Shown: positions 1-64,000 of the stretch, piece after piece
Position numbering within the stretch: position 1 is the first letter of the stretch
Layout of the letters: the number at the start of each line of letters is the position of its first letter
Source of the DNA: a virus
Virus record (IMG/VR): IMGVR_UViG_3300025117_000005
Location: 12,275-76,274 of that record
Length of the DNA: 64,000 nucleotides
Strand: one strand, 5' to 3'
Program-made: the position numbers and the translations under genes
The notes under the pieces: generated by a model
Databases searched by the model: none
What the model was told of the DNA's origin: nothing
The model's input: only the letters and a program-made list of their open reading frames with translations

Positions 1-3000
1 TTTGGACCGCGTGTATGAGAAATAGTTGGTGTCATCCTTTTTAAAGAGGACCTTGATGCACGTCCCGTCATAGATCTTGTCCAGATAGTCAATGAAGAAA
101 CTCAGGACCACGGTATCGTTTGCATCAGCGGAAAGGTCGGCCACGATGTTCCTGTTCGTGGAAGCCCATGCCCCGTTGGTTGACGTCACCTTGCGAGACG
201 GAACGATCTTGGATTCAATAAAGGTTTCGTTCAACTCCCCGTTAACCCACCCCTCAGCGACCGCAAAGTCTCCGAGGATCGTGTTGATCTCGGCGGCACA
301 GTGATAGATATTGCCCCCGAGATATTTGCCGACCACAGACGAGTTTTCCGGCTCTACCCAATCCAGGACGAGGTTGTAAAGGTAGTTCCCCTGCGTATCC
401 GTCTTCTGGACTTCCTCGACGGCATTACAGGCCAATATAGGATTAGGAGGTAATTCGGTAGGAGAAGGCAAGGGTACGACGTTGCTGTCGTCCAGCGTCC
501 CGGCGTCCCAATAGACATTCTCATTGTATTCGAGGCAATGCAACTGGCAGGTCTGATTGCTCTTGCGCGTCATCTGCAGGACGGAGTAGAGTTTAAAGAC
601 CTTGTTGATTTCACCCACCGAGTACAGGTCGTATCTCTGAACGAGTTGGCTGAAGGGTGCTGTCACTGTCAAACTTGCGTAGGTGCCCGGTCCCTCTGCT
701 ACCCGGCGCTGCTCCACCACATCCGGATTGTCCCCACCCGAGAAGCGCACGACGATATCATAGGTCTTATCCGCATCGAGCGTGATAGACTCATCCAGGA
801 ACACTTCGTTGAGTGCCGCAGAGTCCCCCCCCGCACGTCCTGATACTTGCCCCGCATTCCGGATAAACTCATGAGCGAACCGGATAACCTGCCCAGGGAG
901 ACACAGGATTGCATCAATACCAGCCTCAAAAGTAATGCCATGGTGCAGGAGTTTAGCGATATTGAGTTCATACTTCGCATTCCTGACCGCCAGGTTCCCA
1001 TTGGTTGTTGCGGCCAGCGTAATATTCTTCAGCCGCACCGGGGTTTCAGCCATATCGACCTGGAATGCGTTGGGCTTGTAATTCTGGTTGGCCGCGAGAT
1101 AGCTGACATGGTAGGCGTTATAACTCAACCGTTCGTCTACCCATTCCGGCTGCAACGACCCCTGAACGATATTGCCCATTGTGAAAAGCTGTGATGGCGT
1201 CCGCGGTCGATCCGGCACAACCAGGAACTTGCCACCCGCCCGGAAGAACATCCCCCTGAATGTGCCCCAAACGTCTTGCAGGATAGGGTACAGTTTCTTT
1301 CTCTGGTCCCACACGAAGTTGCAGGATTGACGCGGTATGCCGGCTGTCGCCCCCGAATAGAGATACGGCAAGGCTGCATCACCGGTATGAAGCATAGAGC
1401 CCCAGGCGTACACCTCATCGCCCGAGGTCGCAAACTTAATCCCGAACGATGGGTTTTCAACGGTTCGCGTATCGGTCACCCGGGTCCATGCGTCGGCGGT
1501 AATCGCCACGACTGTCCAGGTAGATCCGTCAGCCGTCACGGAAATGGCCCCAGTCCCGGTCTTACGTTTCAGGTAAATACTGCCCGTACGTTGCGCTGAT
1601 ACCCCTGTAATCGCTTGCAGGATTGTCGCATTGTTGGCGGTAGCCGTCAGGGTTTCAGCCTTCTCCGGATCGCTTGCGGCAGCGTAGGGAGCCTGAACGG
1701 TATCTTCTGCAACGGTCACGTTAGTTGCGACCCAAGCCGACCTTTGCAATTCTTCTGACCATACGAGCAGGTTGTTTTCGGCACAGTAGGCCGCATAATT
1801 CTTAATGTAGGTGTCATGCACAGGCTCCGCAGGCAACCACGACCCGAATCCCCATGTCGTGTTCTTGCAGAGCTCGCGTCCGAGAAACGCAGGATTGTCC
1901 GTCCAGGCATCAACCCAAGCCGAACCGTTCCATGTCGGCATGATAGAGCCTTCTGCCAGCGCCGTCACCGTAGGGGGATTATCAGAAAGATGCTCTGTAG
2001 CCAGCGCCTTAATGGCAATCATGGCATAACCCGCATAGGTGCGCGGGTTGGTTTCCGTAATCTCCGTGATCTTCTTCACGAAAGTCCGGAAAGCCGCCCT
2101 CTGACCATCGTGTACGATAGTGAGAAGAGAAACCCGCACATCAAAGCGGTTTGGAGAGAGCCCGTCTACCCGTTGAGCCCACCGCAGCGCAGTGGTCTTA
2201 GATGCCTTCACATCAAACTGCCCGTCAACTGTCCACGGGTTTGACCCCTCCAGAGTGTAGACACGATGTTCGATCTTGTACGTAAGTTCATTCGGTAACA
2301 TCCCGTCGTCACCCTGGAAGTACAGACCCCCGGGACATTCCAAGTGAACCTTGAAGCCACTGAGAGCTACCCCCTCGGTGGTCGTATAGGTGTATGGAGT
2401 ACCGCCCTGCTCGGGCGTCTTAATCTCCACGTTGGTTTCGTAGGTGGTTTGCGCCTCATCGAAACCAGGGATGGCTGTCTGATCCAGTGTGCCCAGCCGG
2501 GTGTAATACTCGACTTCGCTCCCGTAGTTGGTAATGGGGTTATCGTCAACCCTGATGTCCGTCAGACTCTGAATAGGTCCATGTCCAACACATCCGAGAA
2601 TCTTCAGGTAAGATTTCGTCTGCGTCAGGTCGATCTTGGTCTTCGCTTTGTTGACATAGTATTCCTCTTCGATCGAGTAATGCACCACTTTGACGCTAAC
2701 CCGATGCCGACCTAAGATAACCGGGATTGAATCTCCAGGCCCATAACTATTTTGAATGCCGTTCCAGCCGTAGGACGTGGCCGATTCTGTCATGGCCTGC
2801 CCTTTGGGTTGAGCAGGGGCCAGAAGGAAGGACATTAATTGCCCAATCACCAGAGAGATGGCGGTCATGATGGCAAAGTTCAGCACCGCCGCAGAGACAC
2901 CATAAACCGTACCGGCGATGGATATACCGATAATGGTTCCGGCCGAAATAGGATCCCCCATGCCTGGTATCAGGGTAATCTCGTCTCCGTCCATCGGCAG

Positions 3001-3237
3001 GATACCATGTAACAGGGTGTCCATGATCTCTTTGTCGCACGCAGACAAGTCACGATGAGGGGTAGCAGGCAAGGCCCGACCGTTCCAGACGACCTTGTTC
3101 CACTCCACATCCCGCAGGTCTTCTTCGATATAGAAGAAGATCGGTTGCCGAGGAACCCACTCGCGCTCGTATTCGTAGTATACCAGCGAGCCCTGTTCAG
3201 CAGTTTTGAATGGATCCGGAACCCGTACCTTAATCAT
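1..3237 (-). CDS. Tail tip / host-specificity protein (lambda I/J-like), runs off the left edge
   Basis: ATG at 3237 overlapping the NlpC gene; MIKVRVPDPF...AISLVIGQLMSFLLAPAQPKG...SYGWNGIQNSYGPGDSIPVILGRHRV...GCVGHGPIQSLTDIRVDD; no ORF-track entry in this frame, consistent with an open frame to the edge; follows TMP-M-L-K synteny. Confidence 0.85.
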   Translation of the reverse strand, partial: MIKVRVPDPFKTAEQGSLVYYEYEREWVPRQPIFFYIEEDLRDVEWNKVVWNGRALPATPHRDLSACDKEIMDTLLHGILPMDGDEITLIPGMGDPISAGTIIGISIAGTVYGVSAAVLNFAIMTAISLVIGQLMSFLLAPAQPKGQAMTESATSYGWNGIQNSYGPGDSIPVILGRHRVSVKVVHYSIEEEYYVNKAKTKIDLTQTKSYLKILGCVGHGPIQSLTDIRVDDNPITNYGSEVEYYTRLGTLDQTAIPGFDEAQTTYETNVEIKTPEQGGTPYTYTTTEGVALSGFKVHLECPGGLYFQGDDGMLPNELTYKIEHRVYTLEGSNPWTVDGQFDVKASKTTALRWAQRVDGLSPNRFDVRVSLLTIVHDGQRAAFRTFVKKITEITETNPRTYAGYAMIAIKALATEHLSDNPPTVTALAEGSIMPTWNGSAWVDAWTDNPAFLGRELCKNTTWGFGSWLPAEPVHDTYIKNYAAYCAENNLLVWSEELQRSAWVATNVTVAEDTVQAPYAAASDPEKAETLTATANNATILQAITGVSAQRTGSIYLKRKTGTGAISVTADGSTWTVVAITADAWTRVTDTRTVENPSFGIKFATSGDEVYAWGSMLHTGDAALPYLYSGATAGIPRQSCNFVWDQRKKLYPILQDVWGTFRGMFFRAGGKFLVVPDRPRTPSQLFTMGNIVQGSLQPEWVDERLSYNAYHVSYLAANQNYKPNAFQVDMAETPVRLKNITLAATTNGNLAVRNAKYELNIAKLLHHGITFEAGIDAILCLPGQVIRFAHEFIRNAGQVSGRAGGDSAALNEVFLDESITLDADKTYDIVVRFSGGDNPDVVEQRRVAEGPGTYASLTVTAPFSQLVQRYDLYSVGEINKVFKLYSVLQMTRKSNQTCQLHCLEYNENVYWDAGTLDDSNVVPLPSPTELPPNPILACNAVEEVQKTDTQGNYLYNLVLDWVEPENSSVVGKYLGGNIYHCAAEINTILGDFAVAEGWVNGELNETFIESKIVPSRKVTSTNGAWASTNRNIVADLSADANDTVVLSFFIDYLDKIYDGTCIKVLFKKDDTNYFSYTRSK

Positions 3238-3589
3238 TCTTCATCCTGGAATGCCTGAGATAGCCAGCAATACGACCCTGATAATCATCATCCGTAACGC
3301 GGGATACCACCATGCCGGCCGTGCCACCGTAATGGATAAACTCACCACCACCAAGGTAGATGCCGATATGGTTAATCACGATCGGGTGATTTCTCATAAG
3401 CACAATATCCCCGAACCGGAGATTATCAGCCTCAACCGGCCGGAAGCGTGAAAGCATCTCTATGTAGTCCCGGTCGATCTCAATCCCAAACTCTTTTTTG
3501 TAGACCTCTTTGACAAAGAGGAAACACCCCGACTTCCCTTGCCCGAACTGGCGACCAAGGTATTTGTCAACAAGTTCCGTAGGTGTCAT
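3230..3589 (-). CDS. NlpC/P60 tail assembly protein (lambda K-like)
   Basis: GCFLFVKEVY, GDIVLM, NHIGIYLGGGEFIH motifs; tail-tip synteny. Confidence 0.85.
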   Translation of the reverse strand: MTPTELVDKYLGRQFGQGKSGCFLFVKEVYKKEFGIEIDRDYIEMLSRFRPVEADNLRFGDIVLMRNHPIVINHIGIYLGGGEFIHYGGTAGMVVSRVTDDDYQGRIAGYLRHSRMKND

Positions 3590-4128
3590 ATGATCCCGAG
3601 CGAAACCCTTGGGTTTCCAGAAGGCATTGCGGGAAACTTATCCCTGTCGTATGACTGGGTAGGCCCCTCTACGTTGTAGGCGTCAGCCGACAAGGCCAAC
3701 GTGAAGACAACAATGTCCTGACCCGCAACGGCTATGATGGTGAAGAACTCAGGGATAAAAATCTGGCTGGCGCTCTCATACAGCACTTCCTCGTACCAGT
3801 CTTCTCCGTTGAGGTTGACCAGATAGACATTCCCTTGTTTGCCCGCCAGTCCGTTATTCTCATAGAGGTATGCTGTAAGCGTTCCCGCCACATTGGAAAT
3901 GCTGACCGTCGCGGTCTGTACTTCTCCCTTTGATGTAAACTTGATATCGGACACCGCCACAGGAAAAGAGATCCACAACTTACCGTCATAGACAACCGGG
4001 CGCACATGGGTTGTCACACGATACCAAACACCGGTTGTCAATTCCACTTCACACAGATAGACCCACGGGTCCTTCTGTTCTAACTTGTTCTTCTGTGTGA
4101 GCAGTTCAGGGGTTGATGCGTAAGGCAT
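3586..4128 (-). CDS. Minor tail protein (gpL/DUF1833-like)
   Basis: Probable start MPYASTP at 4128; YDGKLWISFPV...ATVSISNV; lies between M-like and NlpC genes. Confidence 0.7.
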   Translation of the reverse strand: MPYASTPELLTQKNKLEQKDPWVYLCEVELTTGVWYRVTTHVRPVVYDGKLWISFPVAVSDIKFTSKGEVQTATVSISNVAGTLTAYLYENNGLAGKQGNVYLVNLNGEDWYEEVLYESASQIFIPEFFTIIAVAGQDIVVFTLALSADAYNVEGPTQSYDRDKFPAMPSGNPRVSLGII

Positions 4129-4664
4129 TAGAACGCTTCCTCCACTACAATTTCCACTTCCAAAGCCGTGTAACCACCGTGAATCACGGTCCTGAAGGTA
4201 GGTTTGTAATCCTTTGCAAACCACACCTGGACCGTCTCGTCACCGAGGATGGGGATATCAATGTCGAACTTCTCCACGCTCCCGCTACGATTGCGCCAGA
4301 ACGTCAGGACGTTATCGAAGTTACCATTCAGGAGTAGATATTTGGCCTTCCATGTCCGGGCCTCATATCCGAGTGACCGTCTCTCCTGATAGCCCTTCCC
4401 GAACTGGACTGAGTTCATGGGTCTGTCGAACTCAAATTCCTCGACATCATATGCCTCCGGATACTGCAGGCACTTCCATGTCACGGTCCCATCGGAAACC
4501 ACTTGGCCTACCGTAGTGGGCCAGGTCGGTTCTGTAACCGCATGAGATGTTCCAGGCTGCATGCACTCATAGAACAACCCGTTTGCAGCCGTAGGCACGA
4601 TCCATGTACCGAGATCATATGTCAGGTCGGCAAGCCATGTAGTGTCAGTCGGAAACCGTGCCAT
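4128..4664 (-). CDS. Distal/minor tail protein (gpM-like) with N-terminal carbohydrate-binding-like module
   Basis: NGLFYECMQPGTS...EPTWPTTVGQVVSDGTVTWKC module, then VQFGKGYQERR; immediately after TMP. Confidence 0.7.
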   Translation of the reverse strand: MARFPTDTTWLADLTYDLGTWIVPTAANGLFYECMQPGTSHAVTEPTWPTTVGQVVSDGTVTWKCLQYPEAYDVEEFEFDRPMNSVQFGKGYQERRSLGYEARTWKAKYLLLNGNFDNVLTFWRNRSGSVEKFDIDIPILGDETVQVWFAKDYKPTFRTVIHGGYTALEVEIVVEEAF

Positions 4665-4673
4665 TCAGTTCCT

Positions 4674-7600
4674 CTATCCGTTGGGCCGTATGGCCTTGCG
4701 CGTAGCGCCACCGCGTCTGTAGTCGGTGGCAACTGTCAGGGCAATTTCGTCCGAGGTCGGACGGACCTTTGCAATCAATCCATCATCGAGGTGAATATCT
4801 ACATCCACCTTAGCTGTTCCACCACCTGGCACCTTGCCAGTCTGGTTCATGTAGTCCAGATTCCTCTTGCCGATCGCCCGAGCAGAACTGCTTCGTATCA
4901 CGTACTCCTGATGCTGGAGGATAGCCAACATCTCGTCCCGTCCGAGACCTCCCGAGTGCATTCGATGTGCCCGAATTTCACCACCAGTATGGGCCATGAT
5001 CGGAGGACCTACACCCGGGCTTCCCGGTGTCAATGGAATCTTTGGTATGCCGCCACCAAAGATGCTTCCGAGACCCTTTAACGCCCACCCAAAGATTCCA
5101 GCAAGGCCACCACTGCTACTCCCGCCTGATGTGGTCTTCTCGAACTTGAGCCAGTCCATAATCATGCGTTCGATCAGCTTCATCCAGATACTGCCGATAC
5201 TCCGCATGGCATCCGCGAGGTATTCTTTCCATGTCTTGATCTTGCCGGTTGACAGGAAATCCTTCAGGGGGGCGAGCATGGAGTTTTTGACTGTCTCTCC
5301 AAATTCTTTACCGATCTGCTTGCCGAACTCGAAGCCGGTTTCCATGTTCTTCCAGAAATCGTTCCATCCTTGTGTGACGCCAGGCAGAACACCGGAGAGC
5401 TGCTCCATATCCGTCCTGAGTTCTTTGTTGGCCTTACGAATCCGTTCATTGGCAGCATCCACCTGTTCCCGGAGCTTTGCAATGGCCGCCTGAACTTCGA
5501 CGGATGTTCCCTCCATTTCCAGAAGAGCGATCTTGTTGTTAAGAACTTCAACGGTATTCTGGTTCAACGATATGGTAAGCTCATCCATCTGTTTCTTGAG
5601 CTTCCACCCGAATTCACTTTTCTTATCAACTTCACTTAAGGCGTCGTACTGTTGCTCCTTGATAAGCAACATATCCTTGCTGGCACGGGTCTGTGTCTCC
5701 AGGTCTACCCGGACCTGCTTTTCGATCTCACGAATTCTATCTGCCTCAGCAGACTTCCGTATTTCGCTGATGTCTTGCAGACCCTGATGGTATATGCGGG
5801 CTCTGTCAGCAACGTAACGCTGGTCTTCGGCCAGGATTAATGTGTTAGTCTCCGCAATAATCGCCTTTGCGTCTGCTCCCGCCTGTCCCAGTTGCTTCAA
5901 CATATCACCGGCAATCTTGGCGCGGTTATCTCTCCATTTTGCTTCCGCACCAGTCAACTGCATATCGATGATATTATCCTGAGCGGCCAAACGGTCTTGC
6001 TCTGTCTTGGCAAGGGCAATCTCGGCATTCACCGTTTCGGTTTGAATCTTCAGAAGATCGGATTGAAATCTCCTCTCGTTCGCCAAACGATCTGCACGCC
6101 GTTTCTGGCGCACTTTTTCCTTATCTCGCTCACCGTTGTCTTCTGCCTCTGCAAGTTTATCCGCGAGCGACCTACCGAGTTCAGCTAACAGATCTTCTTT
6201 TTGAGTTTTAGTGAAATCTTTTTCAGCTTCAATCTTCCCTCTCTTCGCCTGGTATTCCTCCAGGATTTCGAGACGCCTGATCTGTGTCATCTCGTCTATC
6301 CGGATCAACTCGTCAAACTCGTCCCTAGCTCGTTGCATCCGGTTTTTCAGGTCTTCTTGCCTAAATTGAGCAAGGTAACCAGCATATTTCTCTGCCCGCT
6401 CCAACCGATCTTTGTTGTACTTGTCTTCGATCTCTTTCCGTTTTGTGTTGTAATACTGCTCAATGAGCGCCCGCTTTTCCAGGGCCTTAACTAAGGCATC
6501 ACCTTCCAAGAGGGACATATCACCCAAGCTATCAATCGCCTCCTGACGCTCCATAAGCAGCGCAGACAGTTCGCTCGCCGCCTTCTTTCTCCAATCCCGA
6601 AGAGACTTCAACTCTTCACTGGTTGCCTTATCCCTGGGTTTCCTCTCAACATCAGTAATGATGTCGTAGAGGTTACGGTATCCAACGGCTACGTCCTGGA
6701 TGGATCGTGTAAGACCGGCATTTGCCAAAGCCTCCCTGATAGCATCTTCGGTATAGCCCTTCATCCCACGGGACATGGCCCGCAAAGCCTCATCGGCCCC
6801 CTCTACGGCCTTCCTCTGTTCCTCAAAGGCTTTCCCCATCCCCGTAGCCTTTAGGAATTGCTCGAAGTTCCCCTTGTTATTCTTCTGCCATTCCCCGTAC
6901 CGAACCTGCATATCCTTCTGGAGTTTATCGAACCGTTTTTGTTCCTCCTCCAGGGACGACGCAAGCGTAGTGAATCGTGTCATTTTCAGGTCATCAAACT
7001 GCTTCTTAGTTTTCGCCAAGACCTCTTCTATAATCCGGCCCAGTTCCTTCTCTTCTACCTGACCCTGACGGATAGCCTCGTTCAAGTCTTTATGGGTGGT
7101 AGCCACCTCTTCGATGGCATCCCTGATCTCTTCCCGTGTGGCCTTCCCATCCTTCAGGAGGGCATTCACCTTCTCGTAGTCCATGATCTTCTTGCCCAGA
7201 TCCTGCAACTCCCGGTCCTGCACCTTCAGGGTTTCCTGTAATTCCTTCTTGGTATCCCCGATGATGGCTTTTAGGGCGGCCCAACCCGTAATCAACACGG
7301 ACAGACCCAACAGGAAGGGGTTGGCGGCGAGGAATGCCCATGCCGCACCCAATGCGTGAAGGGCTATAGTCAGATATTTTGCGACAGTAGTGAGATTCAT
7401 CAGAACAGCGGCGAGGGCGATATATGGAGCCAGGTCTTTAATAGAGTCAACCAGCTTCAACAAGATTTCAAGGAGGAGGTTGAAGGCGGGGAGGGCTTTC
7501 TCTGTAATCGTCATTCCTGTGTCAAGCAGACGATTCGCCAGCACTTTCAGTCTGTTGACCGGACCTTCCATTGACCGATCGAACATGATCATCATGGCAT

Positions 7601-10175
7601 TCGTTCCGGTAATGCGCTCCGTCATTTGCTTGAAAGCTTCAGCACCCATGTTCAACATAGAAGCGAGGGCTCCAGCCTGTCTTTTCTCTAATCCCTCGAA
7701 GATGTTGCCCATGTCGAAACCGGCGTCTTTTAACTTCCGCAGGATGTCGATGAGGTTGTTGCCGGGCATCCGGATATCGGACATCTTAAGTCCGACCGCA
7801 GATATTTCATCCTTAAACTTCTGTGTGGGCGCAATCAGTTGACCCAGTATCCCACGGAGGCCAGTACCGATTGTGGAGGCCCGAAGGCCAGCATTCGAAA
7901 GCACAGCGATCGATGAAGCCGTCTCTTCCAATGTCATTCCGACCTGTGAGGCAATCGCAGCCACGTAGTTAAATGAAGTCGCTAAGTCTCCGATCTCCAA
8001 TTTAGAGTAGTTCAGCGCCGCCGCCAGGACGTTTCCAACCCGGGCAGCTTCCTTGGCAGAGAGGTTCCAGACATTCATAGCAGTCGTCAGAACCTTCACG
8101 GCCTCTTGTGAAGATGCCCCGGTAGCCGTCACAAGCATAGCAACCGTTCTGAGTGCTTCAGCGGATTCACGGGCTGTCAAACCAGCCTGACCGAGGATCT
8201 TTAATGCCTCAGCCGCTTCCATGAACCCCATCTTTGTAGAGGTCGCTACATCTCTCGCGGCCTTCTCCAACACCAACATATCCGCAGCCGATGCTTCCGT
8301 AATGGCACCAACATCAATCATCGCCTGCCTGAACTCGAACATGGTCTTGACGGTCCCTACCAGGGCCTGCTGGATCTTAAAGACAGTCCCAAAGATAAGG
8401 GCTCCACCGACCAACCATGCCATTTGAGACTTCATCATGTCTTTGAAGCCAGAGCCCCACCTCTCCATGGCCCGGAGAGCGTCGCCCGTCCGTCTACTGA
8501 AAGAACCGACCTGGTACTGAACAGCCGTCAATGCTTCTGCAGCCTTCGCCATATCCTGATTCATTTTGGCCGTGGCCTGTCCCGTCATCTGGAACTCTTG
8601 ACGGATGAGTTTCATCTTTTGAGCGAGAAGACCCTGCAACTTCTCCAGTTCGAGCGTTCCGATGCCGAGTTGCTTGATAGACTTCAGGTTAATCTCGACC
8701 CCGCCAGTCAACTTCTGGATTTCTGCGTTCGTCTGAGACAGGCCCTGCCGGACGGCTTTAAGTTGCACGGCCTCACCCTGAGCTGCAAGCTGTTTCAGTC
8801 TTTCCGTGAGTCCGTAGACAGCCTTGTCTAGGTTTACGATGTCATCGACTGGCAAACCCTTGGCTTTGAGGGCTTCGGCCTCCTGGATGGCTTTGGCGGT
8901 GTCTGAGATGTCCTTTCTGAGCTTGTCGAAGGGTTCAGCCATGCCACCGGCAACCCCTTGGGACCCCAAGTGCGCAATCTTGTTCGTCAGGTCAGAGATC
9001 TCCGCATTGATGGCCTTGGCGACCTCACTCAGTCGGTTGAATTCGTCCGGGTTGAGGTAAGCCTTCAGTTGGATGGCCTGTAGTTTCTGTTGGAACTGAG
9101 AAACGGCCGCCCCGGCAATATTGATTTTTCCGATCAGATTATCCCAATCACCCCCACCCGAAGGGCCACCGATGCCGCCGCCCGCCGCGCCGACCGGACT
9201 GGCCTTGATTTTCGCGTAAGCAGCTTCTATTGCCTTAGCACTCTGCACCAATTTTTCATGACCGGAAACAGAGTCAAGGATGATATTTTTGACCGCCTCA
9301 TGATCCTTCACGAGACTCTTCATCACGTCATCGGACGCCTGATTGAGAACGTTGATATCTTTCGTCGTTCTCCATATATCTTCGAGATGCTTCTTTGCCC
9401 CGGCAAGATATTTTTCATCCGTATTGGTGAGTAACCCATGCTCCCCGAGCGTTTTGACAATCTGCTGAAATTCGGCAATCTTCGCCTTGGCCTGCACCTC
9501 TTCAGCGGTAGCCTTTGCAATTAATTCCTGCGTGGCCAGCCGAGCCCGCTCGTACGCCCCCATGTGGCCGATCAGTTCAGACATGCGCTGATACGTAGCC
9601 AGACGCTTTTGCTCGTACTGCTGAATCGCGGAGGAAAACCCGATGTCGTAGTCCTGCCGGGATGCCTTACCCCCCTGCCCCTCGAACTCTTCAAGACCTA
9701 CGGCGAATTGTCTGTCCGGGAAGTACATCTTCTTTGTCCGGGCAGAATATTTCGGAGTTCCCCAGTCTACAACGGGATCTTCGCCGCGTCTCAGGGTGTC
9801 GATGATCTTCGAATATTTGACAAATTCGGCTTCCAGTTTCCTCAGTTCCTTGCTGACCTGGGAACCCATTTCCTGAAATTCCGCTACACTCTTTTTCCGG
9901 ACATCCTTAAATGTCCCCACCATCTTCTCTTCTACGCCGGACGTATCCAGCATCTTTGTGAGGGAAATGGCGGGGGCCGATTCGAGCATCTTATAGAAGG
10001 TGGCAACGGTGATCGATAGTGCCTTCCAACGGTTCTGCAACTGCGCGAGGGAAGGTTTAATCTTCTCGTCAAACTGCTTTACGGCGGCTTCTACGTTTTT
10101 CCCGAAGTCTGCGGAGACTTTCGATACGAACTCAACCCCGAGTCTGTCTATCGTGGTTCCAACCGTGTCAGCCAT
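4674..10175 (-). CDS. Tape measure protein (TP901-type core), 1833 aa
   Basis: Length, Ala/Leu coiled coil, LSNAGLRASTIGTGLRGIL core, hydrophobic segments, C-terminal HTGG...HSGG...AILQHQEYV. Confidence 0.95.
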   Translation of the reverse strand: MADTVGTTIDRLGVEFVSKVSADFGKNVEAAVKQFDEKIKPSLAQLQNRWKALSITVATFYKMLESAPAISLTKMLDTSGVEEKMVGTFKDVRKKSVAEFQEMGSQVSKELRKLEAEFVKYSKIIDTLRRGEDPVVDWGTPKYSARTKKMYFPDRQFAVGLEEFEGQGGKASRQDYDIGFSSAIQQYEQKRLATYQRMSELIGHMGAYERARLATQELIAKATAEEVQAKAKIAEFQQIVKTLGEHGLLTNTDEKYLAGAKKHLEDIWRTTKDINVLNQASDDVMKSLVKDHEAVKNIILDSVSGHEKLVQSAKAIEAAYAKIKASPVGAAGGGIGGPSGGGDWDNLIGKINIAGAAVSQFQQKLQAIQLKAYLNPDEFNRLSEVAKAINAEISDLTNKIAHLGSQGVAGGMAEPFDKLRKDISDTAKAIQEAEALKAKGLPVDDIVNLDKAVYGLTERLKQLAAQGEAVQLKAVRQGLSQTNAEIQKLTGGVEINLKSIKQLGIGTLELEKLQGLLAQKMKLIRQEFQMTGQATAKMNQDMAKAAEALTAVQYQVGSFSRRTGDALRAMERWGSGFKDMMKSQMAWLVGGALIFGTVFKIQQALVGTVKTMFEFRQAMIDVGAITEASAADMLVLEKAARDVATSTKMGFMEAAEALKILGQAGLTARESAEALRTVAMLVTATGASSQEAVKVLTTAMNVWNLSAKEAARVGNVLAAALNYSKLEIGDLATSFNYVAAIASQVGMTLEETASSIAVLSNAGLRASTIGTGLRGILGQLIAPTQKFKDEISAVGLKMSDIRMPGNNLIDILRKLKDAGFDMGNIFEGLEKRQAGALASMLNMGAEAFKQMTERITGTNAMMIMFDRSMEGPVNRLKVLANRLLDTGMTITEKALPAFNLLLEILLKLVDSIKDLAPYIALAAVLMNLTTVAKYLTIALHALGAAWAFLAANPFLLGLSVLITGWAALKAIIGDTKKELQETLKVQDRELQDLGKKIMDYEKVNALLKDGKATREEIRDAIEEVATTHKDLNEAIRQGQVEEKELGRIIEEVLAKTKKQFDDLKMTRFTTLASSLEEEQKRFDKLQKDMQVRYGEWQKNNKGNFEQFLKATGMGKAFEEQRKAVEGADEALRAMSRGMKGYTEDAIREALANAGLTRSIQDVAVGYRNLYDIITDVERKPRDKATSEELKSLRDWRKKAASELSALLMERQEAIDSLGDMSLLEGDALVKALEKRALIEQYYNTKRKEIEDKYNKDRLERAEKYAGYLAQFRQEDLKNRMQRARDEFDELIRIDEMTQIRRLEILEEYQAKRGKIEAEKDFTKTQKEDLLAELGRSLADKLAEAEDNGERDKEKVRQKRRADRLANERRFQSDLLKIQTETVNAEIALAKTEQDRLAAQDNIIDMQLTGAEAKWRDNRAKIAGDMLKQLGQAGADAKAIIAETNTLILAEDQRYVADRARIYHQGLQDISEIRKSAEADRIREIEKQVRVDLETQTRASKDMLLIKEQQYDALSEVDKKSEFGWKLKKQMDELTISLNQNTVEVLNNKIALLEMEGTSVEVQAAIAKLREQVDAANERIRKANKELRTDMEQLSGVLPGVTQGWNDFWKNMETGFEFGKQIGKEFGETVKNSMLAPLKDFLSTGKIKTWKEYLADAMRSIGSIWMKLIERMIMDWLKFEKTTSGGSSSGGLAGIFGWALKGLGSIFGGGIPKIPLTPGSPGVGPPIMAHTGGEIRAHRMHSGGLGRDEMLAILQHQEYVIRSSSARAIGKRNLDYMNQTGKVPGGGTAKVDVDIHLDDGLIAKVRPTSDEIALTVATDYRRGGATRKAIRPNG

Positions 10176-10477
10176 TAGCCTAAGATGCCCCCTGCGATTA
10201 ATAAATACGCCTGGTTGTTGTCCGCGTTCAGTTGTTTCCCTTTCGGCTTATTCGGGTTACGCTCCACCTGCTCCCTCTCGCGTTCCTGGTCTTTATATTT
10301 CAGGAAACTCACATGCGAGATCAGAGTGATTTGGGCCATGCTGTAACCATCCAAAAGGGTTCTCAGTGTGATACCGTACTTCTCACAGACCGAATCAAAG
10401 ACCGCTAACTCTCTGAGTTCTGGAGGGATACTGCTCCGGTTGCCGGCATCATCTTTAGAAGTTGATAAAAAAAACCC
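10175..10477 (-). CDS. -1 frameshift extension of tail assembly chaperone (gpGT-like)
   Basis: Slippery GGGTTTT at about 10477-10471; -1 frame open (FLSTSKDDAGN...AYLLIAGGILG*) to TAA 10177-10175, overlapping the TMP ATG. Confidence 0.85.
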   Translation of the reverse strand, partial: GFFLSTSKDDAGNRSSIPPELRELAVFDSVCEKYGITLRTLLDGYSMAQITLISHVSFLKYKDQEREREQVERNPNKPKGKQLNADNNQAYLLIAGGILG

Positions 10478-10869
10478 GACACCAGGTCTCCAATCTTGTT
10501 TTTGTTCAACTGCTTGACGAAGATAGCCAGGAGATCAGCCGCGCACAGGTTTTCTTCGATATACTCCGTGGTGACGGTGGAATCGTGTTTCTTACAGATG
10601 ATATGGACAAACTCAATCAGCGCATCGGCGCAATCAGCTAATCCTTGACCGCCCATTTTCCCCAGGAAGTCCCACACTGATTCTGGTTTCCATTCAGACA
10701 CTTTCTTGAGGATGGGATCGATCGCAAGCAGGATCTTTTTCTCGTAAGCAATCGGCAGGATCTGGATAGGGATTTCCTTGTCGCCCACCTTGAAGGAATC
10801 TTTGGATAGGGAAGGATCGGTTACTTCATCGATTTGGGCTTTGGTAGGCTTTTCTTGTGGTTCAGACAT
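10405..10869 (-). CDS. Tail assembly chaperone (gpG-like)
   Basis: Between tail tube and TMP; slippery G GGT TTT TTT near the 3' end. Confidence 0.85.
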   Translation of the reverse strand: MSEPQEKPTKAQIDEVTDPSLSKDSFKVGDKEIPIQILPIAYEKKILLAIDPILKKVSEWKPESVWDFLGKMGGQGLADCADALIEFVHIICKKHDSTVTTEYIEENLCAADLLAIFVKQLNKNKIGDLVSGFFYQLLKMMPATGAVSLQNSES

Positions 10870-10906
10870 CGTACCCTCCTTGGTGAGGATGAGGTTGTAA
10901 GGCTCT

Positions 10907-10940
10907 TAAAAACGGGGAGACGGCATCAACCATCTCCCCG
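10907..10940 (-). terminator. Intrinsic terminator after tail tube gene
   Basis: CGGGGAGATGG-loop-CCGTCTCCCCG followed by TTTTT on minus strand. Confidence 0.75.
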
Positions 10941-11021
10941 CTGGACTTTAAGCTGCGGCTTCGCAATGCAGCCGCGTTACCCTATCTACCCATGGTAGTA
11001 GGGGCACAGATACCTTATACC

Positions 11022-12098
11022 TTAGTCGAAGAAAAATGGGAGCTGGAGGATTACCTTCGATGTGCCGTCATTAACGACCTGCGTGGTGGACTGCACTGTG
11101 AAGGTCGCCTGTCCGTCCATCGGATTTTCGTTGTTCTTGAAGTCCGGCGCGAAAGCCCCGCCAGTCGTCACCTTCGGATACCAGATGGCAAGCTGGCGCT
11201 GAACGCTGTTGACAACGGCATCGAAGAAGACAAGAAGCGACTTCTCGTTGATGGTGCCAAGAGGGTCCAACATCTCAATGGACTTGTAGGCCGCCAAGAG
11301 ATTCGGAGATGCAGGGGTGCCGGTAAACGCTGCATTCAGGTTGAGAATGGCCCCACCGCCATCAACGGAGACAATATAGTTCCTGTCCGTCTTTGCCAAC
11401 AGTGCGCTGATATTGTCAGTCACAACAGGATGGAAGATTACCCGATCACCGGCCGCAAACCGATTCGCCTCACCCGCGCCCAAGGTGATAGTCTTGTTGG
11501 CTGAACTGTATGAAGCCACGGTGCCGACCTTGGCAATGATAATGTCACCCGCTTCAGGTGGGACGGCCCACGTACCATCAGCGGTCACGGTCTTCGCCGA
11601 TACATCGATGGACTTGATGGTTTCCTCACCGACGATGACATCACCGGAAATATCCCAGAAAGAAATCTTGTCCCCCACAACAAACTTGCTTACCTCTTTC
11701 GAGGTCGCAAAGGTTGTGACCGCATCTCCGATATTGGTCTGTGTTACGACCGTTCCCATCGACACCACGTTCGATTGGGTCATACCCATGACCTGCGCCA
11801 GGACTTCGGCATGCATTTCATGGTACGTAAACGTGACCTGTGCCGTGCGCTCTCCTTCCCATGACAAACGGGTTGTCTTGGGCAAACCGAGCTTGAGTTC
11901 TCCGATGTTCTTGGTCACAGGCACTGCGACACCGGAAATGAGCCCGAGGTCAGTCCATCCACTCAGGGGTGAAGAGACCGCCAGGATGCTCTGCCCCGAA
12001 TAGAGAATGTCTGCTGCATAGTCCCGGGCGAAGACACGGGGAGACGAGATAAAAATAAATCCTTCATGTTTGATTGGCTGCTCAAAGGAAAAGCTCAT
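11022..12098 (-). CDS. Major tail tube protein with inserted beta-rich domains
   Basis: GWTDLGLISG N-terminal motif, C-terminal IWYPKV...FAPDF; position before the chaperone; SD AGGAGG. Confidence 0.75.
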   Translation of the reverse strand: MSFSFEQPIKHEGFIFISSPRVFARDYAADILYSGQSILAVSSPLSGWTDLGLISGVAVPVTKNIGELKLGLPKTTRLSWEGERTAQVTFTYHEMHAEVLAQVMGMTQSNVVSMGTVVTQTNIGDAVTTFATSKEVSKFVVGDKISFWDISGDVIVGEETIKSIDVSAKTVTADGTWAVPPEAGDIIIAKVGTVASYSSANKTITLGAGEANRFAAGDRVIFHPVVTDNISALLAKTDRNYIVSVDGGGAILNLNAAFTGTPASPNLLAAYKSIEMLDPLGTINEKSLLVFFDAVVNSVQRQLAIWYPKVTTGGAFAPDFKNNENPMDGQATFTVQSTTQVVNDGTSKVILQLPFFFD

Positions 12099-12203
12099 TG
12101 ATATCCTCCTGTTACGTGATTTTCTACTGGCCTCGCACCCAACTTCACGTTGCAGCTCGGATGCGATACCGCTAAATTGTTTAAGTTAAAAAGCCGATAC
12201 ACA

Positions 12204-12452
12204 TCATCTCCCATGATGCTTGGATTGCTGCTCTATAATCCGAGCGAATTCATGATCAGATATCTCCCGTCCAACTGGAGTGTCAGAGAAACTATCTCTC
12301 CACTCAAAAAGACGTGTTTCAAACTGCTTCCCAAAATATCCAGAACCATCAAGTTGAACCGTGAGGCTCCCCTTCGCTTTCGACATGGCCAGGGCTTTCA
12401 GCCGCTTGACAATGCACTGTAGCTGCCTGTCCAGCTCTGGATCTTCACTCAT
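12204..12452 (-). CDS. Hypothetical protein
   Basis: ATGA-coupled to the upstream gene. Confidence 0.5.
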   Translation of the reverse strand: MSEDPELDRQLQCIVKRLKALAMSKAKGSLTVQLDGSGYFGKQFETRLFEWRDSFSDTPVGREISDHEFARIIEQQSKHHGR

Positions 12453-12895
12453 GAGAACACGTGTCTCGCTTCAACCTGATAGAGAAGAATGACATCCACG
12501 GCACGATGTACGAACCCTTCGGAATATGGAAGCGCGGGCCTTACCGTCACGTCCTTAACCTCGATCGTACCGTAGTTGGCGCTGCCACTTTCGTTCGTGA
12601 ACTGAAAAGTACGCTTGCCGGTCGTCGGTCTGTCTAACTTGTCAACGACCGTACTCACTAATTCCGCAATGAGGATCCCATCGGGATCATTTTTCGTTAC
12701 GCAGAAGATCCGGGGAAAGCTGAACGACATTCCCCCGATCCGGTCATCCTGAAAAGACACGACCAAAAACTTGTCCGAGGTGATCTCTTTCGGACGTAAT
12801 ACAGGATTGTAGTATTGTGGAATGGTCGGAAACTGAGCATACAGATACCTTCTGAACGACCAAAACATATTCAAAAAGGTCTTGGAGTTTGCCAT
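12449..12895 (-). CDS. Tail completion/terminator-like protein
   Basis: Size and synteny in the neck module. Confidence 0.55.
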   Translation of the reverse strand: MANSKTFLNMFWSFRRYLYAQFPTIPQYYNPVLRPKEITSDKFLVVSFQDDRIGGMSFSFPRIFCVTKNDPDGILIAELVSTVVDKLDRPTTGKRTFQFTNESGSANYGTIEVKDVTVRPALPYSEGFVHRAVDVILLYQVEARHVFS

Positions 12896-13437
12896 TAATT
12901 CCCCAACCCACTCACAGCCGACCGAACAGCCTTCTTGAAAGCGTCCATCATGCGCTGCTTCTCGAAGGAGTTGAATGCCATTTCCCGTCCACCTGGACCA
13001 AACAAGGGACGGCCAGGATTCGGAATGCCACCGGATACCGCCGTCGCTCCAAACTCGTTACGGACCGCTTTCAGCATGACGTCCGGGCTCACCCCTTTTA
13101 AACCAACAAAGATCTTCAACCCGTCCGGCATGGTTTCAACCCCATGAATTTTCACGGCCCCTTTGATTTCCCCTGTGGCTTCCCATATCTCTTCTACCCA
13201 ACCCTCTTCTCTCTTCTCTTCGAGCCACACAGGGCTTAGGGGTTGCCAGTACACATCAGCAAAGACCATCCCGCCAGTGTGCTCACCCATGCGGGAGATA
13301 ATTATTTCGTAATACTGCTCACCAACCGCCTGAAGCGCCTTACCCGAATGCGAGACAAGGCCAGCCTTCAACTGCGCCATCTTTCCTTGAAACTTCTGCA
13401 ACGCATTGGGTTCAAGTCTTGCGCTGAATTCGATCAT
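12895..13437 (-). CDS. Neck/tail completion protein (HK97 gp10/Mu gpG-like)
   Basis: WQPLSP...NEFGA...IPNPGRPLF motifs; probable start MIEFSAR at 13437. Confidence 0.7.
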   Translation of the reverse strand: MIEFSARLEPNALQKFQGKMAQLKAGLVSHSGKALQAVGEQYYEIIISRMGEHTGGMVFADVYWQPLSPVWLEEKREEGWVEEIWEATGEIKGAVKIHGVETMPDGLKIFVGLKGVSPDVMLKAVRNEFGATAVSGGIPNPGRPLFGPGGREMAFNSFEKQRMMDAFKKAVRSAVSGLGN

Positions 13438-14045
13438 ACCCGTTTGTCCCCTGAACACAGGGCCTGATAGCACCCCGGATAGAGGGTCTTGTCAAGCGAA
13501 TCGATCTGTAGATTTTTACCGTCAGGCATCGTGATCCGGTCGCCATCCTTGGGAACGTAGGCCCCCAATCTCCGGGCCGAGAAAATCACACGCACCTTAT
13601 CGAAAGAGAGCTCTCCCGCAGGGGTCAGTGAGTCACCCTGTGAGAGATAGGAAATGTTCATGTAGTCATTGAACTTCACTGTCGGAGTGAAGGTTCTCTT
13701 ACCAGATCCCGTCGTAACAGTCTCGACCAACTGATAATAGGTACACTGGTAATTGCACTTATACGCTAGCGCCTGCTGCCCAATCTTGACCGTCCCGTCG
13801 TCCAGGAAGTTGCAAGTCGCAACCAAGAAATACTCCCCGGTCAGTGTTACCTGAAAAATATCACCGTCCACAACCTGAGAATTCCAGATGAAGTATGCGT
13901 CTCTAGCAAACTCTTTCCGGAAAGGATCGGTTGATTTGCTCGGAACGACAAAGGCCCTCTCCGAGATATTTCCCGCATCACGCTGAATAGATACGGCGCT
14001 GCCGTACTTCTCAATGTTGACGGTTAATTCGCTCTGGAAACTCAT
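13434..14045 (-). CDS. Head closure/head-tail joining protein
   Basis: Synteny; beta-rich, PKDGDRI motif. Confidence 0.55.
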   Translation of the reverse strand: MSFQSELTVNIEKYGSAVSIQRDAGNISERAFVVPSKSTDPFRKEFARDAYFIWNSQVVDGDIFQVTLTGEYFLVATCNFLDDGTVKIGQQALAYKCNYQCTYYQLVETVTTGSGKRTFTPTVKFNDYMNISYLSQGDSLTPAGELSFDKVRVIFSARRLGAYVPKDGDRITMPDGKNLQIDSLDKTLYPGCYQALCSGDKRV

Positions 14046-14503
14046 GGAAACAATTCCTCATCCAACTCCGACAGGTCAGTAAACATCGGTGTTGGCGGGG
14101 AAGATATCACAACAATATTGAGATCCGGGATTACCCCGGATTTCGCCAGGTTCATGTTCGCGTAGCAGAAAGAAAGATTGCCTTTCTCTTCCTGCTCCCA
14201 ATCTATCTGTTGCAGTTCGCGGGTAAAGACACCACCCGCGATACTCACCCGTTTGGCCTGGGTCTTTGCTAGAACCTTGCAGACCTTGGCCGCAATATGG
14301 AAGATAGCTGCCCTGTTGAAGTAGGCAGGCTTTGTTGGTTGCAGTACAGCCCAATCCGTGATTTTGCTCTTCACGAAGTCTTCGGAATCCACGGCGTAAA
14401 GGTCATCGGCCAAGAGGGCATCGGGAATGTCCGTAGAGGACACATTTCCACATGCACGCCGGACTGAGGCCTCCCAGCCGGCCAACAGGAATGAGTAGGC
14501 CAT
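14042..14503 (-). CDS. Head-tail adaptor protein
   Basis: Helical ~150 aa protein downstream of the capsid genes. Confidence 0.55.
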   Translation of the reverse strand: MAYSFLLAGWEASVRRACGNVSSTDIPDALLADDLYAVDSEDFVKSKITDWAVLQPTKPAYFNRAAIFHIAAKVCKVLAKTQAKRVSIAGGVFTRELQQIDWEQEEKGNLSFCYANMNLAKSGVIPDLNIVVISSPPTPMFTDLSELDEELFP

Positions 14504-14506
14504 AAC

Positions 14507-14716
14507 TTACACGTCCATCCATATATGCCCTGTAGCAGAGCAATCCTTGAGAAAGTTAAAGAGTGTCATGACAACCTCAGCATCCACTTGCCTTGCAAAT
14601 CTAAGAGCAAGATTCGCATCCCGAGTCCATTCCCACTCTGCAGACAGAAGGTTCCCCATTAACCATTCGGGACCCGCTGGAGTATCATGCTCAATAAGCC
14701 AGGCAACTTCTGTCAT
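14507..14716 (-). CDS. Small hypothetical protein inserted in head-neck module
   Basis: AWLIE...WTRDANLALRFARQVDAE; coupled to the upstream gene. Confidence 0.6.
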   Translation of the reverse strand: MTEVAWLIEHDTPAGPEWLMGNLLSAEWEWTRDANLALRFARQVDAEVVMTLFNFLKDCSATGHIWMDV

Positions 14717-15390
14717 TAGATGCTCAAGGGTGTTGCTTCAAAATCTCTCTCTTCGTAGTTGACAGAGAGATACCCCGCAGTCATTGCGGCAGAGTTCACC
14801 AACTTGATCGTTGCCTGTTCTCCGGCATCGATTGTGATCTTGTCGAACTTGTCCTGAGCTTCGACGGTTGTAGCCCCGCCGTCTTCTTGCCACACCAGCG
14901 TATCGCCGTTGTAAATCTTGAGCGCGGACGTTCCGCTACCATAAGTTGACTTACTCACGATGCCGGTGAGGTTGACCCGTTTGCCGGTGGCGACCGCAGG
15001 CAACACGACCTTGATCTGAAGGTGGGCATCCTGGACGAATACAACCGGGGCGGTTTTTACATCGGCGGCACCCACGACTGTCAGGCTTGCAGATGCTTCC
15101 GTACCGTCAAACTGATCCCCAAGCGTGCATTCCCAGTCAGCCAGGCCATTGATGTGGGCCACCAATTCGGCCAGGGTATTGTAGGCAGCCGCCGTCAGGT
15201 CGATATCCGCAACTACCGTCAGCGCCGGTGCAGCAAGTTCCAGGGAGTTGGCCTTTACCTCAGCCGTGCCTGTATCCTCTTCACCTACATAGAGGATACT
15301 AATGGCGTTTTTGTTCCATGTCTGATGTACGGCCTTGTGCTCTTTGCGAAGGTCGAAAACTGATTCGTTAACGAGATTTTCATTTTTCAT
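14716..15390 (-). CDS. Putative virion structural protein
   Basis: Ala/Thr/Val-rich beta protein directly after the MCP. Confidence 0.55.
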   Translation of the reverse strand: MKNENLVNESVFDLRKEHKAVHQTWNKNAISILYVGEEDTGTAEVKANSLELAAPALTVVADIDLTAAAYNTLAELVAHINGLADWECTLGDQFDGTEASASLTVVGAADVKTAPVVFVQDAHLQIKVVLPAVATGKRVNLTGIVSKSTYGSGTSALKIYNGDTLVWQEDGGATTVEAQDKFDKITIDAGEQATIKLVNSAAMTAGYLSVNYEERDFEATPLSI

Positions 15391-15463
15391 GACGATTCAC
15401 CCCTACCTATGTCAAGCGGGGGATGAGTATAACGTGACCCCATCCCCCTTCGCGGATTGTTGT

Positions 15464-16591
15464 CTATGCGTCTGTGTTTAAACGCTTCCTCGCGGACGCA
15501 AAAAGTATCTGAAAACCGACGGTGTTACTCATAACTATTTCTGTGAACTGTCCATTGATAATACGATCTGTTTCCGTCAGGTCCGTCCCAATTTCACGAT
15601 ATCCGATCATGCCATACCGCCTATCAAGGCCCACAAGGTCGTTGGCGGGAATATCGGCATGCTCGACGTACCGGATATTCGGAGCGGCCTTTACGTTCAC
15701 AAGAGTAGGAGCACCAGGAAGACCGGCTGTCCTGACGTTGTTGTTGAACCACAGTGGCAGGGCCGTGGGACTGGCGACCAGCCATGCCTCCATCACGTCG
15801 GCACTATTTGAAATGATCGTGGTGCATTGGCCGGGATAGAATGTGGCAAGCCATGTCAGATATCCTGGGAGAGTCATATCGGAAGTTCCGGTAGGAGCCC
15901 CGCCCTGATGCGTGGAAAGGTTGCTCTGCGCAATGGCGGCACCATTGGCATGACCAGAGCCATCACCACTCAGGAGCACGCTAATCGCCAGAGAAATCTC
16001 GTCCATCCTTCTCTGAAGCATGATACGCCCAATCAGGATCTGGATAAGGGGCATGGTCGCCCTTCTTACGAAGTCGTAAGACATCTTGATCCGTACACCG
16101 AATTTCTTGAGCGTGGTCGTTTTCTCGGACCAATTGATAGTCGTGGTCGGGAACTCGCCCATCTCACCAACCCTAGAAGTCTGTCGGTCCGCTTCCGTAT
16201 CGTCGATGTAGATAGCCCGGAGAATGGCACTGTCATTGATCGTCTCCATGCTGGCAACGAGCTCGGGTAGGATATCCGTTTCATCCATCAATGCTATCCG
16301 CGCCATACGGTTCAGAACCTCCGGGAAAAGGATAGCCGATGCAGGATGATTGGACTGAAAAAACAGGGCACCAGTAGATGCGGGGATGCCGGACTTTGGA
16401 TCCTGGTGAAGCCGGATATTGAATCGTGCCAACTGTCTCTCGAAGGCATCCAGGCCGGTATTGTCACCAGGTTCCGTGGGAGACATAAGTTCCAAAAGCT
16501 GCGAAAACGATACCCCCATGTCAATGGCCTGCTCATAGAGCTTCCGTGACAGCGGGACATCTTTGGTTCCATATTTGACGATTTCAATCAT
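15464..16591 (-). CDS. Major capsid protein (HK97 fold)
   Basis: SD AGGAGG before ATG 16591; RVGEMGEFP...TTLKKFGVRIKMSYDF; follows portal-protease-decoration. Confidence 0.9.
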   Translation of the reverse strand: MIEIVKYGTKDVPLSRKLYEQAIDMGVSFSQLLELMSPTEPGDNTGLDAFERQLARFNIRLHQDPKSGIPASTGALFFQSNHPASAILFPEVLNRMARIALMDETDILPELVASMETINDSAILRAIYIDDTEADRQTSRVGEMGEFPTTTINWSEKTTTLKKFGVRIKMSYDFVRRATMPLIQILIGRIMLQRRMDEISLAISVLLSGDGSGHANGAAIAQSNLSTHQGGAPTGTSDMTLPGYLTWLATFYPGQCTTIISNSADVMEAWLVASPTALPLWFNNNVRTAGLPGAPTLVNVKAAPNIRYVEHADIPANDLVGLDRRYGMIGYREIGTDLTETDRIINGQFTEIVMSNTVGFQILFASARKRLNTDA

Positions 16592-16627
16592 TGAAAATTC
16601 CTCCTGTCGAAGAATGATTTTTTCAAC

Positions 16628-16653
16628 AAAAAAGGCCACCCGAAAGCAGCCTT
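16628..16653 (-). terminator. Intrinsic terminator-like hairpin between decoration gene and MCP
   Basis: AAGGCTGC-TTTCGG-GTGGCCTT running into a T tract on minus strand. Confidence 0.6.
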
Positions 16654-16687
16654 GATTTCAAACACGATCTTGTGAATCTCGTTTTTG

Positions 16688-17104
16688 TTATGAAGGGTCC
16701 AGCTTGAAAGTCACTAACTTATTCGAGGTATCGACCCACACTACGCGCCGGAGGGGAGTGCCAGCCGCAGCCGTGATCTTCTTCACGGACGTCGCCACGG
16801 TAAAGGCCGGGGTGCCGTCGCCGCCACCAGCCTGCAAGCAGTTCCAACCAACCGTAGGAGCATGGTTGCTGTCATACCCCATGGTCACGTACCCGTCTTC
16901 CTGAACGGAAGCGAGCTTGTCATCCTGGTCGATCACCCTGACAATACCGATGAATTCATCATTCTCGGCCGTAACCGCCACAACCGTCCCGTTGGTAGAC
17001 ATTTTCACGAGTTTGCCTTCATCAGTGTGCTTGGTCAGCGCACTCAGGTAATTGATAAACGCGCCAGTCTTTTTTCCAACAAAGGAAATAGTTCTCGAAG
17101 CCAT
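16688..17104 (-). CDS. Capsid decoration/cement protein
   Basis: 138 aa beta-rich protein (GKLVKMSTNGTV...EFIGIV) between scaffold and MCP. Confidence 0.65.
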   Translation of the reverse strand: MASRTISFVGKKTGAFINYLSALTKHTDEGKLVKMSTNGTVVAVTAENDEFIGIVRVIDQDDKLASVQEDGYVTMGYDSNHAPTVGWNCLQAGGGDGTPAFTVATSVKKITAAAGTPLRRVVWVDTSNKLVTFKLDPS

Positions 17105-17137
17105 TATACGAACCTCCTGATTTGAATTTGAAAACCG

Positions 17138-18526
17138 TTATTTCCCGAACTTGTAAAGTGCGGGGTCGACGGGTTGATTGTCTTCTGGAAGATCATGTCC
17201 CCTATCCACGAGCCCGCCGGCCTGTTGCGTTTTCCTCCCCACCGGAATCATCTGCGCAAGCTGGATCTGCATGAGGTCCGACTTCTTAACCAGGTCATCC
17301 ACGCTCAGGGCTGCGATCTCTTTGTCGAACAACTCGTCGTTGTGAGCCGCGCCGTTGATCGCCACCGAGAGCTTCCGGCACTGGTCTTTCAGGCTGGTGA
17401 CATACTTCTCTGCCACCTTTTTCTGCGCCTCAAGGTCGGCCTGCAACTGCGTAATCTGCCCCTCTGCGTCGGCCAATTTAATCTGAAGATCGGCCTTGTC
17501 ATGCTCGGACTGGCCGAGAATACCAGTCAAGGTCTTAACCTCGTTCTCTTTCTGAGCCAGAGTAGTCTGTGCAGTCTGCAACTGGCCCTTGACCTCCTCC
17601 AGGGAAACCTTAATACCATCAACCTGAGCCTGAAGGGTGTTTTTCTCTGCCGTCATTGCGTTCAAAGCGTCCTGCAATTCTTTTATGGTCATCTCGCCCT
17701 CTCCTACCACTTCGCCCACCCTCTCGATACTCCCGTCAAACCGGAGATTGAATCGGAGGATGTCGGTGGGTTTAAAGTCTTTAATATTGGTGGACATGAT
17801 ACAAACGTCATTCCCGTTGACGAGCTTACCGTCCTTAATGGAAAGATTCGTGCTGTCCGGAATAGAAAGGTCGCCCCGGATCCTGGCCCCCGGGAGCCCC
17901 GCCGCGTACACGGCAGACAACTCGATAAGGTTCCGCTTCTTCACCGCGCCCTGATGGACCGTGTAGGTCGCCAGCTTCATGACGGGCGTTTCACCTTCAG
18001 GAGCCGTGTTGTACCACCTGCCCGGGATATGGGCACAGTCCCAACTCCGCACATCGTTCCCGCAAATATCGCACAGATAGGAACCCGCCTGAAAACCGAC
18101 ACTGACGGCTTCAGTCTGACCGGCATTCACGGCCTTTGCATAATCATCCGTGTTGATACCGGAAACGTTCAGGTTCTTTCGCATGGACACCGTGGGTCGA
18201 AAATGTTTGATGGTCAATGCATCTGCGATTGGTTGTTCTGCAACCTCCGACTTGAAAAGAAGACCGGAAGGGATCATATTGTCGTTGTGTCCGAAGAGAA
18301 ACCCGACCTTCTCCGCATTCTCATTGGTATGCCGAGCCATTACGTCATCGTGGAACCCCTGGATCATGTCTTCCCCGAGGAAGGAAAAATAAGCCGTCAT
18401 CTGTCCGGAGTTTGCGGCTTCAACATCAAAAATGTATACGTCATCTTCCTTGACTGGCTCTGGTGCGAAGAACTTGTTAATGGTTTCCAGTTCCTGTACC
18501 GTTGGTTTACGAATGAGTTTAAGCAT
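17138..18526 (-). CDS. Prohead protease with C-terminal coiled-coil scaffold
   Basis: FGHND, VSVGF..CDICG...CAHIPG, ELSAV motifs; C-terminal heptad repeats. Confidence 0.85.
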   Translation of the reverse strand: MLKLIRKPTVQELETINKFFAPEPVKEDDVYIFDVEAANSGQMTAYFSFLGEDMIQGFHDDVMARHTNENAEKVGFLFGHNDNMIPSGLLFKSEVAEQPIADALTIKHFRPTVSMRKNLNVSGINTDDYAKAVNAGQTEAVSVGFQAGSYLCDICGNDVRSWDCAHIPGRWYNTAPEGETPVMKLATYTVHQGAVKKRNLIELSAVYAAGLPGARIRGDLSIPDSTNLSIKDGKLVNGNDVCIMSTNIKDFKPTDILRFNLRFDGSIERVGEVVGEGEMTIKELQDALNAMTAEKNTLQAQVDGIKVSLEEVKGQLQTAQTTLAQKENEVKTLTGILGQSEHDKADLQIKLADAEGQITQLQADLEAQKKVAEKYVTSLKDQCRKLSVAINGAAHNDELFDKEIAALSVDDLVKKSDLMQIQLAQMIPVGRKTQQAGGLVDRGHDLPEDNQPVDPALYKFGK

Positions 18527-18748
18527 GTGAAATCACCCCGTTATGCGAATGTGCAACCTTCGATAAAGTGACGCGCCTCTTCCCGCTCTACTTCTTCCAG
18601 AAAGATTGCTTTCTCCGGTGGTATTTCCGGTTCTGGCCTATTTTCCTGTTTGCGAAACTTGTTCCGGTAGCCCTCACTGATCATCCCGTGCAGTTTGTGC
18701 CCTGTCTTGTCATGGTTCAAACCGGTATGTCTGATCTTGGCGAACACC

Positions 18749-20233
18749 TTAATCTCCCCCCCCCGTCCTACGATCCCGGTTCGTCTCGCCACGCTTCTCT
18801 TCCTTCCCGTCTTCCTGGGAAGCATCACGCTGAGGATTGTTTTTACCCTGCGGGGAGAAGCCCTCCATCCGCTTTGCATCCGGGGGTTTGTCCCCCTTCA
18901 CCCGAAGCATACGCCGAGCCTTGCCATCCCGCTCGGACTGCGAAATCGTACCCATCATCTCTTCTTCCCAAAGTAGGAGGGAGTACGCAGCCAAATACTG
19001 CGCAGATTCGTATTCCGGCCGTAGCGCCGGATCCTGCCACTGCCAATCCGCATACGCCTGAATCCCGGCATCGACCTGTAGCGCCAGAGTAAACATCCGG
19101 TCCAGGAGGCGCTTCAGTATGGCCTGGAAGCCCTGAATGAGCTTGATGAATAGGAGGGCCTCAATCGACGTGTAGCCCTCCGTAGACCCCCCAAAACGTT
19201 TACCAAGGATGGTTGCATAGGACTTGAGCGCCGAGGCCATATCGGAGAGCAGAACATTCACTATGGCCTGGACGTCAATCCCAGATTTCGCGTTCTGTCC
19301 AGTCAGGGGCGTGAGCTTCACCATGTCCCAATGGGCCGGGTTATCATCTGCCTCCAGGGATTGCATGGAGGTTTTGGCCTCTTCGAGAACCCGGTTCAAT
19401 TCTTCCACTATCTTGGCCGGGTCCGTGATGCCCTTGGACTTGCAGGCCGCCAGAACATCTTCCTGGCTGATGGAAATGTCTATCCGGTCGAACCCGATAT
19501 TGTGCAGGGCTCGGGCAAAGTCCTGTAACAGCCGAAACTTATTCATCACGGTCTGGATGGCCGAGATGATCTGATTCGTACCGTATGGGTCGCCGGCGAT
19601 CGGGTCTACAGGGATATAAAAGAAGTTGCGGTAGTCAAGCCTGACTTCATCCGCACCCATCCCCTGCACAGGTATGAGCCTTCCATCCGTATTCGTCTTA
19701 AAATCAATCGTGGTCGGGTCAACATAATGGAATCCGGATACCTTATATCCTTCCCCAAACGCCGCTTCTGCCGAAACAGCGCCATCAATCAGGATTGACA
19801 AGGCAGATTGCAGATAAAAGCCGGACACTGAACTGTCCAAAACAAACCCGTTGGAAACAGGGTTGTTGAATCGATCTATCAACCCATCCAAGTACGACTG
19901 ACCCTGTTGATGAATGGACCCCGATGGTTTCCGGGCCGCCAGGAAAAACCCGCTGTCGAAGACACGCAAGTAGTTGCTGATGGCATGGCTGACTGTGGGC
20001 TCCACATAAACCAGGAGGCGAAGGATCGTTGTGGAACTCAGGGTTGAGAGCTTTGAAAGATCGTACTTGTGAAAATCCTGGAATTGCCGGGGAAGGTAGG
20101 CAAATGGGTTTTGCTGGTTTGTGACCTGCGTGATATAGTCTACAGACTTCTTGCCAATGGATATAGCTTGAGTACGAGGGACGGCCGGGGCAAGACGCTC
20201 TGGTGTCTTACGCAGAAAATCAAGAAAGGACAA
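18749..20233 (-). CDS. Portal protein
   Basis: 494 aa; YVDPTTIDF, DPYGTNQI motif; upstream of the protease. Confidence 0.85.
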   Translation of the reverse strand: MSFLDFLRKTPERLAPAVPRTQAISIGKKSVDYITQVTNQQNPFAYLPRQFQDFHKYDLSKLSTLSSTTILRLLVYVEPTVSHAISNYLRVFDSGFFLAARKPSGSIHQQGQSYLDGLIDRFNNPVSNGFVLDSSVSGFYLQSALSILIDGAVSAEAAFGEGYKVSGFHYVDPTTIDFKTNTDGRLIPVQGMGADEVRLDYRNFFYIPVDPIAGDPYGTNQIISAIQTVMNKFRLLQDFARALHNIGFDRIDISISQEDVLAACKSKGITDPAKIVEELNRVLEEAKTSMQSLEADDNPAHWDMVKLTPLTGQNAKSGIDVQAIVNVLLSDMASALKSYATILGKRFGGSTEGYTSIEALLFIKLIQGFQAILKRLLDRMFTLALQVDAGIQAYADWQWQDPALRPEYESAQYLAAYSLLLWEEEMMGTISQSERDGKARRMLRVKGDKPPDAKRMEGFSPQGKNNPQRDASQEDGKEEKRGETNRDRRTGGGD

Positions 20234-20405
20234 TAGGCTCCCTCACCGGTGTTCTACCTGACCTGCGGGTTTCCTCAAGAAACCATTCTTTTCGGTTGGC
20301 CTCGGCAAAACTGTAGCCTTCACAAAAAAAACAGTTCTTCCAGTTCTCACCCGAAGTCTGTCGTAAATGGGCGTCGCATCTTGGGCATCTCTCTTCGATG
20401 AACAT
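20220..20405 (-). CDS. Small zinc-ribbon protein
   Basis: CPRC...CFFC. Confidence 0.45.
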   Translation of the reverse strand: MFIEERCPRCDAHLRQTSGENWKNCFFCEGYSFAEANRKEWFLEETRRSGRTPVREPIVLS

Positions 20406-20441
20406 TGATCGGCTCCGTGCCGACCCAAGGACAATATAATC

Positions 20442-20735
20442 CTACGTATCTAACCTTGAGTCGGCCTGTTTCGCTTTTTGTTGTAAACGTGAGATGATAG
20501 CCCTTAATATATCACCCGGAATATCAAGGGCTTGCTCCACTTCTGCCCGGACCTCTCTACGGTCTAAAAGCGAAACAACGAATCTGAGAATCTTTGTTTC
20601 GAGGGGGCTAAAACGGATGCCACCGGGGCCACGATACTTGGGATTGTCTTGCCCAACGTACAGTTCGGCCTCTTCGCATAAAACTCTACATTGATTTCGA
20701 TCTGGACATTCTCGACACAACATGACGGCCTCCAA
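20442..20735 (-). CDS. Cys-rich HTH-like protein, possible late regulator
   Basis: CRECPDRNQCRVLC, then FSPLETKIL...ALDIPGDILRAIISRL (LuxR/sigma-4-like pattern). Confidence 0.45.
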   Translation of the reverse strand: MEAVMLCRECPDRNQCRVLCEEAELYVGQDNPKYRGPGGIRFSPLETKILRFVVSLLDRREVRAEVEQALDIPGDILRAIISRLQQKAKQADSRLDT

Positions 20736-20999
20736 CTGTTCTGGTCAGCCGTCCGCTGTCGGGTGGGATGACGGGGGTGAAATATCGGCTACAAAAGCGC
20801 AAGTAATGCCACAATGAAACAAATTATTACGAAGGCTCCGGTGAGCAGGAAGGAACGAGTGCTACCAAACTGGCCATGCTCATACCATTCACAAAACGCC
20901 GGGTCCAACTCCTGCAACGTGCGTGCGCCAGCATTCCAGCGTTTATCAAATTCCTCATGCGTCAACGGTTCAGGCGGCGGTATGAAACCCATTTTCCCC

Positions 21000-21305
21000 T
21001 CATTCTCCCGGCCGTAGCATCTCCACGACCTTATGCAGCATCGCAGCTGCCTGTTCTCTCAGGGCAATCACTTGTGTAAAGAGCGTCCCTGATTCAGAAA
21101 ACTTGTCCCGGTCATACGGCATGAGCAGGCTTTCTTCGATATCCACGACTTGCCCGTCCCACATCCGGCGCACGGAGTAAAGTGGTATATCGGGACGCTT
21201 CTCGTTTGCCTTCACGCCTTCGATCGGACCCACAACCGGGACTTCCATGAAGCCCATCACGTACTGGTTGATCTGAAATTTAGGTGGTAGTTTGGCTGCT
21301 TCCAT
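21000..21305 (-). CDS. Hypothetical protein (SH3-like)
   Basis: KFQINQYV...YSVRR...IEESLLMPY. Confidence 0.55.
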   Translation of the reverse strand: MEAAKLPPKFQINQYVMGFMEVPVVGPIEGVKANEKRPDIPLYSVRRMWDGQVVDIEESLLMPYDRDKFSESGTLFTQVIALREQAAAMLHKVVEMLRPGE

Positions 21306-21342
21306 TGTTGTGTTTTTTACCTCAATCGTAGTGAATTTTACA

Positions 21343-21648
21343 TCATGCCGTCATGAACGGCACCTTCTTAGTTGACCGTTTCTTTTTCTTTGGCTTCCGG
21401 CTCGCCACAACCCATGTGCCGGCCACCGCCCCGATAATCGCCGCGCAGATATATCCAATCTCCCAATCACTCCTTGCGATCGTCCGGAGAACTGCGTAGG
21501 TGATGATTAGGGCACCCGCGTCATACATGACAGCTTCCCACTTCTTGCGACTCACCATCTTCACCATGGACATATCGGCCATATACGACCAAAGAAATTC
21601 AGCGCAACCGATACATAGGAAGTAGAAAACATCTTTCATGATACCCAA
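21343..21648 (-). CDS. Small multi-pass membrane protein (holin candidate)
   Basis: Three hydrophobic segments and a strongly basic C-terminus. Confidence 0.5.
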   Translation of the reverse strand: MGIMKDVFYFLCIGCAEFLWSYMADMSMVKMVSRKKWEAVMYDAGALIITYAVLRTIARSDWEIGYICAAIIGAVAGTWVVASRKPKKKKRSTKKVPFMTA

Positions 21649-21974
21649 ATCAAATTCGCCATCAAATCATCAAACGAGAAAAACACAGGGATTTCGGCAG
21701 TGATTGCTGTCTCTATCTCTCTGTCTGCCCCCACGCTTTCCCCGGGAAGGCGCAAAAGCGCATCACAGCGTTTCAGGATGTGTAAATCGTATGCGTACCA
21801 GAATGCGGGCTCATGCGGGACAACCAAATTCCAGGCCAGCGTAAGATGGGGTACGTAAGGGATGCAACCGTGTTTTAGGAGGAGCTCGGCCGCCTGGATA
21901 GCCTTGTGGGTATTTTCAACGGGGTCCGGGTGTGTATATGGGGACGCAATGTAGACCAAGATTTTCTTTTGCAT
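21636..21974 (-). CDS. DUF1937/DUF4406-like (nucleoside deoxyribosyltransferase-like fold)
   Basis: VYIASPYT...CDALLRLPGESVGADREI. Confidence 0.8.
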   Translation of the reverse strand: MQKKILVYIASPYTHPDPVENTHKAIQAAELLLKHGCIPYVPHLTLAWNLVVPHEPAFWYAYDLHILKRCDALLRLPGESVGADREIETAITAEIPVFFSFDDLMANLIWVS

Positions 21975-22211
21975 TCATTCCCCCACGTTCACCATCAACC
22001 GCTCTCTCGTGAAGTCGATTGATGCCTTTGACCCTTTGGCTATTTTTCCGTCATGGACTTTCAGCCAGATTTCTCCCTGAAAGGTGATATTGGCTTCCAA
22101 ATACTCCCCGTCCTGCTTCACCATCTTCCGGGCATACAGGACGGCCAGTTCCCGGAGCAGGCCCGGCGTGACATCTTCCTCTTTCGTGATCTGGATCGGA
22201 AGTTTCAGCAT
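21975..22211 (-). CDS. Hypothetical protein
   Basis: Translationally coupled ORF. Confidence 0.5.
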   Translation of the reverse strand: MLKLPIQITKEEDVTPGLLRELAVLYARKMVKQDGEYLEANITFQGEIWLKVHDGKIAKGSKASIDFTRERLMVNVGE

Positions 22212-23068
22212 CAGAGAACCACCTTTCTGACGTTGGTGATCTTGCGGTGATTGACTTCGACCACGGCGTAACCGATTTCTATAGGGTCGTACTCGGCCAT
22301 CTCGCTGTAAGAGGACACGTTTTCACCGAATGTTTTCAGGAAAGAACCTGAATTCACGTACCAACGTGCATCGGGATGAATATACCCCACGTTAGCCGGA
22401 TACCCCGTGTAATGCTCTTGGATGTGAGGAGTATATTCCAGACCACGCAACTCTGTGTCCAGGTACAGCGTAGGCTCCGGCACTGAAACGATGAGCCTGT
22501 GTGTGTGTCCCTTTGCCATCAGGGAACAGCAGCCGTTTTTGTTTTTAAGGTGCTGCTTGAGTTGGAGTTTCTCGTTAGCCAACCGGCGTACAGGGTCATC
22601 GGCGATAGACCGGATCAGCCTCTTCCCATGCGTGAAGAATCCCTTAAAATAAAGCCCGTGCTTGTCTTTGAAGTGGACCACACAGGAGAACCCGCCGTAT
22701 TGTACCTTGAGATTCTCGCAGGTGAACTTCGTAATATCACCGATCTTAGGGGAAAGCCTGTGCGTGTGGTTGCCATAAAGTATCGTGATAAGGCGTCTCG
22801 CCTTCGCTACTGGCCGTAAGTCAGCCTCGACTACCCTCTGCTGTGCTAAAGGATCTTCGATGAGCGTTTCCGGGGTGTACCGTGGATCGTCGATCCAGTA
22901 CGCTTCCTGCTCGTCACCCATATGGATCAGGAAGCGATTCTTGGCCTCCAAGACGTACTGGATCATTGCAAGGTAGCCCTTCTTGTATTGCAACACGTTA
23001 CCTTCCTGGTTATCTCCAGCCAGGACTAATTCAAAGCTATCAGGCACATATTGCTCTAAAATTCGCAT
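22211..23068 (-). CDS. Calcineurin-like metallophosphoesterase
   Basis: GDNQEG, HMGDEQE, GNH, THG, GHTH motifs. Confidence 0.8.
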   Translation of the reverse strand: MRILEQYVPDSFELVLAGDNQEGNVLQYKKGYLAMIQYVLEAKNRFLIHMGDEQEAYWIDDPRYTPETLIEDPLAQQRVVEADLRPVAKARRLITILYGNHTHRLSPKIGDITKFTCENLKVQYGGFSCVVHFKDKHGLYFKGFFTHGKRLIRSIADDPVRRLANEKLQLKQHLKNKNGCCSLMAKGHTHRLIVSVPEPTLYLDTELRGLEYTPHIQEHYTGYPANVGYIHPDARWYVNSGSFLKTFGENVSSYSEMAEYDPIEIGYAVVEVNHRKITNVRKVVL

Positions 23069-23333
23069 TTATAAATGACCTCCTCATTGAATGTTCTCGG
23101 CAAGTTATACAACCCATGTGCCCCGCGTCCATTTCTTCATGCATGGGCCACCCGCAGTGTATACATCGACCTTGTTGCCTCCTACGTAGCTTTTGCCTCC
23201 TTGATGCCGATTGAAAGAACTGATAGCATTTCTGACACCTAACGTGAGGAAAACCATGCCTATCTTTTCCACATTGGACACACAGTCCCTTCCTTCGCCT
23301 TTTCCAATACGTCGCCTTGCTGTGCCCAGGCAT
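23040..23333 (-). CDS. Basic zinc-finger protein
   Basis: Four CxxC pairs. Confidence 0.55.
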   Translation of the reverse strand: MPGHSKATYWKRRRKGLCVQCGKDRHGFPHVRCQKCYQFFQSASRRQKLRRRQQGRCIHCGWPMHEEMDAGHMGCITCREHSMRRSFINANFRAICA

Positions 23334-25247
23334 CTATGTTCGTCCCTTCATGCGGATGCCGGAAATCTGCCCGGAGGCGACTACAATAATCGGGCTAAGA
23401 TAATCAACCCGGTGATACAAGGACGCGGCTTGAAATGCGAACTTGCCAGACATTCCGAAGTGATCGCCCCCGCTCCCAACGCAGTAGTAATGCGTCATGT
23501 ATTTCTTCTTCCCGTGCGCCCCAATTTTTTCTTCTATGGTCTTCTTGATGCTTATGTGCTGTTGGATGACCTGCTCCATCTCTTCCTCATGCTCTGGAAT
23601 TTCCAAGCCACCCGAATTAAGAAAATTAAAATACGCATCCAATGCACCCGCCTTGTCCTCCACAATCTTCGCCACCCATATCTCTTCACCGGACGGCTCC
23701 TTTTCTTTGTCGGTCCACTTAAAACCGAGCATAGGATCATCAAAGTTTGCGATAGTGGAATGGTTTACCCACACTTTCGGGGATGGCTTCAGGTAATCGA
23801 GTTGAAAATTGTGTGCATCATTTCCGGAGGGTTCGGCATCCACCACACACAGGACCACATGAAATTTCTCCATTAACTCGTTGAGCCGCCCGGGTTGCGG
23901 GTACATCTTGCCGTCATTACCTGTCGTAAATGTCTTGAACGCTTCGCTGTCCGGTGAAAACTCGGCCCATACTACTTGCCACTGACCAATAGGGAATTGC
24001 TCTGATTTCGTGTGTGGCCGTAACCGCCACACAGTCGCGTAGGCCCCCTGGTCTACCCCCATCACATGCACATATCCGGATTCATACCCAAACTGAAGAC
24101 CTGGGGTTTTAGCTGCCTCAAACACGTCTATCGTCAAACCACTTTTCTTGTCTTCGTAAGGAATGCCCAGGGTATGATGGTGAAAATACAAAACTGAATT
24201 CTGGTCCCGTTCCCGCATTACTTCATGAACAGAAGAGGAATACCCCCAAGGAATACGATAGCCACGCACCCCCTCACCGTAGCGGGTTACCGTGTCGTAA
24301 TATTCCTTCCTCATCGGAACCCACTCGCAACGATGAATCTTCAGGGGATCAGATGGACGCCACTTGCCGATTTCCGAAAAGTCAAGTTCTTCGTGACAAT
24401 GAAGGCACATATAAAAAGGCTCGCCCTTCCTGGTATGCCCTTTTTCATAGTAATTCCCCATTGACTCGGGATAACTCATCTCCTGCCAGTGGTTGCAGCG
24501 GCTACACTGGATCATAAATACGTGTTGATCGCTCAGTTCATCGTAATCTTTCGAGACCCCCCAATCGGACTGCTCCGGTGTAGAAAACTTCAGGAACATG
24601 CCCCGCTGTGTCTTGGACCGAAAGAATGGGGATGCCTTTAACCGTGATTCTGCCTGCTCTGCGACCTGCCGATCCTCTGTACGGTCCCATTCATCACCGA
24701 CGACGATATCACCCGGCACCGTGGTGACGGCCTTTATGTTTTGGCGACCACCAATATACAGGCCGGCACGGCCAAACTTCTTTAACTGGATTTGATCGAT
24801 CTCCCCATCTTCCAATAAGTCTTCGAGGAACTTGTTTTCCCGAATAAGATCTCCCAGCCTGTCCGACGAAAACTGGCTGGCCTTGGTGCTGGTTTCCAGG
24901 GTGTAGATAACGGTAGGGAACCTCGACATTTCTATACCCTGATCTGATTTATAGTAGTACGGCATTAAGGCGTACTGCTCCAAGAACAGGATAATCTTGA
25001 GTAGCCTCACAAACGTATCGCCCACCTGAGACCGTTTCGTATCTACCTGGCGGGGGTGATCGTCGTTCAGAAGTTGAATCTGCCACTCGAACCCAGCAAA
25101 CTGGATAGGATTTCCCTGATAGCGATAATACCTCACGGCCCGTTCAGCGTAGGTCAGCGAGAAGTCCCTTTGTAGGGCGTCGATATGGGATCTGAAGACG
25201 CGCAAGACGTGATCTATGGATTTTGGTACTTCAGATTGAAACGGCAT
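23334..25247 (-). CDS. terL: Terminase large subunit (lambda GpA-like)
   Basis: KRSQVGDT Walker A variant, GDEWD Walker B, FSTPE, CSRCNH/CLHC zinc ribbon, MGVDQG nuclease motif, C-terminal GDHF. Confidence 0.9.
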   Translation of the reverse strand: MPFQSEVPKSIDHVLRVFRSHIDALQRDFSLTYAERAVRYYRYQGNPIQFAGFEWQIQLLNDDHPRQVDTKRSQVGDTFVRLLKIILFLEQYALMPYYYKSDQGIEMSRFPTVIYTLETSTKASQFSSDRLGDLIRENKFLEDLLEDGEIDQIQLKKFGRAGLYIGGRQNIKAVTTVPGDIVVGDEWDRTEDRQVAEQAESRLKASPFFRSKTQRGMFLKFSTPEQSDWGVSKDYDELSDQHVFMIQCSRCNHWQEMSYPESMGNYYEKGHTRKGEPFYMCLHCHEELDFSEIGKWRPSDPLKIHRCEWVPMRKEYYDTVTRYGEGVRGYRIPWGYSSSVHEVMRERDQNSVLYFHHHTLGIPYEDKKSGLTIDVFEAAKTPGLQFGYESGYVHVMGVDQGAYATVWRLRPHTKSEQFPIGQWQVVWAEFSPDSEAFKTFTTGNDGKMYPQPGRLNELMEKFHVVLCVVDAEPSGNDAHNFQLDYLKPSPKVWVNHSTIANFDDPMLGFKWTDKEKEPSGEEIWVAKIVEDKAGALDAYFNFLNSGGLEIPEHEEEMEQVIQQHISIKKTIEEKIGAHGKKKYMTHYYCVGSGGDHFGMSGKFAFQAASLYHRVDYLSPIIVVASGQISGIRMKGRT

Positions 25248-25576
25248 TACTTATCTTCCCTCTTCGTGTACCACTCAGTAGTCTCCGGGGTCATAATCAG
25301 TGCAGAATGCTGATACATTCGGTCCAACAACAGGAGGGCGAGTTGTCGTGCCCGCCCCATAATCGTGTTCGCATCCTGCGGAAACCTCGGATAGTTGATC
25401 AACCCCACAACAAACCCCGTTTCCTCGCCGCCAGTATAGATGAATTTCGTGGGTTCTACGGTGACGCATAGCCCCTCATGGTAGCAACTCTCACGGCATA
25501 CCTGCTCTGCAACCGCTATAGAACCACTCATGTAAATTTTTGCCCAGAAAGTTGTTTCTACTTCGACTCGCATCAC
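25247..25576 (-). CDS. Conserved phage hypothetical protein
   Basis: GLCVTVEPT.FIYTGGEE.G..VGLINYPRFP motif. Confidence 0.65.
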   Translation of the reverse strand: MMRVEVETTFWAKIYMSGSIAVAEQVCRESCYHEGLCVTVEPTKFIYTGGEETGFVVGLINYPRFPQDANTIMGRARQLALLLLDRMYQHSALIMTPETTEWYTKREDK

Positions 25577-25582
25577 TTCCTC

Positions 25583-26368
25583 CTAAACAAAACAAACACC
25601 CGAATTACAGTAAAGACCCGAATCAAAAAGCGTAGGCTCTTTTGAGAAATCAACCTTGTCCAGTGGGATGCAGGATTTATGGAGCCATGCATAAGGATCG
25701 AATTCTTGAATCTCTTTCTCGAAGTCAATGGCCTTTTGAAATTCATCGGGATAATTTTGTTTCAGTTCGCTCCATTGATCATCTGTCTGGTTTGGACACA
25801 TCCAACACCGTGACCGAGGAGGAGTCGGCCAGCCCATTGATTCTACAATCGAAATTGCCTGTTGGCGGGTAAGAGGAAAGTCTTTACACAATGGGAGTCT
25901 GACAAGTCCATTTTTACCGTCATCTGTTACCATTATTCGTTGTGCCCGTCGCCACTCATCCATACTAAATCCGATCCACTTTATGTACTGTTTCCGAGTA
26001 ATTGAATGTTGACGGCTTAAATATCTATCTATCGGCCTGACTTTCCAACGGCCTGAACAAAATCCACCCAACTTCCCGACATTGCCGGTTTGATCAGACC
26101 ACGCCCCCACAAGAAGCGTTTCCCCCTCATGCCAGTCCTTCCCATCCGGCCTTCCTTTGTACCAATCGTGCCCTACTTTCTGCACTTGAATCCCCACGCC
26201 CAAAAGGGCAGGTTCGACAATGGCATCAAGGTATTTCCATGTAGCAGCGCATTCTCGCCCGGTATCTGCAATAACCACAATATCGGGCTTCGGCAATTTT
26301 CCTTGGACGATCAGGGCCGCAATCGCCGTGCTTTGAGTGCCTCCACCGGAAGAGAAAACTTCGATCAT
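25583..26368 (-). CDS. PAPS reductase-like (PP-loop/HUP) protein
   Basis: SSGGGTQS PP-loop, ADTGRE, IGFSMDE, PPRSRCWMCP, C-terminal C..G.CF; probable start MIEVF. Confidence 0.8.
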   Translation of the reverse strand: MIEVFSSGGGTQSTAIAALIVQGKLPKPDIVVIADTGRECAATWKYLDAIVEPALLGVGIQVQKVGHDWYKGRPDGKDWHEGETLLVGAWSDQTGNVGKLGGFCSGRWKVRPIDRYLSRQHSITRKQYIKWIGFSMDEWRRAQRIMVTDDGKNGLVRLPLCKDFPLTRQQAISIVESMGWPTPPRSRCWMCPNQTDDQWSELKQNYPDEFQKAIDFEKEIQEFDPYAWLHKSCIPLDKVDFSKEPTLFDSGLYCNSGVCFV

Positions 26369-26688
26369 TGCTTTGCCCTCACTATCTTGAACCCCGCACC
26401 CTCTGGGAGCCGAATCGTCATATCCCAATCCAGCGTGTGAATCTTGTCACCCATCTGTATCCGGTCACGCATCAGGAACTTGAGACGAGCAACCCCTGGA
26501 TCAGACACGTCTAACTCCGTCCCGATCATTTTCCGGTCAATAAGGAAGGTTGAAAGCCCTGCACTATCCGTCCCCTTAACCTCCACTGAATAGTTCGCCA
26601 TGGAGTCAAGGGAACCCTTGCAACCGCTTCCAATTACGGCGATCAGGATACACAAGCCGATCAGTAAGGTGGCAGCCCTAATCGCCAT
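26365..26688 (-). CDS. Putative lipoprotein
   Basis: Hydrophobic N-terminus with lipobox-like IGSGC. Confidence 0.5.
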   Translation of the reverse strand: MAIRAATLLIGLCILIAVIGSGCKGSLDSMANYSVEVKGTDSAGLSTFLIDRKMIGTELDVSDPGVARLKFLMRDRIQMGDKIHTLDWDMTIRLPEGAGFKIVRAKQ

Positions 26689-27556
26689 GTTTCACCTCCT
26701 TCTCTGCATCTTTCTTCTGTGACTTCAGCCAAGCCTCGTGATCGGGAGCGTTAGGATCGAACAGCATGGCCCACCCGGTATCAGTCAGCCACTTATATAT
26801 CCGGGATATTGGGATGATATAGTTCATATGGTAGACGGCATTGGGTGCCCAGTTCGCCCAGGTCACCGCAATTCGACTTGGTATCCCTATAAACTCCCTG
26901 CTATCAGCCAGAAACGCACCCCCGCCACTGTTCCCGAACACAGCTGGCGCGTTCAGCATCCAGTAAGGTAAGTTCTCAATTTCGTCATTCAAGGAAGCGA
27001 TTTGACCACTGGTGGGAAACGGGGACCGACCCAACCCCGCACCACAGACGAAGACAGACTGAAATATTCTGAGTTTTTCGACGGCATCCGCAGGTAATAG
27101 CTTCACGGTTAGACACCGTTCGTCACTCCGTAATTTCAGTATGGCCAGGTCATGCTCTTTGTTCCACTCGACAATATCGGCCTGAATCAAGAGTGTGCCC
27201 GTAGAGACACTCATATTCTGGTACTTGAATATTTCCACCTCAATCGTTGCCCGAGTTTCCTTTTTTATCATCTTCTTCTTCAGGCTGTCCCACTGTTCCT
27301 GAATCTGAATGGCACCTTCGATCACGTGGTGATTCGTCAAGACATAGGTCGCAAAGCATCCCTCAACGCCTGGGACTTTGTTTGAGGCTATCATCACCCC
27401 GGACCCAACCCCCCCCGAGGCCCTGACCCGTACCGTGGGATAGAGAATCTCTTTGTGTAAATCCTCCACGGAAGATGCGAAGCCAGTCACCGCAAAAGCT
27501 ATAACGATCGTCATAGCAACGACAAACACCGATAATCTGCTACTCAACCCCGTCAT
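26678..27556 (-). CDS. Secreted trypsin-like serine protease
   Basis: Signal peptide; triad motifs TNHHV, HDLAIL, GNSGGG. Confidence 0.9.
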   Translation of the reverse strand: MTGLSSRLSVFVVAMTIVIAFAVTGFASSVEDLHKEILYPTVRVRASGGVGSGVMIASNKVPGVEGCFATYVLTNHHVIEGAIQIQEQWDSLKKKMIKKETRATIEVEIFKYQNMSVSTGTLLIQADIVEWNKEHDLAILKLRSDERCLTVKLLPADAVEKLRIFQSVFVCGAGLGRSPFPTSGQIASLNDEIENLPYWMLNAPAVFGNSGGGAFLADSREFIGIPSRIAVTWANWAPNAVYHMNYIIPISRIYKWLTDTGWAMLFDPNAPDHEAWLKSQKKDAEKEVKHGD

Positions 27557-27656
27557 CTGGACACCTCCTGTTGTGCTTTTGAATGCTTCCCCCTTCTTGG
27601 TTTACTTGCTTCCAGGTCATCCTTCGACACGTAGGGGCAGTGATAATGCCCGTCCA

Positions 27657-28550
27657 CTATTCTAAGGCTTCCGGCATGCTTGCATCCGGTTCTGTCGCAG
27701 ACAGTTCTTGCCGTTCTGCGCCTTCGTTCAGAACAATAGAGCCAGATACTTTCTGTACAGGTTTCTTCCACTTCCCCCTCCTTTTGGCTTGCCTTACCTT
27801 TTTGTCCATTTCGTTTTCCTGCTCACGTTGCTCCTGAGCCCGCACAAACAGCTTATACAGGTCACGATAGCCCTCTTCTAATGCCTCTCCGACCAGTACC
27901 TTAGCGTCTACCTTGAGCTTGAACGGTGCCAGGATCTTCGTCATATGCACCACAAACTCACTGGTAAAGAACTGTAGCCAGCGCTTGTTGAGCTTCCACA
28001 TCTTCTCTGTATCGGACCGCTTTATTTGGTCCTGGGCAAGAATGAGGGACCTCGCCACATCTACGCTGTTCTTGTCTATCTTGTTCGAGTAGACGGCTAG
28101 GGTGATCGTGCGCCGCGCCCCGGTCATAGCAAAATTTATGAACTCGTCCGGCTCCATTTTTTCTACTTCTTCCAGGCTTGCGGGTATGTCGGCGCTTAAC
28201 CCCCACTGCATAGACTGTGAAGCCTTATCCGTCCGGAGTTTCTCTAAGCGTCCGGAGATGGTTTGCTGGCTAACCCGGAAGAGTGCCGCAATCTCGGGCT
28301 GCGAGAAACCGATATCGGAGAGCACTTGCAGGTATACGTTTTTGAGGTGTTGGGACGTGAGGTTTTTGTGGAAGGCAACCCCATCCAGACAGGATTTGAG
28401 GGAGCTGCGGTCAATGTCCATAGTGAAGGCTTTGGCCGCGTCGGATAATTCCTCAAGAATCTTATCCAATGCCTTCTTGCGTGGCCCAGGTATGTTAGTG
28501 TGACCGATCCACGCCATGAGTTTTTCGTAAATAGTTTCGAGAGCGTTCAT
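27657..28550 (-). CDS. HTH protein, terminase small subunit candidate
   Basis: GFSQPEIAALFRVSQQTISGRL HTH, helical remainder; upstream of terL with its own promoter. Confidence 0.5.
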   Translation of the reverse strand: MNALETIYEKLMAWIGHTNIPGPRKKALDKILEELSDAAKAFTMDIDRSSLKSCLDGVAFHKNLTSQHLKNVYLQVLSDIGFSQPEIAALFRVSQQTISGRLEKLRTDKASQSMQWGLSADIPASLEEVEKMEPDEFINFAMTGARRTITLAVYSNKIDKNSVDVARSLILAQDQIKRSDTEKMWKLNKRWLQFFTSEFVVHMTKILAPFKLKVDAKVLVGEALEEGYRDLYKLFVRAQEQREQENEMDKKVRQAKRRGKWKKPVQKVSGSIVLNEGAERQELSATEPDASMPEALE

Positions 28551-28556
28551 GAAATT

Positions 28557-28585
28557 AATTTACTCCCAGTTAAGTGAAATGTCAA
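28557..28585 (-). promoter_or_regulatory. Sigma70-like promoter, likely leaderless
   Basis: TTGACA (28585-28580), 17 bp, TAAATT (28562-28557); predicted +1 coincides with the ATG at 28550. Confidence 0.6.
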
Positions 28586-28598
28586 AAAAAAGCCACTC

Positions 28599-29027
28599 CT
28601 AAAAGTCATCAGTATCCAGAACAGGGGTCGCAGTGTCCGGCACAATACTGAGAATGAAGTTCTGGCTACACACCCACGTATTATTGTCAACATAAACTGG
28701 CAGATCATTCAGGTCCGGCCGTAATTCTTCGAAGTGAAGCATAGCAAAGATGTTCCAAGCAGCCTGAGCCAGATGGTCTTCATCACGCTTCCCTTCTTTG
28801 TACTGGTTCAGGTGACGCAAGGCCGAATCCAGACAGCGGGACATCGGTATTCCCTTGGTCCAGTTGTGGTCATCGTACTTGGCTGCACCCCTCTCATATA
28901 CGAGTGCCAGTCTACGCAATGCGATCGGGCTGATAAGATCGAAACGTCCCTTACCTTCTCTGGTATCGCGCTTCGCCCCCGTGGCAAACTCCTCACGTTT
29001 TCCGCTATCGTGCAGTACGTGTTCCAT
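28599..29027 (-). CDS. dATP/dGTP diphosphohydrolase domain protein (DUF5664-like)
   Basis: GAKRD..GKGRFDLI...GAAKY..HNW.KG...SALRHL...EDHLAQAAWN. Confidence 0.85.
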   Translation of the reverse strand: MEHVLHDSGKREEFATGAKRDTREGKGRFDLISPIALRRLALVYERGAAKYDDHNWTKGIPMSRCLDSALRHLNQYKEGKRDEDHLAQAAWNIFAMLHFEELRPDLNDLPVYVDNNTWVCSQNFILSIVPDTATPVLDTDDF

Positions 29028-29042
29028 GTGCTACTACACCTC

Positions 29043-29360
29043 CTAATTCAGGTTTGCCAGCAACCCCGTAGGTTGTGGTTGTGGCTGGATGTTCTGGTAC
29101 AAGCATGTGGGGTCTTGCACCCTGTAAATGGGGATCATATCGAACAGCCGCCAAACCCACCAGATCCGGTACAGGCCCTTCATGTCCTTACCGAGCAAAT
29201 GATGCTTCACCACTTCCTTGTCGAATTCCTGACGCTTGCTGATAAAACAGGGCTTCCATCCTTGCGACCAATCCCGTGGTACGGGTTCTACCGATTTCAC
29301 CGCACATACAGGGCATGGTCCTTGACGCAGGTAACTCACTCCGCATGATGTACAAATCAT
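29043..29360 (-). CDS. Hypothetical zinc-ribbon protein
   Basis: CTSC...CPVC N-terminus. Confidence 0.5.
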   Translation of the reverse strand: MICTSCGVSYLRQGPCPVCAVKSVEPVPRDWSQGWKPCFISKRQEFDKEVVKHHLLGKDMKGLYRIWWVWRLFDMIPIYRVQDPTCLYQNIQPQPQPTGLLANLN

Positions 29361-29740
29361 AACTTGATTAACCTCCCTTCAGGTGAATCTGCGGGTTGGA
29401 TAATAGGCGACTTGATTTTCTGCACCAGTGGTTGTAAGTGCGACCATGGCACGTAAATACACCCACATTTACAAATCACACCCCCGCTATTGGTGTCCTT
29501 GAGTATCCCGCCCCACTCCTTGTTCAAGTTGACCAACTTCTTCTTGCAGGCGGGGCATTGATCTGTCGGACTGATAGTAAAAGTGTCCATATCTACTCCT
29601 TGTGCGCTGTGACGATCGCGTTGCAACTGCTCATAACGTTTTTGTCTTGGATGAAGTTCCCATTCGCAATCTTCGCCAAGTGGTACGACCAGAGCATGTA
29701 TCCCCCGAGCTTTTCTTTTAATAACGCCGGGTACTCGCAC
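29357..29740 (-). CDS. Hypothetical zinc-binding protein (start uncertain)
   Basis: CPAC...CKCGC; true start may be MDTFT near 29593. Confidence 0.45.
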   Translation of the reverse strand: MRVPGVIKRKARGIHALVVPLGEDCEWELHPRQKRYEQLQRDRHSAQGVDMDTFTISPTDQCPACKKKLVNLNKEWGGILKDTNSGGVICKCGCIYVPWSHLQPLVQKIKSPIIQPADSPEGRLIKL

Positions 29741-30210
29741 GCAATATTATCCCGGCAGCACGGCATCAAGATGAGGTGCTTCGCAGCGGAGGCCAAATAG
29801 AGTTCCACAACACGTTTTGCGAGGTTCTTACATGGATGGACAGCGATAAAAATTAGGTCCGTTCCGTGGGGTCCCTTCACCATCTCCGTAAAGGATGCGT
29901 CAAAGATATTCGCGTTGACGTACCTGAATTTTTTCACAGCATCGTAATGCCTTTTGCGCACAGCAATGTCCACGGCCAGCGCCCCGACATTCTTGAAGAG
30001 ATGCACAGCCAGGACGCTCGTCAGAGCGTTCCCCGCGCAGAGGTCGATGACAGTGAACTGCTTGTCCGGGTCTGCAAGGACGATAGGCTTGAGCAGCCGG
30101 ATCATACCCATGGACTCCGTGATCTCCTTGGAGGGCTTGTTAATCAGGCCACAGGCGTTCATCACGTCCCCACTGCAACTCAGACTCAAGAAACGATCAA
30201 CGTATCTCAT
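29593..30210 (-). CDS. Class I SAM methyltransferase (Methyltransf_32-like)
   Basis: VIDLCAGNALT motif I, AVHPCKNL, LMPCC. Confidence 0.75.
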   Translation of the reverse strand: MRYVDRFLSLSCSGDVMNACGLINKPSKEITESMGMIRLLKPIVLADPDKQFTVIDLCAGNALTSVLAVHLFKNVGALAVDIAVRKRHYDAVKKFRYVNANIFDASFTEMVKGPHGTDLIFIAVHPCKNLAKRVVELYLASAAKHLILMPCCRDNIACEYPALLKEKLGGYMLWSYHLAKIANGNFIQDKNVMSSCNAIVTAHKE

Positions 30211-30221
30211 CTTGTCCTCCG

Positions 30222-30602
30222 TTAGAAAGGCACGTCATCATCCGGTGCCCCGCCATGGTCGCCCGCAGTATTACCACCGTTCCCGCCCTTACCGCCCAAC
30301 ATCTGCATCTGTTGTGCCAGGACTTCCGTTTTGTAGTGCTTCGTGCCGTCCTTTTCCCAACTACGGGTCCGGAGTTTGCCTTCGATGTAGACCAGGGAAC
30401 CCTTCACGAGGTACTGACCGCATATGTCAGCCAGCTTCCCCCAGGCAACAATGTTCACCCATTCCGTCAGGGGATCTTTATCCTTCCGTTTCTCCGTGAC
30501 GGCTACCGAGAAGTTTGTAACCGTAGCGCCGTCTGGAAGACACTTCACTTCCGGGTCTCGCCCGAGGTATCCGATGATGATAACAAGATTCTTAGCAGCC
30601 AT
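30222..30602 (-). CDS. ssb: Single-stranded DNA-binding protein
   Basis: NLVIIIGYLGRDPE...KGSLVYIEGKLRTRSWE...DDDVPF. Confidence 0.97.
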   Translation of the reverse strand: MAAKNLVIIIGYLGRDPEVKCLPDGATVTNFSVAVTEKRKDKDPLTEWVNIVAWGKLADICGQYLVKGSLVYIEGKLRTRSWEKDGTKHYKTEVLAQQMQMLGGKGGNGGNTAGDHGGAPDDDVPF

Positions 30603-30891
30603 ACGTTACCCCTTTCAAAACTTGCCGACTCCTAATTCATCCATTCCCTGATTCTCTCAATACAACCATCGTGAATATCCCTTGCGTGCGCGTACCCCAG
30701 ACACACCAGGGCCTTGCAGTTTTCCAAATGTTCGTAGTCCATATACGTCACCACGTAGGTTGTATCATCCACGCGCCATAGGTTTGTCTTGCGGTGTCCC
30801 AACTCGTAGCCCATCACACAGGTCAGGTCCCGTAAAGGGTCTGATTCGGATTCTGCAATGGCGTGCTGGAGACTGGAAAGAGTGAGTACCA

Positions 30892-31293
30892 TCACTTTTT
30901 CTCCGGCACTGCGGGTTGAGGTTCAGGTTTGGCCTCAGACTTGGAAGTAGGTTTTCTACTCCCCTTGGCCTTGGCGTCCTTTTCCTCCTTTTCCTGTTTC
31001 TCTATGGCCTGTAGCTGTGCCGTCAGAGCCTTCAACGACTGTCGCGCCGCCGTCAGGTCTTGGCTCCGTTCCCGAAACTGGTTCTGGATCAGCGTCAACT
31101 GCATCTCCAGGCGCATCACTTGTTCTGATGCAAGATCCTTTTTCACTTGAAGGAACTCCTTGGGCGATACAGGTGGCGGTGTCGGAGATGTCGATACGGC
31201 GGCCGGGGGCGTCTCCTGCGCCTGCACTTCCATAAAACCACCAAAAAGTATGCCTGCCATCACCATTACGATAATCAAAAACGATTTTCTCAT
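30892..31293 (-). CDS. Secreted/membrane-anchored coiled-coil protein
   Basis: Signal-like N-terminus, Pro-rich linker, coiled coil. Confidence 0.6.
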   Translation of the reverse strand: MRKSFLIIVMVMAGILFGGFMEVQAQETPPAAVSTSPTPPPVSPKEFLQVKKDLASEQVMRLEMQLTLIQNQFRERSQDLTAARQSLKALTAQLQAIEKQEKEEKDAKAKGSRKPTSKSEAKPEPQPAVPEKK

Positions 31294-31410
31294 AACTGTA
31301 TCCTCCTTGATTTTAATTTGGCTGGCCGGGTTAGTTTTACTATCCCAGTTTTCCCTGTCCCCTCCAGCCCGTTTGCGCCGCCGGGATTTGCTGCCGGGAC
31401 CCGTTTGGGA

Positions 31411-31758
31411 TTAGCGATATTCGTATTCGTCATCATCAAGGCCAGCCCCCACCGGCCGTTCAGGTTTTGATGCAATCTGCTTGATCTCCGGCATGTAGAC
31501 GCTGATCGGCTCGGGTTTGTACCGCTGCACAAAGAGACGGACCACCTCTTCCGAGACAGGGGTGATTGAGTAGATCGCACCATTCCCGTAGAGATGGGTC
31601 ACAGCCATGGAGTCCTCGACGGCAGGGGTATCAACCCTCACAAATGCACAACCACCGATCGTTGTTTCACTCAAAAACCCCGCCACCCGGGTATGCCCGA
31701 ACAGATCAACGAGAGCCCAAAATCCTTCACCGATACTTGCTGTTTTTTTATCGACCAT
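31411..31758 (-). CDS. Conserved phage hypothetical protein
   Basis: WALVDLFGH..VAG..SE..IGG..FVRVD.P...GAIYSITP. Confidence 0.7.
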   Translation of the reverse strand: MVDKKTASIGEGFWALVDLFGHTRVAGFLSETTIGGCAFVRVDTPAVEDSMAVTHLYGNGAIYSITPVSEEVVRLFVQRYKPEPISVYMPEIKQIASKPERPVGAGLDDDEYEYR

Positions 31759-32458
31759 TGTTTGCCCTCCTTAAACTTTTGTACCCCGCATCCATTTTTT
31801 CACGGGGTGGCCTCCTAAAGTCGAACCGTTCCTGCCCATAATGATCTTCCAGCCTCTTCTTGGCCGCCTCAAAATAGTCTTTGTCGATCTCGAAACCCGT
31901 CAAATCAAAGCCCATGTCGTGACAGGCTACGGCGATTGAGCCGGAACCGAGATGGGTGTCCAGGATCTTGTCGCCGTCATGGGCGTAGTTTTTGAGAAGC
32001 CACTTGTAAAGGGCAACTGGCTTCTGGGTTGGATGTATCTTCTCGTCCTGAATAGACACAATGAATCCTGCATTTCCACAAAACCTAAAAAGCCTGGCCG
32101 GTGAGTCAAAGGAAGTCCACGCATATTCGACCTGAGAAAAGTTTTCAACAGCTCGGATTTTGTCCCATGCGATGAAACATCGGCACGGCCTCAATACAAA
32201 ATAATTCCCCCCAAAAATTATCTGATTCTGACTTACACTGAAAAGATTTTTGAAATATTGTTCATTGGGTACCTCATTCCACTTTTTGCTATTTTCTTTA
32301 TAGGCTTGGTGAAATTTGACTTGAGACTTCGTATTGCTTCCCCCTCCGCTCGATATATTACAAGCCTCTCCATACGGCGGGTCCACAATGGCAAGCTGAA
32401 AGTACTTGTCGGGATAACGCTTCATCCCCTCCATGCAGTCCTCGTTAAAAAAGCTCAA
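31748..32458 (-). CDS. DNA N6A/N4C methyltransferase (beta class)
   Basis: DPPY, HPTQKP, LDTHLGSGS. Confidence 0.92.
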   Translation of the reverse strand: MSFFNEDCMEGMKRYPDKYFQLAIVDPPYGEACNISSGGGSNTKSQVKFHQAYKENSKKWNEVPNEQYFKNLFSVSQNQIIFGGNYFVLRPCRCFIAWDKIRAVENFSQVEYAWTSFDSPARLFRFCGNAGFIVSIQDEKIHPTQKPVALYKWLLKNYAHDGDKILDTHLGSGSIAVACHDMGFDLTGFEIDKDYFEAAKKRLEDHYGQERFDFRRPPREKMDAGYKSLRRANNGR

Positions 32459-32486
32459 TCACAGGGTCCCCCACACTCCTCCGGCC

Positions 32487-33020
32487 TCAAACACAGCTCA
32501 TGTACGGCACCGCATCACCCCTCTGCTCCTGTGCTAATTTCTGAAACTTCTCCTGGATCCATTCAAACCATTCCCGGTTTGAATGGTTCCAGTGAATCAA
32601 CCCTGCTATATGAGCGTTCCACCTGTACTCCATCAACTCTCCGCTCAACAAAGCCCGGGGAAGATAGGTCCACCATTTCTCGAAGAGGACTGACGCTTTA
32701 TCTGCCCAACAGAGCTTCGATGGTTCAACTCCGGCCGTCCTTGCGTAGTGACGGGAGTGAAACAGACAGAGACGGTAGTACCTGCCCCCGAGCCACCGGT
32801 AGGCGACCCCTGCCGCCCATTCCGGATGCTTCTCGCCGGCCTCGTCATCCATGTTGTCGCAATCCATAAAAAAATATCCCCAATCATGCATGACGATACA
32901 GACCATTTCCCTCCAGTTTGGCAGGGATCGGTACAACCACACCCATGCCAGGAAAACGGTGACGGGATGAATGAGGAATTGATGGACACCAAAGAGGATT
33001 GATTTACGGCCTACTTTCAT
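32487..33020 (-). CDS. HD-like hypothetical protein
   Basis: GVHQF..HP, HDWGY, FHSR, LCWADK. Confidence 0.65.
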   Translation of the reverse strand: MKVGRKSILFGVHQFLIHPVTVFLAWVWLYRSLPNWREMVCIVMHDWGYFFMDCDNMDDEAGEKHPEWAAGVAYRWLGGRYYRLCLFHSRHYARTAGVEPSKLCWADKASVLFEKWWTYLPRALLSGELMEYRWNAHIAGLIHWNHSNREWFEWIQEKFQKLAQEQRGDAVPYMSCV

Positions 33021-33807
33021 TTTCTTCTCCTTCCATCACTTCAACCAAATACCCCTTATGCTTCATTAAGTTGACCACCTTCTCTAAAACCCCTGTACGT
33101 CGGTGAAACTCCACCCGTAACCGCGCCGTAAACTCACCAGCCTTTGGTGTTCTCTTGATCATCAACACGGAATCTGACTCCTGAGCAATAAATGAAGAAT
33201 CTCGCATCGACTCGTAGGAGAGGTGATCGTCACTGGCCCCCTTGGTGGTATGACACAAGAGAAAAATAATAAACTGGCCCTGCACCGCAAGCGTTTTGAG
33301 TTGACGGATGATCTGTCCGATCTCGATCGATGGGTTTCGAATCTTGGCAAGGTCTATCAGGTAATGCAGATGGTCGATGAAAATAATTCTCGTACGATAC
33401 TTTGCAAAACTCTCGAGCACGCGATCGTTGAACCATGGCAAGGCATGAGCCTTGAGTTTGGCGGGCATATATATCATGGGGAGGGTGTGAAATTGATTCA
33501 GAAATTGCCGGGCAGGCACTTCATACGAGAACCAGAGCGGATAATATTGCTGCTTCATAAACTGGACGGTTAAGGACTGGCAGAACAAGGTTTTCCCGGA
33601 TTTCGTTGGACCCGACACCGTAATGAGTTCACCATCTTGAAATCCCTCAATCGCTGCATCAAGGGATGGAATATTGCTTTTAACCTTGACCAAGGCATCG
33701 GGTTGCTCTTTGAGCCGCAAATACATCTCCTGAGAAGAAATGACCTGATCTTCCCCGGTGTATTCAGCCCAGTTTGGTTTGTGTTCGATTAAGTTCTTTC
33801 CGGTCAT
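33004..33807 (-). CDS. DnaB-like/RecA-fold replicative helicase ATPase domain
   Basis: GPTKSGKT, FSYEV, IFIDHLH, RDSSFIAQESD. Confidence 0.85.
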   Translation of the reverse strand: MTGKNLIEHKPNWAEYTGEDQVISSQEMYLRLKEQPDALVKVKSNIPSLDAAIEGFQDGELITVSGPTKSGKTLFCQSLTVQFMKQQYYPLWFSYEVPARQFLNQFHTLPMIYMPAKLKAHALPWFNDRVLESFAKYRTRIIFIDHLHYLIDLAKIRNPSIEIGQIIRQLKTLAVQGQFIIFLLCHTTKGASDDHLSYESMRDSSFIAQESDSVLMIKRTPKAGEFTARLRVEFHRRTGVLEKVVNLMKHKGYLVEVMEGEENESRP

Positions 33808-34036
33808 TCGCTATGCGCTCCATCAGGTACTGGATCTTCCTTGCGTTTTCGAAAAGGATTTCCTCACAGGCAATGGCAATCTGCCATTCAGATTGATGCT
33901 TTTCCCGGATCTCCTGGAAGAGCCTATTCTCTTGGTGGATAAATTGGATGTACTCAATGCGATCGTCAATCCCTTCTTGGTAAAAGGCCTGCCAGTCGAT
34001 TTCACCAGGTTGACTTTGTGGGCTTGGTTCCACCAT
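33764..34036 (-). CDS. Hypothetical protein between initiator and helicase
   Basis: Overlapping, coupled ORF. Confidence 0.45.
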   Translation of the reverse strand: MVEPSPQSQPGEIDWQAFYQEGIDDRIEYIQFIHQENRLFQEIREKHQSEWQIAIACEEILFENARKIQYLMERIANDRKELNRTQTKLG

Positions 34037-34646
34037 TCTTGCGTTCCCAATTCAAAATGGTTGCGTAGTGACTCTTGTACTGCTTTCCCTTAGAGGCAAG
34101 GTACTGAGAAAGATTCTCTATCTGGTCACGTGTCCCATGCTCCCCAAAACGGTCGGTGAGTTTCTTGAATTCCTCATCGGTGAGCTTCACGTTTTTGAAT
34201 TCACCGTACACGTTTTTTTCTTCTTTATATATTTCTTCTTTTAAAGAAGAAGAAGAGTTACAATCCGGTATTAACGCCGGTTGAACCGGTGTTATAACGC
34301 CGGTTACATGACTACCCCATCTTTTCTGGGCACTCTTTTTACCGCGTTCAGATTGTGATTCCCGATACTTACGTTGTTTTTCCCTGACCTCTTCCATCTT
34401 CGGATTTCTGTAACGCAAGTCGTCTGAGAGAATGAACTTCTGTAGCACTTCTTTTGAAAATTTCTTGAAAAAATATTGAGACGAACCCGTGATACGCATC
34501 AATTCTTTCTCGTTAGCACTGACACTTCCGTTGGCCCATTGGCAAAGTAACATCCTCGTATACATCCCCACTGCATAAGGATCCCACTCAGCCGTGTCGA
34601 TATAAAAAAGATCCGAGTACATCTGAAAAGCTGGTCCATCTTTCAC
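34002..34646 (-). CDS. Phage replication initiator (YdaU/DUF1376-like N-terminus)
   Basis: PAFQMY..F..DT...VGMY..LL..QW; C-terminal VKLTDEE...YKSHYATILNW; internal iterons. Confidence 0.85.
   Translation of the reverse strand: MKDGPAFQMYSDLFYIDTAEWDPYAVGMYTRMLLCQWANGSVSANEKELMRITGSSQYFFKKFSKEVLQKFILSDDLRYRNPKMEEVREKQRKYRESQSERGKKSAQKRWGSHVTGVITPVQPALIPDCNSSSSLKEEIYKEEKNVYGEFKNVKLTDEEFKKLTDRFGEHGTRDQIENLSQYLASKGKQYKSHYATILNWERKNGGTKPTKSTW
34212..34305. repeat. Probable replication origin inside initiator gene
   Basis: TAACGCCGGTT at 34272 and 34295 plus degenerate CCGGT units at about 11-12 bp period, next to an AT-rich tract 34212-34260 (lambda ori-like). Confidence 0.65.
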
Positions 34647-34975
34647 CCTTGAATAACCCCCTACACCACCGTTTTGCAGATGACCTTCCTACCAGTATAC
34701 GAACACTTCACGAGTGTCTTGTGGCAGGTTCAGTATCGGAAATGTGGGGTTGTATGACTACAGAGATCGACTTCGCAGGCGGTATGACTACAGATAACCG
34801 TGTCTGACTTTTCTTTTTTGTGTTGCAAGGTTGACTTGGGGGTCTTGGGTTTGCGTGGCATTAGAAAAGCTCCTTTGTATTTTTTTTTGATTCTCAGGGA
34901 TCAGTCTACATACAAATCACCTCCCTCCCTTCTACACCAGCACTTTTCCTAGGCTTTCTTAACTCTCAGTGAATT

Positions 34976-35004
34976 CTTTTACCAGATTCAGGCTTTTTTG
35001 TCAA
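34976..35004 (-). promoter_or_regulatory. Leftward promoter of the replication operon
   Basis: TTGACA-17-TAAAAG. Confidence 0.55.
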
Positions 35005-35505
35005 GTTTAAACTTCACCCGGAGGAAATTGTAAGACCGAACCCGGGTAAAAATCAAGGGTTTCTGGACCAATCTTTGCCGGAAACCGGGAAAGTGGGTTG
35101 TGAATGGACACGTCTTACCATCTGTGCGATCACTGGATGCCATCAGGCGGTAAGACCGGGGTTTTGAACGTGCCGTTGATGGTTGGAAAATAGTTATGGA
35201 TTTGTTCATGGTATGGTTTAATAGTAATTTTAATGAGTTACGGAAAGTCAAAAAAGAGGTTGAAGTTTTGGGCGTATGAATAGAAAAATAGGAGGACTGC
35301 CCTCTGAAGGTTTCCCGGATGACCGGGGGATTAATACGGGTATGGTGTTGTAAGTATGCGAAATCATAAGGGTAAAATCAATAAATCAAATTATAGGATA
35401 TAATCTGTCATCACCCTAAAATTGGCATAGTGGGACCGGTCAAAACGACGCTCCAGGATGCTCTGGGACGGGCGATCGGCCCTTATGATTGACCGATTTC
35501 AAGAC

Positions 35506-35648
35506 CTACTGTTTAACGTTATGCAACACTAAACACAGCTACGATATAGCTGCGCTCCATCGGCGTCCACAACCAGTTCCCCCCGCAAGCCATATACTAC
35601 CAACTCCCAGATACCGCCACCGACTACTGTTTAACGACGTGCAACACT
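35506..35648. repeat. 25-bp imperfect direct repeat pair
   Basis: CTACTGTTTAACGTTATGCAACACT (35506-35530) and CTACTGTTTAACGACGTGCAACACT (35624-35648), 22/25 identical. Confidence 0.85.
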
Positions 35649-35709
35649 CCACATATCCCCATAGTATACCCACACAGAACTGTAAAGTAGTGTAAAGTTG
35701 TAAAGAAAC

Positions 35710-35738
35710 TTGACACATTGTGAAACATAAGGTACAAT
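35710..35738 (+). promoter_or_regulatory. Near-consensus sigma70 promoter for the 36-46 kb block
   Basis: TTGACA-17-TACAAT, preceded by three TGTAAAG copies (35681, 35691, 35699). Confidence 0.8.
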
Positions 35739-35869
35739 GCTGTAATCATTAAACAAAACAGCTTGACAGTAAAACATGTGTCGGAATTCCTTACAATAAC
35801 GAACATCCTTCACAAGCGGCCTTTCCTGAGCAGCTCGTAACTACCAGTTAATATTGAGAAATAAAAAAG

Positions 35870-35881
35870 TTACTGACAGTT
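35870..35881. promoter_or_regulatory. Putative repressor operator TTACTGACAGTT
   Basis: Dyad ACTG-A-CAGT; identical 12-mer at 47337-47348. Confidence 0.6.
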
Positions 35882-35951
35882 AAATTATGGTACATAACTT
35901 GCATTTACTAAGGGTAAATCAGGAGAGACACAGGAAGGGAGGAAAAGGGAA

Positions 35952-36140
35952 ATGAGAAAATCTACCAACCAGTACAAGGCAGGGCAGCTCCAGAACGGCT
36001 ACGACTACGATCTCCAGTGCTGGGTTGTCAATGGGCTTGTGGTCCGCTGTGGACATCTGGAATCGATGAAATGCACCTGTAACGGTAGGATCTACGAGGG
36101 TACGAAGATCACACAGGCCAGGGCAGAGTTAGGATTGTAA
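35952..36140 (+). CDS. Small Cys-containing hypothetical protein
   Basis: Strong SD; GYDYDLQCWV.NG...RCGH. Confidence 0.7.
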   Translation: MRKSTNQYKAGQLQNGYDYDLQCWVVNGLVVRCGHLESMKCTCNGRIYEGTKITQARAELGL

Positions 36141-36199
36141 CCCCTAAAAGAAGCAAAAAGGAGATCACCGGGAAGTACCAGGAGGGACACTTTGACGGC

Positions 36200-36655
36200 A
36201 TGCAAGACCTTTACGAATACAACCAGTCGGTATTCCCACATCTTTTTGGTGGCGCGAAGTATGTTTTTGAAAACCGGAAGTATTCACAGGGTTTTATTTC
36301 CCGCATTGCCGAAGACTTTGGAATCCAGATCACCTTCACCCAATACGGGAGCCACAAAAGCGGAGATTTTGAAAAAGACCGGATGATAAGCCGCGCTATG
36401 CAAGAAACCAGCTTTTACACCCCGCCAGACCCCACACAGACCCCGCCGCCCGAGGTATCCACAGGAGACGTATCAATCCGGAAGAACGAAGAGAAGAACG
36501 GCATTGAAGTAAAATTTCCTTCCAAGCCAGCACCCGAGGTCATTGACTATCTCAAAGCAAACGGTTTCAGATGGAGCAAATTTCAGAGCCTTTGGTACGC
36601 CAGGCATAACGACAGCCTTTTAAACCAGATCACCGAACGGCTACAGGCAGCTTAA
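36200..36655 (+). CDS. Polyvalent-protein-associated (LPD29-like remnant) fused to a DUF3560-C-like domain
   Basis: (EITGKYQEGHFDG)MQDLYEY...FGGAKYV; C-terminal NGIEVKFPSKP..EV...LKANGFRWS....WY. Confidence 0.6.
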   Translation: MQDLYEYNQSVFPHLFGGAKYVFENRKYSQGFISRIAEDFGIQITFTQYGSHKSGDFEKDRMISRAMQETSFYTPPDPTQTPPPEVSTGDVSIRKNEEKNGIEVKFPSKPAPEVIDYLKANGFRWSKFQSLWYARHNDSLLNQITERLQAA

Positions 36656-36683
36656 CCCCAAACCCAACAAGGAGGGAAACACC

Positions 36684-37373
36684 ATGGACCAGAAGAAACC
36701 CGTCATCACCGCAATCCTGTCAGGCCACACGTCACCAGAGACCGCCCACCTCGTTAATGACTACCCGTATGGGTTCCGGCTCCGCTGCAAAATCCGGTAC
36801 TGGCTGGAACACCACCCGAAGAAGGGAAGCCGGTTTTGCTCACAGACCACCAACCCCAAATGCGCCGGAGAACCCTGGAACAAACCCAAGGCGAGCACAT
36901 ACGCCTATTTGGCCGGCTGCATGTACCTGAACGAAGAGGGACATGTCACGTGGGCAGCCCTGGACGAGTACACGACCGCCCAGGAATCGATTGACTGGTA
37001 CGAGACATACAAAACCGGGTTGACCCCGGAAGTCGCCGCCAGAGTAGAGAAGTGGATCCGCGCCAAACTCAATTACGAAGAAAAACTGAACACGGGACAG
37101 ATCAAAATTACGGTAACCAGTGAACCCATATCACCACACCCAGACCGGAAACACTTTGGCCCCGAACGCTATGCCCAAGGGAATATTAAGGAGGGGGAGA
37201 CATTCAGTATTTCGAGCCACATGGGAGGCTCATTCACCGTTGAATTCATGGGATGGGATGACGACAACAAGGGACTTTGGCAGGTCACTAACGAAGGCTG
37301 GCAAGGGTCCGTGTACTCATTCACCGCCGAGGAAGCAGCCCAACGGCTATTTATTTACACCGAACCAGCTTAA
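36684..37373 (+). CDS. Conserved phage hypothetical protein
   Basis: GHTSPETA..V.DYPYGFRLRC.IRYW.E...WNKPKASTY; strong SD. Confidence 0.75.
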   Translation: MDQKKPVITAILSGHTSPETAHLVNDYPYGFRLRCKIRYWLEHHPKKGSRFCSQTTNPKCAGEPWNKPKASTYAYLAGCMYLNEEGHVTWAALDEYTTAQESIDWYETYKTGLTPEVAARVEKWIRAKLNYEEKLNTGQIKITVTSEPISPHPDRKHFGPERYAQGNIKEGETFSISSHMGGSFTVEFMGWDDDNKGLWQVTNEGWQGSVYSFTAEEAAQRLFIYTEPA

Positions 37374-37651
37374 CCCTCCAATCACAACCGACGCGCCCGA
37401 CATAACACCGAGGCAGAGAGGCAAACCATGTTACACCTATCAGGCCAGGACTGGACAGACCTTGAGAGACTACACCGGGACGCGTACTATTTTCTTCTAC
37501 ACCGCTCCCTGTACCGAGAGCGGATAAGCCTGCTATCCTGCCACCCCAACCAACTGAACGACTGGCAGACCCGCAGACTCGATGAATTGAACGCCCTGAA
37601 CACAAACACCGGGAACAGTTTAGACAACCTGTAACCACGGAGGCACCAGAC

Positions 37652-38593
37652 ATGCAGCCTTTTACATTTCCCCCGACCCACAGCACGACTCGAGGATTTT
37701 GTATCAACGATGACCACAACGAACAGCATTGCATTCTGGACGATCCGAACCTTTGTAAATGGGATTTCTTCTCACAATGCGCCGAGGCCAACCCCGAGAA
37801 GGCCCGAGCTGTTGGCAAGACCAGGAAGCCCAGGAAATCATTTTACACCGACGAGGCACCCACCCCACACCACACCCCAAGCCCCCGAACACCCCCAGCC
37901 CCGGAGGGAAGGGAGAGGCAACCCGCCGCCCCCCTTCCCGCCCACCTCAATTCCCATGGGGATAGTGGGGATTCTGCCCCCCCCGCGCCAGACGAGGCCG
38001 GAGACAAGAGCAATCAGGCCGAGCTACCCCCGGACCCGCAGGAAGAGAAACCGCCTTATGAAGCAAAAGGCCAGTTGATTGAAATGGGTAATGGTAATAT
38101 CGATGTTACTTTTGACATGGCGACAGATACCCTCAAGCGACTGGCACGCCAAGAAACCAAGACATCAAAAGAATTTGCGGCTCTACTCTCCCAGGTAAAG
38201 GACCAATATTTTTCCGGACGTGGGAAAAAGGCTGGCTGGAAGAAGTACATTGAAAACCAGATCGGTTATAGCTACCAACACGCCCAATCTCTCTTAAAGG
38301 CCCACTCGACCCCGATCATCCTGGAGTTTTGGGACCAACTTGGAGTGTTTAAGGTCCGCCTGCTATCCCGATGCAAGGGCGAGCTCACCACTGACACCAT
38401 TAACTCTATCCTGCCAATCACCACCCGGGAGGCCCAACAAATCCTTTTCCCCCGCCAACCCCGAGGGGGCAAGACGAGCCCAGTAAGCCACCTGATTGAC
38501 CGGCTCCGGAAGATCACACCCGAAAACCTGGACATGAAAGGACGGCAGGCACTCATTAAGGCACTGCTGGAACTGTTGAAAAATCTGAAATGA
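37652..38593 (+). CDS. DUF3102-like DNA-binding protein with Pro-rich linker
   Basis: LLSQVKD.....GWKKYIENQIGYSYQHAQSLLK. Confidence 0.55.
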   Translation: MQPFTFPPTHSTTRGFCINDDHNEQHCILDDPNLCKWDFFSQCAEANPEKARAVGKTRKPRKSFYTDEAPTPHHTPSPRTPPAPEGRERQPAAPLPAHLNSHGDSGDSAPPAPDEAGDKSNQAELPPDPQEEKPPYEAKGQLIEMGNGNIDVTFDMATDTLKRLARQETKTSKEFAALLSQVKDQYFSGRGKKAGWKKYIENQIGYSYQHAQSLLKAHSTPIILEFWDQLGVFKVRLLSRCKGELTTDTINSILPITTREAQQILFPRQPRGGKTSPVSHLIDRLRKITPENLDMKGRQALIKALLELLKNLK

Positions 38594-39149
38594 AGGGAGG
38601 AACGCTATGTGGAAATGCACGACGCAGGCAAGAGCCTTAAACATCCTGTCAGAATTACAGTCTGAGGGACACCACCATCTCTGTTATGGCCGATCCATTT
38701 ACGACAATCACTGGTACATTGGAACCCGGGACGAACTGAAAGCCATCGGGATCATCGAGGTGAACCCATGATCACAGCATATGGACCAACCCAAGTTGTT
38801 GACAACCCGTGCCCTACATGTTGTCAACCATCGGTAGCGATCCTTGACAACGAAGGCATCATACCCGTGGAATGCTGGACCTGCTTTTTAAAAGCAGCAT
38901 ACGGACTGAGAAAGGAGGATCAGACATGTGGCTCTTTATCGTTGGTCTGATGATAGGTGGATTTTGCGGGATCGTCCTAATGTCCCTGCTCATTATCAGC
39001 AGAGAGGAAGGAGCACCAACACCATGAAGGAAACCATACGAGACATTATCCTGTCGATTTTTGCAACCCTTTTGTGGACGTGGATCATCATGTCATTGAT
39101 CCTACACGCCGGGATCGAGTAACAGGGAACAAAGAAAGGAGAAAAGACC

Positions 39150-39626
39150 ATGTGTTGTTGCGACCATCCAAATATTAACGGCCACTTCGGATACTCGTGG
39201 GACGGTAAATCAACGGGAGTATACCCTGTACACCCCCCAGATTTAAAAGAGGGTGACATGCTTCTTCACGACGAACCCGGGAGATGTGGAGGATTAGATT
39301 CACACTCATACCACTACCGGGTTGTAATGGCTCGTTTTGGGGGATTGTATCTCTACGTAAGGCATGGAGCAGGACAAGAATATATCCGCTTGAGTACGGA
39401 GAAAACGCTGAGAGATAGGCTTGCGGCGATGGACTCAGACACCCGTTATTGGATTTTGGGGGCGATTTATCACGCCTCGTGTGATGCAGATACAAACAGC
39501 AGAAACACAACAAACGGTATTTGGCAACAGGCCGCAGCAGAGAAACGCATTAAGACTAAGAAGCAACGTGGCAGTGCATCTGTAAGGGTCTGGATTGCAG
39601 CGGCCCCCCTACACGCCGGGAGGTGA
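39150..39626 (+). CDS. Hypothetical protein
   Basis: SD plus ATG; DEPGRCGGLDSHSYHY. Confidence 0.7.
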   Translation: MCCCDHPNINGHFGYSWDGKSTGVYPVHPPDLKEGDMLLHDEPGRCGGLDSHSYHYRVVMARFGGLYLYVRHGAGQEYIRLSTEKTLRDRLAAMDSDTRYWILGAIYHASCDADTNSRNTTNGIWQQAAAEKRIKTKKQRGSASVRVWIAAAPLHAGR

Positions 39627-39795
39627 TCATCATGATTCGGGAATGCTGTGAATGCAAAATTATTATGGGAGAGAAAGAACCCTATGAAGATCGATCCGTG
39701 ACGAGCGGACTCTGTGACCCATGTTTGCAGCAGGCCCGAGAGAAGATCCGCAAATTCCACGAGCAGCAAAAGCAACAGGAGAAGGAGCAATTATC

Positions 39796-40314
39796 ATGAA
39801 ACCCTTCGACCACCAAGGAAAACGTTACATTATAATAAACGGGAAAGAATACTTCCTGATTCGCGGCTACCGGGACCATGACGGATACCGGGGAAACCTG
39901 ATCTTTATCCAGGTCGCAGGCCGGACCCCGTTGCACAAAGAAGACCTACCGGACCAGGATTGGACCCTGATCAAGACCAAAGGCCCGGAGCACAACGTTT
40001 ACACCGCGTACCTGGACAAGTATTTCGACTATGAGCCCCCGGCCCAGGACAAAACCAAGCGGCTGTACTTTATCGGTATGACACCCCGGGGCACCACGTT
40101 TTTGATGCTGAACTTTTTGCGGGATGCCTACAATTTGAGCCCCACGCCCGCCCAGTTCCGGAAGGCTCTTGACGACTGGAAGCCAATACGCCGGGGAGAC
40201 GTGGAGTATCGGCAGGACCACGGCAACAGCGAGGTATCCGCGTTATCCGTGGAGGTTGGCCCGTACAGGATGGACTATGACCGAGCAGTTGACTTGTTTG
40301 GTTTGAGAGCGTAA
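39796..40314 (+). CDS. Hypothetical protein
   Basis: SD AAGGAG before MKPFDHQG. Confidence 0.65.
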   Translation: MKPFDHQGKRYIIINGKEYFLIRGYRDHDGYRGNLIFIQVAGRTPLHKEDLPDQDWTLIKTKGPEHNVYTAYLDKYFDYEPPAQDKTKRLYFIGMTPRGTTFLMLNFLRDAYNLSPTPAQFRKALDDWKPIRRGDVEYRQDHGNSEVSALSVEVGPYRMDYDRAVDLFGLRA

Positions 40315-40342
40315 AATCTGAGAAAAAAAGGAGGATAAGACT

Positions 40343-40897
40343 ATGACCGCACAAGAAATCATCCAGAAAATTGAGGCAGGCGAATACGAGATTAAATATG
40401 CGATGAATTGTGGATGCTCTTTTGACTGGCATATCGATGGGGACGACATCCAGGACGGCGCAAACAGTGACGAGTGTTGGGAGGGTCAGGTACTGTATGT
40501 CGGAGAAGACCAGATTGCCGAGTCTATCCGATACGAGGGCCGCCGGGTATTGATGGATGGCATTGATGCAGATGATATTCCCAGCGAGGTATGGGACCAG
40601 ATGGGCATGTCGGACATGGTAACGCAGGGAGACAGCCCTAACAATCAGGATCACGAGGATAACCGACGCGCAACCCTCATCGACTGGTTGCAAGAGTTGG
40701 TTAACGATGGGTATAAGCTCTATAGAGACGACCTGCGTAACTTTGCCAACGAGTTTTGTTCCATCCTTGTGAGACCGGACACGGAAGACGCAATTGACGA
40801 CGATTGGACAGAGCGCACACCGGAAGGGTGGGCAGGTGATTATTTGTATAATGGGGATGCCGCCACCCAAGCATATAACACCGTCCGGGTTATTTAA
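40343..40897 (+). CDS. Highly acidic protein (DNA-mimic candidate)
   Basis: Very D/E-rich 184 aa; strong SD. Confidence 0.7.
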   Translation: MTAQEIIQKIEAGEYEIKYAMNCGCSFDWHIDGDDIQDGANSDECWEGQVLYVGEDQIAESIRYEGRRVLMDGIDADDIPSEVWDQMGMSDMVTQGDSPNNQDHEDNRRATLIDWLQELVNDGYKLYRDDLRNFANEFCSILVRPDTEDAIDDDWTERTPEGWAGDYLYNGDAATQAYNTVRVI

Positions 40898-41097
40898 GAG
40901 GATAGCCAACCTTATGAACGGACTACGACACGTTTTAGGGGGCCACGGGACCCCGAAACCGTGTTACGCCGGGGAGTATGGGTTAGGACATGCCTGTGAA
41001 TAGCCAGCGACTAACCCAGAAACCCGGTAACTTGTCAATCCCAGTTTAAATTGTCAAGGATAACTATACCGGGAGTACCGGAACCACGGAGGGAATA

Positions 41098-41346
41098 ATG
41101 CGATTTAAATTGAGTACCACATGCCACACCTACGATGATCGGGAACAGATCCAGAAATTAAAGGGATTTGGTTTTTTATTTCAGCCATCCCGGCAACACG
41201 TCGAGGAATACGAAATCAGCGGGGAACCGGAGATGGAAATAACTACTATGGATGATTTGATCACATTTTTACGGGCATGCGAAGAACTCATCATCCTGGA
41301 CGTGGACCCTCTATCAATAGAGATCTACGACGGACACAGAGAATAA
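41098..41346 (+). CDS. Hypothetical protein
   Basis: SD plus ATG; C-terminal SIEIYDGHRE. Confidence 0.65.
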   Translation: MRFKLSTTCHTYDDREQIQKLKGFGFLFQPSRQHVEEYEISGEPEMEITTMDDLITFLRACEELIILDVDPLSIEIYDGHRE

Positions 41347-41363
41347 ACAGGAGGAATAAACCC

Positions 41364-41573
41364 ATGTCTACCACCTATTCCATAGCGTGTAGAGACTGCA
41401 AACAACATCTATGGATCGCTCAGAGCCACAGTGGTCAAGGATACATTTATATAGCACCACAGAATGTAAAAGCGTTATACGACTTTCTGACAGCCCACAG
41501 ACGTCACAACCTGATTTATGATGAAAATTGCGAATCCGAAATAGCGGAATACATTGAGGTGGAAGTATCGTAA
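41364..41573 (+). CDS. Small zinc-binding protein
   Basis: MSTTYSIACRDCKQHLWIAQ...FL.AH..H. Confidence 0.7.
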   Translation: MSTTYSIACRDCKQHLWIAQSHSGQGYIYIAPQNVKALYDFLTAHRRHNLIYDENCESEIAEYIEVEVS

Positions 41574-41769
41574 AAAAAGGAAAGCGAGGAACCCATGAAA
41601 ATAATCATTCTCAAAATCTTATTTCGCATGTTTCTTTGGATTTACCCGAACGATCATTGCACGGTCCACGACAAGCAGGATCGGGTTTTACTGTTTACGA
41701 CCATCCCGCCTTTAGGTACAACGAGAACCATTACAATTTGGAAAAGCATTCAGTCAGAGGAATAAACCC

Positions 41770-44700
41770 ATGGCTTACCACTCCAACAAATTCAAACACT
41801 GGGACGTACCGCACCCAGGACCGATACAGAGCGAGGAACCCATGACCGAAGCCGAAGAGATATTGACCGACACGGGACGCGCGGCAAACCATGATTTGTC
41901 GTTCCGCCGATGGTCCGCTTCCCGCCACGCACAATATTTTACAAATATGCGCGTCTCGAATCTTTTGTGTTCCATGGTAGCCTTGCTCCTGCCAACTCCG
42001 GAAAGCATCAAGCTCCTGCACGTCCTTGACCCCACATGCGGAACCGGACGCCTGCTCTATCCGTTCAAACGCAAGGAGGCCCGGGTTGTCGGGGTAGAAC
42101 TGGACAAAGAGCAGAGCGACAAGGCAAAGCAGCTTCTGGGAAAGGAAGCCGTCAGGCCCGGCTCAATTCTGGACTACGCGCAGTACCTGGAATCCTCTTT
42201 CGATATCGTAGTCACCAACCCGCCCTACGGTATCCTGTGGAGCCAGGAAGACACGCCATTTGAGTTTGAAGGATTGTCCTACGCAAAGAACATCGAGAGC
42301 CAGAACGCCACCCTTCAAATCTGTCACAAGGCGCTTAAAGGTCACGGCTGGATGTTTGCAATCATCCCTACCAGCTCATTCACCAACGACAAAGACAGCT
42401 CGCTCCGGCAGTACCTGTACCATAATTTTACCGTGTGCTTTCGGGCAACCCTGAACGGACTGTTTAAGGAGGAATACGGCATTGACGTCCAGGTTGACCT
42501 TGTGGCTGCGGCGCGGAAGGGGTATGGGCATGACAGGTCATCCCTTAAACCGATCGAACTGGACGCAACAGACCCGCTTTTAGAGCAAAAGGTGATTGAG
42601 GCATGGAAGCCAATTGCCCAGGCCCTGGGCATCCCCGCATATAACCTCTATGACCACGAAACCGCCGTACCTTTTTTGAACAACCTGATTGAGATGCCAG
42701 TTTCAACAAATGCTGAAATCACGGCCCGGGGTGTAAAGGCCGACCCGACCAGCCTTGCTATGATGGACTTCTATAATGAAACTTTGAGATTTTACAACCC
42801 CGTGGTAGGAAAGCCGACCGGGATCAAAGACGCTTTCCTTGAGGCCCCCGCACTCTGTAAGCGTGGAGTAGAGAAGGCTGAGGAAATATTGACGGCGATC
42901 GGTTACAATGTGACGGTCACAGATACAGCCCGGAAGAAGATTGCCGCCCTACAAGAGAAATTCAAGCTGCTATCCATCCCGATCTACCCCCCGAAGGACC
43001 ACCAGTTACTTGCCTACTTCGACGAGAGAGAGTACACGGCGAAGGCCGACGTTTATGACATCACGGAAGACAACGAGTACAGACAGGATCACCGGGATAA
43101 TGGACAGGGCAAAAACCCCGTCATCCTCTTTAAGAAGGGGAAGGCCTACCACCTGAAGCCATCATGGGTACGACAAAAGGAGTGCGCCGGGATTGAGGTT
43201 ATCGGAGAAGGCAAACAGCAGAAGACCATCACGACCGAGATCGACCGCGGGTTTCTGTCAATCTCCGTGGACACCGAGCAGGGTAACCGCGAGTTCAGGG
43301 AACCCGAGCCAATGGAGGTAGCTCTTTTTTTAGAAGCATTTGATTTACCAGTAGTGAACGACATCATGACCGAGAGGCCCGAGCAGGTCAAGGCATGGAA
43401 GGCAAAACTTCTTAAAACGTATCCACATGTTTTTACCCCTGAGTTCGACTACCAAGCCGAAGACCTGTCACGGATCCTCACAAAGACAAAATCCGCGTAC
43501 ATCGGTTACGATATGGGAGGGGGTAAGAGCGTGTCGGCCCTTGCATTTCACGCCGTCCGCAACGTCAAGCGAGTTCTGGTTGTCTGTCAATCTTCGCTGG
43601 TAGACAACTGGACCAATGAGGCCGAGAAGTTTGGATTTAAGGCCCAGAGATTAACCAACCATAAATCGATTGACCTGTTACTACAGGCCATCGACAGTAA
43701 AACCGAATCACCCGGAACGACGTTTTACATCACATCCTATGAATTCCTATCCCTTGACACCGGCAAGGTATATGACCCCTGGACCTGTGTTAAATACGAT
43801 AAGGACGGGAACGAGCGCCACCGGGTAGAGGGGAACCGAGGCCGGACATGCCAGCAGTGCAATACTGAATATTCATCCCTGCAAAGGGAGTGCCCGAAGT
43901 GCAAGGCCAAGGAGGAATGGACCGGGGAACAGTGTTTGAAATGCGGGTACAGCGCATACACTTATTCGTCGAAGCTGAAGCAGTACCCCGCATACCGAAG
44001 AATCAACAAGCTGTTTCGCTCAGTGATTATCGACGAGAGCCAGCAGGCAAAATCGAAATCCAGCTTTCGCGGCCAGGCCGTCAGAGCCCTCCACGCCAAG
44101 AGCAGACTGGAATTGACCGGCACATTGATGAAGGGCTACATCACAGACACCTTTTTCAATCTTGGATATGTGGCCCACCATAACAACCCACTGTTCCCGT
44201 ACCGGTTCGACAGGAGAGGAAGCAAGCTATTTGCGGAAGAGTTCAGCACGTTCGAATTCAAGTCAATCGAGTTTGAGGACACACTTTCAAGAGGCCGCAA
44301 AAAGGAATTACCAGAGGTCTCTAACCTGAACCGGTTCTGGAAGATCCTTGCAGCGTTCGCAGTGCGCCGCCTCAAAGACGATATGGTGAAACTCCCTCCT
44401 AAGTACCGGCGCATTATGGCCCTACCCCTGGACCCCGCACACGCGACCGAGTACGGGATTGCAGCCAGTAACGCAAAGGAAAAGATCGACCGGGAAATGA
44501 GAAAGCCAGAGGAAGAGATCAACATGGGTGTCATTTCGAAAGCCCTGTGGTCTATGAGGTTCGCGGCCACCGTCCCTAGGATCTACCCGCAGGATAACGT
44601 CAAGATCCGGAAGGCAATCGAAATCACCGCAGAGGCCAGAGCCAAAGGGGAAAAGACAATCGTATTTTCCGCACTCCGGGAAATGCAACTCACACTACAC

Positions 44701-45345
44701 CAGGAGTTTGAACGCCGAGGCATCAACCATATCTTCATCCCCTCGACCGTGCAGACGAAGGACCGATTCAGACACATCAAGCGATTTCAGGAAGACCTAG
44801 ATATCACCTGCATTATTGCCGGCCTGAACGTCCTGAACCGGGGATTTACCATCACCGCCGCAAACCATGTGATCTTTACGGACGTGGAGTACAGCCCGGA
44901 GAGCACCGACCAGGGAGAGGACCGGGCGCACAGGACAGGCCAGGACAAGCCCGTGACGTGCTGGTATCTCCTGATCGACTGGACAGACGAAGACCAGAAC
45001 ATAGATTTCAAGATGTTCGATCTCATCCACGCTAAAAAGCAGGCGATTTCCAACGCGATCGATGGCAAAGTGAGATTCGACAAGACCGCCCGTGTTCTAC
45101 GCGCCGGAGGGGATTTCTTAGCTCTTGCAAAAGCGATCAGCGGGGAAGTGGAAACCCCGGTATCGTTCGAGTACGAGAGGATAGGAGACAGCCACGCAGA
45201 ACCCCCGCAGATGCAGGAGACAACGGTTATCGAAGACGAGAAGTGGTACACCCTGTACGAGCAGGTTCACCAGGAGAAGGCAGATAAACCCGCGATCGTG
45301 AGGAAGAAGAACGGAAACGAAAACCAGTTAAGCATGTTTGGATAA
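41770..45345 (+). CDS. N6-adenine methyltransferase - SNF2 helicase fusion (DarB-like)
   Basis: LDPTCGTGRL, NPPY; GYDMGGGKS, IIDESQ, LTGT, QGEDRAHRTGQ; inserted CxxC x3 zinc ribbon. Confidence 0.9.
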   Translation: MAYHSNKFKHWDVPHPGPIQSEEPMTEAEEILTDTGRAANHDLSFRRWSASRHAQYFTNMRVSNLLCSMVALLLPTPESIKLLHVLDPTCGTGRLLYPFKRKEARVVGVELDKEQSDKAKQLLGKEAVRPGSILDYAQYLESSFDIVVTNPPYGILWSQEDTPFEFEGLSYAKNIESQNATLQICHKALKGHGWMFAIIPTSSFTNDKDSSLRQYLYHNFTVCFRATLNGLFKEEYGIDVQVDLVAAARKGYGHDRSSLKPIELDATDPLLEQKVIEAWKPIAQALGIPAYNLYDHETAVPFLNNLIEMPVSTNAEITARGVKADPTSLAMMDFYNETLRFYNPVVGKPTGIKDAFLEAPALCKRGVEKAEEILTAIGYNVTVTDTARKKIAALQEKFKLLSIPIYPPKDHQLLAYFDEREYTAKADVYDITEDNEYRQDHRDNGQGKNPVILFKKGKAYHLKPSWVRQKECAGIEVIGEGKQQKTITTEIDRGFLSISVDTEQGNREFREPEPMEVALFLEAFDLPVVNDIMTERPEQVKAWKAKLLKTYPHVFTPEFDYQAEDLSRILTKTKSAYIGYDMGGGKSVSALAFHAVRNVKRVLVVCQSSLVDNWTNEAEKFGFKAQRLTNHKSIDLLLQAIDSKTESPGTTFYITSYEFLSLDTGKVYDPWTCVKYDKDGNERHRVEGNRGRTCQQCNTEYSSLQRECPKCKAKEEWTGEQCLKCGYSAYTYSSKLKQYPAYRRINKLFRSVIIDESQQAKSKSSFRGQAVRALHAKSRLELTGTLMKGYITDTFFNLGYVAHHNNPLFPYRFDRRGSKLFAEEFSTFEFKSIEFEDTLSRGRKKELPEVSNLNRFWKILAAFAVRRLKDDMVKLPPKYRRIMALPLDPAHATEYGIAASNAKEKIDREMRKPEEEINMGVISKALWSMRFAATVPRIYPQDNVKIRKAIEITAEARAKGEKTIVFSALREMQLTLHQEFERRGINHIFIPSTVQTKDRFRHIKRFQEDLDITCIIAGLNVLNRGFTITAANHVIFTDVEYSPESTDQGEDRAHRTGQDKPVTCWYLLIDWTDEDQNIDFKMFDLIHAKKQAISNAIDGKVRFDKTARVLRAGGDFLALAKAISGEVETPVSFEYERIGDSHAEPPQMQETTVIEDEKWYTLYEQVHQEKADKPAIVRKKNGNENQLSMFG

Positions 45346-45357
45346 GGAGGAAACCCG

Positions 45358-46299
45358 ATGAACCACGCCATCACCGCCCTACTACTGCAACCCGAGGCCC
45401 AGGAGGCCCAGGAGGCCCAGGCCCCACAGTCCCATTATGACCGCTTCCAAGGGGTGTTCGAATCGTTCAAGGCATCCTACGTCAACGAGCGCCACCCCAC
45501 GGAGAACACGTTGCGCAGCCTGAAAATGGTTGTCCCCAGGTTTCTCACATTCATCTCGAAAAACCGCCAGGACGTGAACGAGATCGACAAGCAGGACGTG
45601 ATTGACTATCTCAATAGCTTGAAGGGGTTAAGGACATCCAGCCGCCTCTTGCACCTGAGAATCATCACCCTCTTTATGAACTGGCTGCACCACATGGGAA
45701 CCCTTAAGGCGCAGTGGGAAACCGTAACTTACAAAGGCCGGGCAGATGTCCCCAGAGCCCCCCAGAAGGAATTAACCAAGGAAGAGGTCGAGAAGATTCT
45801 GAATCACATGGACAATCTGAAGGGGAAGGAGAAGGTCTTGATTCAGCTACTTCTTGCTCGACCACTCCGGATAGGGGAACTGGCAAAGCTGGAGGTCCGG
45901 GACGTGGATCTGACCGGGAGAACCATCACCATCACTAAGGGGAAGAACAAAAAGACCCGGACCATCTCTATCCCAGAAACGATCTATGACGGACTGAGCC
46001 AGTTGATTGAAAGCGCAAAACTCCGACACGACCTTGTCTTTGGATTGCAGACTGTTTCGATGATCCATATCGTGAACCGGGTTCTGGAAAAGGCAGGAGT
46101 TATCAGGAATGGAAGGTCTACACACTCACTGAGGCATACGGTGATAATGAGGATGAGACACGAGGCCCATGTTGATGTCGAGGTTGTAGCTGAACTGGCA
46201 GGCAACACGCCCGGGACCATCTACCGGAATTACAATCACGTGCCGGTTGCCGCCCAGCGCCAAGCCGAACAAGATTTAGATAGACTTCTTTCTGTGTGA
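45358..46299 (+). CDS. Second tyrosine recombinase (Xer/Cre-like, with core-binding domain)
   Basis: LRIGEL, KGKNKK, THSLRHT, LAGN...YRNY. Confidence 0.9.
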   Translation: MNHAITALLLQPEAQEAQEAQAPQSHYDRFQGVFESFKASYVNERHPTENTLRSLKMVVPRFLTFISKNRQDVNEIDKQDVIDYLNSLKGLRTSSRLLHLRIITLFMNWLHHMGTLKAQWETVTYKGRADVPRAPQKELTKEEVEKILNHMDNLKGKEKVLIQLLLARPLRIGELAKLEVRDVDLTGRTITITKGKNKKTRTISIPETIYDGLSQLIESAKLRHDLVFGLQTVSMIHIVNRVLEKAGVIRNGRSTHSLRHTVIMRMRHEAHVDVEVVAELAGNTPGTIYRNYNHVPVAAQRQAEQDLDRLLSV

Positions 46300-46340
46300 A
46301 TGCTACCATACCCTTATCTCTTATGACAGGAGGTAGGGGT

Positions 46341-46652
46341 ATGAAAAAGATCATTCTGCTTGTAACCTGTCTACTGTTGATTGGCTGCGCCATCACCCCG
46401 CGCACGAACCTCACCGACCACCCCGCCTATCGCAATGCCTCTCAGGATAACCGGGAACGGATTAAAAACCACCGGGTAGGTGTTGGCATGACGATTGAAG
46501 AATGCCAGATCTCATGGGATCAAGGCATCTTCAGGAAGGTCAGGGCCGATTCTCTGGGCTATGAATTATGGAGAGTAAAAAATGGGGATAGAGACGTGTA
46601 TTTGCACGTGAGAGGTGGCGTAGTAACGTCTTGGTCAGAATACATTCCCTAA
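46341..46652 (+). CDS. Lipoprotein (superinfection exclusion candidate)
   Basis: MKKIILLVTCLLLIGC lipobox; VGMT.EEC..SW; adjacent to the repressor. Confidence 0.7.
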   Translation: MKKIILLVTCLLLIGCAITPRTNLTDHPAYRNASQDNRERIKNHRVGVGMTIEECQISWDQGIFRKVRADSLGYELWRVKNGDRDVYLHVRGGVVTSWSEYIP

Positions 46653-47104
46653 GCGCCGTTATGATGCTGCTTGAGGTATTCCGAGATCAGGCCTGCCCTT
46701 ATCCTTATCAAGTCATTGAAGAGTTGTTCGTTTTGTGCTGCGGTCAACCGGCTATCCTTCAGGACTACTCTACGCCAGTCCTGTTCGGTATCTTGCAGGA
46801 ACCATATGGGAGGAACATCGTATGCTTTACACAGGGCTTCCAGCGTATCGACCTCAATCGGTTTCCTCCCGTGTTTCATTTGTGAAATTAGCGAGGCAGA
46901 GAAACCGATTTTCCGTGCCACCTGCTCTTGCGTAACACCTTCCTTATCAAGTCGTTCCAACAGGAGTAGGTAATTCTTCCGAATGATCTCACCGAGTTTA
47001 CTGCTCTGCATGGCCTCACAAATTAGTTGTACCTTATCCGGCACAATCTCCCCCCTGCTCTGGGCTACTTTAGAAAGTGAAAGTATCATATTTGCGTCCT
47101 CCAA
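46649..47104 (-). CDS. XRE-family HTH repressor without S24 peptidase domain
   Basis: GVTQEQVARKIGFSASLISQMKHGRK; flanked by divergent promoters. Confidence 0.85.
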   Translation of the reverse strand: MEDANMILSLSKVAQSRGEIVPDKVQLICEAMQSSKLGEIIRKNYLLLLERLDKEGVTQEQVARKIGFSASLISQMKHGRKPIEVDTLEALCKAYDVPPIWFLQDTEQDWRRVVLKDSRLTAAQNEQLFNDLIRIRAGLISEYLKQHHNGA

Positions 47105-47119
47105 TCAAGCATTAAATTA

Positions 47120-47148
47120 ATGATATTACCAGAATTGATGATTGTCAA
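47120..47148 (-). promoter_or_regulatory. Repressor promoter
   Basis: TTGACA-17-TATCAT. Confidence 0.7.
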
Positions 47149-47278
47149 TACAAATTTTGTCTCACAGTTAACCTTTTTTCCTATACCCCCCCCCAACACC
47201 CACAGTACATATCTAATATATTCGATATGTTATGATCTATTACTATCCTGGCTCGGAATTTGCGTCTAAACTATTCTG

Positions 47279-47348
47279 TACTGTCAGAAAATTTTTCTTG
47301 ACATTCCTTCTCAAAAAGTGTAAAAGAGTATTAAATTTACTGACAGTT
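47279..47348 (+). promoter_or_regulatory. Rightward early promoter flanked by two operator-like dyads
   Basis: TTGACA (47298)-17-TAAAAG; TACTGTCAGAA at 47279 and TTACTGACAGTT at 47337. Confidence 0.65.
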
Positions 47349-47381
47349 CACCGATGGGTGGTGGACACAAGGAGGGGGCGT

Positions 47382-47570
47382 ATGGGGAGGGTGGCACAAA
47401 TCCAAAGTAATAATGTACCAGCAACACAGACCAGTCTGATCACCAAGAAGGAATGCCAGAAGTGTGAGTTGTGCGTGGTTTGTATCTTCTATGATGCCTT
47501 TACAAGCCATCCCAATTTAGTCTCGTTGATCTTTAGAGACGGCTGCCCCGGGAGCGATTTAAAACGCTAA
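47382..47570 (+). CDS. Small CxxCxxCxxC protein in the cro position
   Basis: SD AAGGAGG; CQKCELCVVC...GCPG. Confidence 0.6.
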   Translation: MGRVAQIQSNNVPATQTSLITKKECQKCELCVVCIFYDAFTSHPNLVSLIFRDGCPGSDLKR

Positions 47571-47577
47571 GAGTCAC

Positions 47578-47617
47578 GACGCCTGCATAAGTAATCGGCA
47601 GATAGGCGTTATTTTTT
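47578..47617 (+). terminator. Intrinsic terminator after first early gene
   Basis: GACGCCT...AGGCGTT followed by ATTTTTT. Confidence 0.6.
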
Positions 47618-47654
47618 GTCCGGATGATTTACTATAGGTTAACTATTTCCCCCA

Positions 47655-47746
47655 CCCGTCAGGGGCCTAACGGATAATGACGGGCATGGTTTTACCTCCT
47701 TTCTCGACCCGTGGGGATTGGGTCTGGTCAACCCGATCCTCACGGG
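47655..47746 (+). ncRNA. Candidate sRNA: hairpin - anti-SD/anti-start linker - hairpin
   Basis: CCCGTCA/TGACGGG stem, linker CATGGTTTTACCTCCTTTTCT, 16-bp stem 47708-47746. Confidence 0.55.
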
Positions 47747-47772
47747 GAATCTAAAAAAGTTCAGGAGAAGAT

Positions 47773-47949
47773 ATGCTTGCTTATCTTATGAAAGACGAAC
47801 TGAAGAACCTGGTCCAAAATGTCATGCTCCCAGCCCTAGATGGCCTGACATATAAGGATGCCCAAGATGTCCTTACCTTCTGCGAGGAAGTTCTCCGTCA
47901 CAACTTGAACAAGGCGGTCATCAACTTCCCCATATCGAAGAAGGAGTGA
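47773..47949 (+). CDS. Hypothetical protein, 58 aa (below ORF-track cutoff)
   Basis: SD AGGAG; MLAYLMKDELKNLVQNVMLPALDGL... Confidence 0.6.
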   Translation: MLAYLMKDELKNLVQNVMLPALDGLTYKDAQDVLTFCEEVLRHNLNKAVINFPISKKE

Positions 47950-47955
47950 AACCAT

Positions 47956-48213
47956 ATGAACGATAAAAAAGCGAAGGCTCTCCGTAGACAGGTTTATGGC
48001 TCGGGCTCCAAAAGAAACGAAGGTCAATATAAATACGACACCAAGACCGTGGAGCGTCAGGTGAAGGGTCCTAACGGAACATGTAAGGTAGGGGAAGACG
48101 GAAAACCCAAACTCGAAAAGGTCAAGGTCATGGTCGGCGGTTTCTACTGCGTGGGCAAAAGAGCCGAATATCTCAAGCTCAAAAAGGAGAGTAAGGAGGC
48201 CCGGACGCAATGA
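47956..48213 (+). CDS. Basic hypothetical protein
   Basis: MNDKKAKALRR...R..Y..LKK. Confidence 0.7.
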   Translation: MNDKKAKALRRQVYGSGSKRNEGQYKYDTKTVERQVKGPNGTCKVGEDGKPKLEKVKVMVGGFYCVGKRAEYLKLKKESKEARTQ

Positions 48214-48422
48214 GCAAGTTCCTCTCCTACGTCGGCATCGGACTCCTATGCTTCGCCCTGGGATCTTTCTATGGGCACTGGAAGGATAAGGATAATTACA
48301 AACTCCTGGAGGCCCAGTTTAACACCTTGAACGGGCGAGTGAAGGTCTTGGAAAAGGGCACGTTCAAGATAATACCAAAACCCAACAAATCCACCAAGAT
48401 GCAGTTGAAGAGGACCCCATGA
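48210..48422 (+). CDS. Small membrane-anchored protein
   Basis: N-terminal hydrophobic segment; ATGA coupling. Confidence 0.55.
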   Translation: MSKFLSYVGIGLLCFALGSFYGHWKDKDNYKLLEAQFNTLNGRVKVLEKGTFKIIPKPNKSTKMQLKRTP

Positions 48423-48709
48423 AGACATGCTTGGATTGCCTACATTGCAAGGTCATCTTTCCTGTCAACCAGGAGAACCCACTTTTGACGGACCTCACCG
48501 TCACTACTTCGGTGAATAGTTCCTCGCAGCACGTGCGGAATCTACGGTGTGCTAAGGATCGATGGGACACTGAGACAGGGGTACAGAAGAAGACAATACG
48601 CTATGACGCGGGAGCCAAGAAGCATGCACAGAACGGAAAGAGCAGGTTCTTGAATTTAAATCGATTTTGTGAAGACCGCGAATACATGGAGGACCACGAT
48701 GAATCCTAA
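48419..48709 (+). CDS. Cys-rich hypothetical protein
   Basis: MKTCLDCLHC; coupled. Confidence 0.55.
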   Translation: MKTCLDCLHCKVIFPVNQENPLLTDLTVTTSVNSSSQHVRNLRCAKDRWDTETGVQKKTIRYDAGAKKHAQNGKSRFLNLNRFCEDREYMEDHDES

Positions 48710-49178
48710 TATTTTAGGGCTTGACCTATCCCTCGTAGAGACAGGGGCCTACTGCTACGACCCGGTAGAGGGCGGGGAGGTGTTTCAGACGATAGTAACC
48801 TCTAAACCGAACCCGGATGTAAGCGACATCCAGAGGATCAACACGATCCTTGCCGCCATTCAACTCTTGATAGATAGGGCCAACCCGAGCCTTGTTTGCA
48901 TAGAGGGATTGAGTTACGGCAGTAAGAACACGTCCTCGCTCTGCCAGCTCGCCATGCTCTCTTATGCCGTCCAAAACTATCTGCTTAAGAATGGCATCCA
49001 GTACGCGATGGTCCCCCCGACGACCCTGAAGAAGTTCACAACTGGGAAGGGAAATGCAAAGAAGGAACAGATGCTTTTGCAGATCTTCAAGAGGTGGGGA
49101 AAAGAATTCTCCAACAACAACCTTGCGGATGCTTTCGCTCTGGCAAAATGGGGCGAACGGTCGTTTCAACAAGAGTAG
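48699..49178 (+). CDS. ruvC: RuvC-like Holliday junction resolvase
   Basis: ILGLDLSL..TG, IEG, PPTTLKKFTTGKGNA.K, ADAFALA. Confidence 0.9.
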   Translation: MNPNILGLDLSLVETGAYCYDPVEGGEVFQTIVTSKPNPDVSDIQRINTILAAIQLLIDRANPSLVCIEGLSYGSKNTSSLCQLAMLSYAVQNYLLKNGIQYAMVPPTTLKKFTTGKGNAKKEQMLLQIFKRWGKEFSNNNLADAFALAKWGERSFQQE

Positions 49179-49188
49179 GAGGACTAGA

Positions 49189-51165
49189 ATGCTGGAAATT
49201 AAGCTCAACAAACTATCCCTACGTGATTTCCAGGGAGGAACCATCAATCTGAATTTGGGTGGTAATGACGCCTCTATCTTTGCCGCCAACGCGGGGGGGA
49301 AGACGCGCCTCGTGTCGGCCTTTTCGTGGTTGCTTTTTAATAAAGACGCTCTTGGCCGCTCCGCTTTTGAAATTAAAAACCTTGACGCACAGGGCGAGGC
49401 TGCGCACGGCCTTGAGCACTCTGTTGAGGCTGACCTCGATGTAAACGGCCAGATTGTAAACCTAAAAAAGGTATATCAGGAGAAGTGGCAAAAGAAACGT
49501 GGGAGCGCGAACAAGGATTTTACGGGGCATACCACAAACTTCTACATCGATGGAGTACCCACGCAGGAAAAGGACTACGTTTCCCGGATCTCGGAGATTG
49601 CCGGGGATGAATCCCGGTTCAGGCTTTTGACCTCTCCCACGACGTTTCCTGCCCTCCACTGGAAAAACCAGAGGGCGCTTTTGCTCGACATCTGCGGTGA
49701 CATCACGGACCAGGACGTCATGCTCTCAAACGAAAAACTCTCCGGTCTGACCGCTATCCTCGGAAAACATACCCTTGATGACCACCGGAGGGTTGTCGCC
49801 GCCCGCCGTTCGGAAATCAATAAGGCCATGGAGCAACTGCCTGTCAGGATAGACGAAGTGCGCCGTGGCATCCCGGATGTGACCGGGATTGACCGAAAGA
49901 AAGCCGAGCAGGAAGCGCAACACTTCGAAACTGCCCTGAATGATGCAAAATTGAGGCTCCAGGGCATTAATACCGGGGGGAGCATAGCAACCCTCACGAC
50001 AACACTCTCAGGGCTCAACGCGGACCTGCGGAAGATGGAGGACGCCCACAGGTCCGGCTCTCTGTCTACCCTAAACAGGCTGAATCAGCAGATCTCTGAA
50101 TTGGAGGCAAAAGTCACCGCGTCCCGCCGGCGAGTCGAAGTCATCAATGGGGAGTTAAAGTGGAAAGATGGACAGGTCCAGGGGATGGACGCCGATCTCT
50201 CGGGACTGCGTGAAAAATGGGCTCTCGTTGATGCCGACGCCTTCAAAGACACGACGATCGACACGTGTGCGGCCTGCGGGCAGGCCCTGCCCTCTGATCG
50301 TGTCCAGGAAGCCAGAGAGAAGGCCATGTCCGCATTTAATCAGGGTAAGGCTGACCGTCTGGGAGATATCCAACAGAAAGGGAAGACCCTCCGGGAACAG
50401 AAAGACAGGCTTGAGACCGATCGGAAAGCTCTTAAAGACGAACTCGGGGGATTGGTTCTTAGGCTACCCAACGAAGAAAGCGAACTAAAACGATTGACAG
50501 AGGACCGCGACGCTCTGAAACGCAACTCAGAAGACTTCGCAGGGGTTCATGGAAGGTCTGACCTTCTGGCTCAGATTGCGGAGGCCGAAGCCGAGATCAG
50601 GACTGAGCGGGATGGCAAGTCGCAAGACATCGAGGCAATCAACGGAGAGATCCGTGGGCTCCAGACTGCACTCTCCACCGCGAAAGGGAATGTGAATCTC
50701 TTCACCCGCCGGGAACAGGGAGAAAAGCGCATAGAGGAATTGAAAGTAGACGAGAAAAAACTGGCCGCAGAGTTTGAAAAACTGGAAGGAGAAATCTATT
50801 GGATGGAGCAGTTCATCAAGACGAAGGTTGCCCTTCTCACCGACAGGATCAACGGGAAATTCGAAACGGTGAGGTTCAAACTGTTTAACCAGTTGGTAAA
50901 TGGAGGTATCGAGGACTGCTGTGAAATCACTGTGGGAGGCATTGGGTTCAACTCTGGATTGAATAATGCTGCCAGGATCAATGCAGGCCTCGAAATCGTG
51001 AAAGTTCTGCAACAGCACGATCAGATTAAAGCACCAGTCTTCGCCGATAATGCTGAGGCCGTGAATAACCTGGTGGATGTTGGATGCCAGATGATCAGGC
51101 TCTATGTATCGGAGGATAAGCAGCTACGGATTGAGGTTGCAACAAAAGAGAGGCTGGCAGCATAA
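49189..51165 (+). CDS. SMC/Rad50-like coiled-coil ATPase
   Basis: NAGGKT Walker A, central CAACGQ hook, FADNAE Walker B; SD AGGAGG before ATG 49189. Confidence 0.88.
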   Translation: MLEIKLNKLSLRDFQGGTINLNLGGNDASIFAANAGGKTRLVSAFSWLLFNKDALGRSAFEIKNLDAQGEAAHGLEHSVEADLDVNGQIVNLKKVYQEKWQKKRGSANKDFTGHTTNFYIDGVPTQEKDYVSRISEIAGDESRFRLLTSPTTFPALHWKNQRALLLDICGDITDQDVMLSNEKLSGLTAILGKHTLDDHRRVVAARRSEINKAMEQLPVRIDEVRRGIPDVTGIDRKKAEQEAQHFETALNDAKLRLQGINTGGSIATLTTTLSGLNADLRKMEDAHRSGSLSTLNRLNQQISELEAKVTASRRRVEVINGELKWKDGQVQGMDADLSGLREKWALVDADAFKDTTIDTCAACGQALPSDRVQEAREKAMSAFNQGKADRLGDIQQKGKTLREQKDRLETDRKALKDELGGLVLRLPNEESELKRLTEDRDALKRNSEDFAGVHGRSDLLAQIAEAEAEIRTERDGKSQDIEAINGEIRGLQTALSTAKGNVNLFTRREQGEKRIEELKVDEKKLAAEFEKLEGEIYWMEQFIKTKVALLTDRINGKFETVRFKLFNQLVNGGIEDCCEITVGGIGFNSGLNNAARINAGLEIVKVLQQHDQIKAPVFADNAEAVNNLVDVGCQMIRLYVSEDKQLRIEVATKERLAA

Positions 51166-51169
51166 CAAC

Positions 51170-51349
51170 TGATGGCCTGGCAGGGCAATCGCCCGAACCG
51201 GGGGTGGAAGGTGCCGAGGCAACCCCTGGCCATCAACAGGAATCACGGGGGACCGAGTTGGCACGGAGTTAAAAGGTTAAGACTGATCCGAGGGCCTCTG
51301 GAAAATCATCAGTTGATCACAAGCCCATCTCTGAAAAACTCGGTCCCTC
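51170..51349 (+). ncRNA. Two tandem structured elements upstream of recT
   Basis: TGATGGCC/GGCCATCA closed multiloop (51170-51235); 13-bp stem 51247-51259/51337-51349 with inner GACTGAT/ATCAGTT. Confidence 0.45.
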
Positions 51350-51377
51350 ATATCAAAAACCAAAGGAGGAAACACCC

Positions 51378-52361
51378 ATGGCAACACCGCAAACAGCATT
51401 AAAGAAAATCAGTCAAGAGCCCGCCCCGCTACAGGCTACCAAATCGATTGTTGATATCGTGGCTGATCGGGTCAACCAGTTCATCGCCAGGGGAGAAATG
51501 GATCTCCCGAAGGCATACAGTCCGGACAATGCCCTAAAAAGCGCCTATCTCATTCTTCAGAACACCGTTGACAAGGAAGGCAGAAAGGCCCTCGACGTTT
51601 GCGAACGCTCTTCTATCGCAAACGCCCTCCTGGACATGATCGTCCAGGGACTGAACCCCGGCAAGAAGCAAGTCTATTTCATCGTATACGGAAAGTCCCT
51701 CGTCGCACAGCGCTCCTACTTCGGCTCCATGGCCGTGGCCGAGATGGTCAACCCGGCAATCAAGGATTGGGGTTACAACGTGGTTTATGAAGGCGATACC
51801 TTCAAGTACGGGATCCTCAACGGCAAGGCATCTGTTGTTGAACACACCCAGGACATCGGGAACGTGGACAAGGTTAAAATCATAGCGGCCTACGCCATGG
51901 CCCTGGACAAAGACGGAAAGCCCATCAAAACCGAGATCATGACGATCGATGAGATTCACCAGGCTTGGAAGCAGAGCAAGATGAACCCGATCGATGACAA
52001 GGGCAACGTGAAGGAGAGCAGCACCCACGGAAAATTCACCCGCGACATGGCTCTAAAAACAGTGATCAACAAGACGGTCAAGTTCATCATCAACGCCTCC
52101 TCTGACAACGCATTGCTGTTGGAGCGGATCAACCGGGCAGAGGATTTGGCCGATGCCGTGGGGGTCCAGGCGAGCATAGATGACAAAGCGAACACCGGGA
52201 CCGTGATCATGATACCAGAAGAGACCATGAAGGAACTGAAGGCAGAAGAGACAAAACCCGCGCCGGAGGGCGAGGGATTACCAACCCCTGAAGAAGAGGC
52301 CGCCATGCTCAAATCAAAGGGGATGGTCGCAGGAGATCAGAGAAGGCAGCCGGGGTTTTGA
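51378..52361 (+). CDS. recT: RecT-family ssDNA annealing protein
   Basis: SIANALLDMIVQGLNPGKKQVYFIVYG...QRSYFG...MALKTVIN. Confidence 0.9.
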   Translation: MATPQTALKKISQEPAPLQATKSIVDIVADRVNQFIARGEMDLPKAYSPDNALKSAYLILQNTVDKEGRKALDVCERSSIANALLDMIVQGLNPGKKQVYFIVYGKSLVAQRSYFGSMAVAEMVNPAIKDWGYNVVYEGDTFKYGILNGKASVVEHTQDIGNVDKVKIIAAYAMALDKDGKPIKTEIMTIDEIHQAWKQSKMNPIDDKGNVKESSTHGKFTRDMALKTVINKTVKFIINASSDNALLLERINRAEDLADAVGVQASIDDKANTGTVIMIPEETMKELKAEETKPAPEGEGLPTPEEEAAMLKSKGMVAGDQRRQPGF

Positions 52362-52372
52362 GGGGCGAATCC

Positions 52373-53077
52373 ATGATTAACTTCCATTCCTACGCTTCTG
52401 GCAGTTCAGGCAACCTTTATACCGTCACGGATGGCCGCACGATGATCATGCTGGACTGCGGCATCCCGTGGAGGAAAGCGAGAGAGCTTCTTCAATACAA
52501 AACTTCCGGGATATCCGGGGTGCTTTGCTCACATTTTCATGGAGATCACAGTAAAAGCCTGAAAGATGCTGCACGGGCGGGAATTGATATCTTTGCTTCG
52601 AAAGAAACCTTTTCCGAGTTGGGTCTTTCGGGCCATAGATTAAATGAAATCGAAGACGGAAGGCAGTGCGAAATAGGAACCTGGAAAATATCACCCTTCA
52701 AAACAATCCACGACGTTGAGGGTTCGCTCGGATTTTACATGGTGAATCTGGAGCGAGAGGCTTTTCTTTATCTGACCGATTCGGCCTATTCGCCCGTCAG
52801 GTTCGCCAATCTGAGCGTGATTGCCATCGAGTGCAATTTCCAGGCTGAAATTCTCACGGCAAATATACTCAGCGGCGCTCTGCCGTCAGTTGTGGGGAGA
52901 AGGGTCCGACGGGCGCATTTCAGCCTTGAGAACGTAATTGCCTTTCTGAAGGCGAATGACCTGAGCCAATGCAGACAGATTTTTTTGATGCACCTGAGCG
53001 ACGGAAACAGTGACGAACGAAGAATGAAAGAAGAGGTACAGGCAGCAACTGGAATCCCCGTGGAGGTCTGCGCTTAA
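52373..53077 (+). CDS. Metallo-beta-lactamase-fold nuclease
   Basis: ASGSSGN, SHFHGDH, HD, TDS, HLSD.NS. Confidence 0.9.
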   Translation: MINFHSYASGSSGNLYTVTDGRTMIMLDCGIPWRKARELLQYKTSGISGVLCSHFHGDHSKSLKDAARAGIDIFASKETFSELGLSGHRLNEIEDGRQCEIGTWKISPFKTIHDVEGSLGFYMVNLEREAFLYLTDSAYSPVRFANLSVIAIECNFQAEILTANILSGALPSVVGRRVRRAHFSLENVIAFLKANDLSQCRQIFLMHLSDGNSDERRMKEEVQAATGIPVEVCA

Positions 53078-53117
53078 CACCTTGTTTGCATATTGCAGTC
53101 CAGAAAGGATGACCACA

Positions 53118-53456
53118 ATGAAAGTGACGCTTAGAGATATGCGAAGCTTGAAAGATGGCACGATGACCACGACGCTCATCGTACCCCAGGAAGATGAAGA
53201 CGATTTCTATTTCATCAGGAAAGCCGCCAGGCAGGGGAAGCAGGTCGAACTGGTGATCGTGGAAGAACTTACGAAGGGACCAGAGATTTCCCCCGCCGAC
53301 CAGCTTTTGCGTGCCCTGAAACCGACGATAGAGGATTTCTTAGCCGCGAGGCAGGCCACGCCAGACCCCGAAGTCGAGGACAAAACCATCGGGTTATTCA
53401 GTCAGGTCGCAACCCGTGAGGGCACAATACCTGTCGGATCGGCGGAATCGGCATGA
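53118..53456 (+). CDS. Hypothetical protein
   Basis: SD plus ATG. Confidence 0.55.
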   Translation: MKVTLRDMRSLKDGTMTTTLIVPQEDEDDFYFIRKAARQGKQVELVIVEELTKGPEISPADQLLRALKPTIEDFLAARQATPDPEVEDKTIGLFSQVATREGTIPVGSAESA

Positions 53457-53692
53457 CTGGCTGCGGTGAAGAAAGGGAAGTAATTAAGTTGATTGAAGTT
53501 TGAGCCGTTCCCAGTGGCATTGAATGTTATGCCGTTGAAGAAAGACCAACGGTGTTGCTTACCCCTGAAGATGCTCTACAACTTATGAAGGACATCGAAC
53601 ACGCTGTCTTTGACTACGTGAAACTGACAGGGAACAAGATTGGTCACAAGAACCCAGAGACCAAGGAGGAATCAGATGCCACCAAAGGATGA
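53453..53692 (+). pseudogene. Short ORF interrupted by an in-frame TGA
   Basis: ATGA-coupled start, TGA at 53501-53503, frame then open to 53692. Confidence 0.45.
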
Positions 53693-54257
53693 CCACCAGG
53701 TCTTGAACACGTCCGACGAGGCCGCTCACTTTGTTACCAACATTTCCGGATGGGTTTCGAGACACGGACGATTCTACGGAACGGACGAGCGCCTTGCAAG
53801 GTGGGACGGAGCTACCCATGTAGCGTGCGAGGTGTGCGGCATCCCTGTTACGAAGAGTTGGCTGAAGTGTGACGGGTGTATTGAGAAGGCAGACAAGGCG
53901 AAATACGCCGCTCTTCCCAGGAAGCCATGGAACGGCGAACCACTGTATTCGGAAGTAGCCGACGAATACTTCTTTTGTGAATCCGACCTCTCGGAATACC
54001 TGGAGGATCATGAGGCAACCATTGAAGATCTCCGACTTTTAATCTGCGAGCCAGAATATGCTACGGAGATAGATCCAGACGACTATTACAATGACCACCT
54101 GCCAGAAGACCGGGAGGTCGATGCGGTCTTGAAAGAAGCGTTCGAAGCGTTAAACAAGGTGATCCGGGAACACAAGGTTCCCTTGTCATGGCATCCCGGC
54201 AAGTATGCCGTGCAATTTTATCATGGAGGAGGGATAGTCACCCATGATCACACATGA
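53676..54257 (+). CDS. Conserved phage hypothetical protein (zinc ribbon, acidic)
   Basis: GWVSRHGRFYG.DE..ARW.GATH..C..CG. Confidence 0.75.
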   Translation: MPPKDDHQVLNTSDEAAHFVTNISGWVSRHGRFYGTDERLARWDGATHVACEVCGIPVTKSWLKCDGCIEKADKAKYAALPRKPWNGEPLYSEVADEYFFCESDLSEYLEDHEATIEDLRLLICEPEYATEIDPDDYYNDHLPEDREVDAVLKEAFEALNKVIREHKVPLSWHPGKYAVQFYHGGGIVTHDHT

Positions 54258-54477
54258 ACCGATAGTCGAACGATGTTGGGGCTGTTCCAGAATCATAATG
54301 GGCGCACAACCGAATACCGGGTGTTGTTCTGCCTACTTCACTCCGGCCGCGCAGTGGAGGAACGGAAGGAAGTGCGCACTCGCAACACACCTGGAAAGGA
54401 AGGTCCAGGAAGAACAGAAGATAGACCCCCTCAAGAGATCAAAGCAGATCGCCCGAGGGAAGAGAGGGAAGAAATAG
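54244..54477 (+). CDS. PxxKW-family cysteine-rich protein
   Basis: PIVERCWGC.RI...C.AY..PAAQW..G..C.LATH...IDPLKRSK. Confidence 0.75.
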   Translation: MITHEPIVERCWGCSRIIMGAQPNTGCCSAYFTPAAQWRNGRKCALATHLERKVQEEQKIDPLKRSKQIARGKRGKK

Positions 54478-54482
54478 AAAGG

Positions 54483-54599
54483 GATTGGGATGGGTGATGG
54501 CGTAATTGGCAAACGCAGTCTACCGCCAGCAATGGCCACGGGCGTTCCGTATCTCGAACACGGAAGTGCCGGTTCGAATCCTGCTCACCCATCTCAATC
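54483..54599 (+). ncRNA. tRNA-like RNA without canonical anticodon arm or CCA
   Basis: Acceptor TGGGTGA/TCACCCA extended to 15 bp; D arm GCGT-AATTGGCAA-ACGC; T arm GCCGG-TTCGAAT-CCTGC; 50-nt middle with two hairpins. Confidence 0.7.
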
Positions 54600-54620
54600 T
54601 GACCGGAAAGGAGACCCATT

Positions 54621-54803
54621 ATGCCTGGAGTAGGTGATAGTTGGGCAAGAAGAGGAATATGTTTAGGGAATTTCCGTTTAAGAGATAGTTTGGAAGATAA
54701 AAGAGCAAGACGAAAAGCAAGAAGCAAAGTTCATACAGAGATGGAGCAGGAAGCAGAGAACAAAGCGGATAGAAAAGAAACTCGAAAAAGCAGAAAACGG
54801 TAG
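54621..54803 (+). CDS. Small, very basic protein flanked by 13-bp direct repeats
   Basis: SD AAGGAG; Arg/Lys-rich; CCCATCTCAATCT at 54588 and 54825. Confidence 0.5.
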   Translation: MPGVGDSWARRGICLGNFRLRDSLEDKRARRKARSKVHTEMEQEAENKADRKETRKSRKR

Positions 54804-55085
54804 ATCAACCTGGGAGGGGGATCGCCCATCTCAATCTAACCCGAACCGGAGGAGGTTGATGGCAAACTTTAATCGGATAAAGCGTGACTACACTATGATT
54901 ACTAAACTAGGAGGGCTTTATTTCCCTCAGTTAATTGTTGGGGTTCAAGGTTTCTCCATCGCAGAGTGTGACACATGCAAAGAGGCCGTCTGGTGGAGGA
55001 ATCAACTGGTAAAGGCGTTAAAACGAATGATTGATAACGAGTCATAACCGGGGTCGGTGCGAGGCCCCTTAGTTTGAGGAGTAGC

Positions 55086-55412
55086 ATGAAAAGGATACCT
55101 ACTATAATCTGTCTTTGTGGTTCAACACGGTTTACGGCTGATATGCTGATTAAGCAATGGGAACTTACGAAGCAAGGGTTCATCGTCCTGAGTTGGTGTG
55201 CCCTTCCTGATTCCTATTATATCGGGCAAGATAAATCCCACATAGGAGATCAGGAGGGCGTGAAAGAGATCGTGGATGAGGTCCATAAGCGTAAGATTGA
55301 TATTTCCGATGAGGTTCTTGTCTTGAACATTGGTGGATATATTGGGAATTCAACCAGGAGTGAGATTGATTATGCGCTTGCTCATGGGAAGATTGTTAAA
55401 TATGTCGAGTAA
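55086..55412 (+). CDS. DUF4406-like / nucleoside deoxyribosyltransferase-like protein
   Basis: ICLCGSTRF...HKRKIDISDEVLVLN.GGYIG.STRSEIDYA. Confidence 0.8.
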   Translation: MKRIPTIICLCGSTRFTADMLIKQWELTKQGFIVLSWCALPDSYYIGQDKSHIGDQEGVKEIVDEVHKRKIDISDEVLVLNIGGYIGNSTRSEIDYALAHGKIVKYVE

Positions 55413-55867
55413 CCAGAACTGGAGAGGGAATCAATGAGTTACTGGGTCTATTATAGCGTCGAACAATATTCCTGGATCTTGGTTGAGAAATGCGAAACGG
55501 TTACAGATAGCAGTTAATAACCCAACCGGGGAGGGGATCGCCTCTCCCCGATGAGGAGGGAATAGATGGACGGAAATCTTTGCCATGATTGTGGTCTTGA
55601 CAGAATCATACAAAGAAAGGGAAACGATGGTCAGAAAAGAACGAGAATATGTTGTGGAAAGACCTATCTGGGGGACACAGACCTTGACCGTAATAGCAAG
55701 GTCTAAAAAGGAAGCGTTGCAAAAGGTGGATTTGTTTGAAGGAAAAGGGATTGACTTTCAAATCCACCATTACGGTAAGGCCAGGGATGCTTTCACAAAA
55801 GATAACGTCTACCCCGACCCCGAGAAGTGAAGCCCGTCGGTGAACGAACGACAGATAACAAACAAGG

Positions 55868-55975
55868 TTTCAGGGGAGAGCAAATAGTGGGTCATCCCCG
55901 TCAAGGGATACTACCACATTTCGTCATCGCCCGATAGTAGACGAGGAAACTGCTATCGGGTGCTCTCCCCTGAAA
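55868..55975 (+). ncRNA. Three-way-junction structured element
   Basis: Perfect 15-bp IR TTTCAGGGGAGAGCA/TGCTCTCCCCTGAAA enclosing two hairpins. Confidence 0.6.
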
Positions 55976-55996
55976 TTCATTAAGAGGGGGTAAATC

Positions 55997-56227
55997 ATGG
56001 CATGGCATAATGTGACTATCGATCAAATATGTTCAGTTCCCTATCAGTTGACACTCGCATCCGAGATCAACCGGTATAACCAATTCAAGAAAATATTTTG
56101 CATCATCGACGTACACAAACAGCAAATGTACTTCGAAGTAGCCTGGGGCACGCGGAGACATAAAAAAGCGATGATACACCCTACCCTGACGGAAGCTGTG
56201 GAAGCATATAACGCCATACAGGAGTGA
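55997..56227 (+). CDS. Hypothetical protein
   Basis: SD plus ATG. Confidence 0.6.
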   Translation: MAWHNVTIDQICSVPYQLTLASEINRYNQFKKIFCIIDVHKQQMYFEVAWGTRRHKKAMIHPTLTEAVEAYNAIQE

Positions 56228-56230
56228 ACC

Positions 56231-56479
56231 ATGGTCAACAGCCAATACCTTGATTTCACATGGGCATCCAACAAGGGCAAGACGGCCGTGTTTTACGTGA
56301 GGTCGAAAAGCAGCGACAGCCTGCTTGCCACAATCCAATGGTACGGCCCATGGCGGCAGTATTGCTTCTACCCTGCGGCAAACACCATCTGGAACCCCGG
56401 CTGCCTGAACGACGTGTGTGCGTTTATCAAGGAGAAGATGGAGGAAAGGAGACATGCCACTTCAGAAAACCAAGGGTAA
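56231..56479 (+). CDS. Conserved phage hypothetical protein
   Basis: GKT.V..V.SK....LL..I.WY.PWRQYCF.P....CL.D. Confidence 0.7.
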   Translation: MVNSQYLDFTWASNKGKTAVFYVRSKSSDSLLATIQWYGPWRQYCFYPAANTIWNPGCLNDVCAFIKEKMEERRHATSENQG

Positions 56480-57155
56480 CATGTATGCATGGGTGTCACA
56501 CACCCATGCCCATCTCGGCGGGGAGTGCCCTCATGAGTGCGTCTACTGTTATGTTGAGAATCCACGGTTCGGACGCCCGGAAAGGTACAGGGGACCCCTC
56601 CGATTGATCGAAGAAGAATTTTCCGTGAGGTACGGCGCAGGCAAGGTTATCTTCATCGAACACTGTAATGACCTATTTGCAGACCAAGTGCCACAGGAAT
56701 TTATCGCTCGAATCTTATCTCATTGTCTGCAATATCCCACCAACGTCTACGTGTTCCAGAGTAAGGCCCCATACCGCTTTCTCACGATAGCAGATGCCTG
56801 GCCATCCCTGACTATTTTAGGCACCACCATTGAAACCAATAGGGATATTCCGGGTATCAGTAATGCCCCCACGGTACTTTCCCGCCTAAGAGCAATGGAG
56901 GCTATAAACAGGCGGCGATTCAAGACCTTCATCACCATCGAACCCGTACTCGACTTTGACGTAGCCATTCTCGCATCCTGGATTGACCGGATAAGACCGG
57001 ATTTCCTGAATCTTGGGGCAGACAGTAAAGGACATGGCCTACCGGAACCTACCATTGACAAGATCGAATCTTTGGTAGGCAAGCTCAAGGAGTACGGGAT
57101 TGAACTCAGGGAGAAACATAATCTGCAACGGTTAAGGAAAGGAGTATTGACGTGA
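56454..57155 (+). CDS. Radical-SAM-like phage protein (DUF5131/Gp37-Gp68-like)
   Basis: CPHECVYCY, DLFA..VP, LGTTIETN, TIEP. Confidence 0.8.
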   Translation: MPLQKTKGNMYAWVSHTHAHLGGECPHECVYCYVENPRFGRPERYRGPLRLIEEEFSVRYGAGKVIFIEHCNDLFADQVPQEFIARILSHCLQYPTNVYVFQSKAPYRFLTIADAWPSLTILGTTIETNRDIPGISNAPTVLSRLRAMEAINRRRFKTFITIEPVLDFDVAILASWIDRIRPDFLNLGADSKGHGLPEPTIDKIESLVGKLKEYGIELREKHNLQRLRKGVLT

Positions 57156-57484
57156 AAAAACTCTTACTCAGGTGGTTCGTTCAGACCGCAATCATCATCA
57201 GCATTATCATCATCGGCATGATCTACGGATGGGGACTGGAACCCAAAAGCTGGTTATGGGTCATCGTGGCTTACTGGGCCGCGAACGGGCTCATCCCGTC
57301 CATGAGTTACCTAAATTACACCATAGAGAAGAGATGGGGCAAGAAGGATCCTGTGAAGGAAGATTTGCGGGAGATGGGCCAGGGAATTGAGTCCATTGAT
57401 GCCGTGGTTGCCATGGCGTACAGGAGGAACGGTTTGCTGTGGCAGGTCATACACGAAGACATTCATCGTACCCGCAACAAATAA
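57152..57484 (+). CDS. Two-TM membrane protein
   Basis: Two hydrophobic segments, GLEPKSWLWVI. Confidence 0.6.
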   Translation: MKKLLLRWFVQTAIIISIIIIGMIYGWGLEPKSWLWVIVAYWAANGLIPSMSYLNYTIEKRWGKKDPVKEDLREMGQGIESIDAVVAMAYRRNGLLWQVIHEDIHRTRNK

Positions 57485-57499
57485 GCGAAGGAGGTTGGT

Positions 57500-57838
57500 A
57501 TGCCTCGTAATATGTCTTTCTCCCTAACAACAGGTCAGATAAGGACCCGCTCAAAAACTGTAACCCGCCGCCTTGGATGGTGGGACATTCTGCCGGGAGA
57601 GATTGTGAACGCTTGCGTAAAATGCCAAGGGCTCAAAAAGGGAGAAAGGATTGATGTGCTTGGGCAGATCCGTATTCTTTCCACTCGGATGGAACCATTG
57701 GACTACATCACGGCACAGGATTTGATTCGTGAGGGTTTTCCAGACAGTACATGCGCTGATTTCATCAACATGTTCATAAAGGCCAATCGGTGTGGTCCGA
57801 AAACCACAGTTAATCGTATCGAGTTCGAATACATTTAG
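57500..57838 (+). CDS. ASCH-domain protein
   Basis: MSFSLT..QI..RSKTVTRRLGW...EGF...RIEFEY. Confidence 0.85.
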   Translation: MPRNMSFSLTTGQIRTRSKTVTRRLGWWDILPGEIVNACVKCQGLKKGERIDVLGQIRILSTRMEPLDYITAQDLIREGFPDSTCADFINMFIKANRCGPKTTVNRIEFEYI

Positions 57839-58053
57839 TGTGCAGGGGGTTTGTCTATGAGCACCATTTTTATGGATGTCAATGCTTATGTGGGTGCAGA
57901 CATCCAAGATGTAGCAGAGGATGCCTGCCGTTTGTCACATCAAACTGGCATTGATATTTGGTTCGACTTTCACGGGGTCAGGCTGTTGGCAAACCCAGGC
58001 AGGTTAGCATCTAATATCGTGGATGAATACCACGGAAAATTGGAGGGCAAGAT

Positions 58054-58260
58054 ATGAAAATCTCTCTCATCAATCAGGCAGCACGTAAGGCTACGGAATT
58101 TGTAGAGGCAGCGGCAGCTACCATCGTGAGAGCACGGAAGGAAAAACCAGTCGGAAACGTCTCGGACTGGCAGGAGATCAATTACACGAAGGAGACGGCG
58201 GCGCTCAGGAGGGTGAGCATGGATTTGACGCGCATCCTTGCGCAATTACGGAAACCATAA
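58054..58260 (+). CDS. Hypothetical protein
   Basis: KETAALRR.SMDLTR.LA.LRK. Confidence 0.65.
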   Translation: MKISLINQAARKATEFVEAAAATIVRARKEKPVGNVSDWQEINYTKETAALRRVSMDLTRILAQLRKP

Positions 58261-58270
58261 GGAGGGTGTC

Positions 58271-58765
58271 TTGGAGAGACCGGATGTAATCAAAGGGAGT
58301 ACCCGTAAAATCAAGACGGGATGTGGAAATCTATACGTGACCATCAACGCAAACGAAAAAGGAGAACTCTACGAAGCCTTTGTCAGACTTGGGAAAACGG
58401 GCGGCTGTGCAGCCTCACAGTCAGAAGCAATGGGCAGGCTTTTGACGATGCTACTGAGGCTGAAAGCTCCGCTGGATGAAATAGTCAAGCAAATGCGAGG
58501 TATCGCCTGTCATCAACCATATGGGCTTGGACAGAGCAAGGTTTCATCCTGCGCCGACGCTCTCGGTAAGGCGCTCCAACTCCATCACAGAAAGGAGGGG
58601 CATAAGACACATGAGATGAAGGCAGATCCGGGTGAGCCTCCCGTGTCCACACTGCCCGTTGGGGAACGGGACCGACCGACACAAGGGGCTTGCCCGGATT
58701 GCGGTGGGCCTATCCGCATGGAAGAGGGCTGCAAAAAATGTGTCTGCGGCTGGACGGAGTGCTAA
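58271..58765 (+). CDS. Stand-alone TSCPD domain (class II RNR C-terminal, NrdJb-like) with zinc ribbon
   Basis: RP.VI.G.T.KIKTGCGNLYVTIN...GKTGGCAASQSEA.GRL...SSCADA...CPDCG.....EEGC..C..CGW. Confidence 0.85.
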   Translation: MERPDVIKGSTRKIKTGCGNLYVTINANEKGELYEAFVRLGKTGGCAASQSEAMGRLLTMLLRLKAPLDEIVKQMRGIACHQPYGLGQSKVSSCADALGKALQLHHRKEGHKTHEMKADPGEPPVSTLPVGERDRPTQGACPDCGGPIRMEEGCKKCVCGWTEC

Positions 58766-58775
58766 GGGAGAAACC

Positions 58776-59033
58776 ATGAAAACTTTTACATCAATAGAAG
58801 AGAGGGATTTGGAGAAATTTGAGAAGTGGCACGATAGGGAATACCCAGAGCCGCTTTGTGATTTAAATGCTCTGCCCTGGCAATCTTATGAGCATGCCTT
58901 TTGGAGCAGGAAGAAGAAGGCGAGACAGGTTGCCTGGCTCGAATCCCGGAAGGAGTTGAGGGAGGAATTGGGGGAGGAATTGGGGAAACGGATTAAACTA
59001 TTGGAGGATAAATTAGAAGTGGAGGACTTATGA
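58776..59033 (+). CDS. Hypothetical protein
   Basis: SD plus ATG MKTFTS. Confidence 0.5.
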   Translation: MKTFTSIEERDLEKFEKWHDREYPEPLCDLNALPWQSYEHAFWSRKKKARQVAWLESRKELREELGEELGKRIKLLEDKLEVEDL

Positions 59034-59224
59034 ATTTCGATGAAATGAAACAAGCCGTGTTTGATGCGCAAAGAACACTTGCGAAGTCTGATCAAGTCGT
59101 GGGTGAGATCTCTCGTATGGTGATGGGGCGTTTGAAGGTAAGCGGCATCTCAAGTTACATCCTGGCAGCACTCAAGCGGGAACTGAGAGACTTCAACATT
59201 CATACACACACCTGGAAAAAATGA
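59030..59224 (+). CDS. Hypothetical protein
   Basis: L..LKRELRDFNIHT..W. Confidence 0.65.
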   Translation: MNFDEMKQAVFDAQRTLAKSDQVVGEISRMVMGRLKVSGISSYILAALKRELRDFNIHTHTWKK

Positions 59225-59253
59225 TTGACTTTTCACTCCTATGCAGATAATAT
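59225..59253 (+). promoter_or_regulatory. Promoter overlapping xis start (lambda pI-like)
   Basis: TTGACT-17-TAATAT straddling ATG 59241. Confidence 0.5.
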
Positions 59254-59540
59254 CAGTCAGAACACTGTCCGAACTCTTGAAGGTGTCCGAGGCGACCATC
59301 TACGCCAACTGGAAGCAACTGGGAGGCGTGAAGATCGGTGGCTGTATCCGCTTCGATAAAGACCTCATCCATGAGCGTTTTCTCCAAAAAGACCAAGAAG
59401 GGAATCCACTGGTACTACCAGGTGATGAAGCAGGGGGTGTACCACCGTGGAGGGGGGTACGAGTCGAAACGGGACGCCGAACTCGCGCAGGCCGACGAGC
59501 GCCGAGCTCCCGCCCCCCGTCCAGACATGGATTGTGGTGA
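59241..59540 (+). CDS. xis: Excisionase-like HTH_17 protein
   Basis: V..LSELLKVSEATIY...GVKIGGCIRF; overlaps int by 170 nt. Confidence 0.8.
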   Translation: MQIISVRTLSELLKVSEATIYANWKQLGGVKIGGCIRFDKDLIHERFLQKDQEGNPLVLPGDEAGGVPPWRGVRVETGRRTRAGRRAPSSRPPSRHGLW

Positions 59541-60474
59541 TCTCTTTGATAAATATCTGGACTATATTCAGGCCCGCAACCAGTCCGAACGATGGTACGG
59601 GGAAAAGAAGGATTTCATCAAGGATCATCTGGCCGGATGGTATCGCAGACCACCGGAGTCGATCACCTCCCATGAGATAGAAGACCTCATCCTACAGAAA
59701 GCCAAGACCTCACCGTACATGGCAAATAAGTGGCTCAAGTTCATGAAGGCAATCTTTAATTTCGCGGTAGATCGAGAGATCATAGACCGGAACCCCTGTA
59801 ATACGGTTAAAAAGGTCCAGGTTGCACAGCGGGCCAAAACCATCCCAACACCGGAAGACCTGAACAAGATTCTGTCCAAGGCAAAACCGATAGACCAGAA
59901 GTACCTGACACTAACTTTCATTCTTGCAGCGCGGCCCGGGGAGGTTCTAGACCTGAAGTGGTCAGATATCCAAGGTGACACGATTATCCTCCGGACCAGG
60001 AAACACATTGATGGAGGTCTCAGAGAGGACAGGCTGAGATTATCCCCCCTTGCCCAGGCCGTCATAGCCGAACTGCGAAGGATGACTGGGGATGACCGGG
60101 AATATGTGTTTCTCAACAAACGTACACGCAAAAGGTATCTGAGGAGGCCCAAATTGCTGCCAGGACTCTGTAGGGCAGCAGGGGTGCCCCGATATACGCT
60201 TTCGTCCCTTAGAACCCTTGCAGCTTCAGTGTTAAGCGATGAGGGGGTGCCGTTGGCAAGCATTCAGGAGAAGCTGAGGCACCAGAAGGTAACTACGACT
60301 GATCACTACGTTCGCGGATTAGAGAAAGGAAGAGGGGTTGCCGAGGCTGTTCTTGATGGGGTTGTTAATCAACAATCTATTATCGAACATTCGACAAAAT
60401 TCTCCAAAAAGCATCAAAAACGGGCTAAAACTACAGAAAATGTCGGAACGTGGCAGGATATTACGTGTGCTTAA
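59371..60474 (+). CDS. int: Tyrosine integrase with N-terminal arm-binding domain
   Basis: Probable start MSVFSKK; AARPGEV, RTRK, SSLRT (degenerate HxxR), LRH...TTTDHY; adjacent attP. Confidence 0.92.
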   Translation: MSVFSKKTKKGIHWYYQVMKQGVYHRGGGYESKRDAELAQADERRAPAPRPDMDCGDLFDKYLDYIQARNQSERWYGEKKDFIKDHLAGWYRRPPESITSHEIEDLILQKAKTSPYMANKWLKFMKAIFNFAVDREIIDRNPCNTVKKVQVAQRAKTIPTPEDLNKILSKAKPIDQKYLTLTFILAARPGEVLDLKWSDIQGDTIILRTRKHIDGGLREDRLRLSPLAQAVIAELRRMTGDDREYVFLNKRTRKRYLRRPKLLPGLCRAAGVPRYTLSSLRTLAASVLSDEGVPLASIQEKLRHQKVTTTDHYVRGLEKGRGVAEAVLDGVVNQQSIIEHSTKFSKKHQKRAKTTENVGTWQDITCA

Positions 60475-60535
60475 CATTGCGTTATTGCTTATCAATACAG
60501 TGATCTAACATCAACAAGATCACGAGACCCGCGTT

Positions 60536-60580
60536 TTCCCAAGCCGAGGGTCGCGGGTTCGAATCCCGTTGCCCGCTCCA
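60536..60580 (+). mobile_element. attP core: 3' half of tRNA-Gly(CCC)
   Basis: TTCCCAA anticodon loop, GCCGA, GCGGG-TTCGAAT-CCCGT T arm, TGCCCGC-T-CCA; 5' half absent; phage genes on both sides. Confidence 0.9.
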
Positions 60581-60584
60581 TTAC

Positions 60585-61112
60585 TTAGACGGTTTCACCT
60601 TGTTCTTGATTTGACGGAATTTCGATAATTTTTTGAACCTGAATAGGTTTTCCCAAGTAAAGGGCCGCCCGTAACAAGAGATCCAGCTTATCCTGAAAGT
60701 TCCCCAAACCCGTATTGCACTTATGACATAGTAACCCCCGAATACGACCATTTCTCCTGTGACTATGGTCTACACTTAACCTCTGTCTGTTCGGAGGCTT
60801 TCCGCATATAGCACAGAGTCCGTGTTGTTCTGCCAATAAGGTTTCATACTGTTCGTTAGAAATTGAGTAACGTCTTTGAAGATGGCGCTCACTGTCCCGA
60901 TCTGGATGTTCCCTGTAATGCTGCTTACATCGTTCTCGGTTCCTTATAACATGTTCGGGAAGGTCTGGCATCGAGATATCACGACAAGCGAGTTCAGCGT
61001 TTTGTGCATCCTCCTTAGAGTCGAACCCGCCCCCACGATGGTATTTCCCTTTGACTATAAATTGATAATACCACCGTTCCCCCTTCTTCGTCTGCTTGGC
61101 GAAAACCGACAT
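60585..61112 (-). CDS. Endonuclease VII-family nuclease fused to an integrase-type arm-binding domain
   Basis: CAICG...LSVDHSH..GRIRGLLCHKCNTGLG.FQD; N-terminal 40 aa 25/40 identical to int N-terminus. Confidence 0.9.
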   Translation of the reverse strand: MSVFAKQTKKGERWYYQFIVKGKYHRGGGFDSKEDAQNAELACRDISMPDLPEHVIRNRERCKQHYREHPDRDSERHLQRRYSISNEQYETLLAEQHGLCAICGKPPNRQRLSVDHSHRRNGRIRGLLCHKCNTGLGNFQDKLDLLLRAALYLGKPIQVQKIIEIPSNQEQGETV

Positions 61113-61458
61113 CAGATTATCCTAATGGTTATTGATCGCCACTGTGGATTCCCCATATCATAAACCCCTCCTTGCCGATTCGTATTTCTCCGATCCGATC
61201 TATCTAACCCCCCACCCTTCCCGCCAAAGAAGGATTACTTCGTCTCCTCTGATTTTTCTCTATCGGCTTTTTATCAGATTGAGATGGATGCACATAGCTA
61301 AGATGTAATGGTCTCCCTCGGAAATCATAATAAGCCGGACTTCTTCCCCGCGTTCCTCTACCTCCCATAAGCCCTCCTTTCATCTAACCGTCACCCCTCC
61401 CCCAAGGGTCACTCCGATCCGATCAATTCCCCCACGTCACCTTAGCCCCACTTCGATA

Positions 61459-63243
61459 TTATGGATTAATCACGAAACTCCCCCCGGTTCCAAGCCCGAT
61501 TGACCCTCCAGGTCCAATAGTCATAACAGTGCCTGAAACTGACGCTGCAATGTTGAATGACCATTCCCCCATCGTGCTTTCGTTTGGTACGGCGTCCTGA
61601 CAAAGGATGTTATGGGAATAGGACGCATTACAGGCGAGGCTGACCACCTGAGAGTGTGAGGTCGTTCCCGTCGTACTCATTTCTGACATCCCTGCCCAAG
61701 TGGTTGCCGTGGCATGGTAACGACAAGTGGCGTTCTCATTTGTAGTGGCCTGGAGAGTCACATTACGAGGATCTGAGGTGCATCCCTGTGAACCCGAGGG
61801 GAGAAGACCCGAGACAATAGGCCCCCCACTATATTCTTCGGCCCCTATGTCAGGAGCGGCACCCAAAAGCACCTGAACCCCGTCTGATTTCTTGTAGAGC
61901 CACACTGAATCTCCATCATTCCTGGATATTCCAGCAGCTAACGTAATTGTATTAGTGCTGTAATCTATTGAAGAAATCTGAGCAGTATTCCCTATAGAGC
62001 CGACTGCTATCCAATCTGCACTTGCTCCGCCCCATCCAGGTTGAAAGAACTCGGCTTTACCAACAATTAGCGAAGTACCAGAACCCGTATCCGCCGCCGC
62101 AACGGTCGTAAGTGGGCCACCTGTATCAATTGCAGGAGAGCCAGCTTGGAGCGAAAAGTTGTTATTTAAGGGATCAATAAGGAGTGGATTTTGATTCTTT
62201 ACGGCTCCCACTTCGTTGGATGCCCCGCCGCTAAAGGTCATCGTTCCGCTTGCGCTGTAATAAAGATTATAACTCTGTGCGCCTCCTGTGCTGAAATAAA
62301 ACCCTCTCGCACCTGATGTTTTCATGGCTGTATCGTGTAAATTGTTGATGGCGCTTGAATTAGTAGAAGCGTTGAGAGCACAACTTGCATCCTCCCAAGT
62401 GAAAGTGCCTTCAGACAGGTAGCTGAATGTGTTGTTATAGACAACATTCCTAGTAGTTCCACTCGCCTGCTGATTAGCATCTATATAAACACCCAGTGAC
62501 CCTATGCTATGGACCTTATTATACCGGAATATCATACCAATTGGAGGAATGGCACAGGTACTCGTACCATTGACCAACGCAAAGTGCTCATTTCCGTTTC
62601 CAGTTATGTTTATAAATACATTATTTTCTATGAGTCCGTACTGTGCTGATTTTATGTCAACTGTTGGGCCTGAACAGAAGGATTGCCAAAAGTCCATATG
62701 CTCCGCACCGGATGCGGTCATCCCGATGGCAGTATTATTACGAATGGTCCATCTTATCCCAAACTGCCTTACAATATCATTCCCCCAGTTAGAAAAGGAA
62801 TTTCCTGAAATCAAGATATCATCGCCTTTCATACTCAAGGCAATACCGCTCCCACCACTCCCTGTAAACGTATTGTCCACAACCTGCAAATTGCTATGTG
62901 CAGCCCCTGAGTAGGTGCTTCCAGTGGTTATACCACCACCAGTGACCGCAAATCCCTGAATAACAATATAGTCGGCGGTTAGGGCAATGCTACTCGAAAG
63001 CGCAGGAGATTGCCCCGCTGCTGCTCGAATAGTAATAAAGTTTCCCGCCGTTCCACTCGTCGTTTGGGTCCAGCCGGAATACGTGCCGTTGTAGACCTCG
63101 CAGATGTCGCCTGCCGAGACTGCATTGGCGCAAGTACCCGGAGCAGAGTAATCCCCACCACTGGTCTTGACCGTGTAGGTAGCCCCAAAAGCCTGACTAT
63201 TGAATAGAATGCTAAAAAGACACAGTAAGATTAGTTTTTTCAT
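61459..63243 (-). CDS. Secreted right-handed parallel beta-helix protein (pectin-lyase-like, choice-of-anchor Q-like)
   Basis: Signal peptide MKKLILLCLFSILFNSQAFG; repeated I.NN.F units; FSLQAGSPAIDTG and APDIGA.EY. Confidence 0.85.
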   Translation of the reverse strand: MKKLILLCLFSILFNSQAFGATYTVKTSGGDYSAPGTCANAVSAGDICEVYNGTYSGWTQTTSGTAGNFITIRAAAGQSPALSSSIALTADYIVIQGFAVTGGGITTGSTYSGAAHSNLQVVDNTFTGSGGSGIALSMKGDDILISGNSFSNWGNDIVRQFGIRWTIRNNTAIGMTASGAEHMDFWQSFCSGPTVDIKSAQYGLIENNVFINITGNGNEHFALVNGTSTCAIPPIGMIFRYNKVHSIGSLGVYIDANQQASGTTRNVVYNNTFSYLSEGTFTWEDASCALNASTNSSAINNLHDTAMKTSGARGFYFSTGGAQSYNLYYSASGTMTFSGGASNEVGAVKNQNPLLIDPLNNNFSLQAGSPAIDTGGPLTTVAAADTGSGTSLIVGKAEFFQPGWGGASADWIAVGSIGNTAQISSIDYSTNTITLAAGISRNDGDSVWLYKKSDGVQVLLGAAPDIGAEEYSGGPIVSGLLPSGSQGCTSDPRNVTLQATTNENATCRYHATATTWAGMSEMSTTGTTSHSQVVSLACNASYSHNILCQDAVPNESTMGEWSFNIAASVSGTVMTIGPGGSIGLGTGGSFVINP

Positions 63244-63251
63244 GTTTTCCC

Positions 63252-64000
63252 CTACGGTGTACTCATGTAAACATAGCCGAATTCGATGTCAATGGCCTCT
63301 CCAGCTCCCATACTTCCTAGATTCCCCAAATGTAGATACTGACCATCCGTCCCTTCCGTTGTGGTAAAGGCGCACTCCCCTGCAACATCACAGTCTGTTC
63401 CAGGGGTATATTGGATGTACGAGTTCTCCGGCGTCGCGTCCGAGTGAATCAGCACTTCGTACCACGTTTCAAGGCTGATATTTTTGACAGTACTGTCTGT
63501 CGTAGAGTTGATGCGTATCTGATAGGTTCCGTTGTTGTTTCGGAACTCTAACCAGTAAACAACGTTAGTTGAAGGGTCAGTCCCATTGGACCATGTAAGC
63601 AATGCAGCATAGGAGTAGTTGTCCAGTGTGATCGAGTTGATCCTAAAGCTCAGGCCAACATCAAAGTTCACCTCGGACGTATCGATAGTGGATCCACGAT
63701 TCCATCTGGTCCTGGAGTTAGCCGCACTGTCGATAATGTTCAGCCCCTCGGTGCATGAGCCTGTGGGGGGAGTCCCAGTTAGTGTGGCGTCCTCATTGAC
63801 GGTTCCACCCGACCCTATAGTCTCAGTCCAGGTGTTTTCATATCCTGCGCCCAAGAAACCCTCGTTCAGTTCATCCCCGGTTGCCGGGGTGGAACAAGCT
63901 GGACTGCCTACCACGATTGCTCCAGCAACACCTTGAGTAGTCCTGGCCTCCTGCCATTGAGTAAAGGCAGGAGAAGCCAGTAACAAAAAGAATAAACAAA
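63252..64000 (-). CDS. Secreted beta-sandwich (lectin/LamG-like) protein, start outside window
   Basis: ...CLFFLLLASPAFTQ signal-like region at the edge; ISLETWYEV motif; acidic Thr/Gly-rich. Confidence 0.6.
   Translation of the reverse strand, partial: CLFFLLLASPAFTQWQEARTTQGVAGAIVVGSPACSTPATGDELNEGFLGAGYENTWTETIGSGGTVNEDATLTGTPPTGSCTEGLNIIDSAANSRTRWNRGSTIDTSEVNFDVGLSFRINSITLDNYSYAALLTWSNGTDPSTNVVYWLEFRNNNGTYQIRINSTTDSTVKNISLETWYEVLIHSDATPENSYIQYTPGTDCDVAGECAFTTTEGTDGQYLHLGNLGSMGAGEAIDIEFGYVYMSTP

What the first reader, a model, noticed from the sequence alone, without database searches (positions are those of the whole stretch)
54483..54599. tRNA mimic with D and T arms but no anticodon loop, no CCA and a 15-bp acceptor helix
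Seen: correctly spaced acceptor, TG, D arm (GCGT AATTGGCAA ACGC) and T arm (TTCGAAT loop, one mismatch). The anticodon/variable region is 50 nt, with a GCCA-GCAA-TGGC GNRA hairpin and a TTCCGT/ACGGAA hairpin. Leader and trailer pair further (GATTGGGATGGGTGA / TCACCCATCTCAATC). Inference: the elbow is kept while decoding is lost, as expected of a decoy for tRNA-binding defence nucleases or processing enzymes, or an RNase P/III processing signal. Arm order is not permuted as in YrlA Y RNAs, and it is far shorter than tmRNA.
Basis: partly seen in the sequence, partly recalled or inferred. Interest (0 to 1): 0.7.

Follow-up and report, generated by a model that had tools for sequence, protein, structure and literature searches.

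The report
Phage tRNA look-alike without anticodon loop
A temperate groundwater phage carries one tRNA-derived gene that keeps the tRNA body, has no normal codon-reading loop and is sealed by a 16-bp stem; it is probably a non-decoding RNA cut out of the early transcript, but no relative was found, so selection on it could not be tested.

Summary
At 54491-54592 (+) there is a 7-bp acceptor stem, U8-G9, a canonical D arm, a T arm with one mismatch, no CCA and a 50-nt middle made of two hairpins. Leader and trailer extend the acceptor stem to 16 bp.

Rfam's tRNA model scores 34.4 bits (cut-off 29). Default ARAGORN finds nothing. It is the only tRNA-like locus in the complete 76-kb genome.

The nearest relatives by sequence are decoding phage tRNAs with long variable arms: tRNA-Gln by acceptor stem and T arm, tRNA-Asn by D arm. 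The element therefore looks like one of these whose anticodon loop became a closed GNRA hairpin.

The weak points:
- I found no sequence homologue in IMG/VR, JGI metagenomes, GTDB genomes or syntenic loci, so covariation cannot be tested.
- The middle alone folds no better than shuffled sequence.
- No RNA run was listed.

A decayed tRNA therefore remains a serious rival.

Features against plain decay: intact stems and elbow nucleotides, and a 9-bp leader-trailer extension. None of 113 ordinary tRNAs had more than 3 bp.

Earlier notes of this scan describe anticodon-less tRNA mimics on other phage DNA. I also met a multicopy analogue in Kitasatospora.

The parts
54482..54490 (+). Leader strand (GGATTGGGA) that pairs with the trailer
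   Evidence: Sequence. The 9-bp extension was computed. Inverted repeat I11.
54491..54497 (+). Acceptor stem, 5' strand (UGGGUGA); U1-A72 as in bacterial tRNA-Gln and tRNA-Asn
   Evidence: Rfam tRNA alignment; sequence. The U1-A72 comparison rests on my own knowledge of tRNA identity.
54498..54517 (+). U8-G9, D arm (GCGU-AAUUGGCAA-ACGC) and A26
   Evidence: The D arm matches 19 of 20 bases of the phage tRNA-Asn(GUU) family L027.
54518..54543 (+). Hairpin 1 at the anticodon-arm position: a 4-bp stem, a 3x3 internal loop and a 4-bp stem capped by the GNRA loop GCAA. It has no 7-nt loop.
   Evidence: Fold of the middle. It is the optimal fold when the acceptor, D and T arms are fixed.
54545..54565 (+). 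Hairpin 2 at the variable-arm position: a 6-bp stem with the 9-nt loop AUCUCGAAC. Rfam alternatively reads it as the anticodon arm CCGUA-UCUCGAA-CACGG.
54568..54584 (+). T arm GCCGG-UUCGAAU-CCUGC, with a C51.U63 mismatch
54585..54592 (+). Acceptor stem, 3' strand (UCACCCA), and discriminator U. The discriminator is paired with A54490, and no CCA is encoded.
54592..54600 (+). Trailer strand (UCUCAAUCU) pairing with the leader. It overlaps the motif CCCATCTCAATCT, which recurs at 54825 (+) and, with one mismatch, at 61276-61288 (-).
54244..54477 (+). Upstream gene (DUF6811); its stop codon lies 4 nt before the helix
   Evidence: Pfam PF20657, E = 7e-16; coordinates.
54621..54803 (+). Downstream ORF of 60 aa, very basic, with no family match. 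GGAG lies 9 nt after the helix and the ATG lies 20 nt after it.

Best explanation
This is a tRNA-derived gene that no longer reads codons. It descends from the phage lineage of U1-A72 tRNAs with a long variable arm (tRNA-Gln and tRNA-Asn type). The acceptor, D and T arms and the elbow nucleotides are intact. The anticodon loop has been replaced by a closed hairpin capped with a GNRA tetraloop, and the long variable arm remains.

It lies 4 nt after the stop codon of one early gene and 20 nt before the start codon of the next, so it is transcribed inside the rightward early operon. A 9-bp leader-trailer extension seals the acceptor end into a 16-bp helix, which would be about 21 bp if stacked on the T stem.

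Most likely (inferred, not shown) host enzymes cut at this module: RNase III in the long stem and/or RNase P and a 3' endonuclease at the tRNA-like ends. That would separate the two cistrons and release a stable tRNA-shaped RNA of about 100 nt.

I cannot say whether the released RNA then acts in trans as a tRNA mimic. I put processing or punctuation at about 0.3 and a trans-acting mimic at about 0.2.
For: - Rfam tRNA scores 34.4 bits, above the cut-off of 29, and this is the only such locus in the complete genome. ARAGORN finds no tRNA or tmRNA.
- All three retained stems are intact apart from one T-stem mismatch, and the tertiary nucleotides are in place.
- The five-arm fold has -50.5 kcal/mol against an MFE of -51.2. 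It is the optimum once the acceptor, D and T arms are fixed.
- The leader-trailer extension is 9 bp; it is 0-3 bp in 113 ordinary tRNAs. With the extension the region has z = -4.2.
- The T-arm-plus-acceptor 21-mer recurs only in two phage tRNA-Gln with long variable arms, L001 and L002. The D arm and the best match of my covariance model are a long-arm phage tRNA-Asn.
- There is no promoter-like or terminator-like site on the + strand between the flanking genes.
- The same operon has at least two other modules closed by 15-16-bp stems, at 47708-47746 and at 55866-55978 (z = -7.0).
- The sequence is identical in four independent samples.
- RNAs of the same architecture exist elsewhere. A Kitasatospora family has a tetraloop-closed anticodon arm. 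Two ARAGORN-negative but Rfam-positive tRNA-likes lie upstream of relatives of the neighbouring gene 55074-55412.
Against: - No sequence homologue was found, so there is no covariation or conservation evidence for hairpins 1 and 2.
- The 50-nt middle is no more stable than shuffled sequence (z = -1.1), and the 102-nt core alone has z = -1.3.
- There is no evidence on expression or on RNA ends.
- A leader-trailer helix that includes the discriminator may hinder RNase P rather than help it (my own knowledge).
- The trailer motif recurs at two places without a tRNA-like, so part of the helix may serve another purpose. The recurrence is statistically marginal.
- The parallels in L108 and L109 have lost G18-G19 and have no sealing helix, so they may equally be decaying tRNAs.
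Confidence: 0.45

Rival explanations
1. It is a recently disabled tRNA gene, that is, a pseudogene. A long-variable-arm phage tRNA suffered a ~9-nt insertion in its anticodon loop (or a ~28-nt insertion after the D arm) and is now functionless. It is still intact elsewhere only because too little time has passed.
For: - The nearest sequence relatives are ordinary decoding tRNAs.
- No homologue with the same odd middle was found.
- The stability of the middle is at chance level.
- There is a T-stem mismatch.
- The aberrant tRNA-likes in L108 and L109 have lost G18-G19, which looks like decay.
Against: - Every other stem and tertiary nucleotide is intact.
- The insert forms a centred 4-bp GNRA hairpin. 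I estimate about 0.003 for this by chance in a 16-nt loop, and the estimate is post hoc.
- The 9-bp leader-trailer extension is outside the range of 113 tRNAs, and decay does not explain it.
Confidence: 0.27
2. It is a working tRNA with a fifth arm. Hairpin 2 is the anticodon arm (loop UCUCGAA, anticodon UCG, reading CGA/CGG as arginine), and hairpin 1 is an extra arm between the D and anticodon arms.
For: - The Rfam alignment takes this reading.
- ARAGORN calls tRNA-Arg(UCG) in 90 of 413 positive virtual deletions, typically when about 28 nt are removed.
- Earlier notes of this scan report phage tRNAs with extra arms.
- CGA is the rarest Arg codon in the phage, at 8%.
Against: - C33 stands in place of the near-universal U33, and the stem closes with A.C or else the loop is 9 nt.
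- A20 and A/G73, the ArgRS identity elements, are absent (my own knowledge of identity rules; sequence).
- An insert at position 26 would break the stacking of the D and anticodon stems.
- The discriminator is paired and no CCA is encoded.
- After deletions ARAGORN calls many different tRNAs, so its calls are not diagnostic.
Confidence: 0.1
3. It is a cis-acting stem for the downstream gene (mRNA stabiliser, RNase III site or binding site for a regulator of the CCCATCTCAATCT motif), and the tRNA-like interior is incidental.
For: - The motif recurs 18-19 nt upstream of two consecutive start codons and once more on the minus strand.
- Other long stems lie upstream of ribosome-binding sites in the same operon.
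Against: - The recurrence of the motif is marginal: 6 matches against 2.15 expected, and 3 of 100 shuffles reach 6.
- The interior scores as a tRNA at E = 5.5e-7 for the genome, which an incidental filler would not.
Confidence: 0.1

Closest known systems
Phage tRNAs of normally short-armed isotypes that carry a long variable arm: tRNA-Gln(CUG/UUG) in L001 and L002, tRNA-Asn(GUU) in the L027 family
   Same: U1-A72 acceptor stem. The acceptor stem (both strands) and 16 of the 17 T-arm bases are identical to L002. The D arm matches L027 at 19 of 20 bases. All have a long hairpin between the anticodon position and the T arm.
   Different: Those have a normal 5-bp anticodon stem with a 7-nt loop and are called by ARAGORN. 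Here the loop is 16 nt and closed by a GNRA hairpin, the discriminator is U and paired, and the flanks seal the acceptor end.
tRNA-like processing signals inside longer transcripts: plant mitochondrial t-elements, and mascRNA at the MALAT1 3' end (from my own knowledge)
   Same: A tRNA-shaped fold with no decoding role, embedded in a longer transcript, where RNase P and RNase Z cleavage defines the ends of the neighbouring RNAs.
   Different: Those are eukaryotic or organellar. Processing has not been shown here, and they have no long sealing stem.
YrlA, a bacterial and phage Y RNA with a tRNA-like domain (Rfam RF02553)
   Same: A non-decoding RNA with a tRNA-like elbow and a long stem formed by its 5' and 3' ends.
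   Different: In YrlA the arm order is permuted and the stem binds Ro60. Here the order is that of a tRNA, YrlA gives no match and the phage has no TROVE/Ro60 gene.
Multicopy tRNA-like genes of Kitasatospora with a closed anticodon arm
   Same: Long-variable-arm tRNA body with the anticodon arm closed by a tetraloop hairpin. The same 12-mer GCCAGCAATGGC sits at the same position, and my covariance model aligns all five arms at 44.6 bits.
   Different: Different acceptor stem (GGAGAGG, G73) and D arm, no 3x3 internal loop and no sealing helix. There are 19-23 matches per genome, with a conserved upstream motif. The shared 12-mer was the search term, so common descent is not shown.

Membership tests
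Canonical tRNA (Rfam RF00005) | Score at or above the family's gathering cut-off | tested here: met
   34.4 bits against a cut-off of 29. The default whole-window scan missed it.
Canonical tRNA (Rfam RF00005) | 7-bp acceptor stem, D arm with G18-G19, T arm with a UUCRANY loop | tested here: met
   one C.U mismatch in the T stem.
Canonical tRNA (Rfam RF00005) | 5-bp anticodon stem directly after position 26, with a 7-nt loop carrying U33 and a purine at 37 | tested here: not met
   At that position there is a 26-nt closed hairpin. The only 7-nt reading (hairpin 2) has C33, an A.C closing pair and needs a ~28-31-nt insert. Default ARAGORN finds no gene.
Canonical tRNA (Rfam RF00005) | Free discriminator with an encoded or addable CCA end, and aminoacylation | tested here: inconclusive
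   No CCA is encoded, and the discriminator U pairs with A(-1) within a 16-bp helix. CCA addition and charging cannot be tested with these tools.
Type II (long-variable-arm) tRNA architecture | Structured variable arm of more than 10 nt between the anticodon arm and the T arm | tested here: met
   Hairpin 2 is 21 nt, flanked by G and GU.
YrlA / Y RNA | Match to RF02553, a permuted tRNA-like domain and a Ro60 (TROVE) partner | tested here: not met
   No YrlA match at E <= 10 locally or at E <= 1 in the genome. No TROVE domain in the genome. The arm order is not permuted.
tmRNA | tRNA-Ala-like ends enclosing a tag reading frame | tested here: not met
   ARAGORN's tmRNA search is negative. The element is 102 nt with no internal frame, and it has G3-C70 rather than G3.U70.
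Intron-containing tRNA (archaeal bulge-helix-bulge type) | Two 3-nt bulges on opposite strands, staggered by a 4-bp helix | tested here: not met
   In hairpin 1 the two 3-nt stretches face each other as a symmetric internal loop. With the intron option ARAGORN gives tRNA-Ala(GGC) with a 9-nt intron at a non-canonical site, C37 and no G3.U70.
tRNA-like processing element (t-element or mascRNA kind) | Cleavage by RNase P and RNase Z (or RNase III) that defines the ends of the neighbouring RNAs | not testable with these tools
   Only the position inside the operon and the fold are known. No RNA run was listed.

The most novel reading that the evidence does not exclude
The element is a selected, trans-acting tRNA mimic without an anticodon. 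After excision from the early transcript it would engage host factors that recognise the tRNA body (defence tRNases, CCA-adding or modification enzymes, synthetases, EF-Tu) while being uncuttable in the anticodon loop and invisible to the ribosome. It would be one member of a still undescribed class of non-decoding tRNA-shaped RNAs in phages and actinobacteria.
Probability: 0.2. Interest if true: 0.7.

Novelty: new variant of a known kind. Interest (0 to 1): 0.42.

Why it matters
Phage tRNA genes are currently explained by codon supply or by replacing tRNAs that host defences destroy. A tRNA body deliberately stripped of its anticodon would point to a third use, either as a processing handle in phage operons or as a mimic that occupies tRNA-binding proteins.

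Standard tRNA finders miss such genes. ARAGORN missed this one, the two in L108 and L109, and several over-long tRNA-likes met during the searches. They are therefore likely under-counted in phage annotation.

The case here rests on a single sequence, so at present it is a lead and not a demonstration.

Tried and rejected
The contigs of the 64 homologues of the 205-aa neighbour and of the one DUF6811 relative (P0066) could therefore not be inspected.
- Homologue searches that found nothing related:
  - the T-arm-plus-acceptor 21-mer in IMG/VR, which hit only L001 and L002, both ordinary tRNA-Gln;
  - D loop plus T loop with a long gap, which hit type II tRNAs and unrelated odd tRNA-likes;
  - hairpin-1 12-mer plus T loop in JGI metagenomes and GTDB genomes, which hit coding sequence, a tmRNA, a weak YrlA-like RNA and the Kitasatospora family;
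  - U1-A72 over-long tRNA-likes in IMG/VR, none alike in the middle;
  - 23 loci syntenic by RecT or by the 205-aa gene;
  - DUF6811 relatives;
  - the INPHARED phage collection by blastn.
- A 19-of-20 match to hairpin 1 in L008 lies inside a 588-aa ORF and is chance.
- Sequencing runs: no RNA holder was listed. The four DNA runs laid are identical, so there is no population variation to use.
- Host: not identified.
- Rejected readings: archaeal intron; YrlA or Ro60; tmRNA. The 98-aa minus-strand ORF and the 47-aa plus-strand ORF over the element have no family match.
- The Gln codons CAG-CAA inside hairpin 1 are most simply part of a GNRA hairpin. The Kitasatospora copies vary the loop as GCAA, GCGA and GUGA.
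- The CCCATCTCAATCT motif is only marginally enriched.
- Codon usage gives no clue.
- No RNA-related enzyme was found among about 35 phage proteins scanned.
- The apparent link to the DUF4406-like gene (3 of 16 loci) is too thin to call. Pfam and PDB profile searches gave no function.

Full report
**What the window is.** The window is G000:C1:12275-76274 of a complete 76,274-bp virus record with direct terminal repeats. It is a temperate tailed phage. It has a tape-measure protein, a gpA-type large terminase, RecT, an SbcC-like nuclease, two tyrosine recombinases and a methylase-SNF2 fusion. The same sequence occurs, without a single difference over 617 bases, in contigs of four runs from four groundwater or soil studies. 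In three of them it is part of a 76,175-nt contig. The element is therefore real DNA and not an assembly artefact.

**The observation.** These are a 7-bp acceptor stem (54491-54497 with 54585-54591), U8-G9, a D arm GCGU-AAUUGGCAA-ACGC, A26, a 50-nt middle, a T arm GCCGG-UUCGAAU-CCUGC with one C.U mismatch, discriminator U, and no CCA. The nucleotides that build the tRNA elbow and core are all there: U8, A14, A15 with U48, G18-G19, A21, U54-U55-C56, A58 and G53-C61.

Default ARAGORN finds no tRNA or tmRNA in the window, and the default Rfam scan finds nothing. With laxer filters the Rfam tRNA model matches 54491-54592 at 34.4 bits (cut-off 29), with E = 5.5e-7 for the genome, and it is the only such match in the phage.

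**The leader-trailer helix.** Leader and trailer pair for 9 bp beyond the acceptor stem, two of them G.U and the first involving the discriminator. This gives a 16-bp helix. Among 113 distinct ARAGORN tRNAs in the loci I fetched, this extension was 0-3 bp.

**The middle.** The resulting five-arm structure (-50.5 kcal/mol) is within 0.7 kcal/mol of the unconstrained optimum. Hairpin 1 sits where the anticodon arm belongs. It has a 4-bp stem, a symmetric 3x3 internal loop and a 4-bp stem capped by GCAA. Hairpin 2, with 6 bp and a 9-nt loop, sits where a long variable arm belongs, flanked by one and two unpaired bases.

The 50-nt middle on its own is no more stable than shuffled sequence (z = -1.1). 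The fold is plausible but gets no statistical support from energy alone. Only the construct that includes the sealing helix stands out (z = -4.2).

**Other formal readings.**
- Rfam treats hairpin 2 as the anticodon arm (CCGUA-UCUCGAA-CACGG, anticodon UCG) with a 31-nt insert.
- ARAGORN most often calls tRNA-Arg(UCG) when about 28 nt are deleted in silico. This reading needs C33 and an A.C closing pair, and it lacks the arginine identity elements A20 and A/G73.
- With its intron option ARAGORN gives tRNA-Ala(GGC) with a 9-nt intron at a non-canonical site and C37, on a body without G3.U70.
- After deletions ARAGORN calls dozens of different tRNAs, so these calls are not diagnostic.
- An archaeal bulge-helix-bulge intron does not fit, because the two 3-nt stretches face each other and are not staggered.

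**Descent.** The 21-mer covering the T loop, the 3' T stem and the 3' acceptor strand recurs in IMG/VR only in two unrelated phage contigs. There it belongs to tRNA-Gln(CUG) and tRNA-Gln(UUG), which unusually carry a long variable arm. A covariance model built from the element alone scores best (48.6 bits) on a family of 95-97-nt phage tRNA-Asn(GUU). That family also has a long variable arm and U1-A72, and its D arm matches at 19 of 20 bases. The body is thus that of a long-armed U1-A72 phage tRNA. What is special here is the anticodon arm and the sealed end.

**Search for homologues.** I found none with the same middle. The following were all negative or gave chance hits:
- three IMG/VR pattern scans;
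- one scan each of JGI metagenomes and GTDB genomes;
- 23 loci syntenic by RecT or by the 205-aa neighbour;
- relatives of the adjacent DUF6811 gene;
- the INPHARED phage collection.

No run on record as RNA was listed. Neither covariation nor expression could therefore be tested.

**Parallels that are not shown to be homologues.**
- The gene 55074-55412 is weakly DUF4406-like and has 15 relatives in IMG/VR. Two of them, L108 and L109, carry a tRNA-like of 98 and 130 nt on the same strand 0.3-0.9 kb upstream. Both pass the Rfam cut-off (34.3 and 33.6 bits), both are missed by ARAGORN, and both have a remodelled middle. Their acceptor stems differ, their D loops have lost G18-G19, and they have no sealing helix. 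They may be decaying tRNAs or another version of the same idea.
- The pattern scan hit two Kitasatospora species. These carry 19-23 dispersed matches per genome to a long-armed tRNA-like of about 95 nt, whose anticodon arm is a continuous tetraloop-capped hairpin. The loops vary (GCAA, GCGA, GUGA, and UUCG in a divergent subgroup), and one loop-closing pair changes from A-U to G-C. The family occurs in 8 of 81 sampled genomes of its family, with a tandem array in one. I found no paper on it. The shared 12-mer was my search term, so it is not independent evidence of kinship.
- Earlier notes of this scan describe anticodon-less tRNA mimics and extra-armed tRNAs on other phage DNA. I treated these as leads only.

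**Context and likely mechanism.** The element begins 4 nt after the stop codon of the DUF6811 gene. It ends 9 nt before the GGAG and 20 nt before the ATG of a 60-aa basic ORF. No promoter-like or terminator-like site lies between these genes on the + strand, so it should be part of the early polycistronic RNA.

The same operon contains a 16-bp hairpin at 47708-47746. It also contains a 113-nt three-way junction closed by a 16-bp stem at 55866-55978 (z = -7.0), which matches no Rfam family. This suggests that long stems punctuate the transcript.

My best explanation is that the element is a non-decoding tRNA derivative cut out of the transcript at its long stem and/or at its tRNA-like ends. That would separate the cistrons and release a stable tRNA-shaped RNA. 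All steps after 'it folds like this and lies in the operon' are inference. I give this 0.45, of which about 0.2 is for a trans-acting mimic.

**Rivals.**
- A recently disabled tRNA (0.27) is the main rival. It is favoured by the lack of homologues, the chance-level stability of the middle and the ordinary nature of the nearest relatives. It is disfavoured by the intact stems and tertiary bases, the centred GNRA hairpin and above all the 9-bp sealing extension.
- A working five-armed tRNA-Arg(UCG) (0.1).
- A purely cis-acting stem with an incidental interior (0.1).
- The remainder is unassigned.

**Comparison with known families.** It is not a canonical tRNA, because the anticodon-arm criterion was tested and not met. 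It is not YrlA: there is no match, no Ro60 gene and no permutation. It is not a tmRNA. It works most like tRNA-like processing elements such as plant mitochondrial t-elements or mascRNA (from my own knowledge). It is built most like the long-armed phage tRNAs and the Kitasatospora closed-arm family.

I rate it a new variant of a known kind, with moderate interest. The anatomy is clean and unusual, and finders miss such genes. But the case rests on one sequence, with no evidence of conservation or expression.

Noticed in passing
window 55866-55978 (+): A 113-nt three-way-junction RNA closed by a 16-bp stem (arms 55868-55882 and 55961-55975 are perfect). It folds at -59.1 kcal/mol with z = -7.0, lies just upstream of the gene starting at 55997, and has no Rfam match at E <= 1.
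   Followed up: partly
window 47708-47746 (+): A 16-bp hairpin without a U tail in the same early operon. Its 5' arm shares GGGATTGGG with the leader of the tRNA-like element.
   Followed up: partly
window 54588-54600 (+), 54825-54837 (+), 61276-61288 (-): The motif CCCATCTCAATCT occurs twice exactly and once with one mismatch. The two plus-strand copies lie 18-19 nt before consecutive start codons. Enrichment is marginal: 6 matches with up to 2 mismatches against 2.15 expected.
   Followed up: partly
window 60541-60585 (+): The attP core looks like the 3' half of a tRNA-Gly(CCC) gene, from the anticodon loop to the encoded CCA. It lies between the integrase stop and the stop of the convergent gene 60585-61112. 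It could identify the host.
   Followed up: no
L043:995-1091 (-), L044:7172-7268 (-); handles G001, G002, G074: Kitasatospora genomes hold 19-23 dispersed matches to a long-variable-arm tRNA-like gene of about 95 nt. Its anticodon arm is a closed tetraloop hairpin and a conserved motif lies about 30 nt upstream. ARAGORN miscalls the copies as tRNA-Leu(CAG), tRNA-Pro(CGG) or undetermined. The family is present in 8 of 81 sampled genomes of its family, with a tandem array in one. I found no paper on it.
   Followed up: partly
L108:2106-2203 (+), L109:1472-1601 (+): Two ARAGORN-negative tRNA-likes that pass the Rfam tRNA cut-off (34.3 and 33.6 bits). Acceptor and T arms are intact, the D loops lack GG, and the middles are 47 and 76 nt. 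Each lies upstream of a relative of the DUF4406-like gene 55074-55412. The one in L109 is clearly derived from tRNA-Leu.
   Followed up: partly
L027:2051-2146 (-) and the like in L028, L030, L032, L033, L035, L036; L001:4764-4851 (-); L002:7214-7299 (-): Large uncultured phages carry tRNA-Asn(GUU) and tRNA-Gln(CUG/UUG) built on a long-variable-arm body, which textbooks reserve for Leu, Ser and Tyr.
   Followed up: no
L026:12389-12494 (-), L029:5836-5935 (+), L071, L072, L073, L076, L078, L086, L091, L095: A varied set of over-long (100-120 nt) tRNA-like genes in IMG/VR contigs with perfect acceptor and T stems. ARAGORN does not call them. One, in L072, contains a second T-arm-like hairpin.
   Followed up: no
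L037:1891-1998 (-): A soil metagenome contig with a weak YrlA-like match (30 bits, cut-off 69) that contains the same 12-mer as hairpin 1.
   Followed up: no

What the first reader, a model, noticed from the sequence alone, without database searches (positions are those of the whole stretch)
59371..61112. Integrase and an EndoVII nuclease face each other across attP and share the same arm-binding domain
Seen: Int begins MSVFSKKTKKGIHWYYQVMKQGVYHRGGGYESKRDAELAQ. The convergent gene begins MSVFAKQTKKGERWYYQFIVKGKYHRGGGFDSKEDAQNAE (25/40 identical, no gaps, many synonymous codon differences) and continues as an Endonuclease VII domain with intact motifs. Its stop lies 4 bp from the attP CCA. Known: the N-terminal three-stranded domain of lambda/Tn916-type integrases reads arm-type sites; T4 EndoVII resolves Holliday junctions, and EndoVII-type domains also occur in homing endonucleases. 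Inference: a nuclease addressed to this phage's own att arms, acting as a dedicated resolvase for integration/excision intermediates, a weapon against attP of related phages, or a homing element that spreads the int-attP module. The genome already encodes RuvC, which argues for a specialised role. I do not know of a description of this arrangement.
Basis: partly seen in the sequence, partly recalled or inferred. Interest (0 to 1): 0.9.

Follow-up and report, generated by a model that had tools for sequence, protein, structure and literature searches.

The report
Integrase-headed EndoVII nuclease beside attP
A complete groundwater phage encodes, right against its chromosomal attachment site, an endonuclease VII-type DNA cutter whose DNA-binding head is an old copy of its integrase's site-recognition domain; this looks like a rare retargeted nuclease aimed at attachment-site DNA, but what it cuts is untested.

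Summary
Int (59371-60474, +) and a convergent 175-aa protein (60585-61112, -) share a 49-residue N-terminus (55% identical, E 2e-15). The rest of the small protein is an intact Endonuclease_7 domain (Pfam E 3e-21). Between the genes lies the 3' half of tRNA-Gly(CCC), 60536-60580, and the nuclease stop codon starts 4 nt after its CCA. The record is a complete circular 76-kb phage.

The shared domain is an old paralogue: 17 of 27 conserved residues use different codons. It models as a three-stranded sheet plus helix, like Arm-DNA-bind_4/AP2 integrase heads.

Ordinary relatives of the nuclease carry a zinc-ribbon N-module instead. Among 1.8-5.8 billion proteins I found only one other protein with this fusion (P0002, 47% identical), and its context could not be fetched.

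A homodimer is predicted. Five copies of TTNTTGAT cluster in the attP arms. The phage also has RuvC.

Best reading (0.45): a nuclease addressed to integrase arm sites, with a selfish or competitive role. That resembles AP2-HNH homing endonucleases and the chimeric nuclease Odn.

A resolvase role in integration is not excluded. Linkage to int/attP in homologues, and co-variation, could not be tested.

This scan has noted integrase-head nucleases with other nuclease folds beside attP in other genomes. I did not check those notes.

The parts
59241..59540 (+). Excisionase-like helix-turn-helix ORF (99 aa) that overlaps the 5' end of int in another frame
   Evidence: ORF list. The same overlapping ORF, with a similar N-terminus and a conserved end (RHGLW/NGLW/RHGLL), precedes the related integrases in L013 and L014. 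No family hit for its first 53 aa in PHROGs.
59371..60474 (+). Tyrosine integrase, 367 aa. Residues 1-46 form the arm-type domain. Residues 332-367 form a tail absent from the relative L014.
   Evidence: Pfam Phage_integrase E 1.3e-12. PHROG_1 integrase E 9e-41. Alignment with L013/L014/L015 integrases.
60350..60610 (.). Candidate arm-type sites: TTNTTGAT at 60350(+), 60368(-), 60413(-), 60510(-) and 60603(+). Also an inverted repeat, 60379-60398 / 60610-60629, flanking the core.
   Evidence: 5 of the window's 23 matches fall within 261 bp. This is the top cluster, tied with two others, among 16,244 motifs of this form in the genome. Inverted repeat I2. Binding is not shown.
60536..60580 (+). 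attP core: 3' half of tRNA-Gly(CCC), from anticodon loop to CCA
   Evidence: Sequence. Comparison with tRNA-Gly genes of more than 120 species. The T arm is seen by Rfam. No complete tRNA found.
60585..61112 (-). Arm-domain/EndoVII fusion nuclease, 175 aa plus stop
   Evidence: AlphaFold2 model with mean pLDDT 87.7.
60975..61112 (-). N-domain, residues 1-46: three strands plus a helix, paralogue of the Int arm-type domain
   Evidence: E 2e-15 to the Int N-terminus. Pfam Arm-DNA-bind_4 E 0.0029, below the cut-off. Foldseek 3rmp_C and 3jtz integrase arm domains, probability 0.96 and 0.89, rmsd 2.5 and 2.9 A. AP2 domain 7et4, Z 5.7. ESM Atlas TM 0.80-0.83 to Arm-DNA-bind_4 integrases.
60645..60887 (-). 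Endonuclease VII (His-Me finger) core, residues 76-156
   Evidence: Pfam PF02945. T4 EndoVII 1en7: Z 5.6, rmsd 1.7 A, 35% identity over 51 residues. Foldseek probability 1.00 to 2qnf. Predicted dimer interface at residues 101-155.
60588..60644 (-). Low-confidence C-terminal tail (residues 157-175), absent from P0002. It is read across the presumed P' arm.
   Evidence: pLDDT 56-60. Alignment A3. Holds the TTCTTGAT at 60603 and the right arm of the inverted repeat.
61113..61458 (.). 346-bp spacer upstream of the nuclease gene. It has AGGA 9 nt before the ATG and a sixth TTATTGAT at 61129.
   Evidence: Sequence, motif list. No consensus promoter found on the minus strand.
48669..49178 (+). RuvC-type resolvase (context: the phage has another junction resolvase)
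   Evidence: PF02075, 37.2 bits, above the cut-off.

Best explanation
The gene encodes a probably dimeric endonuclease VII-family (His-Me finger) nuclease. The zinc-ribbon N-module usual in this family has been replaced by an old paralogue of the integrase's arm-type DNA-binding domain. SHOWN: the two-domain architecture, the intact catalytic and zinc residues, the age of the duplication, conservation of the fusion in a second diverged protein, and the position flush against attP. INFERRED: the head binds the same kind of arm-type sites as integrases of this lineage (candidate TTNTTGAT repeats in the attP arms), so the nuclease is delivered to int/attP modules and cuts DNA there. The most likely biological role is selfish or competitive. 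One version is homing-type spread of itself with the flanking int-attP and tail-fibre modules during co-infection. Another is destruction of the attP region of rival phages that use the same integrase type. A step in normal integration or excision is less likely.
For: Head homologous to Int (E 2e-15), with the integrase arm/AP2 fold. Identity is concentrated in the three strands (15/24) rather than the helix (5/14), read from the alignment and the model. This fits a retained DNA-reading surface. The nuclease is intact. The copy is old and under selection: synonymous sites are scrambled, and P0002 keeps both domains at 47% identity. The head is a domain swap. Of 3820 relatives in the profile search and the top 150 in the exhaustive search, the members I inspected carry a CxxC...CxxC N-module or a second EndoVII domain, and only P0001 and P0002 carry the head. 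The folded part of the gene ends about 65 bp from the core, leaving room for a P' arm. The candidate sites cluster there and in the Int tail. The homodimer prediction scores 0.67 against a best control of 0.06. That mark was reached by 20 of 30 proteins solved as pairs and by 1 of 23 solved as single chains. The runs agree in at least 61% of contacts and partner pLDDT is 64. T4 EndoVII is a solved dimer, so this pass may be from memory. RuvC, RecT and an SbcC-like protein are already present. GC3 of the nuclease (0.44) and the adjacent fibre-like gene (0.45) is below the 0.55-0.70 of most genes measured. This fits an exchanged module. Nuclease genes at exchange boundaries, AP2-HNH homing endonucleases and the chimeric nuclease Odn are precedents (PMC10448857, PMC8263062, PMC5714182).
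Against: There is no binding or cleavage data. No related genome that lacks the gene was found, so mobility is not shown: all 13 sequencing runs that hold the region hold most or all of its sampled words, and the two of them that were laid carry identical sequence. The phage's own attP carries the presumed target sites, and self-protection is unexplained. The arm-site motif was chosen after looking, and only about 0.01 of its significance survives correction. Only two members of the fusion are known, so linkage to attP rests on one locus. The EndoVII fold is best known for junction resolution, which also fits the rival resolvase reading.
Confidence: 0.45

Rival explanations
1. Dedicated junction resolvase for site-specific recombination. 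The head docks the EndoVII dimer on the arm sites of the intasome, where it resolves or aborts Holliday intermediates made by Int.
For: The EndoVII fold and the predicted dimer are those of a junction resolvase. The head is shared with Int. This Int has Ser in place of the first conserved His of the H-x-x-R box (LSSLRT against FHSLRH, FHDIRA and FHNLRH in relatives). From general knowledge of Flp and Cre mutants, loss of that His can slow joining or let junctions accumulate.
Against: Tyrosine recombinases resolve their own junctions. Related integrases L013 and L014 keep the His, and no nuclease was seen in what their short contigs show. The fusion is extremely rare, while arm-type integrases are very common. 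The phage already has RuvC.
Confidence: 0.13
2. An ordinary phage debranching or packaging endonuclease VII. The N-domain is only a general DNA-binding handle, and the position beside attP is incidental, at the junction of the early and late arms.
For: EndoVII genes are common in phages (1969 INPHARED records). In the viral contigs I fetched, their N-modules vary. The gene lies at the end of the minus-strand late/tail block.
Against: The head is a specific paralogue of the neighbouring Int, not a generic module. The genome holds exactly two copies of it, and they face each other across attP. RuvC is present.
Confidence: 0.2
3. Regulator or antagonist of integration. The protein competes with Int for arm sites, or represses its own or neighbouring genes, and the nuclease activity is secondary.
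For: The head is shared. A sixth TTATTGAT lies 17 nt upstream of its own start codon. Stand-alone arm-domain proteins exist in viruses: an Atlas cluster of 183 members, 69 aa.
Against: All catalytic and zinc residues are conserved in both fused proteins. That is not expected if cutting were dispensable. An excisionase-like gene is already present.
Confidence: 0.08

Closest known systems
Odn (Gp88) of Vibrio phage ICP1, origin-directed nuclease (Barth, Nguyen & Seed 2021, eLife, PMC8263062)
   Same: A chimeric phage nuclease whose DNA-binding domain is a homologue of another mobile-element protein's site-binding domain. The nuclease is therefore delivered to that protein's repeated binding sites.
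   Different: Odn joins a T5orf172 nuclease to a RepA_N-type origin-binding domain copied from its parasite PLE, and its activity was shown experimentally. Here the nuclease is EndoVII-type, the head is a paralogue of the phage's own integrase, and nothing is tested.
AP2-domain HNH homing endonucleases (Magnani et al. 2004, as cited in PMC5714182 and PMC10448857; IPA-HNH genes of ICP1)
   Same: A His-Me finger nuclease joined to a three-stranded AP2/integrase-type DNA-binding domain. They are found in phages and are selfish genes at boundaries of genetic exchange.
   Different: Those have an HNH_3-like domain at the N-terminus and AP2 at the C-terminus. Here the order is reversed, the nuclease is Pfam Endonuclease_7 (His-Me group 13), the head is of Arm-DNA-bind_4 type and paralogous to the adjacent Int, and the gene abuts attP.
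Phage T4 endonuclease VII (gp49; PDB 1en7, 2qnf)
   Same: The catalytic core, zinc site and D-H...H...N motif. Z 5.6, rmsd 1.7 A, 35% identity over 51 residues. A dimer is predicted.
   Different: T4 gp49 has no sequence-reading head and has a long C-terminal dimerisation domain; it recognises DNA structure. This protein has a helical linker and an integrase head, and ends soon after the core.
Hpy99I restriction endonuclease (PDB 3fc3; same His-Me group, PMC5714182)
   Same: It shows that the EndoVII core can act as a sequence-specific double-strand cutter when joined to a DNA-recognition part. There is a weak PADLOC Type II REase hit (E 1.6e-4).
   Different: The recognition domains are unrelated, and it belongs to a restriction-modification system rather than an att module.
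Arm-type N-terminal domains of tyrosine integrases (Pfam Arm-DNA-bind_4; HPI/P4-like Int arm domains 3jtz, 3rmp)
   Same: The fold, and direct homology to the N-terminus of a real integrase.
   Different: Here the domain is detached from the recombinase and joined to a nuclease.

Membership tests
Endonuclease_7 (Pfam PF02945; His-Me finger group 13) | Profile match above the curated cut-off | tested here: met
   75.4 bits against a cut-off of 23.6, E 3.4e-21. Also found by the whole-genome family search, 77 bits.
Endonuclease_7 (Pfam PF02945; His-Me finger group 13) | Four zinc cysteines and the catalytic Asp-His...His...Asn | tested here: met
   C100, C103, C129, C132, D115, H116, H118 and N133. 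Columns are nearly invariant in 43 sequences and conserved in P0002.
Endonuclease_7 (Pfam PF02945; His-Me finger group 13) | beta-beta-alpha-metal fold like T4 EndoVII | tested here: met
   Model pLDDT 87.7. 1en7: Z 5.6, rmsd 1.7 A, 51 residues. Foldseek probability 1.00.
Endonuclease_7 (Pfam PF02945; His-Me finger group 13) | Cleavage of Holliday junctions or branched DNA | not testable with these tools
   Needs a nuclease assay.
Integrase arm-type DNA-binding domain (Arm-DNA-bind_4 / AP2-integrase fold) | Sequence homology to the N-terminus of a tyrosine integrase | tested here: met
   E 2e-15 to the adjacent Int. Related heads are found on the integrases of L013 and L014.
Integrase arm-type DNA-binding domain (Arm-DNA-bind_4 / AP2-integrase fold) | Pfam profile match above the cut-off | tested here: inconclusive
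   PF14657: 17.6 bits against a cut-off of 22.3, E 0.0029. The profile of the two heads finds no solved structure by sequence.
Integrase arm-type DNA-binding domain (Arm-DNA-bind_4 / AP2-integrase fold) | Three-stranded antiparallel sheet packed on one helix | tested here: met
   Strands 3-8, 11-20 and 23-30, helix 33-46, pLDDT 92-97. 3rmp_C and 3jtz. AP2 7et4, Z 5.7. TM 0.80-0.83 to Arm-DNA-bind_4 integrases.
Integrase arm-type DNA-binding domain (Arm-DNA-bind_4 / AP2-integrase fold) | Binds repeated arm-type sites in attP | not testable with these tools
   Only candidate repeats are available.
Homing endonuclease gene | Present or absent between otherwise related genomes, with a target in the empty allele | tested here: inconclusive
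   No related genome with the int-attP junction was available. The contigs laid from X1 and X12 carry the same allele, and X14 and X16 gave only short fragments with no differences. Viral, metagenome and genome scans gave no further locus.
Odn-like chimeric targeting nuclease | Nuclease whose DNA-binding domain is homologous to that of a protein that binds the target element's repeats | tested here: met
   Head homologous to the Int arm domain.
Odn-like chimeric targeting nuclease | Cleaves the site bound by the donor protein and so harms a rival element | not testable with these tools
   Needs cleavage and infection assays.

The most novel reading that the evidence does not exclude
The dimeric nuclease uses its two integrase heads to recognise the P and P' arms only when they lie together, as in free attP. 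It would then leave the resident prophage's attL and attR alone and cut incoming or excised DNA of phages that share this integrase type. That would be an attachment-site-directed exclusion or homing system. Alternatively, it is an arm-docked resolvase that completes recombination for an integrase lacking the first catalytic-box histidine.
Probability: 0.15. Interest if true: 0.85.

Novelty: new variant of a known kind. Interest (0 to 1): 0.6.

Why it matters
If the head does deliver the nuclease to arm-type sites, attachment sites join replication origins (Odn) as addresses that phage nucleases can read by copying another protein's DNA-binding domain. That would give a direct mechanism for conflict between, or co-spread of, int-attP modules among temperate phages competing for one tRNA site. 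It would also offer a natural example of a junction-resolvase fold retargeted by a domain swap. It is testable with standard assays: EMSA, then cleavage of attP, attL, attR and junctions, then co-infection. Its weight is limited by rarity, because only two proteins with this exact fusion were found.

Tried and rejected
The 177,824-bp contig that holds this protein and the 1,116-bp contig of P0002 could not be read. This blocked the linkage and co-variation tests.

2. The search for more fused proteins found none beyond P0001 and P0002.
- Word-index search with the whole protein.
- Word-index search with residues 1-50 only (self only).
- Word-index search with the P0001+P0002 profile.
- Exhaustive HMMER against 1.84 billion representatives.
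- High-coverage hits P0225, P0255, P0280 and others were read and carry zinc-ribbon N-modules.

3. DNA scans.
- The WYYQ-x6-YHRGGG pattern gave 0 matches in viral contigs and 0 in genome contigs.
- EndoVII, Int and P0002 against viral contigs gave only ordinary EndoVII genes or distant integrases.
- The metagenome scan with the two heads gave three integrases and no nuclease.
- INPHARED tblastn: no record covers residues 1-25, and the head alone finds nothing.
- In 401 genomes of the phylum of L021, the fused form was not found in those searched. One head hit is a frameshifted integrase.

4. Host and integrated form.
- Laid contigs showed only foreign tRNA-Gly genes with 1-7 mismatches over the core, and no attL or attR junction.
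- L021, a deltaproteobacterial MAG contig that ends exactly at the start of the core, shares the anticodon-stem strand. That MAG has no close Int or nuclease. The host stays unknown.

5. A 22-nt near-repeat of the anticodon-loop region inside the nuclease gene (60647-60668) was rejected as chance. It encodes the conserved AAxYL helix, and an 11-mer match is expected about 0.3 times in this region (my own estimate).

6. PADLOC gave only weak REase and PtuB hits. Promoter and terminator scans were at background. Rfam sees only the T arm.

7. ESM Atlas search by features gave only ordinary EndoVII clusters.
Full report
What the record is. The window is bases 12275-76274 of a 76,274-bp virus record whose ends overlap by 128 bp. 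An independent assembly of a groundwater run holds it as a 76,175-bp circle, and it is rated 100% complete. Early and replication genes run on the plus strand up to int. These include an MTase-SNF2 fusion, a second Xer-like recombinase, RuvC, an SbcC-like protein, RecT and a TSCPD protein. Structural and tail genes run on the minus strand. The finding sits where the two arms meet.

The observation. Int (59371-60474, +; Pfam Phage_integrase, PHROG_1) and a convergent 175-aa ORF (60585-61112, -) both begin MSVF. They align without gaps for 49 residues: 27 identical, E 2e-15. The rest of the small protein is a clear Endonuclease_7 domain (E 3.4e-21). Its zinc cysteines and the Asp-His...His...Asn motif lie in the family's nearly invariant columns. 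Between the genes, 60536-60580 is the anticodon loop to CCA of a tRNA-Gly(CCC). The 30 nt before its CCA occur unchanged in tRNA-Gly genes of more than 120 species. No whole tRNA is present. Because the genome is circular and unintegrated, this is attP. The nuclease stop codon begins 4 nt after the CCA.

Nature of the shared domain.
- At the DNA level the two heads are 56% identical. Seventeen of the 27 conserved residues use different codons. This is an old duplication kept by selection on the protein, not a recent rearrangement or an assembly artefact.
- The genome holds exactly two copies.
- An AlphaFold2 model (mean pLDDT 87.7; 92-97 over the head) gives strands 3-8, 11-20 and 23-30 and helix 33-46.
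- Foldseek matches the head to the arm-binding domains of P4-like and HPI integrases (3rmp_C, 3jtz; probability 0.96 and 0.89). The second-look aligner matches it to an AP2 domain (Z 5.7). dsRBD-like folds score similarly.
- The ESM Atlas model of the same protein matches the N-termini of Arm-DNA-bind_4 integrases at TM 0.80-0.83.
- The Pfam Arm-DNA-bind_4 hit is below its cut-off. Assignment to the arm-type class therefore rests on homology to real integrase N-termini and on fold.
- Identity between the two heads is higher in the strands (15/24) than in the helix (5/14). From knowledge of AP2 and integrase arm domains, the strands are where DNA is read.

Nature of the nuclease part.
- Residues 85-137 superpose on T4 EndoVII (1en7: Z 5.6, rmsd 1.7 A, 35% identity).
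- A homodimer is predicted: score 0.67 against a best control of 0.06. That mark was reached by 20 of 30 proteins solved as pairs and by 1 of 23 solved as single chains. Runs agree in at least 61% of contacts and pLDDT is 64. The interface involves residues 101-155. T4 EndoVII and Hpy99I are solved dimers, so this pass may reflect memory of those structures.

How unusual the fusion is.
- EndoVII-domain proteins are abundant: 105,204 hits in 1.84 billion representatives and 1969 phage records.
- The relatives I read carry a CxxC...CxxC zinc-ribbon-like N-module or tandem EndoVII domains.
- Only one other protein, P0002 (160 aa, 47% identical over both domains), has the integrase head.
- The fusion is therefore a domain swap that has survived substantial divergence, but it is very rare.
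- On 40 aligned head positions, the nuclease head matches its own Int at 25, P0002 at 23 and two other integrases at 21 each. The two nuclease heads share F30 and N38. The three integrases share S5, K7, I12, Y30 and R34. The fusion thus predates the split between the two nucleases. Evidence for co-variation with the neighbouring Int is at most marginal.

Geometry of attP.
- Compared with its relative L014, Int has a 36-residue C-terminal tail. Compared with P0002, the nuclease has a 19-residue low-confidence tail. Both tails are read across the DNA flanking the core.
- In that same stretch lie five TTNTTGAT motifs (60350-60610), out of 23 in the window. An inverted repeat (60379-60398 / 60610-60629) also brackets the core.
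- Among all 16,244 motifs of that form, this is one of three with a cluster of five. The chance that one of the three falls on attP is about 0.01.
- These are candidate arm-type sites and no more than that.
- The folded part of the nuclease starts about 65 bp from the core, so the gene lies just outside a lambda-sized P' arm.
- By inference, integration would place the nuclease gene next to the rebuilt tRNA-Gly at one prophage end and int at the other.

Interpretation.
- The architecture says 'EndoVII cutter delivered by an integrase-type head'. The addressed sites are most simply the arm-type sites of this integrase lineage.
- I favour a selfish or competitive role (0.45). The phage already has RuvC and a recombination set, and tyrosine recombinases resolve their own junctions. 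The fusion is far too rare to be a standard part of integration.
- The gene and the adjacent fibre-like gene have low GC3, and the gene lies at a module boundary. Phage nuclease genes are known to sit at such boundaries (PMC10448857).
- Published precedents exist for both halves of the idea. AP2-HNH homing endonucleases are described in PMC5714182 and PMC10448857. The chimeric nuclease Odn borrows an origin-binding domain to cut its target (PMC8263062).
- The resolvase reading (0.13) keeps some weight. This Int has Ser where relatives have the first His of the H-x-x-R box.
- An ordinary debranching enzyme with an incidental head (0.20) and an arm-site regulator (0.08) remain possible.

No allele lacking the gene and no integrated form was seen. 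The host is unknown. One deltaproteobacterial MAG contig ends exactly at the core and shares its stem strand, but that MAG lacks the phage.

Relation to earlier notes of this scan. Earlier notes describe integrase heads fused to HNH, GIY-YIG/T5orf172 and PacI-type nucleases beside attP in other genomes. I did not test them and they are not counted as evidence. If they are right, this is the Endonuclease_7 member of a recurring class that does not depend on nuclease fold, and that would favour the targeting reading over the resolvase one. No paper I could search describes an integrase arm domain on an EndoVII nuclease.

Verdict. This is a new variant of a known kind, namely modular or chimeric His-Me nucleases. 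Interest 0.6.

Noticed in passing
window 60181-60215 (Int residues about 271-282): The integrase has Ser in place of the first conserved His of the H-x-x-R box (LSSLRT). Relatives L013, L014 and L015 and the phage's second recombinase keep His. The Arg, the later His and the Tyr are present.
   Followed up: partly
window 59241-59540: An excisionase-like ORF overlaps the first ~170 nt of int in another frame. The overlap and the ORF's end (RHGLW/NGLW/RHGLL) are conserved in L013 and L014, so the Int head may be dual-coding DNA. GC3 of the Int head is 0.80.
   Followed up: partly
window 41770-46299: A 1191-aa N6-methylase/SNF2 helicase fusion (ZorD/DpdE-like in PADLOC) is followed 12 bp later by a second Xer-like tyrosine recombinase that has no arm domain.
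   Followed up: partly
window 61113-61458: A 346-bp non-coding spacer lies upstream of the nuclease gene. It has two pairs of direct repeats (61188-61222 / 61382-61427) and a sixth TTATTGAT next to the ribosome-binding site.
   Followed up: no
window 61459-63243 and 63252-63986: Two large minus-strand ORFs next to the nuclease (594 and 244 aa) have no Pfam or PHROG family. They are Gly/Ser/Thr-rich and fibre-like, and the 594-aa gene shares the low GC3 (0.45) of the nuclease gene.
   Followed up: no
L169 (G207:C3:5555840-5558968): A bacterial genome of the sampled phylum carries a frameshifted integrase (245 + 124 aa pieces) with a related head. An excisionase-like ORF lies upstream and a transposase-like ORF beside it.
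   Followed up: no
EndoVII relatives P0005, P0007, P0225, P0255 and others: Many single-domain EndoVII proteins share a conserved N-terminal CxxC-x(n)-F-x(6-8)-DG-x(3-4)-CxxC module. It is probably a zinc-ribbon DNA-binding part, and no Pfam family for it was reported by the tools.
   Followed up: no
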